From NCBI GenBank assembly GCA_965197745.1, contig CBDANS010000007.1, positions 128,001 through 192,000 of the forward strand: a DNA stretch of 64,000 nt, in the 5' to 3' direction. The notes under the pieces were generated by a model. That model made no database searches and had not been told where the DNA came from. It saw only the letters and a list, made by a program, of their open reading frames with translations. The DNA is from Opitutales bacterium. GTDB lineage: Bacteria > Verrucomicrobiota > Verrucomicrobiia > Opitutales > PNEW01. This document shows positions 1-64,000 of this stretch, in pieces. A program made the position numbers and the translations under genes. Within the stretch, counting starts at the first letter, position 1. Every line of letters starts with the position of its first letter.

Positions 1-2
1 AA

Positions 3-335
3 AGTCTCTCTAAAGAGGTAGTTACCTGGATTGAAAAACAGCTAGGGAGCAATTATCCCTGGCCCGGCAATTTTCGTGAACTCGAACAATGTGTTTGTAA
101 CATCCTTATTCATCATGAATACCATCCCGAGCACAGTGGTGACGGTGATTTAGAAACTCAATTCGATAACTACAACTTAACCGCTGAAGAAGTGCTTCGG
201 CAATATATTACACGCGTATATTTACATACGAATAATAATTTGCAAGAGACAGCGCGCGTTGTTGGATACGATCGCCGTACCGTAAAGAAATTTATCGATC
301 AAGACCAACTTGATAAAATTTCTAACAATGACTGA
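3..335 (+). CDS. Sigma-54-dependent transcriptional activator, C-terminal part (runs off window start)
   Basis: Manual translation gives YPWPGNFRELEQCV (sigma-54 activator motif) and a C-terminal HTH LQETARVVGYDRRTV; TGA at 333-335; not in ORF track. Confidence 0.85.
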   Translation, partial: SLSKEVVTWIEKQLGSNYPWPGNFRELEQCVCNILIHHEYHPEHSGDGDLETQFDNYNLTAEEVLRQYITRVYLHTNNNLQETARVVGYDRRTVKKFIDQDQLDKISNND

Positions 336-392
336 GTGTTTACCGCTCAGATAGGCATTTTTACCCCCGCATCGTAAGTGCCCATAAAAGGC

Positions 393-1859
393 CTAACAAT
401 TATCAGTTTTTCGCTTTTTGAAAATTATATCTTTTACGGTCGGTTCAAAAGGAATGGCGATAGATTCAACCATCCCCCGCTTATTTAATTTAAAAGAGGC
501 CTTGAGGAGATCGCCTATAATCGGATTGTTCATTTCAAATACATCATCCTGTTTATGTTTTAATCGGAATGTGAACAAATTAAAACAGAGTGCGAGTTGG
601 CGTTTTTCTAGAGAAATGACAAGGGACCCATAACCAGGATTGAAATAAATTCCCGTATAATCTTTGAGTGGTTTGGAACATCCTGCTCCCCGTGTTTTTT
701 TATTCTTTTTCTCAGCTAATGCCTTGTCCTTTTTGTTTAATCTTTTGCATCGGGCATTCCAGGGTAATAGATCAAGTCCCATAATACGGTCATAGATATT
801 AAGGGGAATAATGATACTTAACGGTGAGCTCATTATATTGGTGAGAACAATAACTCCTGTAGATTCTGTGGGCATAAAAGAAGCGTCTGCATTAAAACCA
901 CCATATTGGCCTCCGTGTCGTATCCACTGATAGCCCCGATAGGGTCGGATGTTCCAACCCAGGGCATAGAAACCATAAAATAATTCATTGTTTATTCCTT
1001 GACGTGTATCTACTACCTGGGGGGTATGAATTTCATTTAATGACTGCTCTGTGATAATTGATTGACCACCCACTTTCCCCCGGGACATTTGAAATTTCAG
1101 CCAGCGACACATATCTTCACCATTGGAAATAATCGATCCGGCAGGTCCGCACGGTCCTATACCGGTCCGGGCATTGATTCCTCTCTTAGAACCACGATCC
1201 CATCGGATTAATTTATTTTTCACCTTTTCATACCCAATGGCAAGGTGGCCATTCTCAGCCAGATCAGGAGCAAAAAAATAACTGTTATTCATTCCCAATG
1301 GCTTGAATAGGCGGTCGTTAATAAACTGTTCCCAGGATAAGTGAGTGACATGCTCAATTAAAGCGCCGGTCACAAGATACATTAGATTATTGTATTGGTA
1401 TACTGTGCGAAAATCTTTATTCAGGTCCAGGTAGCGCAACCTTTTAATGACCTCATCACGCGTCATCGATGATCCGGCAAAGGCAAAGTCATGTTGGGGC
1501 AGGCCGCTGCGATGAGTGAGGAGATCCCGGGGAGTCAAACGTTCGGTCGCTACCGCATCTTTCATCTTAAAGTGTGGCAGGTATTGCCTGACCGGGGTAT
1601 CCCATTCCAGTTTCCCCTCGTCGACAAGGATTCCTATCGCGGTTGCCGTAAATGATTTGGTGCATGAGCCAACCCCAAAGTGGGTGCCCGGCTCTACAGG
1701 CAATGAACGCTTCATATCCCGTGTGCCGTATCCCTTTAAATAGACAATACGATTCTTATTAATAATACCCAGAGCAAGACCGGGGACATCCCAATCTTTC
1801 ATGCATTTCTTAATAAAGCGATCAACGCCATCCAGGTATTTTTCATTTTTCGGGTTCAT
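393..1859 (-). CDS. Serine hydrolase, beta-lactamase/AmpC-like, with DUF3471-type C-terminus
   Basis: SxxK (SCTK), YxN (YNN), HGG motifs, LLTHRSGL, C-terminal YTGIYFNPGYG. Confidence 0.88.
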   Translation of the reverse strand: MNPKNEKYLDGVDRFIKKCMKDWDVPGLALGIINKNRIVYLKGYGTRDMKRSLPVEPGTHFGVGSCTKSFTATAIGILVDEGKLEWDTPVRQYLPHFKMKDAVATERLTPRDLLTHRSGLPQHDFAFAGSSMTRDEVIKRLRYLDLNKDFRTVYQYNNLMYLVTGALIEHVTHLSWEQFINDRLFKPLGMNNSYFFAPDLAENGHLAIGYEKVKNKLIRWDRGSKRGINARTGIGPCGPAGSIISNGEDMCRWLKFQMSRGKVGGQSIITEQSLNEIHTPQVVDTRQGINNELFYGFYALGWNIRPYRGYQWIRHGGQYGGFNADASFMPTESTGVIVLTNIMSSPLSIIIPLNIYDRIMGLDLLPWNARCKRLNKKDKALAEKKNKKTRGAGCSKPLKDYTGIYFNPGYGSLVISLEKRQLALCFNLFTFRLKHKQDDVFEMNNPIIGDLLKASFKLNKRGMVESIAIPFEPTVKDIIFKKRKTDNC

Positions 1860-2110
1860 CTTAAGCAGTATTAATCTCTTATAAATTTAAAATTATAATC
1901 CAATAATTAATTATTATAGTGTTTCCACATGCATATCTCCCAGCATAAATACCAGAAGACTGGTAACCATTATTAACTAACATAAAAAACCCCTCCATTT
2001 GACATCGGGCTCAAATGCATGGCTATAATTTTGACTGTATATAATTTAATTTTTTCTTTTTAGATTACAATTTGAAATAAATTTTAATTAAGGATTGAAT
2101 ATATGAAATG

Positions 2111-2533
2111 TTAACATGAAGGCGCACGGCCGACTCCAGAGTCACTAAACGCATCGATAATGATGATTACGTCACCAATAACTTCAAAGAGAGTTGCTGT
2201 TTTTTGAGCGTCGAAATAACGTAATTCCAACGTTTCAATTTCGCTTATAGGAATAGCTTCATCGGTGGTATTTATAGCATCGGGTGAGATACTGACTATT
2301 TTTATATTATGCGATTTTCCATCTTTGGTCGTGATCTTTACTTTATCACCAACATTTAATTCGAATCGAAAATCAGTCGTCAATGGATCAACAGCCTGAT
2401 AAGTGGTGCAGGCTGTAATGTTGAACGACCCCACCAGGATGATCATGCTTATGACTTTTTTATGTAATAAGAGAGCCATGAGAGAAAACTCCTGATGATT
2501 GGTTTTCGTGTCTAATGAAATGTGTTGGGTCAT
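2111..2533 (-). CDS. Hypothetical lipoprotein-like protein
   Basis: Hydrophobic stretch ending in ITAC (lipobox-like); true start probably downstream of the track start. Confidence 0.55.
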   Translation of the reverse strand: MTQHISLDTKTNHQEFSLMALLLHKKVISMIILVGSFNITACTTYQAVDPLTTDFRFELNVGDKVKITTKDGKSHNIKIVSISPDAINTTDEAIPISEIETLELRYFDAQKTATLFEVIGDVIIIIDAFSDSGVGRAPSC

Positions 2534-2577
2534 TTTTCCGGGTCTGATAATATATATTCAATTACGCGATTGTAAAG

Positions 2578-2607
2578 TTGACACGTGTATAAGGGGTTAT
2601 CTATCAT
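2578..2607 (+). promoter_or_regulatory. Putative sigma-70 promoter in the IS1595 end, reading into the passenger ORF
   Basis: TTGACA(2578)-18 bp-TATCAT(2602); the other IR likewise has TTGACA-17 bp-TAATAT on the minus strand toward the transposase. Confidence 0.5.
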
Positions 2608-2613
2608 GTTTGA

Positions 2614-3126
2614 ATGCGTAGAAGGGCACAGTTGTTTTTCATCTGGGTTGGAGAGGTGTTTGTTGGTTTAATTGTGGATTTTTTTATGGAAGACAAGTAT
2701 AACCTGATTATATATATTTTCGTGGCTATTATTGCAATAGGGGCGGCTATTTGCCTCTCCTTGCCTGAAATAATAGCTTGGCTTTCTGGTAGGACGTCAT
2801 TCAAAACGGCTGCCAAAAGCTTTATTAAAGCACCATCTACTCATACATGGATGCCAGAAAGCGAAATACTAAAAATTATCCGAAAATCATCTGCTGTCAT
2901 GAAAAACAGCCCTCGGAGAAATCAACCAGCTAGGACTATGCATGATACATTCATGTCACCGTTCATAGCTGGTCCAAGTGGGGAAACACAATACATACGT
3001 CAGCATGAAAAGGATGCATCCAAAGGAATTTTATATAATATTGTTGAAAAGCATCCGTCCGCTAAAAATGGAGACAAGTTCAGCAAAGAAATTATTGAAT
3101 TTGAGCTATACCAAATGGTGCTCTAG
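2614..3126 (+). CDS. Hypothetical membrane-anchored passenger protein of IS1595
   Basis: 170-aa ORF inside the IS ends with a hydrophobic segment; start may be MEDKY (2686). Confidence 0.55.
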   Translation: MRRRAQLFFIWVGEVFVGLIVDFFMEDKYNLIIYIFVAIIAIGAAICLSLPEIIAWLSGRTSFKTAAKSFIKAPSTHTWMPESEILKIIRKSSAVMKNSPRRNQPARTMHDTFMSPFIAGPSGETQYIRQHEKDASKGILYNIVEKHPSAKNGDKFSKEIIEFELYQMVL

Positions 3127-3152
3127 GCATAACGGGAGAGGAAATCTTTATT

Positions 3153-3359
3153 ATGGCTATTGGAAAATATTTGAGTTTGGAAGAAGCTTGCAAAAAGGGT
3201 AAGTTAAAACGCTTTGCTAAAGAACACCAAGCTGAAGCTGACGAGCGGTTTTGGCCAACACTGGATGCAGCAGTTACAGGGAGGAAATCAAAGCAGGAAA
3301 CATCTGTTCAGGCTTGTGTCGATAATTGTAACGAAACTCAAACTCTTTCAGATACTTGA
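3153..3359 (+). CDS. Small hypothetical protein overlapping the transposase 3' end convergently
   Basis: 68 aa (MAIGKYLSLEEACKKGKL...); GGAGAGG SD-like sequence upstream. Confidence 0.45.
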   Translation: MAIGKYLSLEEACKKGKLKRFAKEHQAEADERFWPTLDAAVTGRKSKQETSVQACVDNCNETQTLSDT

Positions 3360-4131
3360 AAAGATGATTTTCAGAAACATGAATATGTGTTCCACGGATA
3401 GACAATTTCAAACGAGCCCAAAATCCTTCAATGCTATTTACATGGGAGCCACCAAGCACCCATTTGCCAGCACCATGATTCACTTTCTTATGATTATATC
3501 CAACTTTGTTGAGACCCTTGTAAGAACGAAGCTCGTCTGTGTGAACGGTACTACCAGCCTTCACATTCTCTTTAATAATAGGCTGCAAGGTGCGTTTTTT
3601 GACATTGGAAACAACCTTTGTTATTACATCACCATCTCTGTTCAGCATGCCAAACGCAATCGCCTTATTGGGTGCACCACGGCCACGCTTACCACCGGAG
3701 GACTTACCACCAATATAGGTTTCATCGGCCTCGATATTGCCATTAAGAGGACTTTCACTATCCGTATTGGACATGTGCTCACGTATTTTATGAGCCATTC
3801 TCAAAGCAGTCGGATAAGCCACCCCAAGTTGTCTGTGAAGCTCCATAGCGGGGACTCCATGTCTTGTGGTAGTGAAAAGATAAATGGCATAAAACCATTT
3901 CTGCAATGGAACATGCGAACCTACAAACATGGTTTTGCTCATTGGATAGATTTCATGACCGCACCAAGCACACTCATAAGCGGGGTGGCGTTTAGTGCGA
4001 TAGAACTTTCCATGCTTACCGCATTTTGGGCAATCCATTGTATCACCATGTTGCTTATGCATCAGGTAATCAAGGCAGGCATTGTCATTCGGAAAATTTT
4101 GTATAAACGCTTGAAATGTCGTAGTTTTCAT
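3274..4131 (-). CDS. IS1595-family (ISXO2-like) DDE transposase
   Basis: Zn ribbon CPKC...CAWC, EADETYIGG, TDE, NSIEGFW, YLKEFEFRYN. Confidence 0.95.
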   Translation of the reverse strand: MKTTTFQAFIQNFPNDNACLDYLMHKQHGDTMDCPKCGKHGKFYRTKRHPAYECAWCGHEIYPMSKTMFVGSHVPLQKWFYAIYLFTTTRHGVPAMELHRQLGVAYPTALRMAHKIREHMSNTDSESPLNGNIEADETYIGGKSSGGKRGRGAPNKAIAFGMLNRDGDVITKVVSNVKKRTLQPIIKENVKAGSTVHTDELRSYKGLNKVGYNHKKVNHGAGKWVLGGSHVNSIEGFWARLKLSIRGTHIHVSENHLFKYLKEFEFRYNYRHKPEQMFPALISSL

Positions 4132-4786
4132 AATTACCTCCCATTTTTAAAGGTATATTACAAGAATTACTTACACGTGTCAACTATATAATTACGTTCA
4201 ATTAAATGACGCATAAAGAATGCCAATGAAACACACAGTTACATTAGTTGTTGAATAAAAATAACATATAGTACCTTAGCAGCATCAGATAAAGAGAGAC
4301 AATGGCCTGAAATGGACATAGGATGGCAATGGCAGTACATGTCGTGTATGCCACAGTTCCACCCGGTTCCTGCGAGGGGATAGGTTAAAACGATGGAGGT
4401 ACCCTATGGTATTCTACCAATCGAACACCCGGGGAATGGGTTGGCAGATTGAAAATTGAGCGACTGAATAATCAAGCAATTTCCTCTACGGATCCCTATC
4501 TTCAGGGACTCTACCGGCGACACGGCATTATGATAAGTGATCAGTAAAGATCTGAGATAAAAGACCGCGCCGCGCTGACTTACGGGTCATGCATAAAATG
4601 TATTCCTGTAAACATTCTATGCTGACATTCGTCTTACGAAAGCACCCTTACAAACCGGCGAAAAATTTTTAATCAGGTTAGCTTCAATAACTTAAAAATC
4701 AGAAGTAATAATTGGCATCAACGATGCTAAGTAAACGGCAAGATTCAATAAGAACGCAGTTTAATAAAACAGGGAGATGAACAATC

Positions 4787-5002
4787 ATGATGCCGATTAA
4801 CAAAGTTAAACCAAGAAATATTACAGGCGATACTGAAGAGCTGCTCGATGTTTTCTATACAATGTTCGCCGGTGCGATGTTCGAAGCGCAGACCAAGGGC
4901 GAAATCAAGCCCTTCAGCGCATCACGTAAAACGATCCCCTCACGGAAGCATAGAGGAGACCAGGAAAATTCAAACAAATACCGTAAAGCTTTTTTGCAGT
5001 AG
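4787..5002 (+). CDS. Hypothetical small protein or gene fragment
   Basis: 71-aa ORF with GGGAG upstream; no recognisable motif. Confidence 0.25.
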   Translation: MMPINKVKPRNITGDTEELLDVFYTMFAGAMFEAQTKGEIKPFSASRKTIPSRKHRGDQENSNKYRKAFLQ

Positions 5003-5176
5003 ATAGAGGAGTCCAGACCATGAGTCGAATAGAACAAGCTTATTGGAACAAGCGGTGTTTAATTGAGGATATAAAAGCGCGACGCTGGGAGTGCTTCTGC
5101 TTCCACATTCACGGGCTGTATCGAGCAGTGGGTCTCGAGCATTAGTCATTATTTAATGGGTAATGTCTGAAAAAAA

Positions 5177-6604
5177 GTGATGAACGCTATTAAAGTCATG
5201 AAACACAATTTTATGAAATTTCAACTGCAGAGTTTCGCTGTAACTTTTTTCTTTTTAACCACGAGCATCTTAAGGGCGAGCGATAATACGCCTCATATAA
5301 CTTTAGAACCACCCGATGCGGAATCCGAAACCACGGTCGAACTGGTACTCGAAGGATCGGGAGAAACGGTGGGCGAAAATATCGTTCACGCCAACGGCAA
5401 TATATATAACCAGGTCTTACTCACGGGCGAGCGCGTAACCCTTCGAACCGATGAAGGTGAAATTACACACGTTTCATTCATTGACGAAAACGATGACATC
5501 GTTCAAGTGGAATTCTCCGGTAACGCGATTGTGACCCTTTCACTGAATCCTAATACCTTTCAACCCGCTGCACCACCGGTTAAATATAATCAGCCGTCAG
5601 TGAATTATGTAAAAGGTCGGGCCACGGTAACGGTTGAAGAAGCAGACGAAAACACCTTTTTAAGTATCTTCACGGTGGGTAGCCTTAATGCTGTAAATCA
5701 ATCCTTATTTCCCATGGGTGTGGATTATGATGGTATGGCAGATGTTGCTTTGCTTGAAATTTCAGGAAACGGGATTGGCGGTATATTGACCGCGAATACA
5801 AGGTTTTCAGATGATAATGGATTTACCGGAATTCTTGCCGATGAAGTGAATGTCCGCTATCGCGCAACAGTCGGTGATATCGATGCGCGCGGCAGCGCGG
5901 TGCCGACTTTAGTTTTTGGTGAAGGTTCTGTTTTTGAAAATGATGACGGGGCAATACTGATCGCGGGGGGCAATTTGGTTCAATCTAATGGGACTGACGT
6001 GACAGTCAGCTTAACGGGAAGTAATGCCGGATTTAGTTCCGTCAGTTCGCGACCCAATTTTAAATCGAATGGAACGGAACAATCAGCACAAATCATTCCC
6101 GTTACCTTTACTAATTTGTCGGGTCAGATTATCAGTGTTCCCGTTGGTGAACAATCAGCACCGGGTCAATCTGCGGGATCAGCGCCGTCCAGTTTAGATG
6201 GGAAAACGTATATGGCTATCGTCGATGGATTTCCGGAATTTCCAGACAGTTATTCCTTTGAAGGAGACACCAGTGGAACGTTTAAGGATGAAGCCGATTT
6301 AACGATTGAGGGAATATTTATTTCGGTCCTAATCACCGGGACATTTAATTATTCAATAGATATTAATGATCCCAACAGGGCGTTTCTTACGATAAATATA
6401 GAATATTATTCTGCAATAATCCCGGGAATTTTAAAAATGGAGGGTACTCCTCATGAGTTGGCAAACGATCTGCTCATTCCTGCTCCAAGATCAGTGGTTT
6501 ACACAATTGATTTTATCAGTTCTGCAAATGGCGCTTTTGTCAGCAATATTACATATACGGATGGTACGGTTTATCTAAGTCATGGCACCTTTGTTGGGGA
6601 GTAA
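5177..6604 (+). CDS. Secreted hypothetical protein with an Opitutae-type conserved domain
   Basis: Signal peptide; NIVHANGNIYNQVLLTG...SFIDENDDIVQVEFSG...YNQPSVNYVKG resembles a domain I recall from Opitutae surface proteins. Confidence 0.7.
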   Translation: MMNAIKVMKHNFMKFQLQSFAVTFFFLTTSILRASDNTPHITLEPPDAESETTVELVLEGSGETVGENIVHANGNIYNQVLLTGERVTLRTDEGEITHVSFIDENDDIVQVEFSGNAIVTLSLNPNTFQPAAPPVKYNQPSVNYVKGRATVTVEEADENTFLSIFTVGSLNAVNQSLFPMGVDYDGMADVALLEISGNGIGGILTANTRFSDDNGFTGILADEVNVRYRATVGDIDARGSAVPTLVFGEGSVFENDDGAILIAGGNLVQSNGTDVTVSLTGSNAGFSSVSSRPNFKSNGTEQSAQIIPVTFTNLSGQIISVPVGEQSAPGQSAGSAPSSLDGKTYMAIVDGFPEFPDSYSFEGDTSGTFKDEADLTIEGIFISVLITGTFNYSIDINDPNRAFLTINIEYYSAIIPGILKMEGTPHELANDLLIPAPRSVVYTIDFISSANGAFVSNITYTDGTVYLSHGTFVGE

Positions 6605-6623
6605 TTCATATTGAATTAAGATA

Positions 6624-8066
6624 ATGAAATTTTTCATTAAAGGATATTGGATACTTTTTTTTCTGAATATTTCCCTTGGTGCTACCGAAATAAATTCATC
6701 AAGTCCTGGAGTTTGCCTCGGACCTGAAATCTTAATCGGGAAGAGTATCTACCAGAATACAACTTTTATTACAGGGGTGTCAGTTTTTTCAAAACAGATA
6801 AGGGTCACTTCTGGGAATTTTCAGGCGTTAATAGACAAGGATGATCAGGTTCATGTATTATTATCACTTATAGATAAAAAAATATATATGACAATCAACC
6901 TGGAAGGGACTGTTAAAAAATCAGTAGTTAAAGATTACGGTTTTGGCGGCGGGACGGGTTATACTAATGACGAAATGGCTCTCGATCAGGAAGGGATTAT
7001 CCATGTTTTTTCACAAAGCGTTGATTATTTCACATGGTATTATGAGCATTATGTGCAAAGTGGAGACCAGTGGGAAGTGTCCCCCGAGAGTATTATGGAA
7101 TTCGCAAAAACCAGCCCTCAATGGTCTGAAGGCGATAATGGAAAAATTCCTTTTATCAACAGCTGTAAAGGTGAAGAGATACTTCACGGTTATATCATGT
7201 CCGCTAAAAAGAAAAGGGAGCAATCTTCTAATCGGTCGATATGGCATATAAAACCTGGTTACGTGGGAATATCTCCTTCTCCACCAAAGCCGAATAAAAT
7301 ATCGAATAAATTATTAATATTAAGGGAGAGCTCTATTGGTGGATCACGCGGTACGGTTATCGATGTGGAAGATAAATCTGCGATAGTAGACTTTTTAATC
7401 GAAGCTGATAAAAACGGAACGTTAAATGTTTTATATTTTATAGACACATTAAGGAAAAATGGAACTAGGAAAATCAATGTTGCTTTCGCTAAGCTTACGC
7501 CTGAAGAAACTGTAAATAATGATATCGAAATTGCAGTTACTCAAAAACGTGTGCCCTTAACCAGTCCAATAATGTATCCTGTATTCGAGGGAATGGAATT
7601 ACCTATAACTCGAGTGACAGGAAATCTGACTGGGGACTATCAAGGAATTCGGGTATATGATGAAATTCCATCTTACGACATGGCAGTCGACCAGGATTCA
7701 GGAATAGTAATGATTGCAAATATACCCTCACAACGGCCTATTGAACTTGGACCCATACAACCTTCACCCGCCATTGTCCGAACCATTATCGATGGCACCA
7801 TAGGTGATCCCGTTCAGCTCGGTAAGGACGTTTTCCAAATTAAAATTGCCCCGGCTGGAAAGGGAAATTTTCATGCCCTTCTTCTACATAAGAACGATGA
7901 AAAAGTTATATACATGAAGTATCACGATGGCGTCTGGTCGAAACCGATCGAAGTGGGGATTGGAAATTTGTTAAATGGACTGGTTTCAAGTAACGAAGGT
8001 AAGGTATTGGCCATCTGGAATTATAAACGTGAGATGAAAGCCAGGTGGATAGAGTCAATACATTAG
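6624..8066 (+). CDS. Secreted hypothetical protein (possible beta-propeller)
   Basis: Signal peptide; repeated DxxGxxHV-like blades and W-S-x-P motif. Confidence 0.65.
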   Translation: MKFFIKGYWILFFLNISLGATEINSSSPGVCLGPEILIGKSIYQNTTFITGVSVFSKQIRVTSGNFQALIDKDDQVHVLLSLIDKKIYMTINLEGTVKKSVVKDYGFGGGTGYTNDEMALDQEGIIHVFSQSVDYFTWYYEHYVQSGDQWEVSPESIMEFAKTSPQWSEGDNGKIPFINSCKGEEILHGYIMSAKKKREQSSNRSIWHIKPGYVGISPSPPKPNKISNKLLILRESSIGGSRGTVIDVEDKSAIVDFLIEADKNGTLNVLYFIDTLRKNGTRKINVAFAKLTPEETVNNDIEIAVTQKRVPLTSPIMYPVFEGMELPITRVTGNLTGDYQGIRVYDEIPSYDMAVDQDSGIVMIANIPSQRPIELGPIQPSPAIVRTIIDGTIGDPVQLGKDVFQIKIAPAGKGNFHALLLHKNDEKVIYMKYHDGVWSKPIEVGIGNLLNGLVSSNEGKVLAIWNYKREMKARWIESIH

Positions 8067-8348
8067 TCCATTCTAATGGGTAAGTTGTCCACGCTATGCT
8101 AATGGCGTTGAAGAAGTAATTTTATATGCTTAAAGTCGATAATCGTTTGGATTGGTAAAGTTCATATTCATTACACCTGACTGCAAAAGTAAAATCAGCT
8201 ATGGCGCGCGATTGGACGGCAGCGGCTCGAGTTCCCTGGGCCATCTCGAACATCAGTAGCGCTGTATTTATTTACTTACAAGATTTTATGTTTTTAGTTT
8301 GCAGAGCGACTTTATCTGGGATTAATTTCCAAACTCGCTTAAAATTAT

Positions 8349-9098
8349 ATGACAACTTTCAGGCAGCGCGTTCTCAACAGGGAAATACTCAAAGGGACAT
8401 TTTTAAATTTAGGGTCGCATATAACGGTTGAGATCGCGGGGAAGGCCGGATTTGACTGGCTTCTGATCGACACGGAACACGGGGTAGGGGATCATGAAAC
8501 ACTGGTCCATCAATTACAAGCAACCGGTAATACCGATGCGGAGCCATTTGTGCGTATCGCCGCCAACGAAACACCCCGCTACAAACGGGTGCTGGATTTA
8601 GGGGCTCGCGGGGTCATGGTTCCCTGGGTGAGCAACGTTGAAGAGGCCGAACTTGCGGTCAGGTCGATGCGCTATCCACCAGAAGGGATCCGGGGTGTCG
8701 CCAGCCTTAACCGAGCCTGCCAGTTTGGACAGGATTTTGATAATTATTATGCCAGGGCCAATGAAGAGTTGGTGACCGTGGTGCAGATTGAAACGGTGGA
8801 AGCTGTAGAAAATGCGGAAAGGATGGCATCCATAGACGGTATCGATGTGCTCTTTGTCGGGCCGACGGATTTGACGACAAACTATGGGATCAGTCGTCAA
8901 TTTGATCACCCCACCTACCGGGATGCCGTTGCCAAAGTAAACGCCGCCTGCATATCTGAGGGGAAAGCAGCGGGAATTCTCCTCGCTAATACGGGACAAA
9001 TCAAACAGGCACAGGATGATGGCTTTAGTTTTATTGCCGTTGGATCGGATGGCGGGGTCCTGGCATCCGGAATGAAAAATCTAGTTGAAGCCTTCTAA
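8349..9098 (+). CDS. HpcH/HpaI (GarL/RhmA-like) class II pyruvate aldolase
   Basis: GFDWLLIDTEHG, VVQIET, LFVGPTDL motifs. Confidence 0.92.
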   Translation: MTTFRQRVLNREILKGTFLNLGSHITVEIAGKAGFDWLLIDTEHGVGDHETLVHQLQATGNTDAEPFVRIAANETPRYKRVLDLGARGVMVPWVSNVEEAELAVRSMRYPPEGIRGVASLNRACQFGQDFDNYYARANEELVTVVQIETVEAVENAERMASIDGIDVLFVGPTDLTTNYGISRQFDHPTYRDAVAKVNAACISEGKAAGILLANTGQIKQAQDDGFSFIAVGSDGGVLASGMKNLVEAF

Positions 9099-9120
9099 GC
9101 AACTCGTAGGGTGGGGAAAT

Positions 9121-10086
9121 ATGATTAAAATATGGGCTGATAGAGCAATCCCCGATAAATATCTTCCACTCTTGGATGGCGTAGCCGAAGAGACAGGTAT
9201 GCGCTCGGAAATACCTGACGAATCCACGTCCAGTTTCCCGGGAGCAGACGGTGCAGTGGTGTCCGCGAGAATAAAATACGATGGAAAGTTATTTGACCAG
9301 GTCCCCACCTTAAAAGTTATCTCCCGCACGGGAATCGGGTACGATAACATCAATGTTGCCGATGCCACGGAGCGCAACATCGCCGTGTGTCATGCTCCGA
9401 ATGGGCCAACCATCTCCACGGCAGAACTTACAATTGCCTTCCTTTTCGCGACGACCCGGCAGATTAAACAATGTGAATCGGATATGATCAACGGGAGTAA
9501 GCGAGATTATATGTATACTTACAAGGGGTGGGAACTCGCAGGTAAGACTCTGGGTCTGGTCGGCCTGGGCCGGATTGGAGGCCACGTCTCAAAAATTGCC
9601 CGCGGAATCGGGATGAATATCATCGTTTATGATCCCTTTATTACTAAGGATCGCGCCGATGAACTGGGAGTCAAGTTGGTCCCTACGCTTGAGGAGGTAT
9701 TAAAATCCGCGGATGTTGTTTCCCTGCACCTGCCATTATCCGATGACACGCGCCATACGATTAATACTGAAAATATCGGGTTCATGAAAAAAGGCGCTTA
9801 TCTCTTAAATTGCGCGCGCGGCGGGTTATTGGAGGAAAAAGCTTTGCTCAGTGCACTCGATAGCGGTCATTTAGAAGGAGCCGGCATTGATGTCTATGAT
9901 AAGGAGCCGCCACCACCCGACCATCCCTATCTAAATCGTCTTGATATTGTCGCCACTCCGCATGTCGCGGGTGTTACCGATGTGAGCAGAGACAACATAT
10001 GGACGACCGCGATTAAGCAAGTGATACAAGTCTGCCAGGGTGAGAAACCGCCACACCTTTTAAATCCGGAAATTTGGAATGATTAA
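9121..10086 (+). CDS. D-isomer-specific 2-hydroxyacid dehydrogenase (SerA-like)
   Basis: GIGYDNI, GLGRIG, LNCARGG, DVYDKEP, TPHVAG; ATG at 9121 chosen. Confidence 0.92.
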   Translation: MIKIWADRAIPDKYLPLLDGVAEETGMRSEIPDESTSSFPGADGAVVSARIKYDGKLFDQVPTLKVISRTGIGYDNINVADATERNIAVCHAPNGPTISTAELTIAFLFATTRQIKQCESDMINGSKRDYMYTYKGWELAGKTLGLVGLGRIGGHVSKIARGIGMNIIVYDPFITKDRADELGVKLVPTLEEVLKSADVVSLHLPLSDDTRHTINTENIGFMKKGAYLLNCARGGLLEEKALLSALDSGHLEGAGIDVYDKEPPPPDHPYLNRLDIVATPHVAGVTDVSRDNIWTTAIKQVIQVCQGEKPPHLLNPEIWND

Positions 10087-10114
10087 TCATTAACAGGAAA
10101 CAGACAGAATATAT

Positions 10115-10441
10115 ATGAAACAGAAAAATCTAGAGGTAGCAAAAGCAGTAGAAAATCCACCCGGTGTTATTCGCAAGACGCTGGCTTACAATAAAGAGAC
10201 AATGTTGTGTCACTTTTCCCTGAAGAAGGGAGCTAAAATACCATTGCACAATCACCCACCGGTGCAGATTGGCTATATCGTCAGCGGTCACGCCCGTTTT
10301 CTCGGAGACAATGAGTTTGAGGTGAAAGCGGGAGAAGCATATTGCATCGAATCAGGGGTGACTCACGGCACCGAAGCGTTAGAAGATACTGTCTATGTCG
10401 AAGTGTTCAGCCCGTCCCGCGAAGAATATGAAGATTTTTGA
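10115..10441 (+). CDS. Cupin domain protein (KdgF-like)
   Basis: HNHPPVQIGYIVSG, THG and EVFSPSREEY motifs. Confidence 0.85.
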   Translation: MKQKNLEVAKAVENPPGVIRKTLAYNKETMLCHFSLKKGAKIPLHNHPPVQIGYIVSGHARFLGDNEFEVKAGEAYCIESGVTHGTEALEDTVYVEVFSPSREEYEDF

Positions 10442-10446
10442 AATTA

Positions 10447-10503
10447 GCGGATATGCATGAATGCGGTGAAGCGGATACGAATGAATGCGGTGAAGCGGAT
10501 ACG
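10447..10503 (+). repeat. 24-bp tandem repeat, about 2.4 copies
   Basis: GCGGATATGCATGAATGCGGTGAA / GCGGATACGAATGAATGCGGTGAA / GCGGATACG. Confidence 0.9.
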
Positions 10504-10535
10504 CGAAAATGAGATGATGCGATAATGGGGGGAAG

Positions 10536-12434
10536 ATGAGTGCGAAAAGAAATTCGAGAAAGATTCGCCTGACCACAGCTCAGGCCATGGTGCGGTATCT
10601 CCAGGTTCAATACAGTGAACGTGACGGAGAGAAGCACCGTCTTATTCGCGGAATTTTTGGCATATTCGGACACGGTAATGTAACGGGTCTGGGGCAGGCC
10701 CTTGAAGAATGTGGGGCGGAATTGCCCTATTTCCAGGGTCGCAATGAGCAGGGCATGGTGCATGTGGCATCCGGTTTTGCCAAGGCCAGTAAACGCTTAT
10801 CCACTTTCGCCTGTACTTCATCCATTGGTCCTGGTGCGACAAATATGATGACCGGCGCAGCAACGGCCACCATCAATCGCCTTCCCGTGCTCCTCATTCC
10901 AAGTGACTATTTTGGAACGCGATACCAGGGCCCTGTTCTCCAGCAATTGGAACATCCCATCTCAGCCGATGTTAGTGTCAATGATTGCTTCCGTCCGGTC
11001 AGCCGTTTTTTCGACCGCATCTTACGCCCCGAACACCTTCTCACCGCATTACCGAATGCCATGCGTGTGCTTACCGATCCCATAAACACGGGCACAGTAA
11101 CCATTGCCTTTCCTCAAGACGTACAATCACACGCCTTTGATTATCCGGTGCAATTCTTTGAGAAAAGAATATGGCGAATTGAGAGAGCGCTTCCACTGTC
11201 GCAGCGCATTGTCGAAGCAACGCAGATGATAAAGAGTGCGAGGCGGCCGATGATCATCGCGGGCGGCGGTGTCCATTATTCCGATGCCTGCAGCGAATTA
11301 GAGAAATTTGTGAATACCTTTGGCATTCCGGTAGCAGAGACCTTCGGCGGTAAAAGCTGCATTAGCAAAGCGACTCCAATGCTCCTGGGCGGGCACGGTG
11401 TTGAAGGCACTTCGGCTTCGGTGGATATCGCCGCGAAAGCTGACCTGGTCCTGTGCATAGGCACGCGGATGGCTGACTTCGCCACCGGTTCGCAAACGAT
11501 GTTCCAACACCCGGATGTTAAATTTATCGGGATCAATTTAGCAGGGTTCGACTCCATGAAACAGGGAGCTCTTCCCATAACTGCAGATGCCAGGGAAACG
11601 TTGATGGCATTACACAAAGCCTGCCGCAGCGCAGGAATTAAGCCCCGTGCCGCTTATGCTAAAGATATCAGGAAAGCGATAAGCAAGTGGGATAAAATTA
11701 CCGTCAAAGAATCCACGCGTACTTTTCCTAAAGAGGCGATGAGCCAGGGACATTTGATCAAGACGCTCAATGACGAAGCGAAAAATGGAGACACAGTCGT
11801 TGCCGCTGCGGGCGCGCCACCCGGAGACTTGCTTAAATTGTGGGATGCAACAGGGGGTCGTCGCTGTTTTCTGGAATTCGGCAATTCCTGTATGGGTTGG
11901 GAAATACCTGCCGGTTTGGGGGTGAGGATGACGCAGCCTAAAGGTGAAGTCTATGTCTACATTGGGGATGGCACCTACCTGATGAATCCGACAGACATTG
12001 TGACGGCGATACAGGAAGGTTTAAAGATTACGGTGGTGATTACGGATAATCATGGGTTCCAGGTTATCCGGCGATTGCAAATGTGGCGATCGGGGGTCAG
12101 CTTTGGAAACGAGTTTCGCAAGCGCGAGCGTAAAAAAGGAGGACGACTCGAAGGTGATTATCTTAAAATTGATATTGCAGAAAACGCGAAGAGCATGGGG
12201 GCGCGATCCTGGCACGCAAGCAATGAAAAAGAGTTAAAACAAGCTTTGCATGAAGCGCGAAAAGAAAAACGCAGTTGTGTTATTGTCGTTGAAACCGAAA
12301 AGCACCGCTATGCCGCTGGAGGTGGCGCGTGGTGGGACGCCGCGCCTGCGGAAGTCAGCAAATCACCGGTTACACGAAAAATACGCACGGAATATGAAGC
12401 CGACAGGAAAAAATTGCAGCGGCTCCATTATTAA
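10536..12434 (+). CDS. iolD: 3D-(3,5/4)-trihydroxycyclohexane-1,2-dione acylhydrolase (TPP-dependent)
   Basis: RLTTAQAMVRYL, GIFGHGNV, SIGPGATN, SCMGWEI, GDGTYLM. Confidence 0.95.
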   Translation: MSAKRNSRKIRLTTAQAMVRYLQVQYSERDGEKHRLIRGIFGIFGHGNVTGLGQALEECGAELPYFQGRNEQGMVHVASGFAKASKRLSTFACTSSIGPGATNMMTGAATATINRLPVLLIPSDYFGTRYQGPVLQQLEHPISADVSVNDCFRPVSRFFDRILRPEHLLTALPNAMRVLTDPINTGTVTIAFPQDVQSHAFDYPVQFFEKRIWRIERALPLSQRIVEATQMIKSARRPMIIAGGGVHYSDACSELEKFVNTFGIPVAETFGGKSCISKATPMLLGGHGVEGTSASVDIAAKADLVLCIGTRMADFATGSQTMFQHPDVKFIGINLAGFDSMKQGALPITADARETLMALHKACRSAGIKPRAAYAKDIRKAISKWDKITVKESTRTFPKEAMSQGHLIKTLNDEAKNGDTVVAAAGAPPGDLLKLWDATGGRRCFLEFGNSCMGWEIPAGLGVRMTQPKGEVYVYIGDGTYLMNPTDIVTAIQEGLKITVVITDNHGFQVIRRLQMWRSGVSFGNEFRKRERKKGGRLEGDYLKIDIAENAKSMGARSWHASNEKELKQALHEARKEKRSCVIVVETEKHRYAAGGGAWWDAAPAEVSKSPVTRKIRTEYEADRKKLQRLHY

Positions 12435-12460
12435 TATAATAAAAATTAAAGGACGAGAAG

Positions 12461-13348
12461 ATGAATGTTATGATAGGAACGGGACCAGACTCCTGGGGTG
12501 TGTGGTTCGGTGAAGATGAGAAACAGACACCCTGGCACCGGTATTTAGATGAGATTGTTGAAGCGGGTTACGAGTGGACTGAACTGGGTCCTTACGGATA
12601 CTTACCGACGGATTTTAATACGCTCAAGGGTGAGCTCGACAAAAGAAACCTGAAAGTGAGTGGGACTTTCGCCATGGAATTTCTCGACGATCCAGAATAC
12701 TGGCCGAGCCTGGAAAAGCAGGTGCTGGGAGCGGGAGAAAATCTCTCCGGGCTTAACGCGAAATATCTTGTTCTCATCGATAACACCTATACCAATCTTT
12801 TTACCGGCGAACCCATTAAACCCGCGACCCTCGATGATGACGGATGGAAACGACTGATTGAAACTACAAATAAAGTAGCTGGTATCGCTAAAGATAAGTT
12901 TGGTCTAACCCTGGTTTTTCATCCCCACGCTGAAACTCATGTCGAGTACGAAGATCAGATTGAACGATTTCTTGCAGATACGGATAAGGATCTCATCAAA
13001 CTTTGCTTCGATGTCGGGCATCACGCATACCGTAAGGGTGATCCCGTAAACTTTATGCGGCAGCATCATGATCGTATACCCTACCTTCACTTGAAAAGCG
13101 TTGATGCAGCATTACAGAGTAAGGTGGAAACGGAAAACATTCCCTTTGCCGAAGCGGTAGGCATGGATATGTTTTGCGAACCTTCCAAAGGCGCGGTCGA
13201 TTTTATCGCTTTTCGTGATCTATTGAGAGAAATCGATTACGAAGGATTCGCAATTGTTGAACAGGACTTGTATCCGGCGCCTTTTGACAAGCCCTTACCC
13301 ATAGCCAAGCGAACGAGAGAATACCTTAAGGAAATCGGCATCGGATGA
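12461..13348 (+). CDS. iolE: Myo-inosose-2 dehydratase-like TIM-barrel protein
   Basis: PDSWGVWF, ELGPYGYLPTD, FHPHAETHVE, IVEQD; directly follows iolD. Confidence 0.85.
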   Translation: MNVMIGTGPDSWGVWFGEDEKQTPWHRYLDEIVEAGYEWTELGPYGYLPTDFNTLKGELDKRNLKVSGTFAMEFLDDPEYWPSLEKQVLGAGENLSGLNAKYLVLIDNTYTNLFTGEPIKPATLDDDGWKRLIETTNKVAGIAKDKFGLTLVFHPHAETHVEYEDQIERFLADTDKDLIKLCFDVGHHAYRKGDPVNFMRQHHDRIPYLHLKSVDAALQSKVETENIPFAEAVGMDMFCEPSKGAVDFIAFRDLLREIDYEGFAIVEQDLYPAPFDKPLPIAKRTREYLKEIGIG

Positions 13349-14814
13349 ACTCAATTCAAAACTACGTCAATGGTCAATGGGTCCATTCATCCACTGACCG
13401 GAAATTAACAGTCATCAATCCCGCGACGGCGCAGACAATCGCGGAATTTCCCGTAACTCCTTCTGGCGAAGTAGATGAAGTGGTGCAGCGCGCCAACGAG
13501 GCGTATGAGGGTTGGAAGCGCACACCGGTGACAGAACGGATCCAGTTTCTTTTCAAATTAAAATTCCTCTTTGAAGAAAATATCGAGGAACTGGCACATG
13601 CCATTACGGAGGAGTGTGGGAAGACGAAGAGTGAAGCCATCGGTGAGCTGCGCAGGGGAATTGAAAATATCGAAGTAGCCTGTGGCGCGCCGATACTGAT
13701 GCAAGGGTACAATAATGAAGACATTGCGAGTGGCATTGATGAGCATATGATTCGCCAACCTTTGGGCGTAGTCGTATCAATCACCCCGTTCAATTTTCCG
13801 GGCATGATCCCATTCTGGTTTCTGCCCTATGCCATAGCGTGCGGAAACTGTTTTATTCTTAAGCCCAGCGAGAAATTGGGTCTGACGGCGCACAAAATCT
13901 TCGCCCTGCTCGAAGAGGCGGGGTTACCTGCCGGGGTCGTGCAACTGGTTCAAGGCAATAAGGAAACGGTGGATGCCTTGCTCGATCATCCTCTGGTCAG
14001 TGCTGTTTCTTTTGTCGGATCGACGGAGGTAGCGAAATACATTTACAGCCGTGCCACAGCAAACGGTAAACGGGCCCAATGCCAGGGCGGGGCCAAAAAT
14101 CCAATTATAATTTTGCCGGATGCCGATATAGAAATGACGACACAGATGGCGGCCGACAGTTTTTTTGGCTGTGCCGGACAGCGGTGCCTGGCGGGATCCG
14201 TGGCCATAGCCGTTGGTGATAAGAGCAACGAATTTAAGGATGCGATTGTTGACGTGGCGAAAAACCGAAAGGTAGGTTACGGCTGGGATGAGGGAGTAGA
14301 AATGGGCCCGGTAATTACTGCTGAGAGCAAAAATCGGATAGAGAACATTGTCGACCTGGGGGCCAATGAGGGAGCAAAAATAATTGTCGATGGGCGCGGC
14401 CGGAAAGTCAGCGGCTACGAAAACGGCAATTTTATTTTTCCGACGGTGCTTGAGGAGGTAAACCCGCAGGGGGAAATTGCGAATACTGAGATATTCGGTC
14501 CGATCTTAAGTATAATTCATGCCAAAGATATCGATGAAGCAATCGCCCTCATCAATAGTAACCGGTATGGTAACATGGCCTGTCTCTTTACTTCAAGTGG
14601 CGCGTCGGCACGAAAATTCCGCAATGAGTGCATCGTGGGAAATATAGGAATAAATATCGGGGTCGCCGCCCCCATGGCATTTTACCCCTTCAGCGGTTGG
14701 AAAGATAGTTTTTTCGGTGATCTTCACGCCCAGGGACGCCATGGAGTGGAGTTCTACACGCAGACAAAAGTCGTGGTTGAGCGCTGGCCAAAGGAATGGA
14801 GCCGCAAATTTTAA
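13345..14814 (+). CDS. iolA: CoA-acylating (methyl)malonate-semialdehyde dehydrogenase
   Basis: ITPFNFPGMIP, GGAKN, GCAGQRC, FSGWKDSFFGDLH. Confidence 0.92.
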   Translation: MNSIQNYVNGQWVHSSTDRKLTVINPATAQTIAEFPVTPSGEVDEVVQRANEAYEGWKRTPVTERIQFLFKLKFLFEENIEELAHAITEECGKTKSEAIGELRRGIENIEVACGAPILMQGYNNEDIASGIDEHMIRQPLGVVVSITPFNFPGMIPFWFLPYAIACGNCFILKPSEKLGLTAHKIFALLEEAGLPAGVVQLVQGNKETVDALLDHPLVSAVSFVGSTEVAKYIYSRATANGKRAQCQGGAKNPIIILPDADIEMTTQMAADSFFGCAGQRCLAGSVAIAVGDKSNEFKDAIVDVAKNRKVGYGWDEGVEMGPVITAESKNRIENIVDLGANEGAKIIVDGRGRKVSGYENGNFIFPTVLEEVNPQGEIANTEIFGPILSIIHAKDIDEAIALINSNRYGNMACLFTSSGASARKFRNECIVGNIGINIGVAAPMAFYPFSGWKDSFFGDLHAQGRHGVEFYTQTKVVVERWPKEWSRKF

Positions 14815-14877
14815 ATGGGATCATGATCAGCTATAGATCTTCAGTTGCGACAACGCAGTTATTTACTTCAATATCAA

Positions 14878-14976
14878 GGTGGAACGCGTCCTGCGATGAA
14901 CTATGTCAAATCGTGTCCCTAGCACGTTTGAATATGTCGTAATTGGTAAAGCGTGCTAGGGACAGCCCGCTCCACC
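14878..14976. repeat. Inverted pair of REP-like units after iolA; left unit carries a 24-bp insert
   Basis: GGTGGAACGCGT[insert]TGTCCCTAGCACGTTT vs AAAGCGTGCTAGGGACAGCCCGCTCCACC; the same unit recurs at 57250-57316. Confidence 0.8.
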
Positions 14977-15056
14977 ATGGGTTGCATGATTTAAAGAAGC
15001 CATAAAATCTAAAATATACATCAGAGACGTAGACGAAGATACAAACGAAGACGAAG

Positions 15057-15773
15057 ATGAATATTATCCTAATGGGTTGCGAATATGTCGGGAAATCAAC
15101 TCTCGCAACTGCGATAGGTAAATGGATTATAGAGAAAACGGGGTTACCCTATGTTCGCTGGCACGATCATTTTGTCATTCCGAGGATAGATTACCACCTG
15201 GTAATAAGAAAAGGGGATGACGCGAGTATCCCCGTTCCGGGTGAGAACAAGGAACCAATCACCGAAGTCGAGGAGGAACAGTTGCTCTCTCTATCACCTG
15301 TTCTGCTGGAACAATTTCAGAGATACCTTATCTGGCGTCATCTTCTCCCCGACGTCTTCATAGAAGAGGACTATCTCTTGATTAAATTTTATTATGCAGA
15401 CGCGGTATACGCGCCTCTTAATTACGGTTTCGGTGATCCGGGTACTTTTTCCGATCGTCGAATCAGGGCCCGGGCCTGGGACACCGAACTCTTGAAATGT
15501 GCGCCGGAGACCATTCTGGTATTGGTAAAATCCTCACCCGAAGCAATCTCATCCCGCATGAAGGAGGACCCGCGTCCTCGTGGCTTATTAAAAGAAAGTG
15601 ATATTGAGGAAGTGCTTCATCGATTTGAAGTGGAATACAAAGATTCAAGAATTCAAAATCGCTTAATCCTGGATACGACGACAAATTCCGTGGACGATAC
15701 TTTAAATCTGTTTAAACAACAGATTGAACCCTATCTCTCACCTAAAGACCTTAAACGGTTAATAAACGGATGA
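15057..15773 (+). CDS. P-loop NTPase, nucleoside-monophosphate-kinase-like
   Basis: Walker A GCEYVGKST at N-terminus; ILVLVKSSPEAISSR; LILDTT. Confidence 0.7.
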   Translation: MNIILMGCEYVGKSTLATAIGKWIIEKTGLPYVRWHDHFVIPRIDYHLVIRKGDDASIPVPGENKEPITEVEEEQLLSLSPVLLEQFQRYLIWRHLLPDVFIEEDYLLIKFYYADAVYAPLNYGFGDPGTFSDRRIRARAWDTELLKCAPETILVLVKSSPEAISSRMKEDPRPRGLLKESDIEEVLHRFEVEYKDSRIQNRLILDTTTNSVDDTLNLFKQQIEPYLSPKDLKRLING

Positions 15774-16798
15774 AAGCACTGGTTACCGCGAGAGCAGGTG
15801 ATTTTGGGTTGGTTGAAAGACCAGTCCCTGAACCAGCCGCTGATGAAGTCCTTTTAAAAATTTCTAACTCTGGAATTTGTCGTAATGATTTGCGTATCAA
15901 AAGGGGAATTCATACTTCGATAATTTATCCACTTATCCCCGGGCATCAATTTTCAGGTGTGGTTGAGGCCTGTGGAGCAGAAGTAAAATTCGCTAAACCG
16001 GGAGATAGAGCTGCGATCCATTCTTATGTTGTATGTGGACACTGCGCAGCTTGCCACATCGGAGACACTCATTACTGTGACACCTTAAAGGCACTGGGTT
16101 TTACCCTTGACGGAGGCTTTGCCGAATACGGCATTCTGCCTGAGAGGAATCTATTTTTACTGCCCAGTAACGTGAATCTTCTCGAGGGGGCGATGGTAGA
16201 AAATCTGGCCAATGCCGTTGCTGCGGTTCGACATTCAAATCTACAAATGGGTGAGAAAATAGCGATCATCGGGGCGACCCCGATAGGATTGTTGTCATTA
16301 CAAGTCGCGCGTTTGTCTTCTCCCTCCAAAATAGTTTTGGTCGGTAGTGGAAATAATCGATTAAAGCTGGGACAAGGTCTGGGTGCGGATCATATAGTCG
16401 ATGTGGATAAGAGTGGCTATACCGATGAAATCAGAGAAATTCTCGAAGGCAAAGGTGTTGATGTTGTCATCGTTTGCGGGAAAACCCAGAATGAATTCGA
16501 ACTGGCGATGGAAATTGCCGGGTGGCGTGGACGGATCGTCGTTGAAGGCCATTATGATCCGGATGTAGAAACAAGCTTTTCCCCTTTTAAATTACTTGTG
16601 GAGCGATCCGTGAGCCTGCAGGCAAACTGCGGTTGGCTAACCCCTGACTTTCATCACGCCCTTAGCCTACTGGAACGAGAAGTGGTGAACGTGAAATCAA
16701 TTATTACTCATACCTTTCCATTTGAGGAATGGGAAAAAGGGTTTGATGTTTTCGCGAATGGGGAGAATCAATCGATACAAGTGATGTTGAATATTTGA
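15770..16798 (+). CDS. Zinc-dependent alcohol/polyol dehydrogenase (MDR)
   Basis: GICRND, GHQFSG, CGHCAAC...C, DGGFAEY. Confidence 0.9.
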   Translation: MKALVTARAGDFGLVERPVPEPAADEVLLKISNSGICRNDLRIKRGIHTSIIYPLIPGHQFSGVVEACGAEVKFAKPGDRAAIHSYVVCGHCAACHIGDTHYCDTLKALGFTLDGGFAEYGILPERNLFLLPSNVNLLEGAMVENLANAVAAVRHSNLQMGEKIAIIGATPIGLLSLQVARLSSPSKIVLVGSGNNRLKLGQGLGADHIVDVDKSGYTDEIREILEGKGVDVVIVCGKTQNEFELAMEIAGWRGRIVVEGHYDPDVETSFSPFKLLVERSVSLQANCGWLTPDFHHALSLLEREVVNVKSIITHTFPFEEWEKGFDVFANGENQSIQVMLNI

Positions 16799-16842
16799 TA
16801 TTTATGGTGAGACGAAAAAACTGCAAAAACTGAAATAGTACT

Positions 16843-17703
16843 ATGTATGTAAACTTATCGCCCGGAGCATTAGGTTTGAAAGCAAACCTGGCGGAGACTA
16901 TCCGACTCGCAAAGGATCACGGTTTCGAGGGGATAGATCTACCGCTCGCGGAGGTTGCGGCCTTACCGAATCCGGAACAAGTCGCTGAAGAGATGAATGC
17001 CGCTGGACTGCGCTGGGGAGGATTTTCTCTGCCTGTTAATTATCGCAAGGACGAAGCGACTTATGAGGCAGGGATGGCCCTTTTAGAAAAGTGGGCACCC
17101 ATCGCGCAGCGAATCGGCTGCGATCGCTGCTACACGCCCATCAGACCGGGTGATGATGAACTCGATTATCGCGCCTGTTTTGACCTGCATGTAAAACGCT
17201 TAAAACCCATAGCTGTTCTTTTCGCGCAACACGAGATCCGCTTTGGCCTGGAATTTATTGGACCTAAAACTTTGCGCGATGATTTTCGTCATACTTTTAT
17301 TTACACGATTGGAGGCATGCTTGAACTGTGTGAAGCAATCTCCGTTGATCCTCATGAGAGAAAAGATCGAATCGGTGTTCTCCTGGACTGCTATCACTGG
17401 TGGACGAGCGGTGGGACAGAATCAGACCTGCTGGAATTGCTTAACAATGACAATATCATCTATGTCCATGTCAATGATGGCCGCCCCGGTCGCAGTCGCG
17501 ATGAACAGATGGATCTTGAACGAACGCTGCCTTGCGAGAGCGGGCTGATCGATGCAGGCACATTCATGCGTTGCATCACGAAGTTGAATTACGACGGCCC
17601 GCTGACGGCCGAGCCGTTTCTCCCAGAGTTGAGCGAGATACCCATCGACGCAGCAGTCGAACGAACAGCTCAAAGCATTCAGCAAATGATGACAAGCACC
17701 TGA
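16843..17703 (+). CDS. Sugar phosphate isomerase/epimerase (xylose isomerase-like TIM barrel)
   Basis: GLEFIGP, LLDCYHW, VHVND, TAEPF. Confidence 0.85.
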   Translation: MYVNLSPGALGLKANLAETIRLAKDHGFEGIDLPLAEVAALPNPEQVAEEMNAAGLRWGGFSLPVNYRKDEATYEAGMALLEKWAPIAQRIGCDRCYTPIRPGDDELDYRACFDLHVKRLKPIAVLFAQHEIRFGLEFIGPKTLRDDFRHTFIYTIGGMLELCEAISVDPHERKDRIGVLLDCYHWWTSGGTESDLLELLNNDNIIYVHVNDGRPGRSRDEQMDLERTLPCESGLIDAGTFMRCITKLNYDGPLTAEPFLPELSEIPIDAAVERTAQSIQQMMTST

Positions 17704-17723
17704 TCAAACAAGAGAAGGGAGCT

Positions 17724-18749
17724 ATGGCCAAAATTACTGGTTCGATTGGAATTGGCGTCATTGGCACCGGTGGTATGGGAGGTCGCCATGCCGGTAATAT
17801 TTACCATAGAATAATCGGTGCTCATCTCGCTGGGGTGTTTGATATCAATGAGGTAAGGGCTAAAGAAATCGCGTCAGAATGCGGCAATGTGCCTGTTTTC
17901 ACCTCTGCCGAAAAACTGATTACAAATGAAAATGTTGATGCGGTTCTCATCGCGACACCCGACGAGACACACGCTGATTTTACTTTAGCCTGTATTGAAC
18001 AGGGTAAAAATGTTCTTTGCGAGAAACCTCTGGCCACCGATATCACGGACGCGCGAAAAGTGGTTGAAGCCGAATGCGCATTGAAGCGCAGATTAGTGAT
18101 GGTTGGTTTTATGCGCCGTTTCGATTCTCCACACCTCGCGCTCAAGGAGGCCATAGCCCACGGTGAAATTGGCAGACCCAGGCTCTTCAAGGGTGTCCAT
18201 CGCAACCGTGAGGCACCGCCCGATTTCAAACGAGAGACAGTTTTTAATCAGGTGGCGATCCATGATATCGACTCTACGCGATGGCTAATGGAGAGTGAAG
18301 TAGATGAAGTCACCGTTCGTGGGGCGCATGTTGACCCCAGTGTTAAGGCAAAGGCAAGGGACCTGGTGCTGATAACGATGACATTACGCAGTGGTGGATT
18401 GGCCACAATCGAAGTGTTTGTCTCCGCCAGGTATGGGTATGAAGTATCAGCGGAAGTGGTTGGCGATGAAGGAACGATTACTACCACTCAGCCCGATCAA
18501 GCGCTCATAAGAACGAAAAGCGCTCGGCTCGTTAAAGTCCCGAATGAATGGCTGGCACGTTTTGATTTGGCATACATTAACGAACTGAAACATTGGGTGA
18601 AATCGCTGACGGAAGATTCAACGGTGGGAGCGGATGCCTGGGACGGCTACACGGCGTTGCTTGTTTCTGATGCCTGCATTAAATCGTTGAATTCGGGACA
18701 ACCCGTCAGTGTTTCAATTCCAGAGAAACCAGAAATTTATCATTATTAA
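17724..18749 (+). CDS. iolG: Gfo/Idh/MocA oxidoreductase, inositol 2-dehydrogenase-like
   Basis: GTGGMG, CEKPLA, VGFMRRFD, IHDID, YGYEV; ATG 17724 follows GAAGGGAG. Confidence 0.8.
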   Translation: MAKITGSIGIGVIGTGGMGGRHAGNIYHRIIGAHLAGVFDINEVRAKEIASECGNVPVFTSAEKLITNENVDAVLIATPDETHADFTLACIEQGKNVLCEKPLATDITDARKVVEAECALKRRLVMVGFMRRFDSPHLALKEAIAHGEIGRPRLFKGVHRNREAPPDFKRETVFNQVAIHDIDSTRWLMESEVDEVTVRGAHVDPSVKAKARDLVLITMTLRSGGLATIEVFVSARYGYEVSAEVVGDEGTITTTQPDQALIRTKSARLVKVPNEWLARFDLAYINELKHWVKSLTEDSTVGADAWDGYTALLVSDACIKSLNSGQPVSVSIPEKPEIYHY

Positions 18750-18828
18750 TTGGGAAGAAAAATATCTCCAGAGTTGGGAAAATCACTGTAGATTTATAAA
18801 ACGAAAGTATGAACGGAGGAAAATTACT

Positions 18829-19641
18829 ATGCAATGGGAGAAATTAAGTTCGGAAGAATTTGAAGAAGGAGTCATTAAATGTGGTGGAGTGTGTATCCTG
18901 CCGATTGGTGTGTTGGAATATCATGGCGCACAGCTTCCGCTCGGGACGGATCTGTATCGGGCGCACGGTATGGCTTGTGATGTCGCTGCCGTGGAACCTG
19001 CGATGGTATTCCCGAAATATCCTTTTACCGCAAATTTTGAAACAAAAGCTTATCCCGGTGGCATCGTCATCAATAATCGATTAATTTTTGAATTACTGGA
19101 AAACGTCTGTGACGAAATCTCCCGCAATGGTCTGCACAAAATACTCCTCATCAGCGGACACGGCGGGAATAAATGGTTTTTACCGCAATTTGTCATGTCC
19201 ATGTTGGATAAAAATAAGGATTACATCCTTTATTACGCTGACGCTCGTGGCCGTGATCCCGATGCGGTGGGCGGCTACATGGACAAGGATTTATTTAACG
19301 CCACCTTTGACTCGGTAGATTACGGACATGCGGATGAGTGGGAAGCCAGCGAAATGCTGCACATTCATCCAGAGCTGGTTCATATGGACAAAGCAGCCGA
19401 GGTGAATGAACCGCCCCGCGATCGCCTTGAGCATTTGCCCAATACTTACACCCCCGTGGACTGGTTTTCGCGTCAACCCGATTTGACGAGAGGAACACCG
19501 GGTCTTGCCACTGCTGAAAAGGGGAAAGTCTTCTGGGAACAGCAGATAAAATCGCTCGCTTCATTAGTCAAAGCGATAAAAGACGATACCAAAGCAAAGG
19601 AACTTTACGAAGAATTCAATAAGCGAATATATCGCAAATAA
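18829..19641 (+). CDS. Creatininase-family amidohydrolase
   Basis: EYHG..LPLGTD, GHGGN, GHADEWE; ATG 18829 after GGAGG. Confidence 0.88.
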   Translation: MQWEKLSSEEFEEGVIKCGGVCILPIGVLEYHGAQLPLGTDLYRAHGMACDVAAVEPAMVFPKYPFTANFETKAYPGGIVINNRLIFELLENVCDEISRNGLHKILLISGHGGNKWFLPQFVMSMLDKNKDYILYYADARGRDPDAVGGYMDKDLFNATFDSVDYGHADEWEASEMLHIHPELVHMDKAAEVNEPPRDRLEHLPNTYTPVDWFSRQPDLTRGTPGLATAEKGKVFWEQQIKSLASLVKAIKDDTKAKELYEEFNKRIYRK

Positions 19642-19646
19642 AAAAG

Positions 19647-21062
19647 TTAGCCGTCGAGCTCGCCTTCTTCCTTGAGCATACCAATGGTTTGACGAAATGC
19701 ATTGACGGTGGTTTCCCGGTCTTTGTCCGTGTGGACAGCTGAGACCGGTGCGCCTGGCCAGGACTGAACATCAATACCGTGTAAGAGTAAACCGATCCGA
19801 ATTTTTTTAGGCAGGGTAGGTTTCACGGGCGGGCGCAGGGTAAAATAATCAAATTTACCTGATTCGATTTCTTCGGGTGTAGTCTTGATATTATTGGGAT
19901 TAAGAAAAACATGGAATCCTCCATAAGTTCCATAGGAGATCCAGTTCAACCCTTCTTCTTTAAATACCTCGTTTAATTCACCTTGCAATCGGGTCCCATA
20001 GTTGATGGCACGCTCACAAACATCCGTTGATTTAACAATCTCCATGGCGGCTATTCCCGCGGCACAGGATGTAGGCATCGCGTTATAGGTACCTTGATGA
20101 CCGATCTTTTCAATATTGGCATCTTTTGTATGATGGAAATCGAGCAAATCGAGTATATCCTTTCGGCCTACGATGGCGGCACCGTGCATACCGCTAGCGA
20201 CAATTTTACCCAGTGTAGTCAAGTCGGGTGTAATTCCCAATGCCCCTTGAAGGCCGCCTGGTGAACAGCGGAAGCCACAGATGACTTCATCAAAAATTAA
20301 AACAATATTACGTTGTGCTGTAATCTCTCGTAATGATTGAAGAAAAGCTTTGGTTACGGGCACCTGCCCCCAGGTTGAACCTGTGGGCTCTAAAATTACA
20401 GCCGCGATATCGTCGTGTGATTCAATAATGCGACGTGTATCCTCAATATCCCAAGGGGGTGCGATGACTACATTTTCAGCGATTTCAGGTAAAACGCCGG
20501 TCGTGGGTGTTCCATCAAAATGAGAGACAAATCCGAATGAAACATGGTCCTGCCATCCGTGAAAATGTCCGGTGAATCGGAGTATCTTATTGCGGCCGGT
20601 AAAGGCTCGCGCCAGGCGTAATCCCAAGAGCGTTGCTTCCGTTCCGGAATTTGTTAGACGCACACGTTCAGCACAAGGTATCATCTCCTGTATCAGTTCC
20701 CCCCACTTTACTTCCAATTCATGACTGGCCCCGTAGTGAGTACCCCGGGATATTTGCTTTTCAACCGCTTCGACTAATGCTGGATGGGCGTGACCTAAGA
20801 GCAGGGCGCCGTGGCCTCCCGTGTAGTCTACATATTCATTCCCGTCGACATCCCACTTATGTGAGCCTTGCGCCCGATTGACGTAGATGCCATACGGCTC
20901 TATGTAGCGAGTATCATGCGTGATCCCACTGGGAAAAACCTTTCTTGCTTGTTCCGCTAATTGTGCCGAACCCGGTGTCTTGCGGCAGTATTCCTCAATG
21001 ATAGGAGAGTTGGTTAAATCTTCAGGAATAAGTGGTGACAGTAATTTTGTCGTTGAAGCCAT
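19647..21062 (-). CDS. Class III PLP aminotransferase (glutamate-1-semialdehyde aminomutase-like)
   Basis: WDVDGNEYVD, NSGTEA, FHGWQD, FDEVICGFR, TLGK. Confidence 0.9.
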   Translation of the reverse strand: MASTTKLLSPLIPEDLTNSPIIEEYCRKTPGSAQLAEQARKVFPSGITHDTRYIEPYGIYVNRAQGSHKWDVDGNEYVDYTGGHGALLLGHAHPALVEAVEKQISRGTHYGASHELEVKWGELIQEMIPCAERVRLTNSGTEATLLGLRLARAFTGRNKILRFTGHFHGWQDHVSFGFVSHFDGTPTTGVLPEIAENVVIAPPWDIEDTRRIIESHDDIAAVILEPTGSTWGQVPVTKAFLQSLREITAQRNIVLIFDEVICGFRCSPGGLQGALGITPDLTTLGKIVASGMHGAAIVGRKDILDLLDFHHTKDANIEKIGHQGTYNAMPTSCAAGIAAMEIVKSTDVCERAINYGTRLQGELNEVFKEEGLNWISYGTYGGFHVFLNPNNIKTTPEEIESGKFDYFTLRPPVKPTLPKKIRIGLLLHGIDVQSWPGAPVSAVHTDKDRETTVNAFRQTIGMLKEEGELDG

Positions 21063-21072
21063 GGCGTGTCCT

Positions 21073-21792
21073 CTATTTGCCCGCTATTTGTTCTTTTATT
21101 TTATTTATGCAGTTTTGGAACTCATCACGCGCCGCATGGCATTTCTCTTTTGAGGGATCATCACTTTGCGCCCATTCCAGCATGACTCCCTCTGCGGCGA
21201 TAAAATCATCTGCGACATCGGCAACATCTGCTGCGATATCAATCGGTATGGTCGTGACCCCGTTGTGATCACCGTGGATTAGATCATTGGGGTTTATCAC
21301 CGTACCCCCCACCTTGATCTGCACACAAATTTGAGGAATTTGTCCATAACCGTGAGAACAATTAGTGCCATTCGTGAATACGGGGAACTCAATCTTCCTC
21401 ACTTGATCCAAATCACGACCCGCTCCGCTTGTAATGAGCCCTGCCGCGCCAAAAGTTTTATAGGTATTACACATGATGTCTCCAAATGTCGCGGCGACGG
21501 TAGGTATATCCAGATCCTGAAAGACAATTACCGCAGGTCCGGACAATTCTTCGAACCGGTCGATCTGCTCCAGCACTTTTTCATATGGGGACCTATCGCT
21601 ATGAGGCGCAGCTGAACGATAAGTTGCGGTAGAGGCAAAACCAACCATGGGAGGAAGCTCATGGAAGCAAGCTTTAATTCCCTGGTCCATGTATCCCACA
21701 TTAAAGGGGCGGACATCGAAAAGCTCGATAACGTTGCAAATCGTCGCGGTGTCTATCTGGCGTAATTTATCTAAAACATCTTTGGTAATCAT
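21073..21792 (-). CDS. RraA/HMG-aldolase family protein
   Basis: DTATICNVIE, ATFGDIM, GAGRD, GDHNGV. Confidence 0.85.
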   Translation of the reverse strand: MITKDVLDKLRQIDTATICNVIELFDVRPFNVGYMDQGIKACFHELPPMVGFASTATYRSAAPHSDRSPYEKVLEQIDRFEELSGPAVIVFQDLDIPTVAATFGDIMCNTYKTFGAAGLITSGAGRDLDQVRKIEFPVFTNGTNCSHGYGQIPQICVQIKVGGTVINPNDLIHGDHNGVTTIPIDIAADVADVADDFIAAEGVMLEWAQSDDPSKEKCHAARDEFQNCINKIKEQIAGK

Positions 21793-21830
21793 TAAGTGGA
21801 TTCAAATAGCCACACACTTTATGATCAACA

Positions 21831-22331
21831 TTAATATTTTTTCCCATGAACAGTAGGGAAACTTGAAGAGGAGCCATTCCATATTGATTCCTCACTACTC
21901 TTTTCCCCGGATATCACGCCAAAAATAACCCCGACGAAATTCCTCTCAGTTACCATTTGTGGATCCTGATTTTTATTATTAAAGCCCTGGGCATACCATT
22001 CATTCCCGATTTTCACGCGTAATGTGTGCCCGACCAGATCGCCCTGATTGTCGCGATAGACGACCGACATCCCTTTTCCCAGTTTATGATAGGCGGTTGT
22101 CTCTACAATGAGAATGGTATTTTCTCCATAAAAAGGGAGCATGGATTTTCCATTTCCCCGCATGATTTTCCAATTGTTATTGAGGGATACCAGTTTTTCA
22201 GCATCTTTAATCGCATTTTCAAAAGTAAAGACGGTATTTGCCATCGCGCCTGACAAAGCCATGGGTCTCCCTAACAATATTAAGACGGACAATAACGTGA
22301 TTTTTAATAGATGCCTTATAACGCTTCGCAT
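21831..22331 (-). CDS. S24/S26 peptidase-like secreted hypothetical protein
   Basis: Signal peptide, GKSMLP (catalytic Ser context), VGH, QGFNN..D. Confidence 0.6.
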   Translation of the reverse strand: MRSVIRHLLKITLLSVLILLGRPMALSGAMANTVFTFENAIKDAEKLVSLNNNWKIMRGNGKSMLPFYGENTILIVETTAYHKLGKGMSVVYRDNQGDLVGHTLRVKIGNEWYAQGFNNKNQDPQMVTERNFVGVIFGVISGEKSSEESIWNGSSSSFPTVHGKKY

Positions 22332-22710
22332 GCATCAATTAACGTCATTTATGCGCCTGTTATATATCCGATTATAACTGTAATTTAACGGTAGAAATTA
22401 TGGATGATTCCTCAGGAGTATCCTGTAGAAGCGTTATCAATTTGCGATTGTCGATTTGCGATTTTTGATTGAAGAAGAAGCAGACGTGGGACGAAGACGA
22501 AGAGGCAGAACCGACTATGAACGGGGCTTAGTAACGTCTAATAAGTTACTTATTAATAAAGAGTTACACTTAAATATCGATGCATAAATAATTTATATTT
22601 TCCTCTGATTTCCTTACCTTTCCTCAATGTGTTTGGCAGGAATGGGCAGGAATCATACATTTTGCTGATCTTCAGCCAGGAATTGGCCAAGAATTTTTGA
22701 GTGGATTTAA

Positions 22711-24090
22711 TCGAGTGACCCCAAAAAATCGTATCATTTAAAGAGAGAGGTTATCGGGATAAACCGATAACTTCAATGAAAAGAAAAAGATACACAACAG
22801 AACAAATCATCGCAATATTCCGGCAAGCCGATACTGGTAAAACCGTGCAGGATGTGTCTGCGGTGGAAACAACATAAGTGAACAAACCTTCTATCGCTGG
22901 GGTAAAAAGGATGGCAGCTTGGAACTAACCGATGCGAAGCGATTTAAAGTGTTGGAAAAAGAAAACACCGAGCCTAGGTGAGAAGACCTGCCATACCGAG
23001 CTTTAGAAGCTGCTTGCTGATCAAATGCTAAAGAATCAGGTGATGGAGGAAACATTGTCTAAAAAGGGGTGAGCCCAAAGCAGAAGAAGCGAGCCGTAAA
23101 GGAGGTGGCTGAGAAAGAGCTGTGCTCGTATTGGAGGGCTTGTGCTTATCTCAGCCTCAGTAGGTCAACGTTCAGCTACCGGCCCAGGCAGGTCAATAGG
23201 AAAGCTCAGCGATTGGCCGAGCGCATTGTGGTGCTTTCCTGGGAACATCCTCGTTACGGTTACCGGTGTATCGGTGCCTTGCTGGTAAAGGAAGGGTGGA
23301 CAACAAGTAGGAAGTTTGTCCAAGCGCTACGACCTTAAGAAGGGCTGCAGGTAAAGCCCTCCGAAAAAGCGTAGACACCGTCAAGGGGTCTCTACGGGAC
23401 CTCCTACTAAAGCAACCGGTCGCAATCACGTTTGATCCTGGGACTTTGTCCATGATCGCACAGACCATGGCGGTCCCTTAAAGAGGATGACTCTGATAGA
23501 TGAATAGACGCGTCAATCCCTGCATATCCAGGTAGCTCGTCAACTCACCTCTAAGTACGTCCTCACTATTCTCAGCGAGGCCATTGAAAAGAGGGGGCAT
23601 CTCTATCCGTAGTGACAACGGCAGTGAGTTCATTGCTCATCAAGTGCAGCAGCGGTTGTCCGACAAAAACATCAAGGCGATCTATAGCGATCTGGTCAGT
23701 CCCTGGCTACCGAGCGAAGCGGCACCTCAACGAGCGATAGCGAGAATAACAAACTTTTTCATCGAGTCGTTTTACAACCGCTTACCCAATGTACCGAGGA
23801 ACGAAGTGACGACATAGCGATGCGCTCATGTTTGAACCTTGGTGTATGGCTCAGCGTAGCTGAAGCGCAAGTGGTAATCGAACAATAGCTTCAGACCTAT
23901 AATAATAAACCTCCCCACAGTCGTTTAGGCTTTAAAACTAACAAGAGTTTGTCAGATTCCTTTCCGATCTTGGATGCGTTCGGGCTACGCCCTCACTTCG
24001 CAAGGATCGCTCCTATACATCAATCCTAAAACCATTAACACCCGATAACTCTCTCACTTAAAAATTGGTACGAAAAAAGGGGTCCGATCA
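22711..24090 (+). mobile_element. IS3-family (IS407-like) element, copy 1, pseudogenised
   Basis: IRL TCGAGTGACCCCAAAAAATCGTATCA, IRR TGGTACGAAAAAAGGGGTCCGATCA; orfA/orfB fragments (HPRYGYR, WDFVHD, SDNGSEF) with stops, frameshifts and small inserts. Confidence 0.93.
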
Positions 24091-24097
24091 GCAGAAC

Positions 24098-24149
24098 ACC
24101 CACGGAATGGCTCTCACTAAACTTGGTAGTAATTATGGGGTCCAAGCAC
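24098..24149 (+). mobile_element. Right end of a second IS3-type element (inverted repeat with 26131-26182)
   Basis: 52-bp inverted repeat, 49/52 identical, ending TGGTAGTAATTATGGGGTCCAAGCA(C). Confidence 0.85.
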
Positions 24150-24369
24150 TAGCTGGGGACACTGAATCGGGTGTCCGGAGACCACCGTTTTATAGCAAGC
24201 ATCGATGTGACGCAGGTGACCTGGATTGTTCCGTTGGGGCCACTGAGGGGTGCGCTGTTGCTGTCCCCTTTGTACCTTTCCCCACCCTTGTGGCCGTACC
24301 TCGGATAGGCCTCCCTACTCCGATCAGGGGCTGCATCAGGTCATGCAGCGGCACCAAACGGCTTATTTT

Positions 24370-26130
24370 TCACGACCGACCGTCCCGAACCGGCCTCGGT
24401 GCTTCGACGCGGACGGTAACTATATCCGTGTCATGGTATTGCTGGTGATGCACCGAGGACGCGAGATGCCGCAACAGCCGAAGCGAGACTTCCCGCTCGC
24501 TCGCCGTCTCGTCGGCATATTCGCCAAGCAGCGCGATCCGATCCTGAAGGTTCTCCTCGCTCGATGCTGCGACGAACTCAAGGACCGCCGTGCTGCCCTC
24601 CTTGTGCGCAATCAGCAGCAGGTTCCGCGGGGGACGGTCTTCTGCGTTTTTCTGGAGAAGCGTCAGCAGTGTCTCCTCGCTCGCAGCGTCGAGGCGGTTC
24701 ACCATCGCTTTATTCCAATCGCTACGGGATGCGAACATGCTAAGAAACTCCCTGATCTTCGGCAGGACCGAAATATCAAACTCCACTTCGATTCGGCGGC
24801 GACGGGGTTCCGTAAACTCCATGAGCAAGGTCATGAGAATGGCTGTCAAACCGCCAGCTGTCATTCCATTCCGAAACAAGCCGCCCGCGAATTCTGAGAC
24901 ATACTCGGAAAATATCATACCGTTCTGGAAGCCCATCCCGACCCAGAACGCAACCCCGGCGACCAGGCCCTTGCGATAATCGACTCCGTTCTGGACGACG
25001 ATCTTCATGCCCAGGACGAAGAGCATCGCTAGCATCACCGTGGCATAGGCTGCAACGACCGGGTTGGGTATCGCCAAGACCACGGCGAGCGCCTTCGGGC
25101 AGAACGCCAAGGCGACGAAGATCGCCCCGAGGGCGATTCCGACGCCACGGGCGGCGACCCCGGTAAGCTCGGTCATGGACACGCTCGTCGAGTATGTCGT
25201 GTTCGGCACTGTTCCCGCGAGACCGGACAGCAGGTTGCCCACACCGTCCGCGGCCACCGCGCCCTGCACCGCCCTGAAGTCTACCGCCCGGAGCTGGCGC
25301 CAGGATATGCGCTGAATGGCGACGGAATCGCCGATCGTCTCGATCGGCGCCGATCAGGGTAACGAACGCGAACGACGGGAGTAGCGTCCAGAAAACAGGT
25401 CCGAAGTCAAGATCCAGACCCGGCCATACACCTTTCGGGAAGCCGATCCACGGCGCTGCGGCGACACGGCCGACGTCGTAGAGACCGAAGAAGCCGCCAA
25501 CCACCGATCCGACGGCTACGCCGATGACCAGCGTCCAGAGGCGTAGCACACCGGTCGCCTTCAGCGCGATCGCAACAATGACGATCATGGTCGCAAGTGA
25601 GCTCAGTTGCGCGGCCTGTGAGGGAATCCTATCCGGTACATCCCCCAGCAGATCAAAGATAATTGGCATGACCGTGACCGGTATCAGCATGATCACAGTT
25701 CCCGAAACGGCCGAAGTCAGAATTCTCCGCAACAACGAGAGCCGTGCGGAAAGCACGAACTGGAAGAATGACGAAAAGACGACCAGGGTGGCGAGCATCG
25801 CCGGACCGCCCTCTGCCAACGCCGTGACGCAGACCGCGATAAAGGCCCCGGAGATGCCCATGGCAAGAACATAACCAGCGCCAACCCGGCCGATCCGGAT
25901 CGCTTGCAAGACAGTGCTCGCACCGCTAACGATGACTGCCGCGAAGATCGCCCATGACAAATAGGCTTCGGTCCCGCCACCGGCACGGATCACGATCGCT
26001 GGGGTCAAGACGATGCCGGCCACGCAAAGAATGGCAGCTGTAGGCCGAGGCCTACAGTCAGCGCGAACGGCGGGTTCTCGTCGGGTTGGTAGCGGACGCT
26101 AGTTCTTCGCTCAGTATCAGAGGTAGCCAT
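24370..26130 (-). pseudogene. NCS2 (xanthine/uracil) permease with C-terminal soluble extension, two frameshifts
   Basis: MATSDTERRTSVRYQPDENPP start at 26130; frameshifts near 26035 and 25340; ADGVGNLLSGLAGTVPNTTYS NAT signature; visibly more GC-rich than flanks. Confidence 0.88.
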
Positions 26131-26322
26131 GTGCTTGGATCCCATAATTACTACCAAGTTAAGTGAAAGCCATTCCGTGGGTTATCTGTTGTTGGTTTAG
26201 CAGATACTGGCGGTGAGAGGCCGTAGGCAGAGTGGAGCCAGCACCTTCTAGATTAAGTTCGTGCCAGAGTTTGGCAAAAACATTGGGCGAGAGGAAGCCT
26301 AAACGACTATGAGGGTGATGGG
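26131..26322 (-). mobile_element. IS3-type right-end remnant
   Basis: Encodes HPHSRLGFLSP (IS3 orfB C-terminal motif) followed by the IRR. Confidence 0.8.
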
Positions 26323-26323
26323 C

Positions 26324-26516
26324 TGAACTAGTTACGATAAGATCTGACAGAAGCAAGAGAAGGGATACACTGTGTGGGAAGTTAAGCAATAACAACAGCC
26401 CCCTAGTGTGCTGACCCAAACAGGAGTAACCGAAATGAGAATAAACGAAAAAATCATCAGAAATAAAGTAGGATTATTAAATCTGGCTGAAGAGCTGGGA
26501 AATGTATCAAAAACCT
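26324..26516 (+). mobile_element. IS481-family left-end remnant
   Basis: ATG 26435 gives MRINEKIIRNKVGLLNLAEELGNVSK, an IS481 transposase N-terminus, then breaks off; left boundary approximate. Confidence 0.75.
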
Positions 26517-26583
26517 TCAGGCATTATTTGACCAAATGCCTCTGTTATAAGAAATAAGCCGATAAGAGTTATTTGTAACATCT

Positions 26584-26972
26584 TCATAACTGGTTTGATG
26601 GTTTTAGCAGTCCTTTCCATTCAGTGTTTGTCAAGACCTCTGGAATTGTCAATTCGCCGTTACACAGTGCCGCTCGTAATGCCGTGTCCAGCTGTGTTCT
26701 TGTCATTGACGAGCCGGTTACGAGGCTTATACCAACTGCATTATTTTCCAGATCCATCACTGTTGCATTATGCGTACTGTTTCCTGATAAATTGGTGACA
26801 TTATGAGCAGTTGCTAGTCCTTTTGCATCCTCCGCATTCCAATCGATGGTTATTATCCCAATCTAATAAGCATGCCTTGCTGCATCCGATCTACCGTTAC
26901 TAAGTCCACCACCTAAACTTGAAGAATTCGTAGAAGTATAAATAAGCGCTCCAATACGAAGGGAAACCGCTG
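26584..26972 (-). pseudogene. DUF6973-like (polymorphic toxin-type) domain fragment
   Basis: Manual translation NGRSDAARHAY*...ATAH...MDLENNAVG; in-frame TAG at 26865-26863 in place of the expected Trp. Confidence 0.65.
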
Positions 26973-27576
26973 AATAAATTCAGGTGGATGAAGATGAACG
27001 GACTGGGTCTGATCACCCAGTAAACTGAATGTTACACATATTGTGTCTCCCGTTCCTACCTTCTAACCTGATCAAGTGAATCTTACCGTAACCAGACTAG
27101 AATTTTCCTGCTCTCAAAATTCGACGCATCACCTCTAATCACGCCGTTTTTACCATCGAGAGGTGTGCATGGGCGAACTTTGTTCCAATTGACCATTAGC
27201 TGATTTTGAAATCCATCTATAACTGCTGGACCATCATTTCCGCCAACACGAAAATAAGAGCATGGAACTTTGACTCTGCCACGGCGACAACTCAGTCGTT
27301 TGAGGTATAACCTCCTGTGGGATATTCGGAATCTAAAGTATCAGTCGTGGTAATCCCGCAGGGAATGCTCTGGTTTTCATCGATGATTATACATCGGCCA
27401 TTGTCGGTGATAAAAAATTCAGTGTTATCTGATCGAAGCTCACCTGCCTGTCGTCCATAGTTCCCCCACAGAGTAACGATGAGGGTCGTCCGTAGTTCCG
27501 CGATTGTGGGGTGTAAGCTGGTTCCTCGAGTGCGTATATTCGTGTGATGTGTGTTAATTCATGATTTAAAAAAGGT

Positions 27577-30500
27577 GTGATAAAATGTTTCAGATTTTTT
27601 GGGTTCACTGTTTTCACTGGCTGTCTCTTATTCGGATTTATTTATTTTTTGGGCGATATTTTAAAACCGGTAATGGAGAAGGAGCCTATTCGCTATAGTG
27701 AGGAGGTGATTGAATATACAAAAAAATTGAGGGACGTCAGTTTTACCGAGGATGACTTTTTTAAGATACAACAGGATGTCGACTACAGTGAAGGAGAGGG
27801 CGCCCAGTGGTATCCAAAATCCGAATCACCCATCCTTGCCGAATTGGTAGACGAGGACAAACTGCCACCAGTGGCCGTGCGTGTGGGGATGGAACCTGTG
27901 ATCCTTAAAGGAGTGGACAGTATCGGTGAATACGGTGGAACCTGGTTCCAAGTGAGAGGATCACAAAACGAGATAAGTCTCATCGGAAACTTCTTTTCCG
28001 GATCCACGCTTGTTCGCTGGTCTCCGCTTGGTTACCCGATCGTACCTCACGTGGCCAAGGGTTGGGAATCCACCCCTGACAAGAGGGAATGGACATTTTA
28101 TCTGCGAGAAGGCATGAAGTGGTCTGATGGTCACCCTTTTACTGCCGACGATATCCTCTACAGATGGTATAAAGAAACAGCTCCTGAATTACAAGGGGGT
28201 GATCCGCCAGATTGGATGAAAGTAGGTGGAAAGACAGGGGAAGTTATCAAAATCGATGATTACACCGTAAAATTCGTTTTTTCTCAACCCTATGGAGTGT
28301 TTCTTGAACGCTTGGCTCGAGCCTGGGATTTTTGTTCACCTCGACATTACCTGGGAAAATACCATCCGCAACTTGGCGATGATATGCTTATTGAGGCTAC
28401 CCAGGCGAAAAGTAGACTGCCTTCGCGTAGTAGCCTATACGCTTTATTGAAACAGTGGTACAACCCCGAACATCCGCGGCTTTGGCCTTGGGTTTATCAC
28501 ACTTTTAAAGCCAATCCACCCCAGAATTTTATACGCAATCCCTACTACTGGGCAGTCGATACCGAAGGCAATCAGCTCCCTTATGTGGACCAATTACATA
28601 TCGAAGTAAAAAACTATAAGCTGGTACCTATAGCAGCGGCTAACGGGGCCGTCACCTTTACAATTTTTGTTATGGATTTCTATTACACCCTGCTCATGTC
28701 ACAACGCGAAACAAACGATTACGAAGTCTATCACTGGTTTCCAGCTACACGCTCACGCTACCTCGTCCATCCAAATATTAATATTTTGGTAGACCCTGAT
28801 AATCCGGTTACCCAAATGAAACATGATCTCCTCAATGACAAACGCTTCCGCCAGGCGCTCTCCCTCGCCATCAATCGCCAGCAAATCATCGACATAGTCT
28901 ACAATGGGGTGGGAGAACCGGCGCAGTTATCACCCGGGAAGGAATCCTTTTTCTACCATGAAAAACTTCATAAAAGCTTTACCGAGTATGCGCCCGCCCG
29001 AGCTAATCAACTGCTCGATGCGATAGGCCTCACCCGGCGGGATACCAAAGGCTACCGCACGTTCAAGGACGGCACACGCATGGCCTGGCATTATACTCTA
29101 CCACAAGGGGAAGACGAAGGGCCGACTGAGCTCATAATCGAAAATTGGAGCCGCGTTGGCATTCGCGCCATCCGACGCCAACCGTCGCTTGCTCTTTTTC
29201 AAGTAGAAACAAACTCGCGCAAACTGGAATTTTCCATTTGGGCCTCGGAGAGCGAATTCAATCCCATCATAGGACCCGAACGTTTCCTCGCGTTAACTGC
29301 ACTCCAAGCTTACGGCTATTTTAATTGGTATAATAGAGATGGACTTTCAGGCAATCCTGAAGCCACACAATTCGGCGGCCTCGAGCCATCGAAAGATCAT
29401 CCCGTACGTCTATCGATGAAACTCATTGAAGAAGCTTACGGTAAAGCCACGCGTGAAGCCCAACGCGAGATTTTCAATGAAGTGTTCGATATCGCTGCGG
29501 AAAATGTCTGGTCGATAAATATTGCCACCCCTCCACCGCACCCGGTCCTGGTTAAAAACGGTTTTAAAAATGTTCCGCGCAATGCATTCTATGGCGCTCG
29601 CTTAAGTCCGCCGGCCCACGCAGGATTAGAAACCTACTACTTCAAAGAACCTTATAATTCGCCTGGAACCAATGCGCAGATAAAAAAAGGATTAGTAGAA
29701 ATCATCCCTGCTCCTTTCGGATCCGGTCAAGACGATCTAGAATCAACCAGTTATGAGCGTTTGGCCCGGCTTATAAAATACTTATTTTTAGGTATCGCGG
29801 TTTGCGGAATAATTATGGTCGGGATACGGCATCCTTATGTTGGAAGACGACTACTCATCATGGGTCCAACGCTTCTTATCATCTCTGTAATCTCTTTTGT
29901 TATCATCCAGCTGCCTCCGGGGAATTACATCGAGACCAAAATTTTAGAGCTACAGCTAAAAGGCGGCCGCATAAATATCGATGAGGCCGAAAAGCTTCGC
30001 GAGATCTTTCACCTCGACAAGCCCATCGCCGAACGTTATGTCCGCTGGCTCGGTCTTAACTGGTTTACTTCCTATGAAAAAAAAGATCAGGGTTTATTGC
30101 AGGGTCACTTGGGATTGTCGATGGAGAACCAGAGCACGGTCAATGAAGTGGTAGGCGATCGCATCCTTCTCACTTTTCTCATTTCACTCGGCACTATACT
30201 CTTTACCTGGGCGGTAGCCATGCCCATTGGTATCTATTCAGCAGTTCGCCAATATTCCTTTAGCGATTATTTATTTACTTTGATAGGATTCATCGGGATG
30301 AGTGTTCCCAGTTTTCTCCTCGCCTTGATCCTGCTTTATTGGAGCGGTAAGTATCTAGGCATTAATATCTCGGGTCTATTTTCACCTGAATATGCAGTCC
30401 AACCAGAATGGACGAGGGGTAAAATAATTGACCTCTTGCAGCATATTTGGGTGCCTGTAGTGGTTTTGGGCGTCACGGGTACTGCGGGCATGATACGGAT

Positions 30501-30861
30501 TATGCGGGCCAACTTACTTGATGAGTTGAGAAAACCTTATGTCATTACTGCTATGGCCAAGGGAGTGCGACCGTTTAAGCTGTTAATGAAATATCCGGTG
30601 CGTTTAGCGCTTAATCCTTTTATCTCTGGAATCGGGGGAATTTTTCCGTCATTAGTCTCCGGGGGTGCGATCGTCGCCATGGTCCTCAGCCTACCCACGG
30701 TTGGTCCTTTAATGCTGGATGCTCTGATGAAGGAAGATATGTACTTGGCCGGATCGATGCTCATGGTTCTTAGCTTGCTCGGCGTCTTAGGCACCCTGGT
30801 CAGCGACCTGTTGCTAATATGGCTCGATCCACGAATACGTATGGAAGCAGGTAGTCGGTAA
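27577..30861 (+). CDS. ABC transporter family-5 substrate-binding protein fused to a DppB/OppB-type permease
   Basis: LPPVAVRV, LREGMKWSDGHPFTADD, GNQLPYVD, RFRQALSLAINR followed in frame by IIQLPPG and EAA loop RANLLDELRKPYVITAMAKG. Confidence 0.9.
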   Translation: MIKCFRFFGFTVFTGCLLFGFIYFLGDILKPVMEKEPIRYSEEVIEYTKKLRDVSFTEDDFFKIQQDVDYSEGEGAQWYPKSESPILAELVDEDKLPPVAVRVGMEPVILKGVDSIGEYGGTWFQVRGSQNEISLIGNFFSGSTLVRWSPLGYPIVPHVAKGWESTPDKREWTFYLREGMKWSDGHPFTADDILYRWYKETAPELQGGDPPDWMKVGGKTGEVIKIDDYTVKFVFSQPYGVFLERLARAWDFCSPRHYLGKYHPQLGDDMLIEATQAKSRLPSRSSLYALLKQWYNPEHPRLWPWVYHTFKANPPQNFIRNPYYWAVDTEGNQLPYVDQLHIEVKNYKLVPIAAANGAVTFTIFVMDFYYTLLMSQRETNDYEVYHWFPATRSRYLVHPNINILVDPDNPVTQMKHDLLNDKRFRQALSLAINRQQIIDIVYNGVGEPAQLSPGKESFFYHEKLHKSFTEYAPARANQLLDAIGLTRRDTKGYRTFKDGTRMAWHYTLPQGEDEGPTELIIENWSRVGIRAIRRQPSLALFQVETNSRKLEFSIWASESEFNPIIGPERFLALTALQAYGYFNWYNRDGLSGNPEATQFGGLEPSKDHPVRLSMKLIEEAYGKATREAQREIFNEVFDIAAENVWSINIATPPPHPVLVKNGFKNVPRNAFYGARLSPPAHAGLETYYFKEPYNSPGTNAQIKKGLVEIIPAPFGSGQDDLESTSYERLARLIKYLFLGIAVCGIIMVGIRHPYVGRRLLIMGPTLLIISVISFVIIQLPPGNYIETKILELQLKGGRINIDEAEKLREIFHLDKPIAERYVRWLGLNWFTSYEKKDQGLLQGHLGLSMENQSTVNEVVGDRILLTFLISLGTILFTWAVAMPIGIYSAVRQYSFSDYLFTLIGFIGMSVPSFLLALILLYWSGKYLGINISGLFSPEYAVQPEWTRGKIIDLLQHIWVPVVVLGVTGTAGMIRIMRANLLDELRKPYVITAMAKGVRPFKLLMKYPVRLALNPFISGIGGIFPSLVSGGAIVAMVLSLPTVGPLMLDALMKEDMYLAGSMLMVLSLLGVLGTLVSDLLLIWLDPRIRMEAGSR

Positions 30862-30980
30862 TAATGGTAGAGATTGAAGCACCACCTCCGCAGATAAACG
30901 GGATAGATATGGTATATAAAAATATAGCATTTACTAATATCCCCATAAATTCGATAATGGTAACAATACAGACTACACGT

Positions 30981-31157
30981 TGATCGGACCCTGTATTTCG
31001 TACCAATTTTAAGTGAGAGAGTTAGGGGGTGTTAATGGTTTTAGGATTGAAGTATAGGAGAGATCTTCGCGAAGTGAGGGTGTAGCCCGAACGCGGCCAG
31101 GATTTGAAAGGAATCTGACAAACTCTAGTGGGCTTTTAAAGCCTAAACGACTGTGGG
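30981..31157 (-). mobile_element. Right-end fragment of the same IS3 as copies 1 and 2
   Basis: Reverse complement matches the 3' end and IRR of 22711-24090 (TGATCGGACCC...GTACCA). Confidence 0.9.
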
Positions 31158-31245
31158 TCCGTTCAGGGGAGTCACGCCACCCTATCCGAGACAATCCTTT
31201 ATTCAATCGGGCTTGATCTATAAATATTTTTAACGCCGTAATTTT

Positions 31246-31908
31246 TTACCTGCGAGACAGCGCAAAAAGGTAAAGTAGATTTCCCAAGGACGCGATAAAG
31301 GCAGCCACATAGGTAAATCCTGCCGCATCCAAAGTTTTGCTTACCCCTGGGATTTCTAAAGGATCAATGATTCCCAGATTCGGCAGTTGAGCCTTAGCTC
31401 GCCTGCTCGCATCAAATTCTACAGGAAGCGTTACCAGTTGGAAGACGGTTAATACAAGATAAACAAAAATGCCCAACTTGATTAGGCCCAAGATACCAAA
31501 GAAAAAACCGCCAATAATTACAAATGGCAGCAACCGTGATGCAAAGTTTGTAATTGGAATCAGAGCCATACGAAATTGAAGCGCTTTATAACCCACTTTG
31601 TGCTGAATAGCGTGCCCAGCCTCATGGGCGGCAACACCCAAAGCCGCTAAACTCGTGCCCCTGTAATTCTCTTCACTCAAAGCAAGGCGTTTATGTACCG
31701 GATCATAATGATCGGTCAAATGACCACGAATGGCTACGATATTAACATCGTCAATGCCGGCGCTTCGCATTACATAAGCTGCAGCTTCCCGCCCGGTAAT
31801 ACGACTGCGGGAATTCACTTGAGAATATTTATTATAAGTACTGGACACCTTTGCCTGTGCCCACATACCGATAATTATAGGGATAATAATAAATAATAGA
31901 AAGTTCAT
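31246..31908 (-). CDS. Neutral zinc metallopeptidase, YugP family
   Basis: LTDHYDP, VAAHEAGHAIQH, TLPVEFDASRRA. Confidence 0.93.
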   Translation of the reverse strand: MNFLLFIIIPIIIGMWAQAKVSSTYNKYSQVNSRSRITGREAAAYVMRSAGIDDVNIVAIRGHLTDHYDPVHKRLALSEENYRGTSLAALGVAAHEAGHAIQHKVGYKALQFRMALIPITNFASRLLPFVIIGGFFFGILGLIKLGIFVYLVLTVFQLVTLPVEFDASRRAKAQLPNLGIIDPLEIPGVSKTLDAAGFTYVAAFIASLGNLLYLFALSRR

Positions 31909-32048
31909 TGCTCAATAGATATCTATACAGGGGACAGGGGATAAAACAATCTATTCCCCTATCCCACAAGTCAAGTTAAAGAGCCTCTCGATAGTAAGCG
32001 TTCAGTTACATCCTCGTATAGCCTTACTCTTTCTGAAAATTCTGGCAG

Positions 32049-33454
32049 TGGAGTGACCCCCAAAAATGGTATCATTAACAGAGAGAGGTTATGGGGATAA
32101 CCCGATAACCTCAATGAAAAGAAAAGGATATACAACAGAACAGATCATAGCAATACTGCGGCAGCCCGATACGGGCAAAACCGTGCAGGAAGTCTGCCGC
32201 GGCAACAACCTAAGTGAACAGACCTTCTATCGCTGGGGCAAAAAGTATGGCAACTTGGAGCTGGCTGATGCGAAGCGATTTAAAGAGCTGGAAAAGGAGA
32301 ATACGGAGCTGAAGAAGATGCTCGCTGATCAAATGCTCAAGCTTCGGGTGTTGGAGGAAACGCTCTCAAAAAAATGGTGAGCCCAAAGCAGAAGAAGCGA
32401 GCAGTAAAAGATGCGGCTGAGAAGGGGCTGTGCTCGTTTTAGAGGGCTTGTGCTTATCTCAGCCTCAGTTGGTCAACGTACAGCTACCGACCCAAGCAGG
32501 CCAGTAAGAAGGCTCAGCGGTTGGCCGAGCGGATTGTAACCCTGTCCTGGGAACATCCCCGCTACGGTTATCGGCGCATCCGTGCCTTGCTGGTGAAGGA
32601 AGGTTGGGCGGCGAGCAGGAAATTTGTACAGGCAGTGCGACGTTCTTCGGGCTTACAGGTAAAGCCACCAAAAAAGCGTAGACACCGTCAAGGAGTCTCT
32701 ACAGGGTCGCCTACTAAAGCAACCGGTCGCAATCACCTTTGGTCCTGGGACTTTGTCCATGATCGCACAGACCATGGCGGTCCATTAAAGATGATGACTC
32801 TGATCGATGTACCGAGGAGCTGAAAGCGACGACACTCAAGCGAAGCGAAGACATATACGCGTGAATGTCTGGATATCCGGGTCGCTCGTGAACTCACCTC
32901 ATCGGATGTCCTCTCTGTGCTTAGCGAGGCCATTGAAAAGGAGGGAGCTCCCAGCTATATCCGCAGTGATAATGGCAGTGTTCCGAGGAGCAAAGCGACG
33001 ACATGCGAAGCCATTTATCGCTCATCAAGTACAGCGGTGGTTGCGTGAAAAAAACATCAAGGCGATATATATCGATCCGGGTAGTCCCTGGCTACCGAGC
33101 GAAGCGACACCTCAACGAGCCAAAGCGAGAATAACAAACGGTTTCATCGAGTCGTTTCACAACCGCTTACGCGATGTACCGAGGAACGTAGTGACGACAT
33201 AGCGAAGCGCTCATGTTTGAACCCTGAAGTGTTGCTCAGCGTGGCTGAAGCGCAAGTTCTAATCGAACAATGGCGTCAGACCTATAACAATGAACATCCC
33301 CACCGTCGATCAGGCTTTCAAAGCCCACAAGAGTTTGTCACATTCCTTTCAGATCCTGGCCGCGCCAAGATCTCTCATATACATCAATCCTAAAACCATT
33401 TACACCCGGTAACTCTCTCACTTAATAATTGGTACGAAAAACGGGGTCCGATCA
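32049..33454 (+). mobile_element. IS3-family (IS407-like) element, copy 2; orfA intact, orfB interrupted
   Basis: IRL TGGAGTGACCCCCAAAAATGGTATCA, IRR ...GGGGTCCGATCA; orfA 32114-32380 ends at A7 slippery site (KKW); orfB has a stop near 32440 and four hairpin inserts. Confidence 0.95.
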
Positions 33455-33646
33455 CCAGTGCCAGGCCGCTCCCGCAAAATAATTACGGTCATCTTGAACG
33501 AACCTGAATTTATTATATCTTCCCTTTTCCCCCCGGAAACTTTTAAGCTCCTCTGTCTTCTCTTGAAACGCTTCATTTCGTCGAAGTAATTCCCATACCT
33601 TCGCCGGTATGCCGTCCTCACAGGGATTGTAGACTGGTAAGTTCAT
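33455..33646 (-). pseudogene. Truncated gene with WELLRRN motif (DUF6499-like), cut by IS3
   Basis: ORF runs into the IS3 IRR; WE(F/L)LRRN is a motif I associate with ICE regulators. Confidence 0.4.
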
Positions 33647-33885
33647 GCGTACTATTGCTTCTCTATCGGTATTAAATTTAACAACCGTTTGGACTCATCC
33701 TCCACTCCTTGAAGTGGACACTGCCCAGCGCAATATCCGTCGGCTTTTGACTTTGGTGGGCATCGTCTACTGCTAGTTCAATTAATTCCTGTGCGAACCA
33801 TTAGTTCTACCAAACATCGCTTGCCTCGTGGTGTCAATATGTCCTGTTAATTGGCAGTGTCTCAATTTGAAAATTTTGGATCCCA

Positions 33886-34905
33886 TTGACAAATTTTATT
33901 AATCATGCGGTATTACTTCACCCATATTTACAAATGATGAAACGTAGTTTCTTCCCCTTTCTGTTTTCGTTAGTCTCAATGTGCGTTGTGTCGCCAACGG
34001 TTGTCACTGCTGAAGTTGTGTCTTGCGCGGATCACTCTATCGCGGCCAGCGCGATACGCACAACGGGGGACGTAAAAGCGTTCGTGCAATGCGCCTACGA
34101 GTATGTCCAGGAAGAGGGCTTTGATGAGGCCCGCAGAGCCTTTAACGAGGATGAGCGCTGGAGAAGCGGTCCGATCTATGTCTTCGTCTCCGAATCGACC
34201 CCGACGAGCGATCAGGCGCGACGCTTCGTCTTCCCGCCCGACCGGCTCAACGAAGGAACATCGCTAGGGTTGCTGATTGATGCCTACGGCAACGACTACT
34301 ACAAGGAACAGCATCGCATCACGAGCAGCGTAGGAGATGGCTGGATCTACTACTCCTTTACAAACTTTGAGACGGGCAGGGATGAACCGAAGGTTACCTA
34401 CATCAAGAGCATCGACTGGGACGGGACCCCCGCTGCGATCGGCGCGGGGATCTACCGCCGCGACATCCCGGGTGCATGCAACAGTGAAGAGGTCAACGCC
34501 ATGTTGCTTGATAGCGATCCTTCCAACGAGAGACTCATGGAGTTTGTCCGTTGCGCCGCAATGGAGCTAGAAATGAAAGGCTATTTTGCCATCAACACTT
34601 TGACAACGGAACCGCGATGGAAACACGGATCAATCTACTTGTTTGCCATCGATACTTATGGCTATACGCTGTTCAGTGGCGATTCATACAGCCAGCCGGA
34701 TATAATGTCCGAGTTGGCGGGAACGGTCACAGACCATGACCTTGTGAGCGTTGCGGACGCTTTCGGTGAAACCTTTCTCTATTATTCGAGTCGCAATCCG
34801 TCCACCGAAATGATGCAGCAAAAGGTGACTTTCGTTAAGAGAATAGTGTCCTTTGGTCTGCCGATTCTAATTGGCGCCGGCTATTATCTGGAGGAGGGAC
34901 AGTAG
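33886..34905 (+). CDS. Stand-alone secreted protein with two Cache-like repeats
   Basis: Signal peptide; two repeats (FVQCA...RWRSGPIYVF...K.TY.K...IGAG.Y and FVRCA...RWKHGSIYLF...KVTFVK...IGAGYY). Confidence 0.8.
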   Translation: MTNFINHAVLLHPYLQMMKRSFFPFLFSLVSMCVVSPTVVTAEVVSCADHSIAASAIRTTGDVKAFVQCAYEYVQEEGFDEARRAFNEDERWRSGPIYVFVSESTPTSDQARRFVFPPDRLNEGTSLGLLIDAYGNDYYKEQHRITSSVGDGWIYYSFTNFETGRDEPKVTYIKSIDWDGTPAAIGAGIYRRDIPGACNSEEVNAMLLDSDPSNERLMEFVRCAAMELEMKGYFAINTLTTEPRWKHGSIYLFAIDTYGYTLFSGDSYSQPDIMSELAGTVTDHDLVSVADAFGETFLYYSSRNPSTEMMQQKVTFVKRIVSFGLPILIGAGYYLEEGQ

Positions 34906-35169
34906 GTCGGGAATAGCTCACTTCTAAGAAGAAGTAAATGCGGCTACTCTGTTTAAAGGGGATGCCCCAAAGGGGGAGACTTATAAACTCTACATGGAAA
35001 TATTTGAGTGCCCTTTTTAACCCTGGTTTCACAGGCAGGTTCCCTGAGAATCGTATCCGAGTTGGTACAGATTAAAGGCGTGAATAGATTATAAATAAAT
35101 ATCACCACCCAGGCATTTTTGATGTTATTCAGTCTGTGATGGCTTCTGAACATCTCAAAAGTCTTCCAC

Positions 35170-36054
35170 TCAGAAAAGCCTTTTCACTACAAACATCCAA
35201 GAGAAACGATTCATTGGACTAATCGTTTCAGTGGCTTTAAAATCAGGATCTGAGGCATTCATGGGATGGATCGAGTATTTACCATCAGATTTGAGTTCAG
35301 CAGTACGTGAATAAGCCGTTGTTACGCCCAGAACTATTTTCTCATTGAGGTTGTAATCAATGCCGAGGAACAGTTGCCAGAATAAGACTCTGTCAGACAG
35401 ATCTTTATCTGAGTGAGAGTTGTAAAATGACAATGGGGGATCATAGTTTCCCTGGGGTACAGCAGTATCTTCATATTGGGAATCGTAATACACCCCCGAA
35501 ACCTTGGCCGAGGCGAGTCCGAGACCGCCCCCCACATAGGGGGCCCAACGGGACTCATTGGGAAAATCATAAGAGGCATTAAAGGAGAGGGTACGGAGGG
35601 TGAGGTCATCAATTCGAGACTCTGAACGGCTTTGGACGGTATTGTTGGAAGGCTTCAGAGGGGCTCCCTCGAAATCGGTGATTTTCTTGAAAGTTTGCTC
35701 AACATCGTTTTTTTGTTGAGCAAAGGACACCTCAAAGCGTAGCCGCTGGTGTATCCGGCCAATGGAAATCACCCCACGGGTGCCATATTTTTCCTCGATA
35801 TCGTAATGCCAGTGGTATCCCGATGGTGGTGGTGAGTCTCCAGTAAAACAGTCATCGGTTGGGTAACAGGTGGTGTCGCGATTCCAGCCCTCGTGGGTGC
35901 CGGAGGCCGAGTTGCCCCCGATTCCAACACTGGCATACCACTTGGAGCGCTTTGATTCTTGCTTCTGAGGTTCGATTTCTGCACCAAAGGCAGAGGTCCA
36001 GGTACAACCCGCTAACATTAACGCCCCAGCGGCCAAAATATTATTCATTGTCAC
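35170..36054 (-). CDS. Outer-membrane beta-barrel protein (OmpW/P44-Msp2-like)
   Basis: Signal peptide, NASYDF, PYVGGGLG, LGIDYNL, C-terminal Phe. Confidence 0.82.
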   Translation of the reverse strand: MTMNNILAAGALMLAGCTWTSAFGAEIEPQKQESKRSKWYASVGIGGNSASGTHEGWNRDTTCYPTDDCFTGDSPPPSGYHWHYDIEEKYGTRGVISIGRIHQRLRFEVSFAQQKNDVEQTFKKITDFEGAPLKPSNNTVQSRSESRIDDLTLRTLSFNASYDFPNESRWAPYVGGGLGLASAKVSGVYYDSQYEDTAVPQGNYDPPLSFYNSHSDKDLSDRVLFWQLFLGIDYNLNEKIVLGVTTAYSRTAELKSDGKYSIHPMNASDPDFKATETISPMNRFSWMFVVKRLF

Positions 36055-36664
36055 TGCTTTGATAAATTACCTCCGGCATGTGCCCCCGTCAAATCCTCTT
36101 GAGTGTGACTATCCCTATCTGGGTAAAGTCACTGTCCCTTAACTGTCTATCGTGCCTTGCTTGTCATGTACGCTATCTCGCTCCGTCTTTCCGACGTAAG
36201 TTTCCTTGTCCGCGAAGATCCGCCCAATTAAACCGCGAACTGCGATGAAAAATTTTCTTGCCCACGAGACTCCGTCCTTCTGCCCGAACTTATGCACTGG
36301 CTCAACCTTATGGCTGATTTCCCGTTCGCCCGTATCCAACACTACGACGCACGGGACAGGTTGTTTGCCATCGCGGGTACGTTCTGCTCTCTCTTTCACG
36401 ACGAAAGATTATGACACACTAACGGTGCAGTGCAAACTCAATATTTTCAAACTGACCTACTATCAGCAACCGCAAGTCTGGCCAATCTCCCTCGCTGATG
36501 AGGCTGAAGATGTCACCCAAAGTAATCATGGAAAACTTAAAAACTCCTCTCAAATCGATAGGGGAAAATAGTATTCAACAGTAATGCAAAAAGCAGACGT
36601 TCTTTATCGTTACAGCTAATTATGATGCTTGTGGGTAAGCATGAATCCGGATGGCAATACCCTA

Positions 36665-37951
36665 TCAATCTAATGGTTTAAATGCGACAACTGTTTGCTT
36701 TTCATCTGCCGGAAGAATTGAGAAATATTTTTCTCCCTCTGATCTGCGCGCAAGACTCCGGTAATGATCAAAGAGAACCTGGTCGCTCGATCTATGCCCA
36801 AGCATCGCTGCTGTTTTACTCGCATCACTGGTCAGGGCATAATAGTAGCTGCCGAAACTGTGGCGCATCGCATTGCTGTATTCTTCTTTCCACTTGGGAA
36901 AGCCCGCTTCTCTGGTAAGTTCTGCAAAGCTTTTGAATAAATTAGTTGGTGCAATACGCCCTGTCTTTTTAAAGCATAACTGTAACCAAGCTACACAATT
37001 GTCCATTAGATCAATGACCCTTAACTGGCGCTTTTTAGCTATCTGCGGGCCAACCGTCAGTAACTTGCGCTCCAGGTCGATGGCCGACCAGTCAAGCCTG
37101 GATATTTCAGTGCTCCTTAACCCTGCAAACAGTCCTAATGCCACCAATGGGAGCAGCCCCATATCTTCATCTGTCTTTGCTGCATGGAAGACCAAATCTT
37201 CTGCTTGACTGACCTTGAGAATGACAGGGGGCTTCCAGTCTATTTTTGGTATTGGAATTTTCTTCACGGGATTATCGACCCGAAATCCATTGTTCACCGC
37301 ATAGTTAAAAAAAGTGCTTAAGCATAAGCGGTAGTTTATAATGCTTCTCACAGAGAGAGTGGTAAAGTTATTGAGCCACTCTTCTATTTCTGGCTGGGAA
37401 ATCTCCTTGACCAGTCGGCTCCCAAAGTTTCTTGAGAATATTCCCAGCCGTGAGCGGATATCATTAATCGAGCGAGCGCGCAGATTCTGTTTTTCTTTTT
37501 CCTCAATCATTGTTGCCGTTAACTCCAACACTGAGATATCACCCGCCGGGGGATTCAAATGCAGCTTGGCAAACTCTGCTGCCTCCGAGAGGGTAATGTC
37601 GAAACCTTCCAGTATTTCGAGCGCATTGAATGCATCCTTAGATTGGTAACCAGTCAGGTTATAATGATGCTGCCCATGTTGAAGCAGTTGTTCGTGTTGC
37701 TCTTTCGCCCAGGCAAAAGCGACCTCTTTATCCTTGAACTGTCTTCTCATTCGCTTGCCCGCGAACTTAGAGGGAATCAAAACCTGGTAGGAAAATCCGT
37801 AATCATCGCCAGCGGTTCGATTGATAACTTCCCTGACTGTGATAGAACTTTTATTCGGGTGCTCCCAGCTATTAAGGGGACTCGACTTTTTACGTTTTCC
37901 TTTAGTTGCCTCCATCAAGTAAGACAATGCCTCAATCAGGTTTACTTGCAA
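36665..37951 (-). CDS. Tyrosine recombinase/integrase
   Basis: FAGLRSTE (R), AKK, AMRHSFGSY, MLGH, DHY; SAM-like N-terminal region. Confidence 0.92.
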   Translation of the reverse strand: MQVNLIEALSYLMEATKGKRKKSSPLNSWEHPNKSSITVREVINRTAGDDYGFSYQVLIPSKFAGKRMRRQFKDKEVAFAWAKEQHEQLLQHGQHHYNLTGYQSKDAFNALEILEGFDITLSEAAEFAKLHLNPPAGDISVLELTATMIEEKEKQNLRARSINDIRSRLGIFSRNFGSRLVKEISQPEIEEWLNNFTTLSVRSIINYRLCLSTFFNYAVNNGFRVDNPVKKIPIPKIDWKPPVILKVSQAEDLVFHAAKTDEDMGLLPLVALGLFAGLRSTEISRLDWSAIDLERKLLTVGPQIAKKRQLRVIDLMDNCVAWLQLCFKKTGRIAPTNLFKSFAELTREAGFPKWKEEYSNAMRHSFGSYYYALTSDASKTAAMLGHRSSDQVLFDHYRSLARRSEGEKYFSILPADEKQTVVAFKPLD

Positions 37952-38023
37952 GCTTTATTGACAATAATTAATCAGGAATATTTTAAGTTATTGATATATT
38001 CTTTAAAAGACGGGGAGGCAGAC

Positions 38024-38105
38024 CCGTCTTCGTCAGTAGTCTACGACGTGGCAAGCGAAGGCTAAGATTATAGTATGATTTGGAGGGCCACGCTCCGTCG
38101 TGGCC
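38024..38105. repeat. REP-like palindromic units between integrase and htpG
   Basis: CGTCTTCGTCAGTAGTCTACGACGTGGCAAGC and GGCCACGCTCCGTCGTGGCC hairpins. Confidence 0.55.
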
Positions 38106-38167
38106 GCTTTGGAGTTCGATTTCAATGGACTATACGCGGACGCGATCACCCTGAATCAGCTTATCTC

Positions 38168-40051
38168 TTATTTTCTTTTACTGGAGGGAGGGGATTTATT
38201 TTCCTTGGTAACGCGTTCGAGAATATCGTAAACGCGGTTGACCATACTACGCGGGTCTTCGATAAAACCGGCGGCAACCATAGCATTATCAAAAATTTGT
38301 GCTACCACCATTTTAGCCAGACCCACATCGGTTCCCTTTAGCGATGCAAGATTTTTTATGAGGGAGTGACGTGGATTTATTTCCAGATTAACGAGGGGGG
38401 TGGATTCAACATCCTGCTGCATCGCTTTCATCATGCGACGCATACTGGGTGTCATCATTTTGTCGGCGTTGAGAACGACAGCCGGGCTATCGACAAGGCG
38501 GCTGCTGCCAACCACATCTTTTACTTTTTCACCCAGGGTCTCACTGATGAACTGACAGAGATCCTTAAGTTTTGCTTCGGCTAAAGGTTTTCCCTTGGTA
38601 GGAGTATCTTCCAGCTGTAGGTCTGCCTGGTCAGCGGAGACTAATTTTTTACCATCGAATTCATTCAAATGTCCCAAAGCGAATTCATCAATGGGGTCGA
38701 ATACGTAGAGCACTTCAAGATTGCGCGCTTTAAATGCTTCAATATACGGCCCCAATTCTATGGTTTTACGGCTTGGGGCATGAAGATAATAAATCTCTTT
38801 TTGCTCTTCTTTCATTCTCGAAACGACGTCTGCTAAACTGGTCAGCTTTTCTGGTTCGGTCAGTGACGACTCGTATCGCAAGAGTCTCCCCAGTTGCTCG
38901 CGGTGATTATGATCTATAGATATGCCTTCTTTTAGATAGAGATTAAACTTGGTATAGAATTTTTCGTAGTTTTCAGGATTCTTTTTCGCTTCATCTTCAA
39001 GATATTTAAGAAAACGCCGGGTAAGGACACGATTAAGCTTTTGGACAAGGGCACTGTCCTGCATTGTTTCCCGCGAGATATTCAAGGGAAGATCTTCACT
39101 GTCTACTACCCCCTTGAGGAAACGCAGCCATTCCGGCAAGAGACCATCGGGTTTGCTATCGATTAGAATTTTTTTACAATACAGACCCACCCCCGGATCA
39201 ATGCGTCCAAAGCCCCAGCGTTCAGTGTTTTCCTGGGGAACGAAAAGCAGGGCATTTATGGCTAAGGGCGCATCGGCACTAAAATGGAGATGAAACATCG
39301 GATCATCAAAAGCATTGGCCTGAAATTTATAAAACTCGGTATATTCGTCGTCCTTGATTTCGTTCTTGTTTCGCATCCATAAAGCTTGAACGGTGTTAAC
39401 CTTATCACCGTTAAGATTGATAGGGAACTGAACAAAACTTGAGTAACGTTCGAGGATAGTCTTGACGCGATCTTTCTTCGAGAATTCTTTATCTTCATCC
39501 TTGAACTTTATGATAATTTTACACCCACGGCGCTGCCCCTCCACAGGTTCGATAGAATAATCGCCGGCCCCCGAGCTTTCCCATAATAGATGCTCAGCAT
39601 CAGGTTGCCACGAATGAGTGTAAACTTGAACGGATTCTGCCACCATAAAAGAGCTGTAAAATCCGACGCCAAACTGACCAATAAGATTTGCGCCTGTATC
39701 AGCGTTCTCCTTTACCGCCTGGAGAAACGCCTTGGAGCCAGAGTGTGCGATGGTTCCCAGGTTTTCCACCAAATCATCCCGGGTCATTCCGATACCGAAA
39801 TCCTGGATCGTGAGGGTGCCCGCGGTCTCATCGGTGGTGATATTAATTTCCAGTTCCAGGCGGTCATCGAAAATTTCTTTTTCGACAAGCTGCGTGTACC
39901 GCAATTTCTCGAGAGAGTCAGAGGCATTCGAAACCAGTTCGCGGACGAAGATTTCCTTATCGGTGTAAAGAGAGTTGATGACTATATCGAGCAGTTGTTT
40001 AACTTCTGCTTGAAACTCGTGTTTTTCCGGTGTTGTCGTAGCCATATCCAA
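38168..40051 (-). CDS. htpG: Molecular chaperone HtpG (Hsp90)
   Basis: FQAEVKQLL, RELVSNASD, IGQFGVGFYS, DSEDLPLNISRE. Confidence 0.98.
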   Translation of the reverse strand: MDMATTTPEKHEFQAEVKQLLDIVINSLYTDKEIFVRELVSNASDSLEKLRYTQLVEKEIFDDRLELEINITTDETAGTLTIQDFGIGMTRDDLVENLGTIAHSGSKAFLQAVKENADTGANLIGQFGVGFYSSFMVAESVQVYTHSWQPDAEHLLWESSGAGDYSIEPVEGQRRGCKIIIKFKDEDKEFSKKDRVKTILERYSSFVQFPINLNGDKVNTVQALWMRNKNEIKDDEYTEFYKFQANAFDDPMFHLHFSADAPLAINALLFVPQENTERWGFGRIDPGVGLYCKKILIDSKPDGLLPEWLRFLKGVVDSEDLPLNISRETMQDSALVQKLNRVLTRRFLKYLEDEAKKNPENYEKFYTKFNLYLKEGISIDHNHREQLGRLLRYESSLTEPEKLTSLADVVSRMKEEQKEIYYLHAPSRKTIELGPYIEAFKARNLEVLYVFDPIDEFALGHLNEFDGKKLVSADQADLQLEDTPTKGKPLAEAKLKDLCQFISETLGEKVKDVVGSSRLVDSPAVVLNADKMMTPSMRRMMKAMQQDVESTPLVNLEINPRHSLIKNLASLKGTDVGLAKMVVAQIFDNAMVAAGFIEDPRSMVNRVYDILERVTKENKSPPSSKRK

Positions 40052-40193
40052 TATTGAATATTTGATAGTTAGGTATAAAAGTTAAAAGGGTTTGGAGATT
40101 ATAGAAACCGTCAAAAGTAACAATAAAGAATAAAAAATCAAGTTCATCGGTGAGGAGGAGAATGGGCGCTTAACTTGAGGAGTATCACGGAAA

Positions 40194-40550
40194 ATTAATA
40201 TTAGTATTATAATAAAACGCATCTATGAGAAACCAGAGAAAAAAGATGGTTTCAGGATTCTTGTTGATCGCCTGTGGCCACGCGGTTTAAAAAAGGAGAA
40301 AATACAAATTGATCTCTGGCTTAAAGAGATTGCGCCATCAAATGAGCTTAGACAATGGTTTCGTCATGAAACGGATAAGTGGGATTCGTTTAAAATCCGT
40401 TATTTTGAAGAGTTAAAAAGCAATCCTAAAGCGGTCGAAATTCTGTTAAAAAAAGTTGAGCAAGGGCCCGTTACCTTTCTCTTTTCATCAAAGGATGATA
40501 AATATAACAATGCAGCTGCATTGAAAGTGTATATTGAGAGACAACTGTAA
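40194..40550 (+). CDS. DUF488/YeaO-family protein lacking an ATG/GTG/TTG start
   Basis: Manual translation IKRIYE...[18 protein letters not shown]...[15 protein letters not shown]...YNNAAAL; upstream in-frame TGA at 40176; GAGGAG at 40177-40182; absent from ORF track. Confidence 0.85.
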
Positions 40551-40593
40551 GCGAAGATGTCTGAATGCGAGTAGTCATAAACAACCCATCCCG

Positions 40594-40718
40594 GCCCTGA
40601 AGGGGTGACACAACATATCTTCCGACGGTAATTGTGTCGCCCCGCTGGGGCTAGGTTTTATTTCTATACCCACACAGCTGGCGCTGTGGGCTATGTTTGT
40701 CACACCCCTGCGGGGTGT
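40594..40718. repeat. REP-like palindrome cluster
   Basis: GCCCTGAAGGGGTGACACAA / TTGTGTCGCCCCGCTGGGGC inverted pair, CACAGCTGGCGCTGTG hairpin, TGTCACACCCCTGCGGGGTGT. Confidence 0.75.
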
Positions 40719-40857
40719 TAGGCTTGGGCCATTAAATCTTATTTATCGGCATCAGTCCTGCAGCAGCGCTTTCCACATTGTAAATTTAGCATATAGATGG
40801 AGTCTATAAAACAAAACAGCATTCGAGGTCGAAAAACGAGAAGAGTCTATTTAACAC

Positions 40858-41553
40858 CTATTCGATATAAGAGGGGGTGTAGGGATCACCGAGAAAGATG
40901 AGGCGTTCTTTCATTTCGTTTAAGGCTGAACGGACTGAAGAGAAGGAGTTGGAGAGGGCTGCGTAAATGCGGTCAAGGTGATAAGTCTGGGCAAGATTAT
41001 GACTACTCGCAGCCTGAAATTGAGCGCTGCCAATAGACTCATAGTAATTCAGATTAGGGGCCGCTTTCATTTTAGCCCGATATTCAATGTGGTCGGGAAA
41101 GACCCCCGTGAGGATGAGCGCGGTATTCCCCAAGCTGGTGACAAGATAAAAGCGTGTATGAAAATCCGCACATTCGATTTCGCCCAGGACGTCGACAGCG
41201 TAAAAGAATGCTTCGCGGGCATTATGATTTGCGCCTGGGAGTTGGCGTGTAAATTGGGTCAAGACACTAGCGACGTAGTCGGCAAGCTCACCGTCTTCCA
41301 GACCAACCTCCTTGAAAACATGGCGCACCAGGATATAAAAATATAATTGGAGGGAAATTCGCAGGTGGTCCGGTGATTCAATAATAGCATTAAAGAGTGC
41401 GCGATCATCAAGGATCAGGTCTCTTGTATTTTCATCGGCTAGTAGTGAAATTAATGCCTGCTCATCTCGAAAATCCACTCTTAACACCGCCGCTATAAAA
41501 TCCATGTCAGCACGCGTCAGTTTTGATCGGCAATACGGCTGTATTACTTTCAT
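40858..41553 (-). CDS. Conserved hypothetical protein
   Basis: 231-aa ORF; LYFYILVR, DYVASVL, GN.AL.LTGVFPD motifs recalled from Verrucomicrobia hypotheticals. Confidence 0.75.
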   Translation of the reverse strand: MKVIQPYCRSKLTRADMDFIAAVLRVDFRDEQALISLLADENTRDLILDDRALFNAIIESPDHLRISLQLYFYILVRHVFKEVGLEDGELADYVASVLTQFTRQLPGANHNAREAFFYAVDVLGEIECADFHTRFYLVTSLGNTALILTGVFPDHIEYRAKMKAAPNLNYYESIGSAQFQAASSHNLAQTYHLDRIYAALSNSFSSVRSALNEMKERLIFLGDPYTPSYIE

Positions 41554-41761
41554 AATAGATAAAGTATAAAGATTTACACTATTAGTGGCAAGGAGTATTT
41601 GTCGTCTTAATAGACGTTATGTAGATTAGCATATAATTAACACCGCTATAATTTTCTAAAAATTAATTGTATTTTTAACGGTTAGAGAATAACTCACAGG
41701 TGAGGAGAAAAAATCAGATAAACAAGCTGAAACATTTATCCTGAAAAAATACAAAGACGTT

Positions 41762-43213
41762 ATGAACACTCAAAAAACAACGCCACGAACACTTAAATTT
41801 ATGGGATTGGTTTTCGCGATCGCAGGGATCGCCAGCTTAATTAAAGCACTCTTGGAATTCCAGCACGGTCAGCGGGAAGAGATTATACTGATGTTCTGTA
41901 TCGGGATCCTCTTCACCTCACTGGGGACAGGTTTTATGGTGGGAGGAAAGATTGCGAAAAATAAATTCGAGGAACGAGCACGACTGGAGGCAGAACACCC
42001 CAACGCACCCTGGAATTGGAAGAAGGAGTGGTTCAATGGACGCATCTACGGTGACAGTAAACAAAAAATGCTGATCATCTGGGCATTCGCGCTTGGTTGG
42101 AATGGATTTACCGTTCCCCTGGCCTTTATTATGGTCCCCCGCTATCTCGCCCAGGGCAACAAGCTGATCTTATTGATTTTAATTTTTCCCTTGATTGGAA
42201 TCTTTATTCTCTGGAGCGCAATCACGGCTTTACTGCGCTGGAAGCGATATGGACGATCATATTTTGAGATGGCTGCGGTTCCCGGGGTAGTCGGAGGTGA
42301 TCTTGGAGGAATGGTCAATACCAGTGTAAACATTCGGCCTGATGATGGATTTCAGCTTCAACTAAAATGCGTTCATCGCTATATCACGGGAAGTTCTAAC
42401 AACCGGCGAACAGAAGAAAAAACACTGTGGGAGCAATCTCAAGTGATGTCACATGAAGTCCTTGAAGATGATAGCAGCCGATCGGCAATACCCGTGCTTT
42501 TTTCTATTCCCTATGATTGTAAACCGACGGATGAAAGTGATACGAATGATAAAATAATCTGGCGGTTGAAGATTGAAGCGAAATTACCTGGTGTCGATTA
42601 CATGACTCAGTTTGAAGTTCCGGTGTTTCGCACTGAAGCAAGCCGTAAAGATGATGATAGGGCAGGAGAAATACCGGACCCCCTATCTGATTTTAGAGAG
42701 AAAGAGGATCCGCAAAAACGGCTGGAAGAAGTCGGGGTAAAGGTATTGAAGAATTTTAGCGGCGGAACGGTATTTAATTTTCGTTCAGGACGAAATATCG
42801 GGGCATCGGCTGGAATAACGTTTATTTTTTTTATTTGTGTGACAGCGTTATGGGCTACAATTGTTTATAACGCGCATTGGTTTGCTATTCTAATCGCGGG
42901 ATTTTTTACATTGATTCTTGGGTTGGCTTTTCTCTCATCATGGTTTACTACGGGCAAAGTCACTGTTTACGCGGATCATGTGGAGTTAATTTCTAAATTT
43001 TGCGGCCTGGGCTCCACGGTGAACATACTCACTGCTGAATTGGATTCAATCGAATTGACCGCAGGAATGACCTCGGGGGAAAAAGTTTTCTACGATCTTA
43101 TATTTCATCGTAAAGATGGGTATAAGAAAGTGGTCAGTGCACATATTGATGGACTGGTTGCAGCTGAAGCGCTGAGAAAAGCGATTGAAGGGGAGCTGAC
43201 AAAGAGCAGTTAA
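41762..43213 (+). CDS. Hypothetical multi-pass membrane protein
   Basis: 483 aa, three pairs of hydrophobic helices separated by soluble domains. Confidence 0.8.
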   Translation: MNTQKTTPRTLKFMGLVFAIAGIASLIKALLEFQHGQREEIILMFCIGILFTSLGTGFMVGGKIAKNKFEERARLEAEHPNAPWNWKKEWFNGRIYGDSKQKMLIIWAFALGWNGFTVPLAFIMVPRYLAQGNKLILLILIFPLIGIFILWSAITALLRWKRYGRSYFEMAAVPGVVGGDLGGMVNTSVNIRPDDGFQLQLKCVHRYITGSSNNRRTEEKTLWEQSQVMSHEVLEDDSSRSAIPVLFSIPYDCKPTDESDTNDKIIWRLKIEAKLPGVDYMTQFEVPVFRTEASRKDDDRAGEIPDPLSDFREKEDPQKRLEEVGVKVLKNFSGGTVFNFRSGRNIGASAGITFIFFICVTALWATIVYNAHWFAILIAGFFTLILGLAFLSSWFTTGKVTVYADHVELISKFCGLGSTVNILTAELDSIELTAGMTSGEKVFYDLIFHRKDGYKKVVSAHIDGLVAAEALRKAIEGELTKSS

Positions 43214-43271
43214 TTTCGGTCAGCGCATAGGAAAAGCGCACGCTGTTTATGGATATAAAGAAGAGTGAAAA

Positions 43272-43715
43272 TTAAAGATTCAACACCACCCATTCTTCCT
43301 CCACAGAAACCTTAAAAGATTCTACCGATGGGTCTTCCTCCTCAGCGGGGTTATCTTGAGAATCACCATTTATTTTCGTGCTTAAGGATTCCTGGGTCAC
43401 TTCGTAGGTTTTAACTTTCAGGCGGTGGGGATTAAAAAATGATTTGCCCGTAGTAATGTTAAATTCCCATCCATGCCAGGGACAGCGGAGGATACAACCA
43501 TCGTGACCGTAAAGAAATTGACCCGGACTTGAAGATAGGGTGGTCCCTCCAACCGTTCCTTGACAAAGGGGAGCTCCTTTATGGGGACAGCGGTTGAGCA
43601 GGGCATAAAACGAATTCTCAACATTAAACACACCAATTGAACGGCCGTTAATTTCCACTATTCGACGCGAACCGGTTGGCAGTTCATTCACTTTACACAC
43701 CCAAAATTTAGGCAT
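43272..43715 (-). CDS. Rieske [2Fe-2S] ferredoxin-like protein
   Basis: CPHKG...CPWHGW; start set at MPKFWV (43715). Confidence 0.9.
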   Translation of the reverse strand: MPKFWVCKVNELPTGSRRIVEINGRSIGVFNVENSFYALLNRCPHKGAPLCQGTVGGTTLSSSPGQFLYGHDGCILRCPWHGWEFNITTGKSFFNPHRLKVKTYEVTQESLSTKINGDSQDNPAEEEDPSVESFKVSVEEEWVVLNL

Positions 43716-43722
43716 ATTATTT

Positions 43723-44838
43723 TTATTGGTGTGTTGATGAAGATGCGTCCAGTCCATAGAGTTCCTGGGCATTCTGATAATAGATGCGTTTGGCCAGCTT
43801 TTCGGGTAGTGGGGGCAATGCTTTAGTGGGTGAATCAAAATCCCAATGGGGGTAATCGCTGGAAAACATGACCGTTTTCTCAGCCTGAATCATTTCCAGG
43901 ATTTGCAGTAGATGCTCCGGATTATCCGGTTCATCAACCGGCTGGGTAGTGAAACGGAGGTGTTCAACAAGATATTCGCTGGGGAGTCTTTTAAGCCAGG
44001 GGGTTTGTGAACGCAGCGATTTCCAGTTCTTATCGAGCCGCCACATAAGGTGCGGCACCCACGACAGTCCTCCTTCAACGCAGACAAAGCGAAGCGTAGG
44101 ATATTGCTCAAAAACACCTTCACAAATAAGGCTGGTTACTTGACCCATATAATTTTGCGGTATGCCAGTATGCCACTCCATATAAGTGGACGGACTGCCG
44201 GCCGAGTAACTATTAGCGATACCTTTGCCCTCTGCGCCGGGATGGATAGCTACCGGGAGATTCATTTCGCATGCAGCCTCATAAATAGGCCAATATTGCG
44301 GTCTTCCGAGAGGGGTAAGCGTTGCTGAGGCCATCAGCACTTGAACTAACTTTTGATGTGATCCCAGTCGTTTTATTTCATCAGCCGCGGATTGAGCGTC
44401 TTGGGGGGCAATCACTATGGCTCCCAGAAAGCGAGGATCTTCGGGTAACCACGCTTCAACTAACCAATCGTTATATGCGCTGGCTAAAGAAGTAGCATAG
44501 TAGGTGTCAGGAGAGACGCAGACAGATAGTATATTTCCACCGAGCAAAATGGCATAATCTATGGCGTAAGCATCGAGTAGCTGTTCGCGCATGGTGAGAG
44601 GACAGGAACCGGGGAGTCCCCCCGAAGCGGGAGCGGCATCACGACGAAGGACACCGTGCGGATTGACCAACCCTAAATTATCGGGAAGGGTAATCCCGCG
44701 TTCATGAAGCGCCCTGGGGAGATACTTAATAATATCCTGGGGTGAATTCCAGTATTGGTGCACATCACAATCGATTAAGCTCAATGAGGAACCGGACTTT
44801 GAGCGGGGTGATGAACTTTCAGAGGGCGCAGTTTTCAC
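43723..44838 (-). CDS. Amidohydrolase_2-family protein (possible dinuclear-metal oxygenase)
   Basis: DCDVH, VAIHP, VEGG, TTQP, FSSDYPHWDFD; coupled to the Rieske gene. Confidence 0.88.
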   Translation of the reverse strand: MKTAPSESSSPRSKSGSSLSLIDCDVHQYWNSPQDIIKYLPRALHERGITLPDNLGLVNPHGVLRRDAAPASGGLPGSCPLTMREQLLDAYAIDYAILLGGNILSVCVSPDTYYATSLASAYNDWLVEAWLPEDPRFLGAIVIAPQDAQSAADEIKRLGSHQKLVQVLMASATLTPLGRPQYWPIYEAACEMNLPVAIHPGAEGKGIANSYSAGSPSTYMEWHTGIPQNYMGQVTSLICEGVFEQYPTLRFVCVEGGLSWVPHLMWRLDKNWKSLRSQTPWLKRLPSEYLVEHLRFTTQPVDEPDNPEHLLQILEMIQAEKTVMFSSDYPHWDFDSPTKALPPLPEKLAKRIYYQNAQELYGLDASSSTHQ

Positions 44839-45007
44839 GGCAATTAAATAGAGCAGCTAAAATAGGACCGTAGAAATAAATGACACCTTAGATTTAATCA
44901 AACTTTTAGATAATAGTGTTAACAGGGATTTAGATAGGCTTTACAATTAAAGATAACCTGACAGTCTGTGATTTTCGAATTTTACAAATCACAATCCGGA
45001 GTAATAT

Positions 45008-45946
45008 ATGTCTAATCGTGTAGTTTATTTAAATGGTAATTACGTTCCTGAAGTTGATGCGCGGATATCTATTTTTGACTGCGCCCTGATGTATGGAGAT
45101 ATGTTGTTTGAAATGACCCGCGCCTTCAATCAGAAACCCTTTCGGTTGCGCGAGCATCTTGAGCGTCTCTATGGTTCTCTTCGTTATGCTGAGATCGATT
45201 GTGGTCTGACCATTGATGAAATGGAAGAGGCGACGCTGCAGACTATAGAAAAAAATCTGCCCGCGTTAGAGGGATTAGATTTTCAGATTATGCATGACGT
45301 TACCCGGGGTGGGATGTCCTTTTATGAAGCTATAGTCAAAGAGGGAACATCGCCTATTGTGAGTATTAATGTCTTTCCACTTATTCGACATCAGGGGCAG
45401 ATGGCGGCAAAATATGAAAAAGGGGCCCATGCAATTGTCCCTGCGCAACAATCCGTGCCTTCACGGTATATTGATCCGAAATGTAAAAATCGCAGCCGAA
45501 TTTTTTATAAATTAGCAGATATTCAAGTTGGTAAGATGGATATAGATGCGATGGCACTGTTGACGGATGAACATGGGTTTATTACCGAAGGGACCGGAAA
45601 CAACTTTTTTATGGCCAAGGATGGGGAGATCTATACTCCCAAACCGCATAATATATTACGGGGCGTATCACGTCATGCCTGCATGGATTATGCCACCGCG
45701 CTCGGGATCCCCGTCCATGAGGCAGATATTGAACCGTATGATCTGCGCGCCGCGGATGAAGCCTGGTATTCCAGTACTACCGTTTGTATTGGCCCTATAA
45801 CAAAATTTGATTTCCACCCCGTTGGCGTGGGTAAACCGGGCCCCATTTTCAAGAAACTGATTCAGGCGTGGTCCGATGATGTAGGCGTGGATATTATTGG
45901 CCAAGCCTGTGAATACGCAAAATTGATGGACAGCTGGAAAGCCTGA
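45008..45946 (+). CDS. Class IV PLP aminotransferase (IlvE/Dat-like)
   Basis: YGDMLFE, FRLREHLERL, EGTGNNFF, ILRGVSR. Confidence 0.9.
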   Translation: MSNRVVYLNGNYVPEVDARISIFDCALMYGDMLFEMTRAFNQKPFRLREHLERLYGSLRYAEIDCGLTIDEMEEATLQTIEKNLPALEGLDFQIMHDVTRGGMSFYEAIVKEGTSPIVSINVFPLIRHQGQMAAKYEKGAHAIVPAQQSVPSRYIDPKCKNRSRIFYKLADIQVGKMDIDAMALLTDEHGFITEGTGNNFFMAKDGEIYTPKPHNILRGVSRHACMDYATALGIPVHEADIEPYDLRAADEAWYSSTTVCIGPITKFDFHPVGVGKPGPIFKKLIQAWSDDVGVDIIGQACEYAKLMDSWKA

Positions 45947-46176
45947 TGGCGAGGACGGGTTTATAAGAATAAACGGCATCATTGAATAGAGATGCCAGAA
46001 ACCTCATTGATATATTTCGCACTATTGCGTTCTTAATCAGTGGAATAAGAGTAGCGAGGGTTTTCAATTGCCAAAACAAAAATCAATGGGTATTCTATAG
46101 ATACAACCATAAACGTATAAATATACTGCTTCAAGAACTGGCCCAGGCAGTAAGATGCGTTGATGAATACCGATAT

Positions 46177-48186
46177 ATGGATCCCTTAAATAGAATATCT
46201 GCTATTAAACAATTTGTTTCAGGCCTGTTCTCTAAGCTGTCCTCTCGACCGGAGGGGATTGTTATTCTTGTCCTGACAATGCTCACTGCCTGCACTACTA
46301 ATGTAGTAGAATATTCACCGGATATTCCTCACTACGAAACCGCGGAAGAATATTATCATGAGGGGACAAAGTTGGCACAATCCTCCGATTGGGAAGGCGC
46401 ACTCACCCACTATTCAGAAGCACTTCGATTAAAACCAGAATGGGCTGAAATCTATCTTTTACGCGGGGTAACACTCTATAAAAAAATGGACGCAGAAGGG
46501 GCGATCGCGGACTTCACTCAGGCCATTCATTATCTCGAAGAGGAATCTCTACCTGGCAATCAAATATCGACGGACCAGGGTGATGCGTCTAATGAAGAAA
46601 ATGAACTGGTGGATTACGATGGTGCTCCGCCGGGCTCCAGATTGGCCACGGCTTATCATTACCGCGCGCTGGCTAAATCGCTCTTAAACGATTGGGATGG
46701 ATCGATTGAAGATTTCACCGAGGCAATACGTCTTAATCCAGATTTAATAAATGCTTACACAAGTCGTGGCGTATCCAAAGTCCAGAATGGCGATCTTGAG
46801 GGTGCGATTGATGATTTTACAACAACTCTTCATCTAAACCCCCTCGATGTATATACATATATGCGTCGCGGTATGGCCAAAGCCCAAATCGACGATGTGA
46901 CCGGTGCCCTGATAGACTTCACCCGAGTTATTCATTTAAATCCAGAAAATGTCACTGCTTATATTAAACGTGGTAACATTAAATCTGAGTTAGGGAATCT
47001 TGATGGAGCGGTTGCCGATTATACTGCGGCACTCATACGCGATCCCAGCAGAACTAACGCCTTGTTGAAACGCGGCTTTGTCTTAGTAAGAATGGATAAA
47101 TTTGAAGCGGCCTCTGACGATTATGATCTGGTCATTGGGCTTACACCTGAAAACGCTATCGCCTATGTGGGGCGCGGATTCACCCGGGTGAATACGGGTG
47201 ATCTGGAAGGCGCGTTGAAAGATTTTTCAAAAGCCATTGAATATGATCCCGATATTCTGCTGGCCTATTTCTACCGTGGCGGGGTTTACCGGCAATTGAA
47301 TCAATTGGATAGAGCTATAGCTGACTATACTGAAGTCATTAAACTGGATCCCGGGCACGCGGGAGCCTGGCAGGCTCGAGGACTGACCCTTTCTTTGAAA
47401 GGGAATTTCTCGGATGCCATTGTCGATTTCGACCGAAGTTTAAAACTCGATCCTGACAGTCCAGACTCCTGGTTTTTGCGTGCCCAGACCAAGTCCAAGC
47501 AAGGTGAACTTGAGAGCGCCCTCATTGATTACAATGAAGCAGCTAAACGTGATCCCACGAGTGTAAACATATACATAAACCGGGGTTCGATAAAAGCCGA
47601 ATTGGGTGATGCGCCAGGCGCCATTGCCGATTTTTCATTCGCTATTAAGCAAGAGCCCGAATTATCGCTTGCTCACTTGGATCGTGGTTTCTATTTTTAT
47701 GTGGTCGGTGACGACAGCGGAGCGATTGAAGATTTGCGAAGGGCGCTTGAACTGGTTTCCCGCCATGAATCGAGAGATTACCAGGATTCAATGGATTATC
47801 TCACTTTGTGGGAGTGGTTGGCGCGGCAACGTCAAGGGCAGCATGAAATTGCCAATGAACGGGTGAAATCACACCTCAACTCCCGATCTCAGGAGTTCTC
47901 CGGAGATTGGTATGAAAGTCTCGCAAGATTTCTCCTCGATGAAATAAGTGAAGGAAAATTAATCAATACCGCGGAAGCACACAAAGATCCGAAAAAGAGA
48001 ATTGGTCAACGCTGTGAGGCTTACTTTTATGCGGCAAACAAGTGTCTCTTGAGTGGCGATGTGGAAAAAGCAATTATCCTCCTGAAAAAATGTATAGCTA
48101 CCGGTTATCGAGAGTATTATGAATTTAAGGGAGCCAAAATCCAGCTTCAAGCGCTCAATGTTGAAGATACGTCGCAAACCCTGTAG
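46177..48186 (+). CDS. TPR-repeat lipoprotein with NlpI-like C-terminus
   Basis: LTAC lipobox, many 34-aa TPRs, C-terminal CEAYFY...EYYEF; start set at MDPLNR. Confidence 0.85.
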   Translation: MDPLNRISAIKQFVSGLFSKLSSRPEGIVILVLTMLTACTTNVVEYSPDIPHYETAEEYYHEGTKLAQSSDWEGALTHYSEALRLKPEWAEIYLLRGVTLYKKMDAEGAIADFTQAIHYLEEESLPGNQISTDQGDASNEENELVDYDGAPPGSRLATAYHYRALAKSLLNDWDGSIEDFTEAIRLNPDLINAYTSRGVSKVQNGDLEGAIDDFTTTLHLNPLDVYTYMRRGMAKAQIDDVTGALIDFTRVIHLNPENVTAYIKRGNIKSELGNLDGAVADYTAALIRDPSRTNALLKRGFVLVRMDKFEAASDDYDLVIGLTPENAIAYVGRGFTRVNTGDLEGALKDFSKAIEYDPDILLAYFYRGGVYRQLNQLDRAIADYTEVIKLDPGHAGAWQARGLTLSLKGNFSDAIVDFDRSLKLDPDSPDSWFLRAQTKSKQGELESALIDYNEAAKRDPTSVNIYINRGSIKAELGDAPGAIADFSFAIKQEPELSLAHLDRGFYFYVVGDDSGAIEDLRRALELVSRHESRDYQDSMDYLTLWEWLARQRQGQHEIANERVKSHLNSRSQEFSGDWYESLARFLLDEISEGKLINTAEAHKDPKKRIGQRCEAYFYAANKCLLSGDVEKAIILLKKCIATGYREYYEFKGAKIQLQALNVEDTSQTL

Positions 48187-48334
48187 GGGGTAAAATAAGA
48201 GAGGATTCCTGAGTGGAAGATACTCGCGAGATTTCTGATTGATGATTCGATTCAATTGCGGTATGGCACTGAGAGATTAATATAAAACCCTGTTAATCAG
48301 CTACTGAAGTCGTGGCACTGTTACAGGAATCATT

Positions 48335-49522
48335 ATGAAGCAAAGTGCAGATGTTATTATTATTGGCGGTGGTGTTACGGGATTAAGCACGGCAATTCAT
48401 CTTAAGGAACTCGGTATTAAAGAAGTTGTCGTTCTGGAAAGACACTTTATCGGATCGGGTCAATCAGGGCGCGCCGCAGGTGTCATACGGGGGACGGTTC
48501 GCCATCCCACGGTTTCCGACACACAACTCGAAGGGCAAGCATTCTTTAACTCCTTTGAAGAGCGCTTTGGAATTCCCATTGAAGTTAATCAAACCGGGTA
48601 TATTCTGATAGGTAAAGCCAGCGATCGGGAATTTATTAAAGGCACGATCGCGGTTGCGAGTGCCGCGGGATGTGATTTGAAACAGATAGATGCTAAGGAA
48701 GCAGAAGCGCTTCAACCCGGATTGGGCACGACCAACGATGACATTTTTGTCTTTGAGCCTGGCGGATTACATGTGGATCCGATGCCGGCAACACATGCTT
48801 TGTCCCGTGCCGCCATAAAATTGGGTGTGAGGATTGTTGAAGGATGTGCGGTTGGGGATTTACGAGTAAAAAAAGATAAAGTAACAGGGGTTAAAAGTGC
48901 ATCTGGAGATTTTGATGCCCCTAAAATTCTTATTGCCACTTCGGTATGGGGGCAACCGCAACTTGCCAGGCTGGGGATAGATGTCCCCGTGCGCCCCCAT
49001 ATCGCGGAAATGGGTTTTTTCCAGGTTGGACATGGTTCTAAAGACCGGCTCCGCCTCATAATCTTCGATTCGAGAGCAAATATATACATGCGTCCGGAAG
49101 GTGAGCGCCAAATATTTGTCGGTCGGAGAGAGGACGCTTATGAGCAGGAAAACGGAAATCCGATCGACCCTGACAATTATAAACAAACGGCCAATTTTCA
49201 TTCTCTTGACGAAATGCACAAGAATCTTCAGATCACGCTTCCTTTCATGAATGACGGGTTTGCGCACCGAACCTATGCCTGTACTTATGATATTACATCC
49301 GATCATATGCCAATACTTGATAAGGCTGAGGATATTATCGGCCTCTATTTTGCGGTCGGTTTTAGTGGAGGCGGATTTTCCACTTCTCCCTGGGTGGGAA
49401 AACGTATGGCTGCGCTCATTGCCAATGACGCCCTCCCTTCTGATTTAGAAGTGTTTAAATCCGGACGCTTTGCGGAGGGAAAAATTATTGAGTGGGCCAA
49501 TACTCCGAAAGTTGAAAAATAA
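48335..49522 (+). CDS. FAD-dependent oxidoreductase (DAO/sarcosine oxidase beta-like)
   Basis: IGGGVTG, SGQSGRAAG, YDITSD..P, GFSGGGF. Confidence 0.9.
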   Translation: MKQSADVIIIGGGVTGLSTAIHLKELGIKEVVVLERHFIGSGQSGRAAGVIRGTVRHPTVSDTQLEGQAFFNSFEERFGIPIEVNQTGYILIGKASDREFIKGTIAVASAAGCDLKQIDAKEAEALQPGLGTTNDDIFVFEPGGLHVDPMPATHALSRAAIKLGVRIVEGCAVGDLRVKKDKVTGVKSASGDFDAPKILIATSVWGQPQLARLGIDVPVRPHIAEMGFFQVGHGSKDRLRLIIFDSRANIYMRPEGERQIFVGRREDAYEQENGNPIDPDNYKQTANFHSLDEMHKNLQITLPFMNDGFAHRTYACTYDITSDHMPILDKAEDIIGLYFAVGFSGGGFSTSPWVGKRMAALIANDALPSDLEVFKSGRFAEGKIIEWANTPKVEK

Positions 49523-49530
49523 GTCAGGCG

Positions 49531-50403
49531 GTGAATAGACAGGAAAAAGTAATTACCCCTTCAGAAATAGACATCGCTACCTATTGGGATCGCGGCTATT
49601 GGATTAGCCCTAAGCTTATCAGCGACGAACATATTATCACCCTGCGAAAAGCAGTTATCCGCATTATTGAAGGTGATTTTGATGGTGATGGCTTTTACTA
49701 TTTAGGTGCTTGGGAAAAACCGGATGATGAGACGGCGATCCGCAAAATTCAAAATGGCTGGTGGGTTAATGATGAAGTGATGAAGATCGTATCTTCTCCT
49801 GTTATCGGCCGCATAGCAGCGAAATTGATGAAAAGTGATGAAGCGCGGCTCTGGCATGATCAGGTAATATTAAAACCGGGATCAGGCAGTGATGCCACCG
49901 ATGCGGGCAATGTTGGCTGGCATCAGGACTATGCTTACTGGCAGTGCACAAACACCGATAATCTTATCAGCGTATGGATCGCCCTACAAGATACGGATTT
50001 AAATAATGGGGCAATGCGCACGCTGGCCTGCTCTCACAAACAGGGAGTAATCGAAAATAGTAACACTTTTACGGAAAAAAATCTCGATTCATTGCGTGAT
50101 CGTTTCGAAGAGAAATTTAACATGCCATGGATTGATGAGCCATGTATTCTCAAGGCGGGCCAGGCAAGCTTTCATCACGCATTGTGTTTTCATGGTTCGG
50201 GTAAAAATTTAACCGATCTACCCCGCCTTTCCGTTGTTGGTCATTATATGCCGCATGGGTGTGCTTACAAGCCACATGGGCAATGGCACAGCAACATCCA
50301 ATTTCTCGGATCTCGGCCTTACGCAGGACAACTATTTGACAACGAATATTTCCCGCTCGCTTATTCCGAAGCCCTAGAAATTTCTAACAGCAACAGCAAT
50401 TAA
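49531..50403 (+). CDS. Phytanoyl-CoA dioxygenase (PhyH)-family Fe(II)/2OG enzyme
   Basis: WHQD, WIAL.D....NG, GSH-like ACSH, HGS..N....R. Confidence 0.92.
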   Translation: MNRQEKVITPSEIDIATYWDRGYWISPKLISDEHIITLRKAVIRIIEGDFDGDGFYYLGAWEKPDDETAIRKIQNGWWVNDEVMKIVSSPVIGRIAAKLMKSDEARLWHDQVILKPGSGSDATDAGNVGWHQDYAYWQCTNTDNLISVWIALQDTDLNNGAMRTLACSHKQGVIENSNTFTEKNLDSLRDRFEEKFNMPWIDEPCILKAGQASFHHALCFHGSGKNLTDLPRLSVVGHYMPHGCAYKPHGQWHSNIQFLGSRPYAGQLFDNEYFPLAYSEALEISNSNSN

Positions 50404-50609
50404 AATATAAATTTCTCTATCGAGAGAATTAGAGTAATTATATTATCCTTTATCTATAGTATACTCTGATATCATATAAGCGAAGAAATCGAATGCCCCG
50501 GATCTTTACCACTGATTACTTTAAATGTTTTTATTTTTCAATGAGCTTACTCGTATTGAAAATGGGTAACCTGCTCATCCCCATAAGAAATAACAAGAAA
50601 TAAAATCCC

Positions 50610-51842
50610 ATGGAGAAGACGCACTGCCGATTCGACGACCTCTTACTGTCAAACGATTATTCAGAACGGTTATACGAGAATTACGATATACTGCGGTCGG
50701 AAGAACCGATCTACTGGAGTGACGCCTGGACCTCCTGGGTCTTGACCCGTTACGATGATGGGGTTGATTGTCTCAAAAATATCAAAGATTTTTCCTCGGT
50801 TGGACGGACCCTTCGGTTTATGGACCAGATCCCCGAGGAAGAGCGCCATCGCTTCAAAGCACTCAGAGAGCATTACGAGGATGGGGGACTGATAAATAAA
50901 GATCCCCCAGACCATACCCGCCTGAGAAAACTGGTGCTGAAAGCATTTTCCCCTCGGCTCGTTGAACAAATGCGCGGCATGGTAATTGATCTGGTGAATG
51001 ATTTGATTGATAACATTCAGGGCAAAAAGCAGATGGAGATGTTTCGCGATTTTGCTTTTCCTTTACCCGCGATATTAATCGCCGGCATATTGGGTGTGCC
51101 CCCGGAAGACCGTGAGTTGTTCAAGGACTGGTCGAGAAAGATATTGCTTTTTACAGGATCGGGTCGAATCAATCTTGATTTCGCGGAAAAGGCACAGGAG
51201 AGCCGGGTAGCCATGAGTAATTACTTCAGGCAACTCATGGGGGAGCGCCTAAAGGAACCGCAGGATGATCTCATCAGCGCCCTGGCTTCAGCGAGAGAAG
51301 ATAATGATCTGCTTACGGAAACTGAATTGGTCACGACCTGTGGGGTTCTGCTGGTTGCCGGTCACGAGACTACAGCCAACCTTATAACCAATGGCTTTTT
51401 CGCTTTATTTCAAAACCCTGATCAATTAGGGGAACTGAAGGACAATGCTTCACTCATTCCCAATGCGCTCGAAGAATTTCTGCGCTATGACAGTCCATTA
51501 CAGAGTATTCCCAGGTTAGTTACAAGGGACATCACGTTTCGTGGAAAGGAATTTAAAAAGGGTGATCTTGTGACTGTAATAATTGGCGCGGCGAACAGGG
51601 ACCCCGCTCATTTTTCAGATCCCCACCGATTGGACATTCATCGCAAAGACAACGATCATATCGCTTTCGGGCATAGCGTTCATTTTTGCCTTGGTGCGGC
51701 TCTTGCCCGAATGGAAGTTCCCATAGCTTATGAGACCCTGTTTCGCAGACTGCTCAATCTGCGGTTGAAAGGGGATTCGCCCAAGTGGAAACTCAGTATG
51801 TCTCTTCGTAGCCTGGAATCGTTAGATGTTGCTTTTGACTGA
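50610..51842 (+). CDS. Cytochrome P450
   Basis: DPPDHTRLR, AGHETT, EFLR, FGHSVHFCLG. Confidence 0.96.
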   Translation: MEKTHCRFDDLLLSNDYSERLYENYDILRSEEPIYWSDAWTSWVLTRYDDGVDCLKNIKDFSSVGRTLRFMDQIPEEERHRFKALREHYEDGGLINKDPPDHTRLRKLVLKAFSPRLVEQMRGMVIDLVNDLIDNIQGKKQMEMFRDFAFPLPAILIAGILGVPPEDRELFKDWSRKILLFTGSGRINLDFAEKAQESRVAMSNYFRQLMGERLKEPQDDLISALASAREDNDLLTETELVTTCGVLLVAGHETTANLITNGFFALFQNPDQLGELKDNASLIPNALEEFLRYDSPLQSIPRLVTRDITFRGKEFKKGDLVTVIIGAANRDPAHFSDPHRLDIHRKDNDHIAFGHSVHFCLGAALARMEVPIAYETLFRRLLNLRLKGDSPKWKLSMSLRSLESLDVAFD

Positions 51843-51910
51843 TCGATAGGCAAAAGATTAAAAAATATCACTTTAGGATTCGGAATAATAAAATTCAGAG
51901 CGACAAAACA

Positions 51911-52672
51911 ATGAAAAACAGGTTCAGCGTAAAAGGTAAGGTGGTATTGGTAACAGGGGCTGCGCGGGGTAATGGAAAAGCCATCGCAGAAGGATTTATC
52001 GATGGTCAAGCGATAGTATATTTTTTGGATATCCTCAACGAAGTAGAACAAACGGTTGACGCTCTGAATAATAAAAATGCCCATGCCGTAGTCTGCGATT
52101 TAGGAAACGCTTCGGAGGTGGAAAGTCATGTCGCGGAAATTATTAATAAACATCAAAGAATAGATATTCTGGTCAATAATGCCGCGATTGTCCAATATTG
52201 GGATGAAGCAGGACCCTATGCAAAAGACAGTTGGGATAAAAACCTGAGGGTTAATTTATATGGGACACTGGATTTAACACGAATGGTTTTAGGATTTATG
52301 GAAAAGACCAACGCGGGCGTAATCATAAATATAACCAGCCCAACCGCAGAGCGCGCTTTCTCAAAATGTCCGGCTTATTCGGTATCCAAAGCCAGTGTGC
52401 GTCAGCTGACAAAAGTGATAGCCAGGGATTACGCTCATTGTAATATCCGTGCGAATAATATCTGTCCCGGTTACATGAAGACAGCAGCGACGAAAAAAAG
52501 TTACGGCGATCCGAAGCTGAGGAAGGAACGATCAGACCGAATCATGATGGATCGCTGGGGAGAGCCAGAAGACCTTGCGGGGCCCTGCATTTTTTTAGCC
52601 TCTCCTGCAGCCGCTTATATTACCGGGTGCGATTTATATGTTGATGGTGGTTTTATTGCCAATGGGGTCTAA
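51911..52672 (+). CDS. Short-chain dehydrogenase/reductase
   Basis: TGAARGNG, NNA, YSVSK. Confidence 0.93.
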   Translation: MKNRFSVKGKVVLVTGAARGNGKAIAEGFIDGQAIVYFLDILNEVEQTVDALNNKNAHAVVCDLGNASEVESHVAEIINKHQRIDILVNNAAIVQYWDEAGPYAKDSWDKNLRVNLYGTLDLTRMVLGFMEKTNAGVIINITSPTAERAFSKCPAYSVSKASVRQLTKVIARDYAHCNIRANNICPGYMKTAATKKSYGDPKLRKERSDRIMMDRWGEPEDLAGPCIFLASPAAAYITGCDLYVDGGFIANGV

Positions 52673-52849
52673 ATAATAGAGCTATGACCATTAATGCCTG
52701 TTATCGATTCTTGACCGTTGATAAATAAGTAACACCATGAAATTAATGATCTCAGGGACACTCCAAATATTAAGGGCAAGAGAATGGGTTCTGGATTTTT
52801 ATAGAACAGTTAAAGCGATGTCATTTTCGACACGTAATAAGTAATTACA

Positions 52850-54076
52850 ATGTCTCAGGATACGATTGATACTTTCGACTCGCTCTTACTGACGCCTCAA
52901 TATTTAGCCGATCCATACACTGTTTTCCGTGATCTGCGCGCCAATGATCCGGTACACTGGAGCGAAAAGATGAACGGTTGGGTGGTAACGCGCTATGAAG
53001 ATGTAAAGAATGCCTTACAGGACACCCGGTTAATTTCCGGACAAAGACTGCTTTCTTATATGGGGCAGTTTCCGGAGGAGGTACAAAAGAGAATGGAACC
53101 GCTTTATAATAATTATACTAAGTGGTTGGTGATGATGGATCCGCCAAATCATACACGACTTCGCGCACTTGTGAACAAGGCCTTTACTCCACGCATGGTT
53201 GATGGACTGCGTCCCCTGATACAAAAAATAAACGATGAGCTGCTCGATGCTTTTGAAACCGCGGGGCGAATGGATGCCATCAAGGGCCTCGCCTATCCCA
53301 TGCCCGCGTCTGTAATTTCGGAAATGTTGGGTATTCCGCCAAAGGACCGCCAGCAATTTAATCGTTGGGCTGACGAAATGACCGCGTTTCTTGGAAGTGG
53401 CCGACCGAAAGTGGATTTAGCAGAAGAAGCGCTGAAAAGTGTGGGTGAACTAACGCGGTATTTTTTACCTATTGTGGTCGAGCGTCGGGAAAATCCCAAA
53501 GAGGACCTGATTAGCATCCTCGTTGCCGTAGAAGAAGAGGGACAAAAAATTACGGAAGAAGAAATACTGGCGATGTGCATTTTTCTACTGGTGGCAGGTC
53601 ATGAAACAACGATGGCCTTGATCTCGAACGGGCTCATGGCTCTTTTTCGTTTTCCTGACCAGCATGAAAAATTTAAAAAGGATCCCTCATTGATTAATTC
53701 CGCGGTGGAAGAATTTTTGCGTTATGACAGTCCCTTACAGCATCAAATCAGGATAGCCGATGAAGACTTGGAATTATGTGGCAAAAAAATTAAACAAGGA
53801 CAACGGGTTGTCCTGATGCTGGGCGCGGCAAATCATGATCCGGAGGTGTTCTCAAATCCGGACGAACTGGATATCTGTCGAAACCCAAACAAACACCTGG
53901 CTTTTGGTCTGGGTAAACACTTTTGTATCGGTGCGCCTTTAGCGAGGTTAGAGGGGCAAATGGTCTTTAGCGATATGCTTCGTCGTTTTCCAAATTTGAA
54001 ACTTGAAAGTGATGAAATTTCGTGGCGCGTGGATACATCGATGCGTAATCCCAAGGAAATGTGGATTACTTTTTAG
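52850..54076 (+). CDS. Cytochrome P450
   Basis: DPPNHTRLR, AGHETT, EFLR, FGLGKHFCIG. Confidence 0.96.
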   Translation: MSQDTIDTFDSLLLTPQYLADPYTVFRDLRANDPVHWSEKMNGWVVTRYEDVKNALQDTRLISGQRLLSYMGQFPEEVQKRMEPLYNNYTKWLVMMDPPNHTRLRALVNKAFTPRMVDGLRPLIQKINDELLDAFETAGRMDAIKGLAYPMPASVISEMLGIPPKDRQQFNRWADEMTAFLGSGRPKVDLAEEALKSVGELTRYFLPIVVERRENPKEDLISILVAVEEEGQKITEEEILAMCIFLLVAGHETTMALISNGLMALFRFPDQHEKFKKDPSLINSAVEEFLRYDSPLQHQIRIADEDLELCGKKIKQGQRVVLMLGAANHDPEVFSNPDELDICRNPNKHLAFGLGKHFCIGAPLARLEGQMVFSDMLRRFPNLKLESDEISWRVDTSMRNPKEMWITF

Positions 54077-54120
54077 ACTAATCATTAATAATAGAAAGCA
54101 GGAAAAAGAGGAGATAAACA

Positions 54121-54429
54121 ATGGGGAAACTGATAACGCTGGCTAAAGCTGAAGATCTGTCACCCGGTCAGGCACGGGCCTTCGAGGTAGAAGGAGAAAG
54201 AATTGCGATCTTTAATATTGATGGCACTTTTTATGCGATCGAAGATACCTGCACGCATGATAACGGGCCCCTTTCGGAAGGAGAGATTGATGGGACATCC
54301 GTCTTATGCCCCTGGCATATGGCGGAATTCGATCTGAAAACCGGGGAAGCTTTAACCGCGCCGGCAACCCAAGATGTGAAAAGCTTTAAAGTTTCCATCA
54401 ACGATGGAGACATTCAAATTGAGGTATGA
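54121..54429 (+). CDS. Rieske-type ferredoxin
   Basis: CTHD...CPWH, FDLKTG; 102 aa. Confidence 0.93.
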   Translation: MGKLITLAKAEDLSPGQARAFEVEGERIAIFNIDGTFYAIEDTCTHDNGPLSEGEIDGTSVLCPWHMAEFDLKTGEALTAPATQDVKSFKVSINDGDIQIEV

Positions 54430-54483
54430 TAGTCAGGAGATTGATGAAATTTATAAGAAACAGTAATTTTAAAAGGATATAAT

Positions 54484-54921
54484 ATGACAGTAAAAGCAAT
54501 TAGACATACCGGTATCGTGGTCAGTGATATGGAAAAAGCTTTACCTTTTTATCGGGATCTTCTCGATCTGGAAATCTGGTGGGACGAAATTGAAGAGGGT
54601 CCATTATGTGAAACGGTAGTTGGGGTAAAGGGAGCAAAGATGCATACCGTAAAATTGAAAGCACCCGACGGGGTATCAATTGAACTGCTTCAATATTTAA
54701 ATACTCCCAGTCCAGTACCTCCCCTGTCCAATGCAAATGATGTGGGCTGCAACCATGTAGCCATTCAAGTTGAAGACCTTGATGGCCTATATGAACGCGC
54801 CCAAGCACAAGGCATTCGATTCAACACCAAGCCGATTGTCGCTTCTGGGGGTAAGGTCAAGGTGACCTACTGCCGAGACTTTGAAGGGGTATACCTGGAA
54901 CTGGTCGAAGTGCTATCCTGA
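54484..54921 (+). CDS. VOC/glyoxalase-family protein
   Basis: HTGIVVSD, IELLQY, HVAIQV, LELVE. Confidence 0.9.
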   Translation: MTVKAIRHTGIVVSDMEKALPFYRDLLDLEIWWDEIEEGPLCETVVGVKGAKMHTVKLKAPDGVSIELLQYLNTPSPVPPLSNANDVGCNHVAIQVEDLDGLYERAQAQGIRFNTKPIVASGGKVKVTYCRDFEGVYLELVEVLS

Positions 54922-54967
54922 AATATTTTATATTACCATTACTGAAAATTAATCCTGTTATTTAATT

Positions 54968-56305
54968 ATGGCATATGATACCAGCGCCTTGAACCCGGTT
55001 GATACGAAAAAGGTAGAAACCCGCTACCGGCGTATCGTTACCCCTATTCCGGTCCCGGAATCAATCGACCTCATTCAAAGATTAAGGGCGGTGGAACCGA
55101 AGGGTGCACTAGGCATGCCCCCCATTCTCTGGCATCAAGCTGTGGGTTTTCTTGTTCGCGATCCCTATGGAAATCAATGGATAGATATGAGCAGCGGTAT
55201 TGTCGTAGCCAATGTGGGTCATGCCCATCCCAAAATAATCGAAGCGATAAAGCAGCAAATTGATAACCAGCTCATTTTCACCTACACCTTCTCTTCTGAT
55301 GTGAGAACACGTCTGCTTGAACGATTGGCAAAGCTGGCCCCCGAAGAACTCGATAAAGCTGCTGTCTTCTGTTCAGGCAGCGAAGCTAATGAATGTGCGA
55401 TCAGTCTGATGCGACATCATGGGCTCGCGATATCGCCAGAGAAGATTGGTATCCTCTCGATGGAGGAGTCATTTCATGGACGCACGCTAGCCGCAGCGTT
55501 TACCGCCGGTGGACCCGGATTGGTGGATGGTCTAAACCGTAAAATTGCTGGTCATACCCAATTGCCGAGGCCCGACTCTGATCGATCAAAGGGATTTTTA
55601 GAAGACCTCGAATCACTTAAGATCAATCCCGATAAGATTGCCGGAATAATATTGGAATCGATTACCGGCTGGGCGACTAAACCTTATCCCCAGGATTACA
55701 TCGAGTCATTAATGGCCTGGGCGAAAGAGCATCAGATCCTCGTAACTATGGATGAAGTACAGGCGGGTATGGGAAGGTCGGGGCGTTTGTTCGCCTTCGA
55801 GCACTACGGAATAGTACCCGATCTCATCACTTGTGGAAAGGGCCTTAGCTCAAGTCTGCCGGTATCTGCAGTAAAAGGGAGAAAAGAAATAATGGATCTC
55901 CCGGGAGCGCATATGTCCAGCACCTTTGGGGGCAATCCCGTCTGTGCGGCAGCGGCATTGGCATGCATTAATGTCCTTGAAGACGAGAAATTGGTCGAAA
56001 GATCCGCGACCCTGGGTGAAAAACTTGGCAAGGAACTCGAAGCCATCGCCGACAGGCATCGACCTTATATCAACTGGGTTGATGGCCGTGGGTTCTTCAG
56101 ATCCATACACCTCAAAGACCCGGTAACGGGTGAACAAGTACCCGATTTGGTAAATGAAATGACCATGGAGTGTATCCGGCGTGGGGTGATGTTATTTCAT
56201 ACCGGGCGTTTTTTTAAAATTGTTCCCCCATTTATTATCGAAGAGGATGCACTTTTTGAAGCGATTGGGGTAATTAGCGATGTATTCGATGATTATCTAA
56301 AATAA
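54968..56305 (+). CDS. Class III PLP aminotransferase (GabT/ArgD-like)
   Basis: SGSEANE, FHGRT, DEVQAGMGRSG, CGKG, STFGGNP. Confidence 0.93.
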   Translation: MAYDTSALNPVDTKKVETRYRRIVTPIPVPESIDLIQRLRAVEPKGALGMPPILWHQAVGFLVRDPYGNQWIDMSSGIVVANVGHAHPKIIEAIKQQIDNQLIFTYTFSSDVRTRLLERLAKLAPEELDKAAVFCSGSEANECAISLMRHHGLAISPEKIGILSMEESFHGRTLAAAFTAGGPGLVDGLNRKIAGHTQLPRPDSDRSKGFLEDLESLKINPDKIAGIILESITGWATKPYPQDYIESLMAWAKEHQILVTMDEVQAGMGRSGRLFAFEHYGIVPDLITCGKGLSSSLPVSAVKGRKEIMDLPGAHMSSTFGGNPVCAAAALACINVLEDEKLVERSATLGEKLGKELEAIADRHRPYINWVDGRGFFRSIHLKDPVTGEQVPDLVNEMTMECIRRGVMLFHTGRFFKIVPPFIIEEDALFEAIGVISDVFDDYLK

Positions 56306-56360
56306 TTTTTCTTACGATCTTACGATTATATTAATGACGTGCTAAATAAGGATAAGATAA

Positions 56361-57134
56361 ATGTCAGAACCGATGTTAGTGGATTTGAATGGCAGGCATG
56401 CCCTCGTAACCGGAGGGGGGACAGGTATCGGCAACGCTATATCGATTGGTCTGGCACGCTGCGGTGCGACGGTTGTCGTCAATTATTCACGCAGTGAACA
56501 AGAAGCGAATGAAACAGTTGCCGCAATTAAAGATCTGGGAGGACAGGCGCTAGCCGTAAAAGCGGATGTGACGGAAGAAAGTCAGGTTGGGCAGTTAGTC
56601 GATACATCAGTGAAAGAGTTTGGCGGATTGGATATCCTCGCGGCCAATGCGGGAGGACCGACGGAAGTTATCCCCACCGCAGAATTATCCGGTGAAGATT
56701 GGGATCGGGGGCTGGGATTGAATTGCAAGGCAGTATTTTATTGCGTTAAACATGCTATCCCTCATTTACCCGATAAGAGGGGAAGAATCATCATTACTTC
56801 TTCGATCAGCGCGCGTAGCGGAGGTGGTCCGGGAATGGTAACTTATGCCGCGGCGAAGGGAGCGATCAACAATGTGGTAAGAGGTTGGGCTAAAGAATAT
56901 GGGCCGCGTGAAATTACGGTGAATGCCATTGCGCCAGGTATTATCTGGACACGTATTCATCGCGATGGCACCGATCCTGATGATTATAAAAATTTACTCA
57001 CGCGCATCCCAGTAGGACGCGATGGTAAACCGGAAGATTGTGTCGGAACAGTGCTTTTGTTAGCCAGTGATGATGGCGGCTATATCACGGGACAGATCAT
57101 CGAGATCAATGGCGGTATGCAGATGCCGTCTTAA
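56361..57134 (+). CDS. Short-chain dehydrogenase/reductase (FabG-like)
   Basis: TGGGTGIG, NAG, YAAAK. Confidence 0.93.
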   Translation: MSEPMLVDLNGRHALVTGGGTGIGNAISIGLARCGATVVVNYSRSEQEANETVAAIKDLGGQALAVKADVTEESQVGQLVDTSVKEFGGLDILAANAGGPTEVIPTAELSGEDWDRGLGLNCKAVFYCVKHAIPHLPDKRGRIIITSSISARSGGGPGMVTYAAAKGAINNVVRGWAKEYGPREITVNAIAPGIIWTRIHRDGTDPDDYKNLLTRIPVGRDGKPEDCVGTVLLLASDDGGYITGQIIEINGGMQMPS

Positions 57135-57140
57135 GCTATA

Positions 57141-57175
57141 TGCAAGATACAGGATGCAGGGTGCATGATGCAAGA
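57141..57175 (+). repeat. Degenerate heptamer array (5 x 7 bp)
   Basis: TGCAAGA TACAGGA TGCAGGG TGCATGA TGCAAGA. Confidence 0.75.
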
Positions 57176-57249
57176 CTCCCTCGGTAAGATTGCGGATTGT
57201 TTCTAACGGCTATCGCATACTTTAATTTATTATGCATTCTGCAACCTAA

Positions 57250-57316
57250 GGTGGAGCGGGCTGCCTGACGGCCATAGTCTCGCCACTGTGGGACGACGGC
57301 TGTTCCCAGCACGCTT
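57250..57316 (+). repeat. REP-like unit with a 34-bp insert and 5-bp duplication
   Basis: GGTGGAGCG-GGCTG-[34 bp]-GGCTG-TTCCCAGCACGCTT; empty form matches the reverse complement of 14949-14976. Confidence 0.85.
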
Positions 57317-57355
57317 CTTTTTTCTATTTATTTAATCGCGATGGCAGAGCTTCGA

Positions 57356-58684
57356 TCAATCAATCGAGGGCCAGGGGTGGTTTGTGGGATCGAGAATACG
57401 TGTGGGAGCAAAGTATGCTCGGGGGTAATCGTCCGGACCATCAAGTTTAAGTATCTGTTGCACGACATGGCGCGCTCCATTAAATGAAACTGCAGTTCCA
57501 GATCCACACATGCCGCCGACAATATACTGGCGTTTTCCATCGAGTAATCCGATGACAGGATATTCATCGTCGGTGAATCCGGCGGTGCCGCTCCATTCAT
57601 GGGTCATGTGAATTCTGCTTTGTCCAAATAAACGGTGTATCTCGCTGATAACATATTTAGTAATAAATCGTGAAGGGTTGTTGCAACCAGCATTGCGATA
57701 GGTGATATGTGTCTCATCTGAACCAAGCGTAATTCCTTCACCCACACGCGCGAAAAACCCGCGATTATTGCTGAGGCCGACATGAGGTTGCATTCCATGT
57801 GGGCCGCCTTCCCCGTATGCGTTTTGCGTCTGTACGGCATGAACCAAATTGCAATACTGTCGATGAAGAATTGCGGTGTAAGATTCAGTAGCGTTGATCA
57901 CGTACTTCGCTTTTATTCTTCCACGGTTGGTACTAACGAAATAAAAGTCGCCGGCATCTTCAACTCGTGTCACTCGTGTTCGTGTGTAAAGGTTCACATG
58001 GGAACTGCGCAGCGCAATCTCAAGAAGAGACCAAACCCATTTTGCCGGATGAAAGGTTGCGGTACCTCGTGAAAATCCGGCTGGGCATTCAACAATCATT
58101 CCTCCACGGCGTAGGGCCTCTTCGGGAGAAATAGTAGTCCAGTCGTCAAACCCTGCATCCTGGCCCAGGCGCACCGATTCCATCAGGGCCGATTGATCCT
58201 CGAATTCGCAAGCTTGGACCCACCCATTTCTCTCGTAATCACATTCTATTCCCTCATCCTTGATCGTTTTTTCAATCAATTCTGCATTTTTGTAAGCACT
58301 TTTAGTGTATGCAGATGCAAATTTTGAACCGAGTTGGTCCCGCTCTTTATGGCTTAAATCAGGACGGAACTTTTCGAGATAGGGGCTCACCGTTTTTTTT
58401 ACCATCGCAAAATAGCGTCCCATGACAATTTCACCGCCATTACGCCCGCTCGCTCCGGACGCCGGGTCGTCCATTTCCAGGACGGCCATCGACTTCGCCT
58501 TGTGTTTCGACCAGAAATAAGCACAGCCGGCCCCTGTAAATCCGGCCCCTATAACTATCACTTCACACTCATTGGGGAGACTTGCTTCTGTTTGCGATGA
58601 CCAGGGATAATTTGCCAGTGGGTTCTCAGTGATGAGCCAGAACGGGGTGCGTGATATTTTATGTTCAAAATTCACGGTGGTCAT
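57356..58684 (-). CDS. FAD-dependent oxidoreductase (DAO/PuuB-like)
   Basis: PFW, IGAGFTG, GASGRNGG, WSGTAGFT.D..P, GGMCGSG; start set at MTTVNF. Confidence 0.88.
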   Translation of the reverse strand: MTTVNFEHKISRTPFWLITENPLANYPWSSQTEASLPNECEVIVIGAGFTGAGCAYFWSKHKAKSMAVLEMDDPASGASGRNGGEIVMGRYFAMVKKTVSPYLEKFRPDLSHKERDQLGSKFASAYTKSAYKNAELIEKTIKDEGIECDYERNGWVQACEFEDQSALMESVRLGQDAGFDDWTTISPEEALRRGGMIVECPAGFSRGTATFHPAKWVWSLLEIALRSSHVNLYTRTRVTRVEDAGDFYFVSTNRGRIKAKYVINATESYTAILHRQYCNLVHAVQTQNAYGEGGPHGMQPHVGLSNNRGFFARVGEGITLGSDETHITYRNAGCNNPSRFITKYVISEIHRLFGQSRIHMTHEWSGTAGFTDDEYPVIGLLDGKRQYIVGGMCGSGTAVSFNGARHVVQQILKLDGPDDYPRAYFAPTRILDPTNHPWPSID

Positions 58685-59004
58685 CGCTTCGGGAATAACA
58701 ATAAAGACCTGTCGCAACGACCAGAGAAAAAATCGGAAAAACCTGACAGGGAAAATGTCATTGGAAAACGTTTTACGCATAAAGGTAGCGGCGGCGTGAA
58801 AATCGTGAAGACGCAGACCAAAAATTAAACCCGAAGCAATACGCAGACGAAAAAAGAAGCTGCACGATTTACTGATGGGATGACTGCTATTCATCATTCT
58901 ATCAATGATAAATAATGCCAATAGATTGGCGATGAAAGGTGTAAGTTTGAATGATATTGCTATTCCGTTTTCTCGACGTACCGCGGTCAATTAAAGCTGA
59001 TCAC

Positions 59005-60036
59005 CTAAAATTTATAACCCATACCCATAATGATTCGGGTTTGCGTTTTGTCTACACCGACAGCCAAATTTTCATCAAAGTCTATTTCATATCGTAAATT
59101 AGCAGCCATGCGATTGGAAATCAGCGCTTTCAATCTTGCCAGAAACTGTAAAGCAATAGAGTCAGCGGCATCGGGATTAATGGAAATATCTGATTCCTGG
59201 TAAAACGTTATGTGGTCGGTAATCTGGTATCGAATATCCTGAAATAAAGAACCTAACGTTTGCCATTCTCTGGTAACGGTTGGAATATCCTGGTATCGAG
59301 CGCTAAACGCCGGGGTAACCGATAACTCAAAAGCATTCTTGTCAATAATTCGCCATCTTACTCCGAGACTTTGCTTGAAGTCGTCGTCGATTTCTTTGAC
59401 CTTATCTTTTACATAAGCACTATCAAGCTGTGTAAATATACGAGAGGACAAATCACGTCGCATACGAAAGCTGGTATTGTATCGCTCACGATTAACATCC
59501 TTTTCACCATTGATCTTTTGAAAACTGTAATCATAACTTCCATCAAAAAAATATTGGTTTTTTTCCGTATCATGACGTATGTGAAAAGCGAGATTAAGGT
59601 CCTGTTGATTGCGTTCTCCATTCCCTAAGCGATAACCCGCGGTGAAACTTGAGTCCAATTTTTTTTCCGGAGGCGCGTCAGAGAGCATGGTATTTAATTT
59701 TGGCAATTTTAAAATTTTTGTAGATTGGGAACCCATTTCAGCTTCAGTTTTCTCGGTTTCAGTTACTGATTCAAGGATTGGAGCAGCGTCGGTTGTTTTT
59801 TCCTCTTCGCTGCCTTTTATTGAAGGAATAATTTTTCCTTGAGAGGTGTTAACCCTTATTGGTCCCAGTATATCACTGACGAAAAAAATGGTGTCATTTT
59901 CTTCTTTGATAAACTTACCGGTGAGCCGATCGCCATTGGTGAGTTCAAGAGTCCCGGCCAAGAGACAGGTTCCCTTGATTATGACGAGGGACAATATCCA
60001 TTTAGCTTTATGATTTATAATTCTCATGGCAGTCAT
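59005..60036 (-). CDS. DUF481-family outer-membrane beta-barrel protein
   Basis: Signal peptide, LTNGDRLTG, terminal GYKF. Confidence 0.85.
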   Translation of the reverse strand: MTAMRIINHKAKWILSLVIIKGTCLLAGTLELTNGDRLTGKFIKEENDTIFFVSDILGPIRVNTSQGKIIPSIKGSEEEKTTDAAPILESVTETEKTEAEMGSQSTKILKLPKLNTMLSDAPPEKKLDSSFTAGYRLGNGERNQQDLNLAFHIRHDTEKNQYFFDGSYDYSFQKINGEKDVNRERYNTSFRMRRDLSSRIFTQLDSAYVKDKVKEIDDDFKQSLGVRWRIIDKNAFELSVTPAFSARYQDIPTVTREWQTLGSLFQDIRYQITDHITFYQESDISINPDAADSIALQFLARLKALISNRMAANLRYEIDFDENLAVGVDKTQTRIIMGMGYKF

Positions 60037-60148
60037 AATTAAGTTTAAGATAAATATACATACGAGGGCGCTTAGAAAACTTTGATTTTATAGAGGGCTA
60101 TAGTATACCCGATTCCAAGAAAATTCATGCGATCAGGATGCATTATTT

Positions 60149-60787
60149 TCATTTATTAAGTAAATAATTAAGGGTTATTAGGAGATCACTAAAGGTTCGA
60201 CGGATGGGGTTTCGCCCAAACCTGCGGCCCGATGATAATAATGGAAGTTTCAAAGTGACGACTTTGCCGTGGCGTTTCAGGCGTCGGGAAAACTCCAAAT
60301 CTTCCATATTACTGCGCTCGTGAAATCCCCCCGATTTATCAAAAACACTCTTTTTCACAAAGATACCCTGATCCCCGAAATGCCATCCCAACAGGGTGCT
60401 GCGAATATCGGACATTCGGCAGGTAGCTTTAAGAAACACTGAGGGGTGATCGAACCTTCGGGTAAAAGCTCCTCCCGCTATATTTGGCCGCATCAGGGCT
60501 TTTTCAACGCACTCCAGCGCGGTCACGGGAATGTGTGTATCTGCGTGTAGAAAAAGAAGGAAGTCGCAACTCGCTTCATGGGCGCCGCAATTCATTTGGG
60601 CAGCGCGTTGACTCAATGACGAATGGATTACACGCGCGCCTGTGTTTTCAGCGAGGATAGTGGTCCTATCATCGCTCCCCCCATCGACAATGATGATCTC
60701 GCTGGATCTATTATTGGCAGCAATACATTTCAGGGTGCCGGTAAGCATTTCCTCTTCATTCAATGTGGGAATGATTATCGATATCAT
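60149..60787 (-). CDS. GT2 glycosyltransferase, TIGR04283-like
   Basis: IIIPTLNEE, DGGSDD, RAAQMN.GA, FLHADT, GDQGIF, MED, SGRRF. Confidence 0.88.
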   Translation of the reverse strand: MISIIIPTLNEEEMLTGTLKCIAANNRSSEIIIVDGGSDDRTTILAENTGARVIHSSLSQRAAQMNCGAHEASCDFLLFLHADTHIPVTALECVEKALMRPNIAGGAFTRRFDHPSVFLKATCRMSDIRSTLLGWHFGDQGIFVKKSVFDKSGGFHERSNMEDLEFSRRLKRHGKVVTLKLPLLSSGRRFGRNPIRRTFSDLLITLNYLLNK

Positions 60788-60815
60788 AACGCTGGTATTT
60801 ATAATGGAACATTGT

Positions 60816-61541
60816 CTATGGCGGCTTCCTCAATTTGAAATATTTCGAGGATAAATAATAATAAAAAACGGTCCACAGAATTTTAGATCCCGCTTTTATG
60901 GTTCCACTGATGGTTCCGGATATTTTTGATTGTCCCCCCTGTCTTGGTAAATAATTCATGGGGATTTCCTTTATGCGCAATCCGTGTTCAATAGCACGAA
61001 TCTGCATTTCAACCGTCCATCCATAATTCCGGTCGCGCATCTTCAGTGACTCGAGAGCTTGACGGCGGATGAAGCGCAGGGGTCCTAAATCGTGAAAACG
61101 AAATCCCCAACCCAGGTAGATAAGATATGTGGCAAAAGCATTACCAAAATTCTGGACTAAAGTCATGGCCCCGCGGCCTGACTTTGATTCGCGTCGGTTT
61201 GCCAGGATAAAATCAAAAGATTCTGCCACCTGGAAGAATTCAGGTAGCCTCTCGAGTTCGTCACTACCGTCGGCATCGCAGAAGAGGACCCATTCGCAGT
61301 TTGAGGGGAGTATTTGATACCCTGTCCAACAGGCACTACCATAACCTTTAGTCGGTTCGGAAATTACTTCGGCACCGGCTCTTTCTGCGACTGCCGCTGT
61401 ATTGTCAATACTGGCATTATCGACAACACGAATATTTTTAAGCCCAAGAGTTCGTAAACGCTCAACAACATTACCTACAGTTATCTCTTCATTGTAGGCA
61501 GGAATAATAACTTGTGTTATTTCCAGATTTATTCCGTTCAC
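60816..61541 (-). CDS. GT2 glycosyltransferase (Dpm1-like)
   Basis: IIPAYNEE, GYGSAC, DADGSD, DLGP.R, YGWTVEMQ, SKISGT. Confidence 0.9.
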   Translation of the reverse strand: MNGINLEITQVIIPAYNEEITVGNVVERLRTLGLKNIRVVDNASIDNTAAVAERAGAEVISEPTKGYGSACWTGYQILPSNCEWVLFCDADGSDELERLPEFFQVAESFDFILANRRESKSGRGAMTLVQNFGNAFATYLIYLGWGFRFHDLGPLRFIRRQALESLKMRDRNYGWTVEMQIRAIEHGLRIKEIPMNYLPRQGGQSKISGTISGTIKAGSKILWTVFYYYLSSKYFKLRKPP

Positions 61542-62863
61542 CTGTTTGTTTTAATCTTACGGTTTGCGACCAGCATAATGTCGAATATGATGGCCACAGC
61601 TATAGCCCCGAACTCAAGGGGTCTCAGCCAGACGGGGTGGTTGAAATCACCGAGTGAAGAGTCCCCAAGGTTCAACCCTGTGACATAACTTAAGCTTACG
61701 ACTATCAGCGCGGTTACTGACCAAATGCGCGGTCTAATCGCGATAAATGGGAGAAGCCAGGTCAAATACCAGGGATTGATAACCGGAGAAATCAGGAAAA
61801 AAAATCCGATGAGCACATCAAAGTGCAGCTCTCCTGAATCATTTTTTTTCCACTTCAAAAAAAGCCAGTAAAAAATCAGAGTAAATAGAAAGAGCCCAAT
61901 CATTTTTGCGGTGCCGGGTGAAAAAAATGTTTTAAATACAGCGTAGAGGGCAGCATTGAACTCCCAATATTGAAGAAAAACACGCAGGCCGCTCCACTCT
62001 GCGGTGCTATTTTGAGCAAGAAAAGGAACATAAAGGATAAAGAGGGTAAGGATGAAAGCAGCTAAACCGCGCAGACCAGCACGCCAGGCAAAAAAGGGTG
62101 CCGCCAATAAAGCAAAGGGTTTGGAGGCGACAGCAAGGCCACAGGTAACGAGGGATAGAATCCCCCGGCTGCGAACAAAGGCGATATATCCAGCAAAGAG
62201 GAATAAAGCGCCGACTACGTCCGGATGAGCATTAAAAGCGATTTCAAAAATAACCAGAGGACACCATGCGTAAAAGAGAAGTTGCCGCCGGTTGAAATAA
62301 ATTGCGAATAAAGCAATGAGTGCGATATCAGCAGCAATGAAGCAGAATTTAAGGGCGAGCAAATTTCCGGGAACAGCAATATAACTCAAGAGAAAGAGGC
62401 ACTCTAAAATGGGTCCGTATATTGTAGGAACTTGTGGATAATTTACATGGTCCAGCGTTTCTTGAATGAAGGAGGGTGTGTCAGGATTCGAGAAAAATTC
62501 CTGTGGTGCGAGATCATAGGGATTCCCGGTATTAGCAAAGACCCAGCCATCAAGGAGGAAACGATGAAAATCATTTTCATAAATGGGATCGGCAGCGATT
62601 CCAATAAGTCGGAATATGACAGCCCATAATATGATGATCCAAAGCTTTACGCGACTTTCACCGCTTCGGGACAAAAAGAAAAGGAGCAGGAAGATCGCCC
62701 ACGCTGTTCCCAGAATCCCTAAAAAACAGCTAAGAGGTAACGTGTTTTCCTGCTGCGAGAGATATGTGAGTCCGAAATAAAGAGCAGCGGTGGAGAATCC
62801 TCCAAGGTGTATTAACGCGACAGTCCAATTTCCATACGATCTCCGGCTTGGAACCACAGTCAT
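61538..62863 (-). CDS. Multi-pass GT-C-type glycosyltransferase (GT87/DUF2029-like)
   Basis: NDFHRFLLDG, NPY, TIYGP, YAWCPL..E...NAH.D, PWY. Confidence 0.8.
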   Translation of the reverse strand: MTVVPSRRSYGNWTVALIHLGGFSTAALYFGLTYLSQQENTLPLSCFLGILGTAWAIFLLLFFLSRSGESRVKLWIIILWAVIFRLIGIAADPIYENDFHRFLLDGWVFANTGNPYDLAPQEFFSNPDTPSFIQETLDHVNYPQVPTIYGPILECLFLLSYIAVPGNLLALKFCFIAADIALIALFAIYFNRRQLLFYAWCPLVIFEIAFNAHPDVVGALFLFAGYIAFVRSRGILSLVTCGLAVASKPFALLAAPFFAWRAGLRGLAAFILTLFILYVPFLAQNSTAEWSGLRVFLQYWEFNAALYAVFKTFFSPGTAKMIGLFLFTLIFYWLFLKWKKNDSGELHFDVLIGFFFLISPVINPWYLTWLLPFIAIRPRIWSVTALIVVSLSYVTGLNLGDSSLGDFNHPVWLRPLEFGAIAVAIIFDIMLVANRKIKTNR

Positions 62864-62945
62864 CTATCAAAGTATAGAGAGAGCTACGGATGTCTCAACC
62901 ATAAATGCGCCAGCCACGAGCAGATACACTATTCAGATTTCGTTT

Positions 62946-63530
62946 TTATAAACGTTTTGCTTCCACGTAAATTTCGATTTCCACTTCATTGCCGACCACA
63001 CCCTGACCATAGGTGATTCCGAAATCTGTCCGATCAATCTTCGTCACCGCTTCCCATCCGGAAATGTAACTATCCCTGCTGCCTTTCCCGAAGCCCAGCA
63101 AGGTTACATTCATGACGACTTCCTTGGTAATATCCTTTATCGTGAGATTGCCGGTGACAGCATAAGTTTTCTCACCGGTGGTTTCCCACTTGGTGCTCTT
63201 AAATCTCATGGAGGGATATTCTGTAACTAGAAAAAAATCTTCGTTCTGCAAATGTTTGTCGCGTTTTGCATTATTAGTATCAACACTGGCGATAGTTATG
63301 ACTGCTTCAGTTTCGCTGTTTTCAATATTATCACGATCTACCTTAATGGTCCCCTTAAAATCGGCAAAATTACCGGGGACACGGGTGAAAAAGTGACGTA
63401 CTTTAAAATTTATCCCTGAATGAGCGTTGTCGATCTCGTAGGTTTCAAGAGCGGATTCAGCAGTGCCCGAGCCGAGACTGACGATCGCGATAAGAAGAAG
63501 GGTAAGTGAGGTTATGTAATATATTTTCAT
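62946..63530 (-). CDS. yceI: YceI-family lipid/polyisoprenoid-binding protein
   Basis: Signal peptide, ID.AHS.I.FKVRH, RDKHL...DFF, IDRTDFGI. Confidence 0.92.
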   Translation of the reverse strand: MKIYYITSLTLLLIAIVSLGSGTAESALETYEIDNAHSGINFKVRHFFTRVPGNFADFKGTIKVDRDNIENSETEAVITIASVDTNNAKRDKHLQNEDFFLVTEYPSMRFKSTKWETTGEKTYAVTGNLTIKDITKEVVMNVTLLGFGKGSRDSYISGWEAVTKIDRTDFGITYGQGVVGNEVEIEIYVEAKRL

Positions 63531-63566
63531 TTGCCTGGTGTTTTAATTAAATAACGATGGTAACAA

Positions 63567-64000
63567 TTATAACAATTTTGCTAAGTCTTTGACATCCCCT
63601 TCAGTAGTCAGGAGGTAGAGTTGATCATTGCTTGTCCAGGTTGCGGTAGCATGATCATCATTTTTATGATACTTTGGGCTGGGCAGGTTTTCTGCGTATG
63701 GAAACTCGTCTCGCTTTGTCACGTATAAATGATAAACCTTATCCCCCTGGAAGCAAATCAGGCTTATTTGATGACCGCGCCAGGACATGGAGAGACAACC
63801 AATGCTATCCATAGGCTCAATTTTCGCAGGCAGAGTCATGGGGTACGGGGCATTCTTATTGGCAAGAAATTCCCGAAGGGCATTGACGTCATTATTCACA
63901 TAGTCGAGAGAAGTTAAAGATCGGGCGTGATCATTAACGGCCTGGACCAGATCTGACATTTGCGATTGTGCGCCTGGGGAAGGGGTTGGTTTTTTAAAGA
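63567..64000 (-). CDS. Hypothetical protein, possible anti-sigma-type C-terminal part (runs off window end)
   Basis: GC...WRGHQISLICF motif; frame open to the window edge. Confidence 0.55.
   Translation of the reverse strand, partial: FKKPTPSPGAQSQMSDLVQAVNDHARSLTSLDYVNNDVNALREFLANKNAPYPMTLPAKIEPMDSIGCLSMSWRGHQISLICFQGDKVYHLYVTKRDEFPYAENLPSPKYHKNDDHATATWTSNDQLYLLTTEGDVKDLAKLL

Follow-up and report, generated by a model that had tools for sequence, protein, structure and literature searches.

How does an IS3-family insertion sequence in an Opitutales bacterium come to carry four short hairpin segments, each lodged in a conserved codon of its transposase gene? We approached this question in a 64,000-nucleotide stretch of DNA, referred to here as the window, whose source genome (G000) comprises 4.45 Mb in 7 contigs and contains 34 full-length copies of the element, designated IS-A, that we aligned. 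The copy under study (copy 2 of an earlier, sequence-only reading) occupies positions 32047-33454 of the + strand, with ends 5'-TGGAGTGACCCC...GGGGTCCGATCA-3'; its termini read TGGAGTGACCCC...GGGGTCCRATCA and display the 5'-TG...CA-3' expected of the IS3 family. Its orfA (32066-32380, + strand) matches the HTH_Tnp_1 profile with an E value of 8e-19 and terminates next to an A7 run (32368-32374), which we take to be the -1 frameshift point as in IS3 elements. For the orfB pieces, matches were obtained to HTH_21, rve (E 1e-5 over profile positions 33-76) and rve_3, with the rve match falling under the curated cut-off because the orfB piece is only 42 aa long. This segment is an IS3-family insertion sequence with a helix-turn-helix orfA and an orfB bearing the rve/DDE core. 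A diverged IS-A copy (copy 1; 78% identity) lies at 22713-24076 of the + strand, and a 3'-end fragment of a further copy lies at 30981-31206 of the - strand, inverted relative to copy 2. Between this fragment and copy 2, a 220-aa open reading frame with an HEAGH motif (31246-31908, - strand) probably encodes a zinc metallopeptidase.

When the flanks of the 34 copies were read by eye, 4-bp target duplications (CTTT, TTGC, GACT, CAGC, TTCC and CTCA) were found at at least 6 of them, and several other copies had none. An in-frame TAG stands in orfB at 32440-32442 (+ strand), where the sequence is TCG TTT TAG against TCG TTG CGR elsewhere. This stop is shared by 20 of the 34 copies, the window's own included, and by several copies in the related genomes G001 and G002; the intermediates TTTCGG and TTTTGG occur as well. 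Two further variants concern the element itself. At about 32268-32274, the native orfA sequence GATGCGAAGCGAT includes a GCGAAGC mini-hairpin that reads GATGCTCTAGCGAT in some copies of G000, G001 and G002, with the loop swapped, one base added and the orfA frame shifted. Near the 3' end of orfB (about 33363-33364), the window copy lacks 22 nt (about GCGTTCGGGCTACGCCCTCACT) that are present in others.

The interruptions of orfB lie where the sequence-only reading had placed them, as T...C segments at 32810-32852, 32981-33012, 33093-33135 and 33177-33212, with an A directly after each. Counted with this A, and all on the + strand, insert 1 (32810-32853; 44 nt, net +42) falls in the E codon of LID-E-YTREC and gives TGA when read in frame; insert 2 (32981-33013; 33 nt, net +31) falls in the E codon of DNGS-E-F and shifts the frame; insert 3 (33093-33136; 44 nt, net +42) falls in the Q codon of PW-Q-NG and is open in frame; and insert 4 (33177-33213; 37 nt, net +35) brings a TAG and a frameshift to the E codon of RD-E-CL. 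The 34-copy alignment resolves each insert into a clean presence/absence block, and the empty alleles of sites 1-4 (GATG-AA-TAT, GTG-AG-TTC, TGGC-AAAAC and GATG-AG-TGT) encode D-E-Y, S-E-F, W-Q-N and D-E-C without a gap. At all sites, the filled allele consists of N + (T...C) + A + next codon and the empty allele of N + AR + next codon. The simplest boundary rule is that 5'-TWCC...CA-3' replaces an AR dinucleotide, which is equivalent to one base being replaced and one substituted. No filled allele equals its empty allele plus the insert, and since two target bases are replaced, plain excision is unable to give back GAA/GAG or CAA. A target duplication is absent at every insert site, as had been claimed. 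The accompanying claim that every interruption splits an NAA codon holds for sites 1 and 3, but the empty codon is GAG at sites 2 and 4. The proposed parse into N, module 1, A, module 2 and A is therefore unnecessary; it remains one option, and the data do not require two modules.

The target itself is loose. The bases upstream of the insertion sites differ (GATG, AGTG, TCCG, TGGC, CTGG), the replaced AR is preceded by G, C or A, and the common denominator, [TG][GC]/AR/[TA] with slashes at the boundaries, does not on its own explain the repeated hits on the same codons. The motif shared by the inserts, CCGAG-N(3-18)-GACGACA, has 4 occurrences in the window where 0.04 would be expected, a count that 0 of 100 shuffles attained. 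The hairpin strand coincides with the sense strand at 7 of 8 genic insertion sites. T(A/T)CCGAG, the motif on the 5' side of the inserts, is also found natively in orfA of IS-A at a fifth site, site 0 (AATACCGAGCTGAAG, about 32300-32314), and in native coding sequence at site 2 of a second element, IS-B (GGTTCCGAGTTT); these occurrences may reflect chance or mark a recognition site.

Across the 34 IS-A copies, site 1 is filled in 28, site 2 in 32, site 3 in 10 and site 4 in 8, and the combined states are {1,2} in 23 copies, {1,2,3,4} in five, {2,3} in three, {3,4} in two and {2,4} in one. Uninterrupted relatives supply the reference state. In genome G097, two copies of a homologous IS (L180 and L182) encode LIDEHTR, DNGSEF, PWQNG and RDECL in a single open frame, and four IS-B copies in the source genome align without gaps to the G097 protein over 295-296 residues. 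These close homologues establish that the segments were inserted and are not native coding sequence, as the sequence-only reading had held. Two other G097 copies (L183 and L184) are otherwise open, but TAA stands where PW-Q-NG has its Q codon, the one that receives insert 3 elsewhere. Independent assemblies contain the inserts too, as do DNA and RNA contigs from public runs, which excludes an assembly artefact.

The same inserts reach well beyond IS-A, with site-specific inserts common to at least four diverged IS3 lineages. IS-B, whose protein is about 44% identical to the G097 homologue and whose ends differ from those of IS-A, carries an identical site-2 insert in 30+3 copies, and a few of its copies have an antisense unit at the frameshift site. 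IS-C contains inserts 1, 2 and 3, insert 4 occurs in IS-D and one other lineage, and a variant of insert 1 occurs in one further IS3 lineage. Distant IS3 relatives in the source genome (about 36% identity) have no inserts. Related modules also interrupt an IS66-like gene (PLYSL-E-KILG) and a zinc-ribbon gene in other genomes, at G/AA and C/AR. At site 0 in orfA, a net addition of 27 nt is found in the main IS lineage of G002 (about 30 copies of 1330 nt, state {0,1}). One G002 copy, L157, is set apart from L159/L167 by the site-0 insert and by 2-3 of 1255 nt, so that gain or loss at site 0 must be very recent. The diverged window copy at 22713-24076 is empty at sites 1 and 2 and filled at sites 3 and 4, and its orfA carries a 28-nt insert homologous to that of site 0 in G002. 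The mosaic states and the recurrence of the same codons in diverged elements bear out the earlier impression of mobile-looking mini-elements at conserved transposase codons. A random scatter through genes was also not seen: in a hairpin-filtered list for the source genome, genic hits fall only in IS3-family transposase genes, at four to five fixed sites. A scan for further interrupted genes by restoration of open reading frames gave too much noise.

Outside transposases, the inserts have many relatives. The general module form is 5'-T(A/T)CCGA, a hairpin with tandem G.A closing pairs, GACA, a second small GC-clamped hairpin and ...CA-3'. Its first part, TACCGA-hairpin-GACA, is a common unit of intergenic repeats and arrays in the source genome, where the same hairpin units also make up a REPIN- or MITE-like family of inverted repeats with TTGTCATTGCGAGG ends (for example C7:1584117-1584330 and C6:654300-654560; about 166 half-sites counted). 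A search for an autonomous partner of this family led to four longer intervals that contain ordinary genes. Many solo units adjoin tandem heptamers such as CGCAATC or CGCATTC. Insert 3 as a whole is an order-wide module, TACCGAG-hairpin-GACACCTCAACGAGC-loop-GCGAGAATAACA, which in other genomes also occurs outside any IS, sometimes in tandem with a 55-nt period. The site-3 pattern was found in 12 of 301 sampled Opitutales (Verrucomicrobiota) genomes, with 0 matches for the control, and in 94 stretches of a species-representative genome collection; all 80 titles listed of those 94 name Opitutales, Opitutaceae, Puniceicoccaceae, Coraliomargarita, Pelagicoccus or Verrucomicrobia. A metagenome collection yielded 11 stretches with this pattern, viral contigs 0 matches to the site-3 module, and metagenome contigs 0 matches to the site-2 pattern. 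In G097, the module is rare (1 match) and the homologous IS is mostly uninterrupted.

In hairpin 1, a constant frame, G-GA...GA-C, encloses inner pairs that covary between loci as GC/GC, AC/GT and AT/AT (GGAGC/GCGAC, GGAAC/GTGAC and GGAAT/ATGAC), and these compensatory changes are what supports the hairpin. Elsewhere, whole hairpin-1 stems are exchanged for GCCCGCAGGGC, GGCGTTTACGCC or GCGCGTAGCGC, and variant positions in the IS-borne inserts fall mainly in loops. The exceptional stability that had been attributed to the hairpins did not emerge from DNA folding energies, with z scores of +0.9 to +1.5 for three inserts and -0.9 for site 4, values calculated with nearest-neighbour DNA parameters that take no account of GNA triloops or sheared G.A pairs.

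The inserts and the genes around them contrast in their divergence. Synonymous divergence among IS-A lineages is 0.12-0.31 overall; between sites 1 and 2, it reaches 0.52 in a comparison of two lineages that share inserts 1 and 2 in identical form. More generally, IS lineages share identical inserts even though 27-52% of the synonymous sites in their flanks differ. This implies either that the inserts arrived at the same codons after the lineages split or that they are under near-total constraint. Chimeras of IS-A and IS-B (C7:1673295 and L148) have their junctions at inserts and show that the inserts act as recombination points. The bases directly before insert 2 differ between IS-A and IS-B (GGCAGTG against GGTTCCG), and simple homologous conversion therefore explains the sharing poorly. 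Fourteen near-identical {1,2} copies carry the TAG stop, from which it follows that broken copies get mobilised in trans.

The observation itself is real, non-random and unusual, and our best reading is that the inserts represent an undescribed miniature hairpin insertion element. We infer its mobility mechanism, single-strand state and effect on transposition. On this reading, each insertion replaces AR and disrupts the transposase reading frame, through either a stop or a frameshift. We propose further that a trans-acting factor might recognize the conserved backbone and hairpin and place the module; that IS copies carrying inserts could then multiply as non-autonomous elements; and that inserts might pass between IS copies by descent and recombination. 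Those inserts that sit in DNA encoding conserved motifs would be the ones able to reach diverged IS lineages. That the inserts form a family of non-coding miniature repeats, each a two-hairpin module of 27-44 nt, inserted as DNA and spread along these lines, is a proposition for which we see the case as evenly balanced. Counting against it are the lack of any insert-free IS-A copy, the nine {1,2} copies that are otherwise open, the sharing of identical inserts between families with different adjacent bases and the looseness of the target. More tentatively, the modules could constitute a new ultra-small (27-44 nt) hairpin class in which each variant returns to one conserved transposase codon (of IS3 elements here and of IS66 elsewhere) and replaces AR.

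The rival that survives best regards the inserts as tolerated, intron- or switch-like gene parts that are skipped, removed or reversed, leaving the IS autonomous and its transposition throttled. We consider it unlikely, though much of the evidence is in keeping with it. No insert-free IS-A exists among the 34 copies of the source genome or the 14 copies inspected in G001 and G002, and the length expected of an empty IS-A (about 1263 nt) is missing from the match tables of the three genomes; no transposase source for IS-A has consequently been identified. Copies with inserts have multiplied in bursts (23 {1,2} copies in G000, about 30 {0,1} copies in G002), and at least 6 of them have clean 4-bp target duplications, which argues for bypass, reversal or an unseen helper. 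When the inserts are masked, orfB is fully open in the nine {1,2} copies without the TAG, and dN/dS among IS-A lineages stays within 0.13-0.36 for every segment, even downstream of the frameshifting inserts. The preservation of insert sequence outside the loops and the agreement of hairpin strand with sense strand at 7 of 8 genic sites point the same way. However, removal of an insert yields N-A or N-CA and never NAR, a reading of the four sites by eye revealed no matched take-off and landing codons, and Rfam contains no relevant match to window positions 31900-33600 at E up to 5 or, at E up to 1, to three loci from other genomes. Lineages with the TAG stop have multiplied too, and mobilisation in trans must accordingly occur. 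The four intact IS-B copies that persist next to 30 hit ones also speak against bypass.

RNA contigs bear on this tolerated-part explanation from both sides. They were assembled from two public metatranscriptome runs on other samples, with no DNA from the same samples. One contig of 725 nt reads through insert 1 and one of 258 nt reads through inserts 2 and 3, which shows that inserts persist in RNA-library contigs. Another is empty at sites 2, 3 and 4 (AG, A and AG instead) on flanks 97-99% like the window copy, and among the public-run contigs the empty site-2 joint is confined to the two RNA runs. DNA alleles that are empty at sites 2-4 are nevertheless present in G001 and G002 (L153 and L157), and given this and the lack of same-sample DNA, the empty RNA contigs are not evidence of removal at the RNA level. 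In answer to the search for precisely excised alleles that the sequence-only reading had suggested, the empty alleles seen in RNA are indistinguishable from DNA alleles, and inserts 1-3 are retained.

A second alternative is that a host- or element-encoded system aims the modules at conserved transposase motifs to silence IS3-type (and IS66-type) elements, which strikes us as improbable. It would account for the confinement of genic hits in the source genome to fixed sites of IS3-family transposases in at least four lineages, for the fact that 34 of 34 IS-A copies are hit, for the sparing of the distant IS3 relatives with about 36% identity and for the mostly uninterrupted homologous IS of G097, where the module is rare. 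Against it, hit copies kept multiplying, intergenic repeats are rich in the same modules, and four intact IS-B copies persist in the source genome alongside 30 that are hit. A candidate enzyme or guide was not found either: guide-like pairing can be dismissed, with the longest exact match between an insert and its 30-nt flanks (direct or reverse-complement) at 4-5 nt, the level of shuffled sequence, and no mobilising enzyme for the modules was found in the source genome. The link to an HUH/RAYT gene raised by the sequence-only reading did not materialise, since the sole Y1 hit in that genome (PF01797, 46 bits, C6:163380-163706) has no TACCGAG units visible in the flanking stretch that was read. 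The failure to find a mobilising enzyme also counts against our preferred reading, as does the absence of replication-strand bias among 113 non-IS units (positive-skew part of C7, 24 + and 21 -; negative-skew part of C6, 20 + and 23 -).

The last alternative, under which the segments would belong to the native coding sequence, resemble one another by chance or stem from errors of sequencing or assembly, is refuted: insert 3 happens to be open in frame, but G097 and IS-B hold uninterrupted homologues, inserts 1 and 4 bring stops and inserts 2 and 4 frameshifts, four motif occurrences stand against 0.04 expected, and independent assemblies and run contigs contain the inserts.

Our preferred reading, an undescribed miniature hairpin insertion element, invites comparison with several known systems. 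The translational bypass elements, such as those of phage T4 gene 60 and the 'byps' of Magnusiomyces mitochondria, are likewise hairpin-forming inserts of 27-55 nt in coding sequence that stay in the mRNA, but the matched take-off and landing codons of such elements were not found here. A MITE of a DDE transposon can be set aside, as neither terminal inverted repeats nor a target duplication is present at any site. IS200/IS605 elements and their miniatures transpose as single strands, with end hairpins, a fixed tetra- or pentanucleotide target and seamless excision. The present inserts resemble them in having a hairpin at each end and in lacking both a target duplication and DDE-type inverted terminal repeats; they differ in having no fixed target, in the loss of two bases, in an excision that would not be seamless and in their size of 27-44 nt, and the source genome offers no IS200-type TnpA beyond the weak PF01797 hit and no strand bias.

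Palindromic elements of Rickettsia are non-coding stem-loop repeats of 20-40 nt that are mostly intergenic and also occur inside genes. The in-frame type, whose length is a multiple of three and which is translated, differs from the inserts described here, with their net lengths of 31 and 35 nt (inserts 2 and 4) and the TGA and TAG of inserts 1 and 4. In Nostoc, Elhai and co-workers reportedly described, in 2008, small dispersed repeats of 21-27 nt that are apparently mobile, have hairpin potential, are nested in other repeats and stand beside tandem heptamers. Tiny size, nesting and heptamer neighbours, as seen for many intergenic units here, are shared features; the phylum and the sequence are different, and we know of no site-specific hits of the Nostoc repeats on conserved transposase codons.

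The closest described counterparts are intragenic REPs. In the survey by Di Nocera et al. (2013; PMC3733652), REPs are non-coding stem-loops of 20-40 nt that are mostly intergenic and also found inside genes, the intragenic ones are palindromes tagged with GTAG or CGTC, and TGTC is a listed variant of the CGTC tag. The modules described here are alike in size, in the absence of coding capacity and in a mainly intergenic distribution with some genic members, and on the reverse strand they start with TGTC, like the CGTC-tag variant. However, REP stems there have 8-9 bp, whereas those here have 2-5 Watson-Crick pairs plus G.A pairs. Set beside the REP/RAYT description, a palindrome tagged GTAG or CGTC whose stem spans 5-13 bp, the units here offer a TGTC tag on the reverse strand together with far shorter, G.A-dependent stems. 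The RAYT gene flanked by repeats that this description calls for has no counterpart beyond the one PF01797 hit with its unit-free flanks. Relative to the intragenic REPs described there, the modules combine two different hairpins with a long conserved backbone, and the inserts are out of frame (31 and 35 nt) or stop-bearing, replace two bases and recur at the same transposase codons. Full-text literature searches listed no description of such inserts; the intragenic REPs of Opitutus terrae in the supplements of PMC3733652 may bear on their novelty.

Should a distinct class exist, it would imply a writing machinery, possibly one that also bypasses or reverses its products, or a new conflict between elements or between host and transposon. 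If machinery places the inserts, they would represent a new way to aim DNA at a short site; if the inserts are bypassed, they would represent a new form of bacterial gene expression control. Either way, the system is directly testable with the copies found here. Very small genic repeats are known, and we found none described that recur at fixed conserved codons in several transposase lineages that have diverged. What makes the present inserts unusual is that they replace two bases, remain identical while their flanks diverge and occur in every copy of an IS that is still multiplying.
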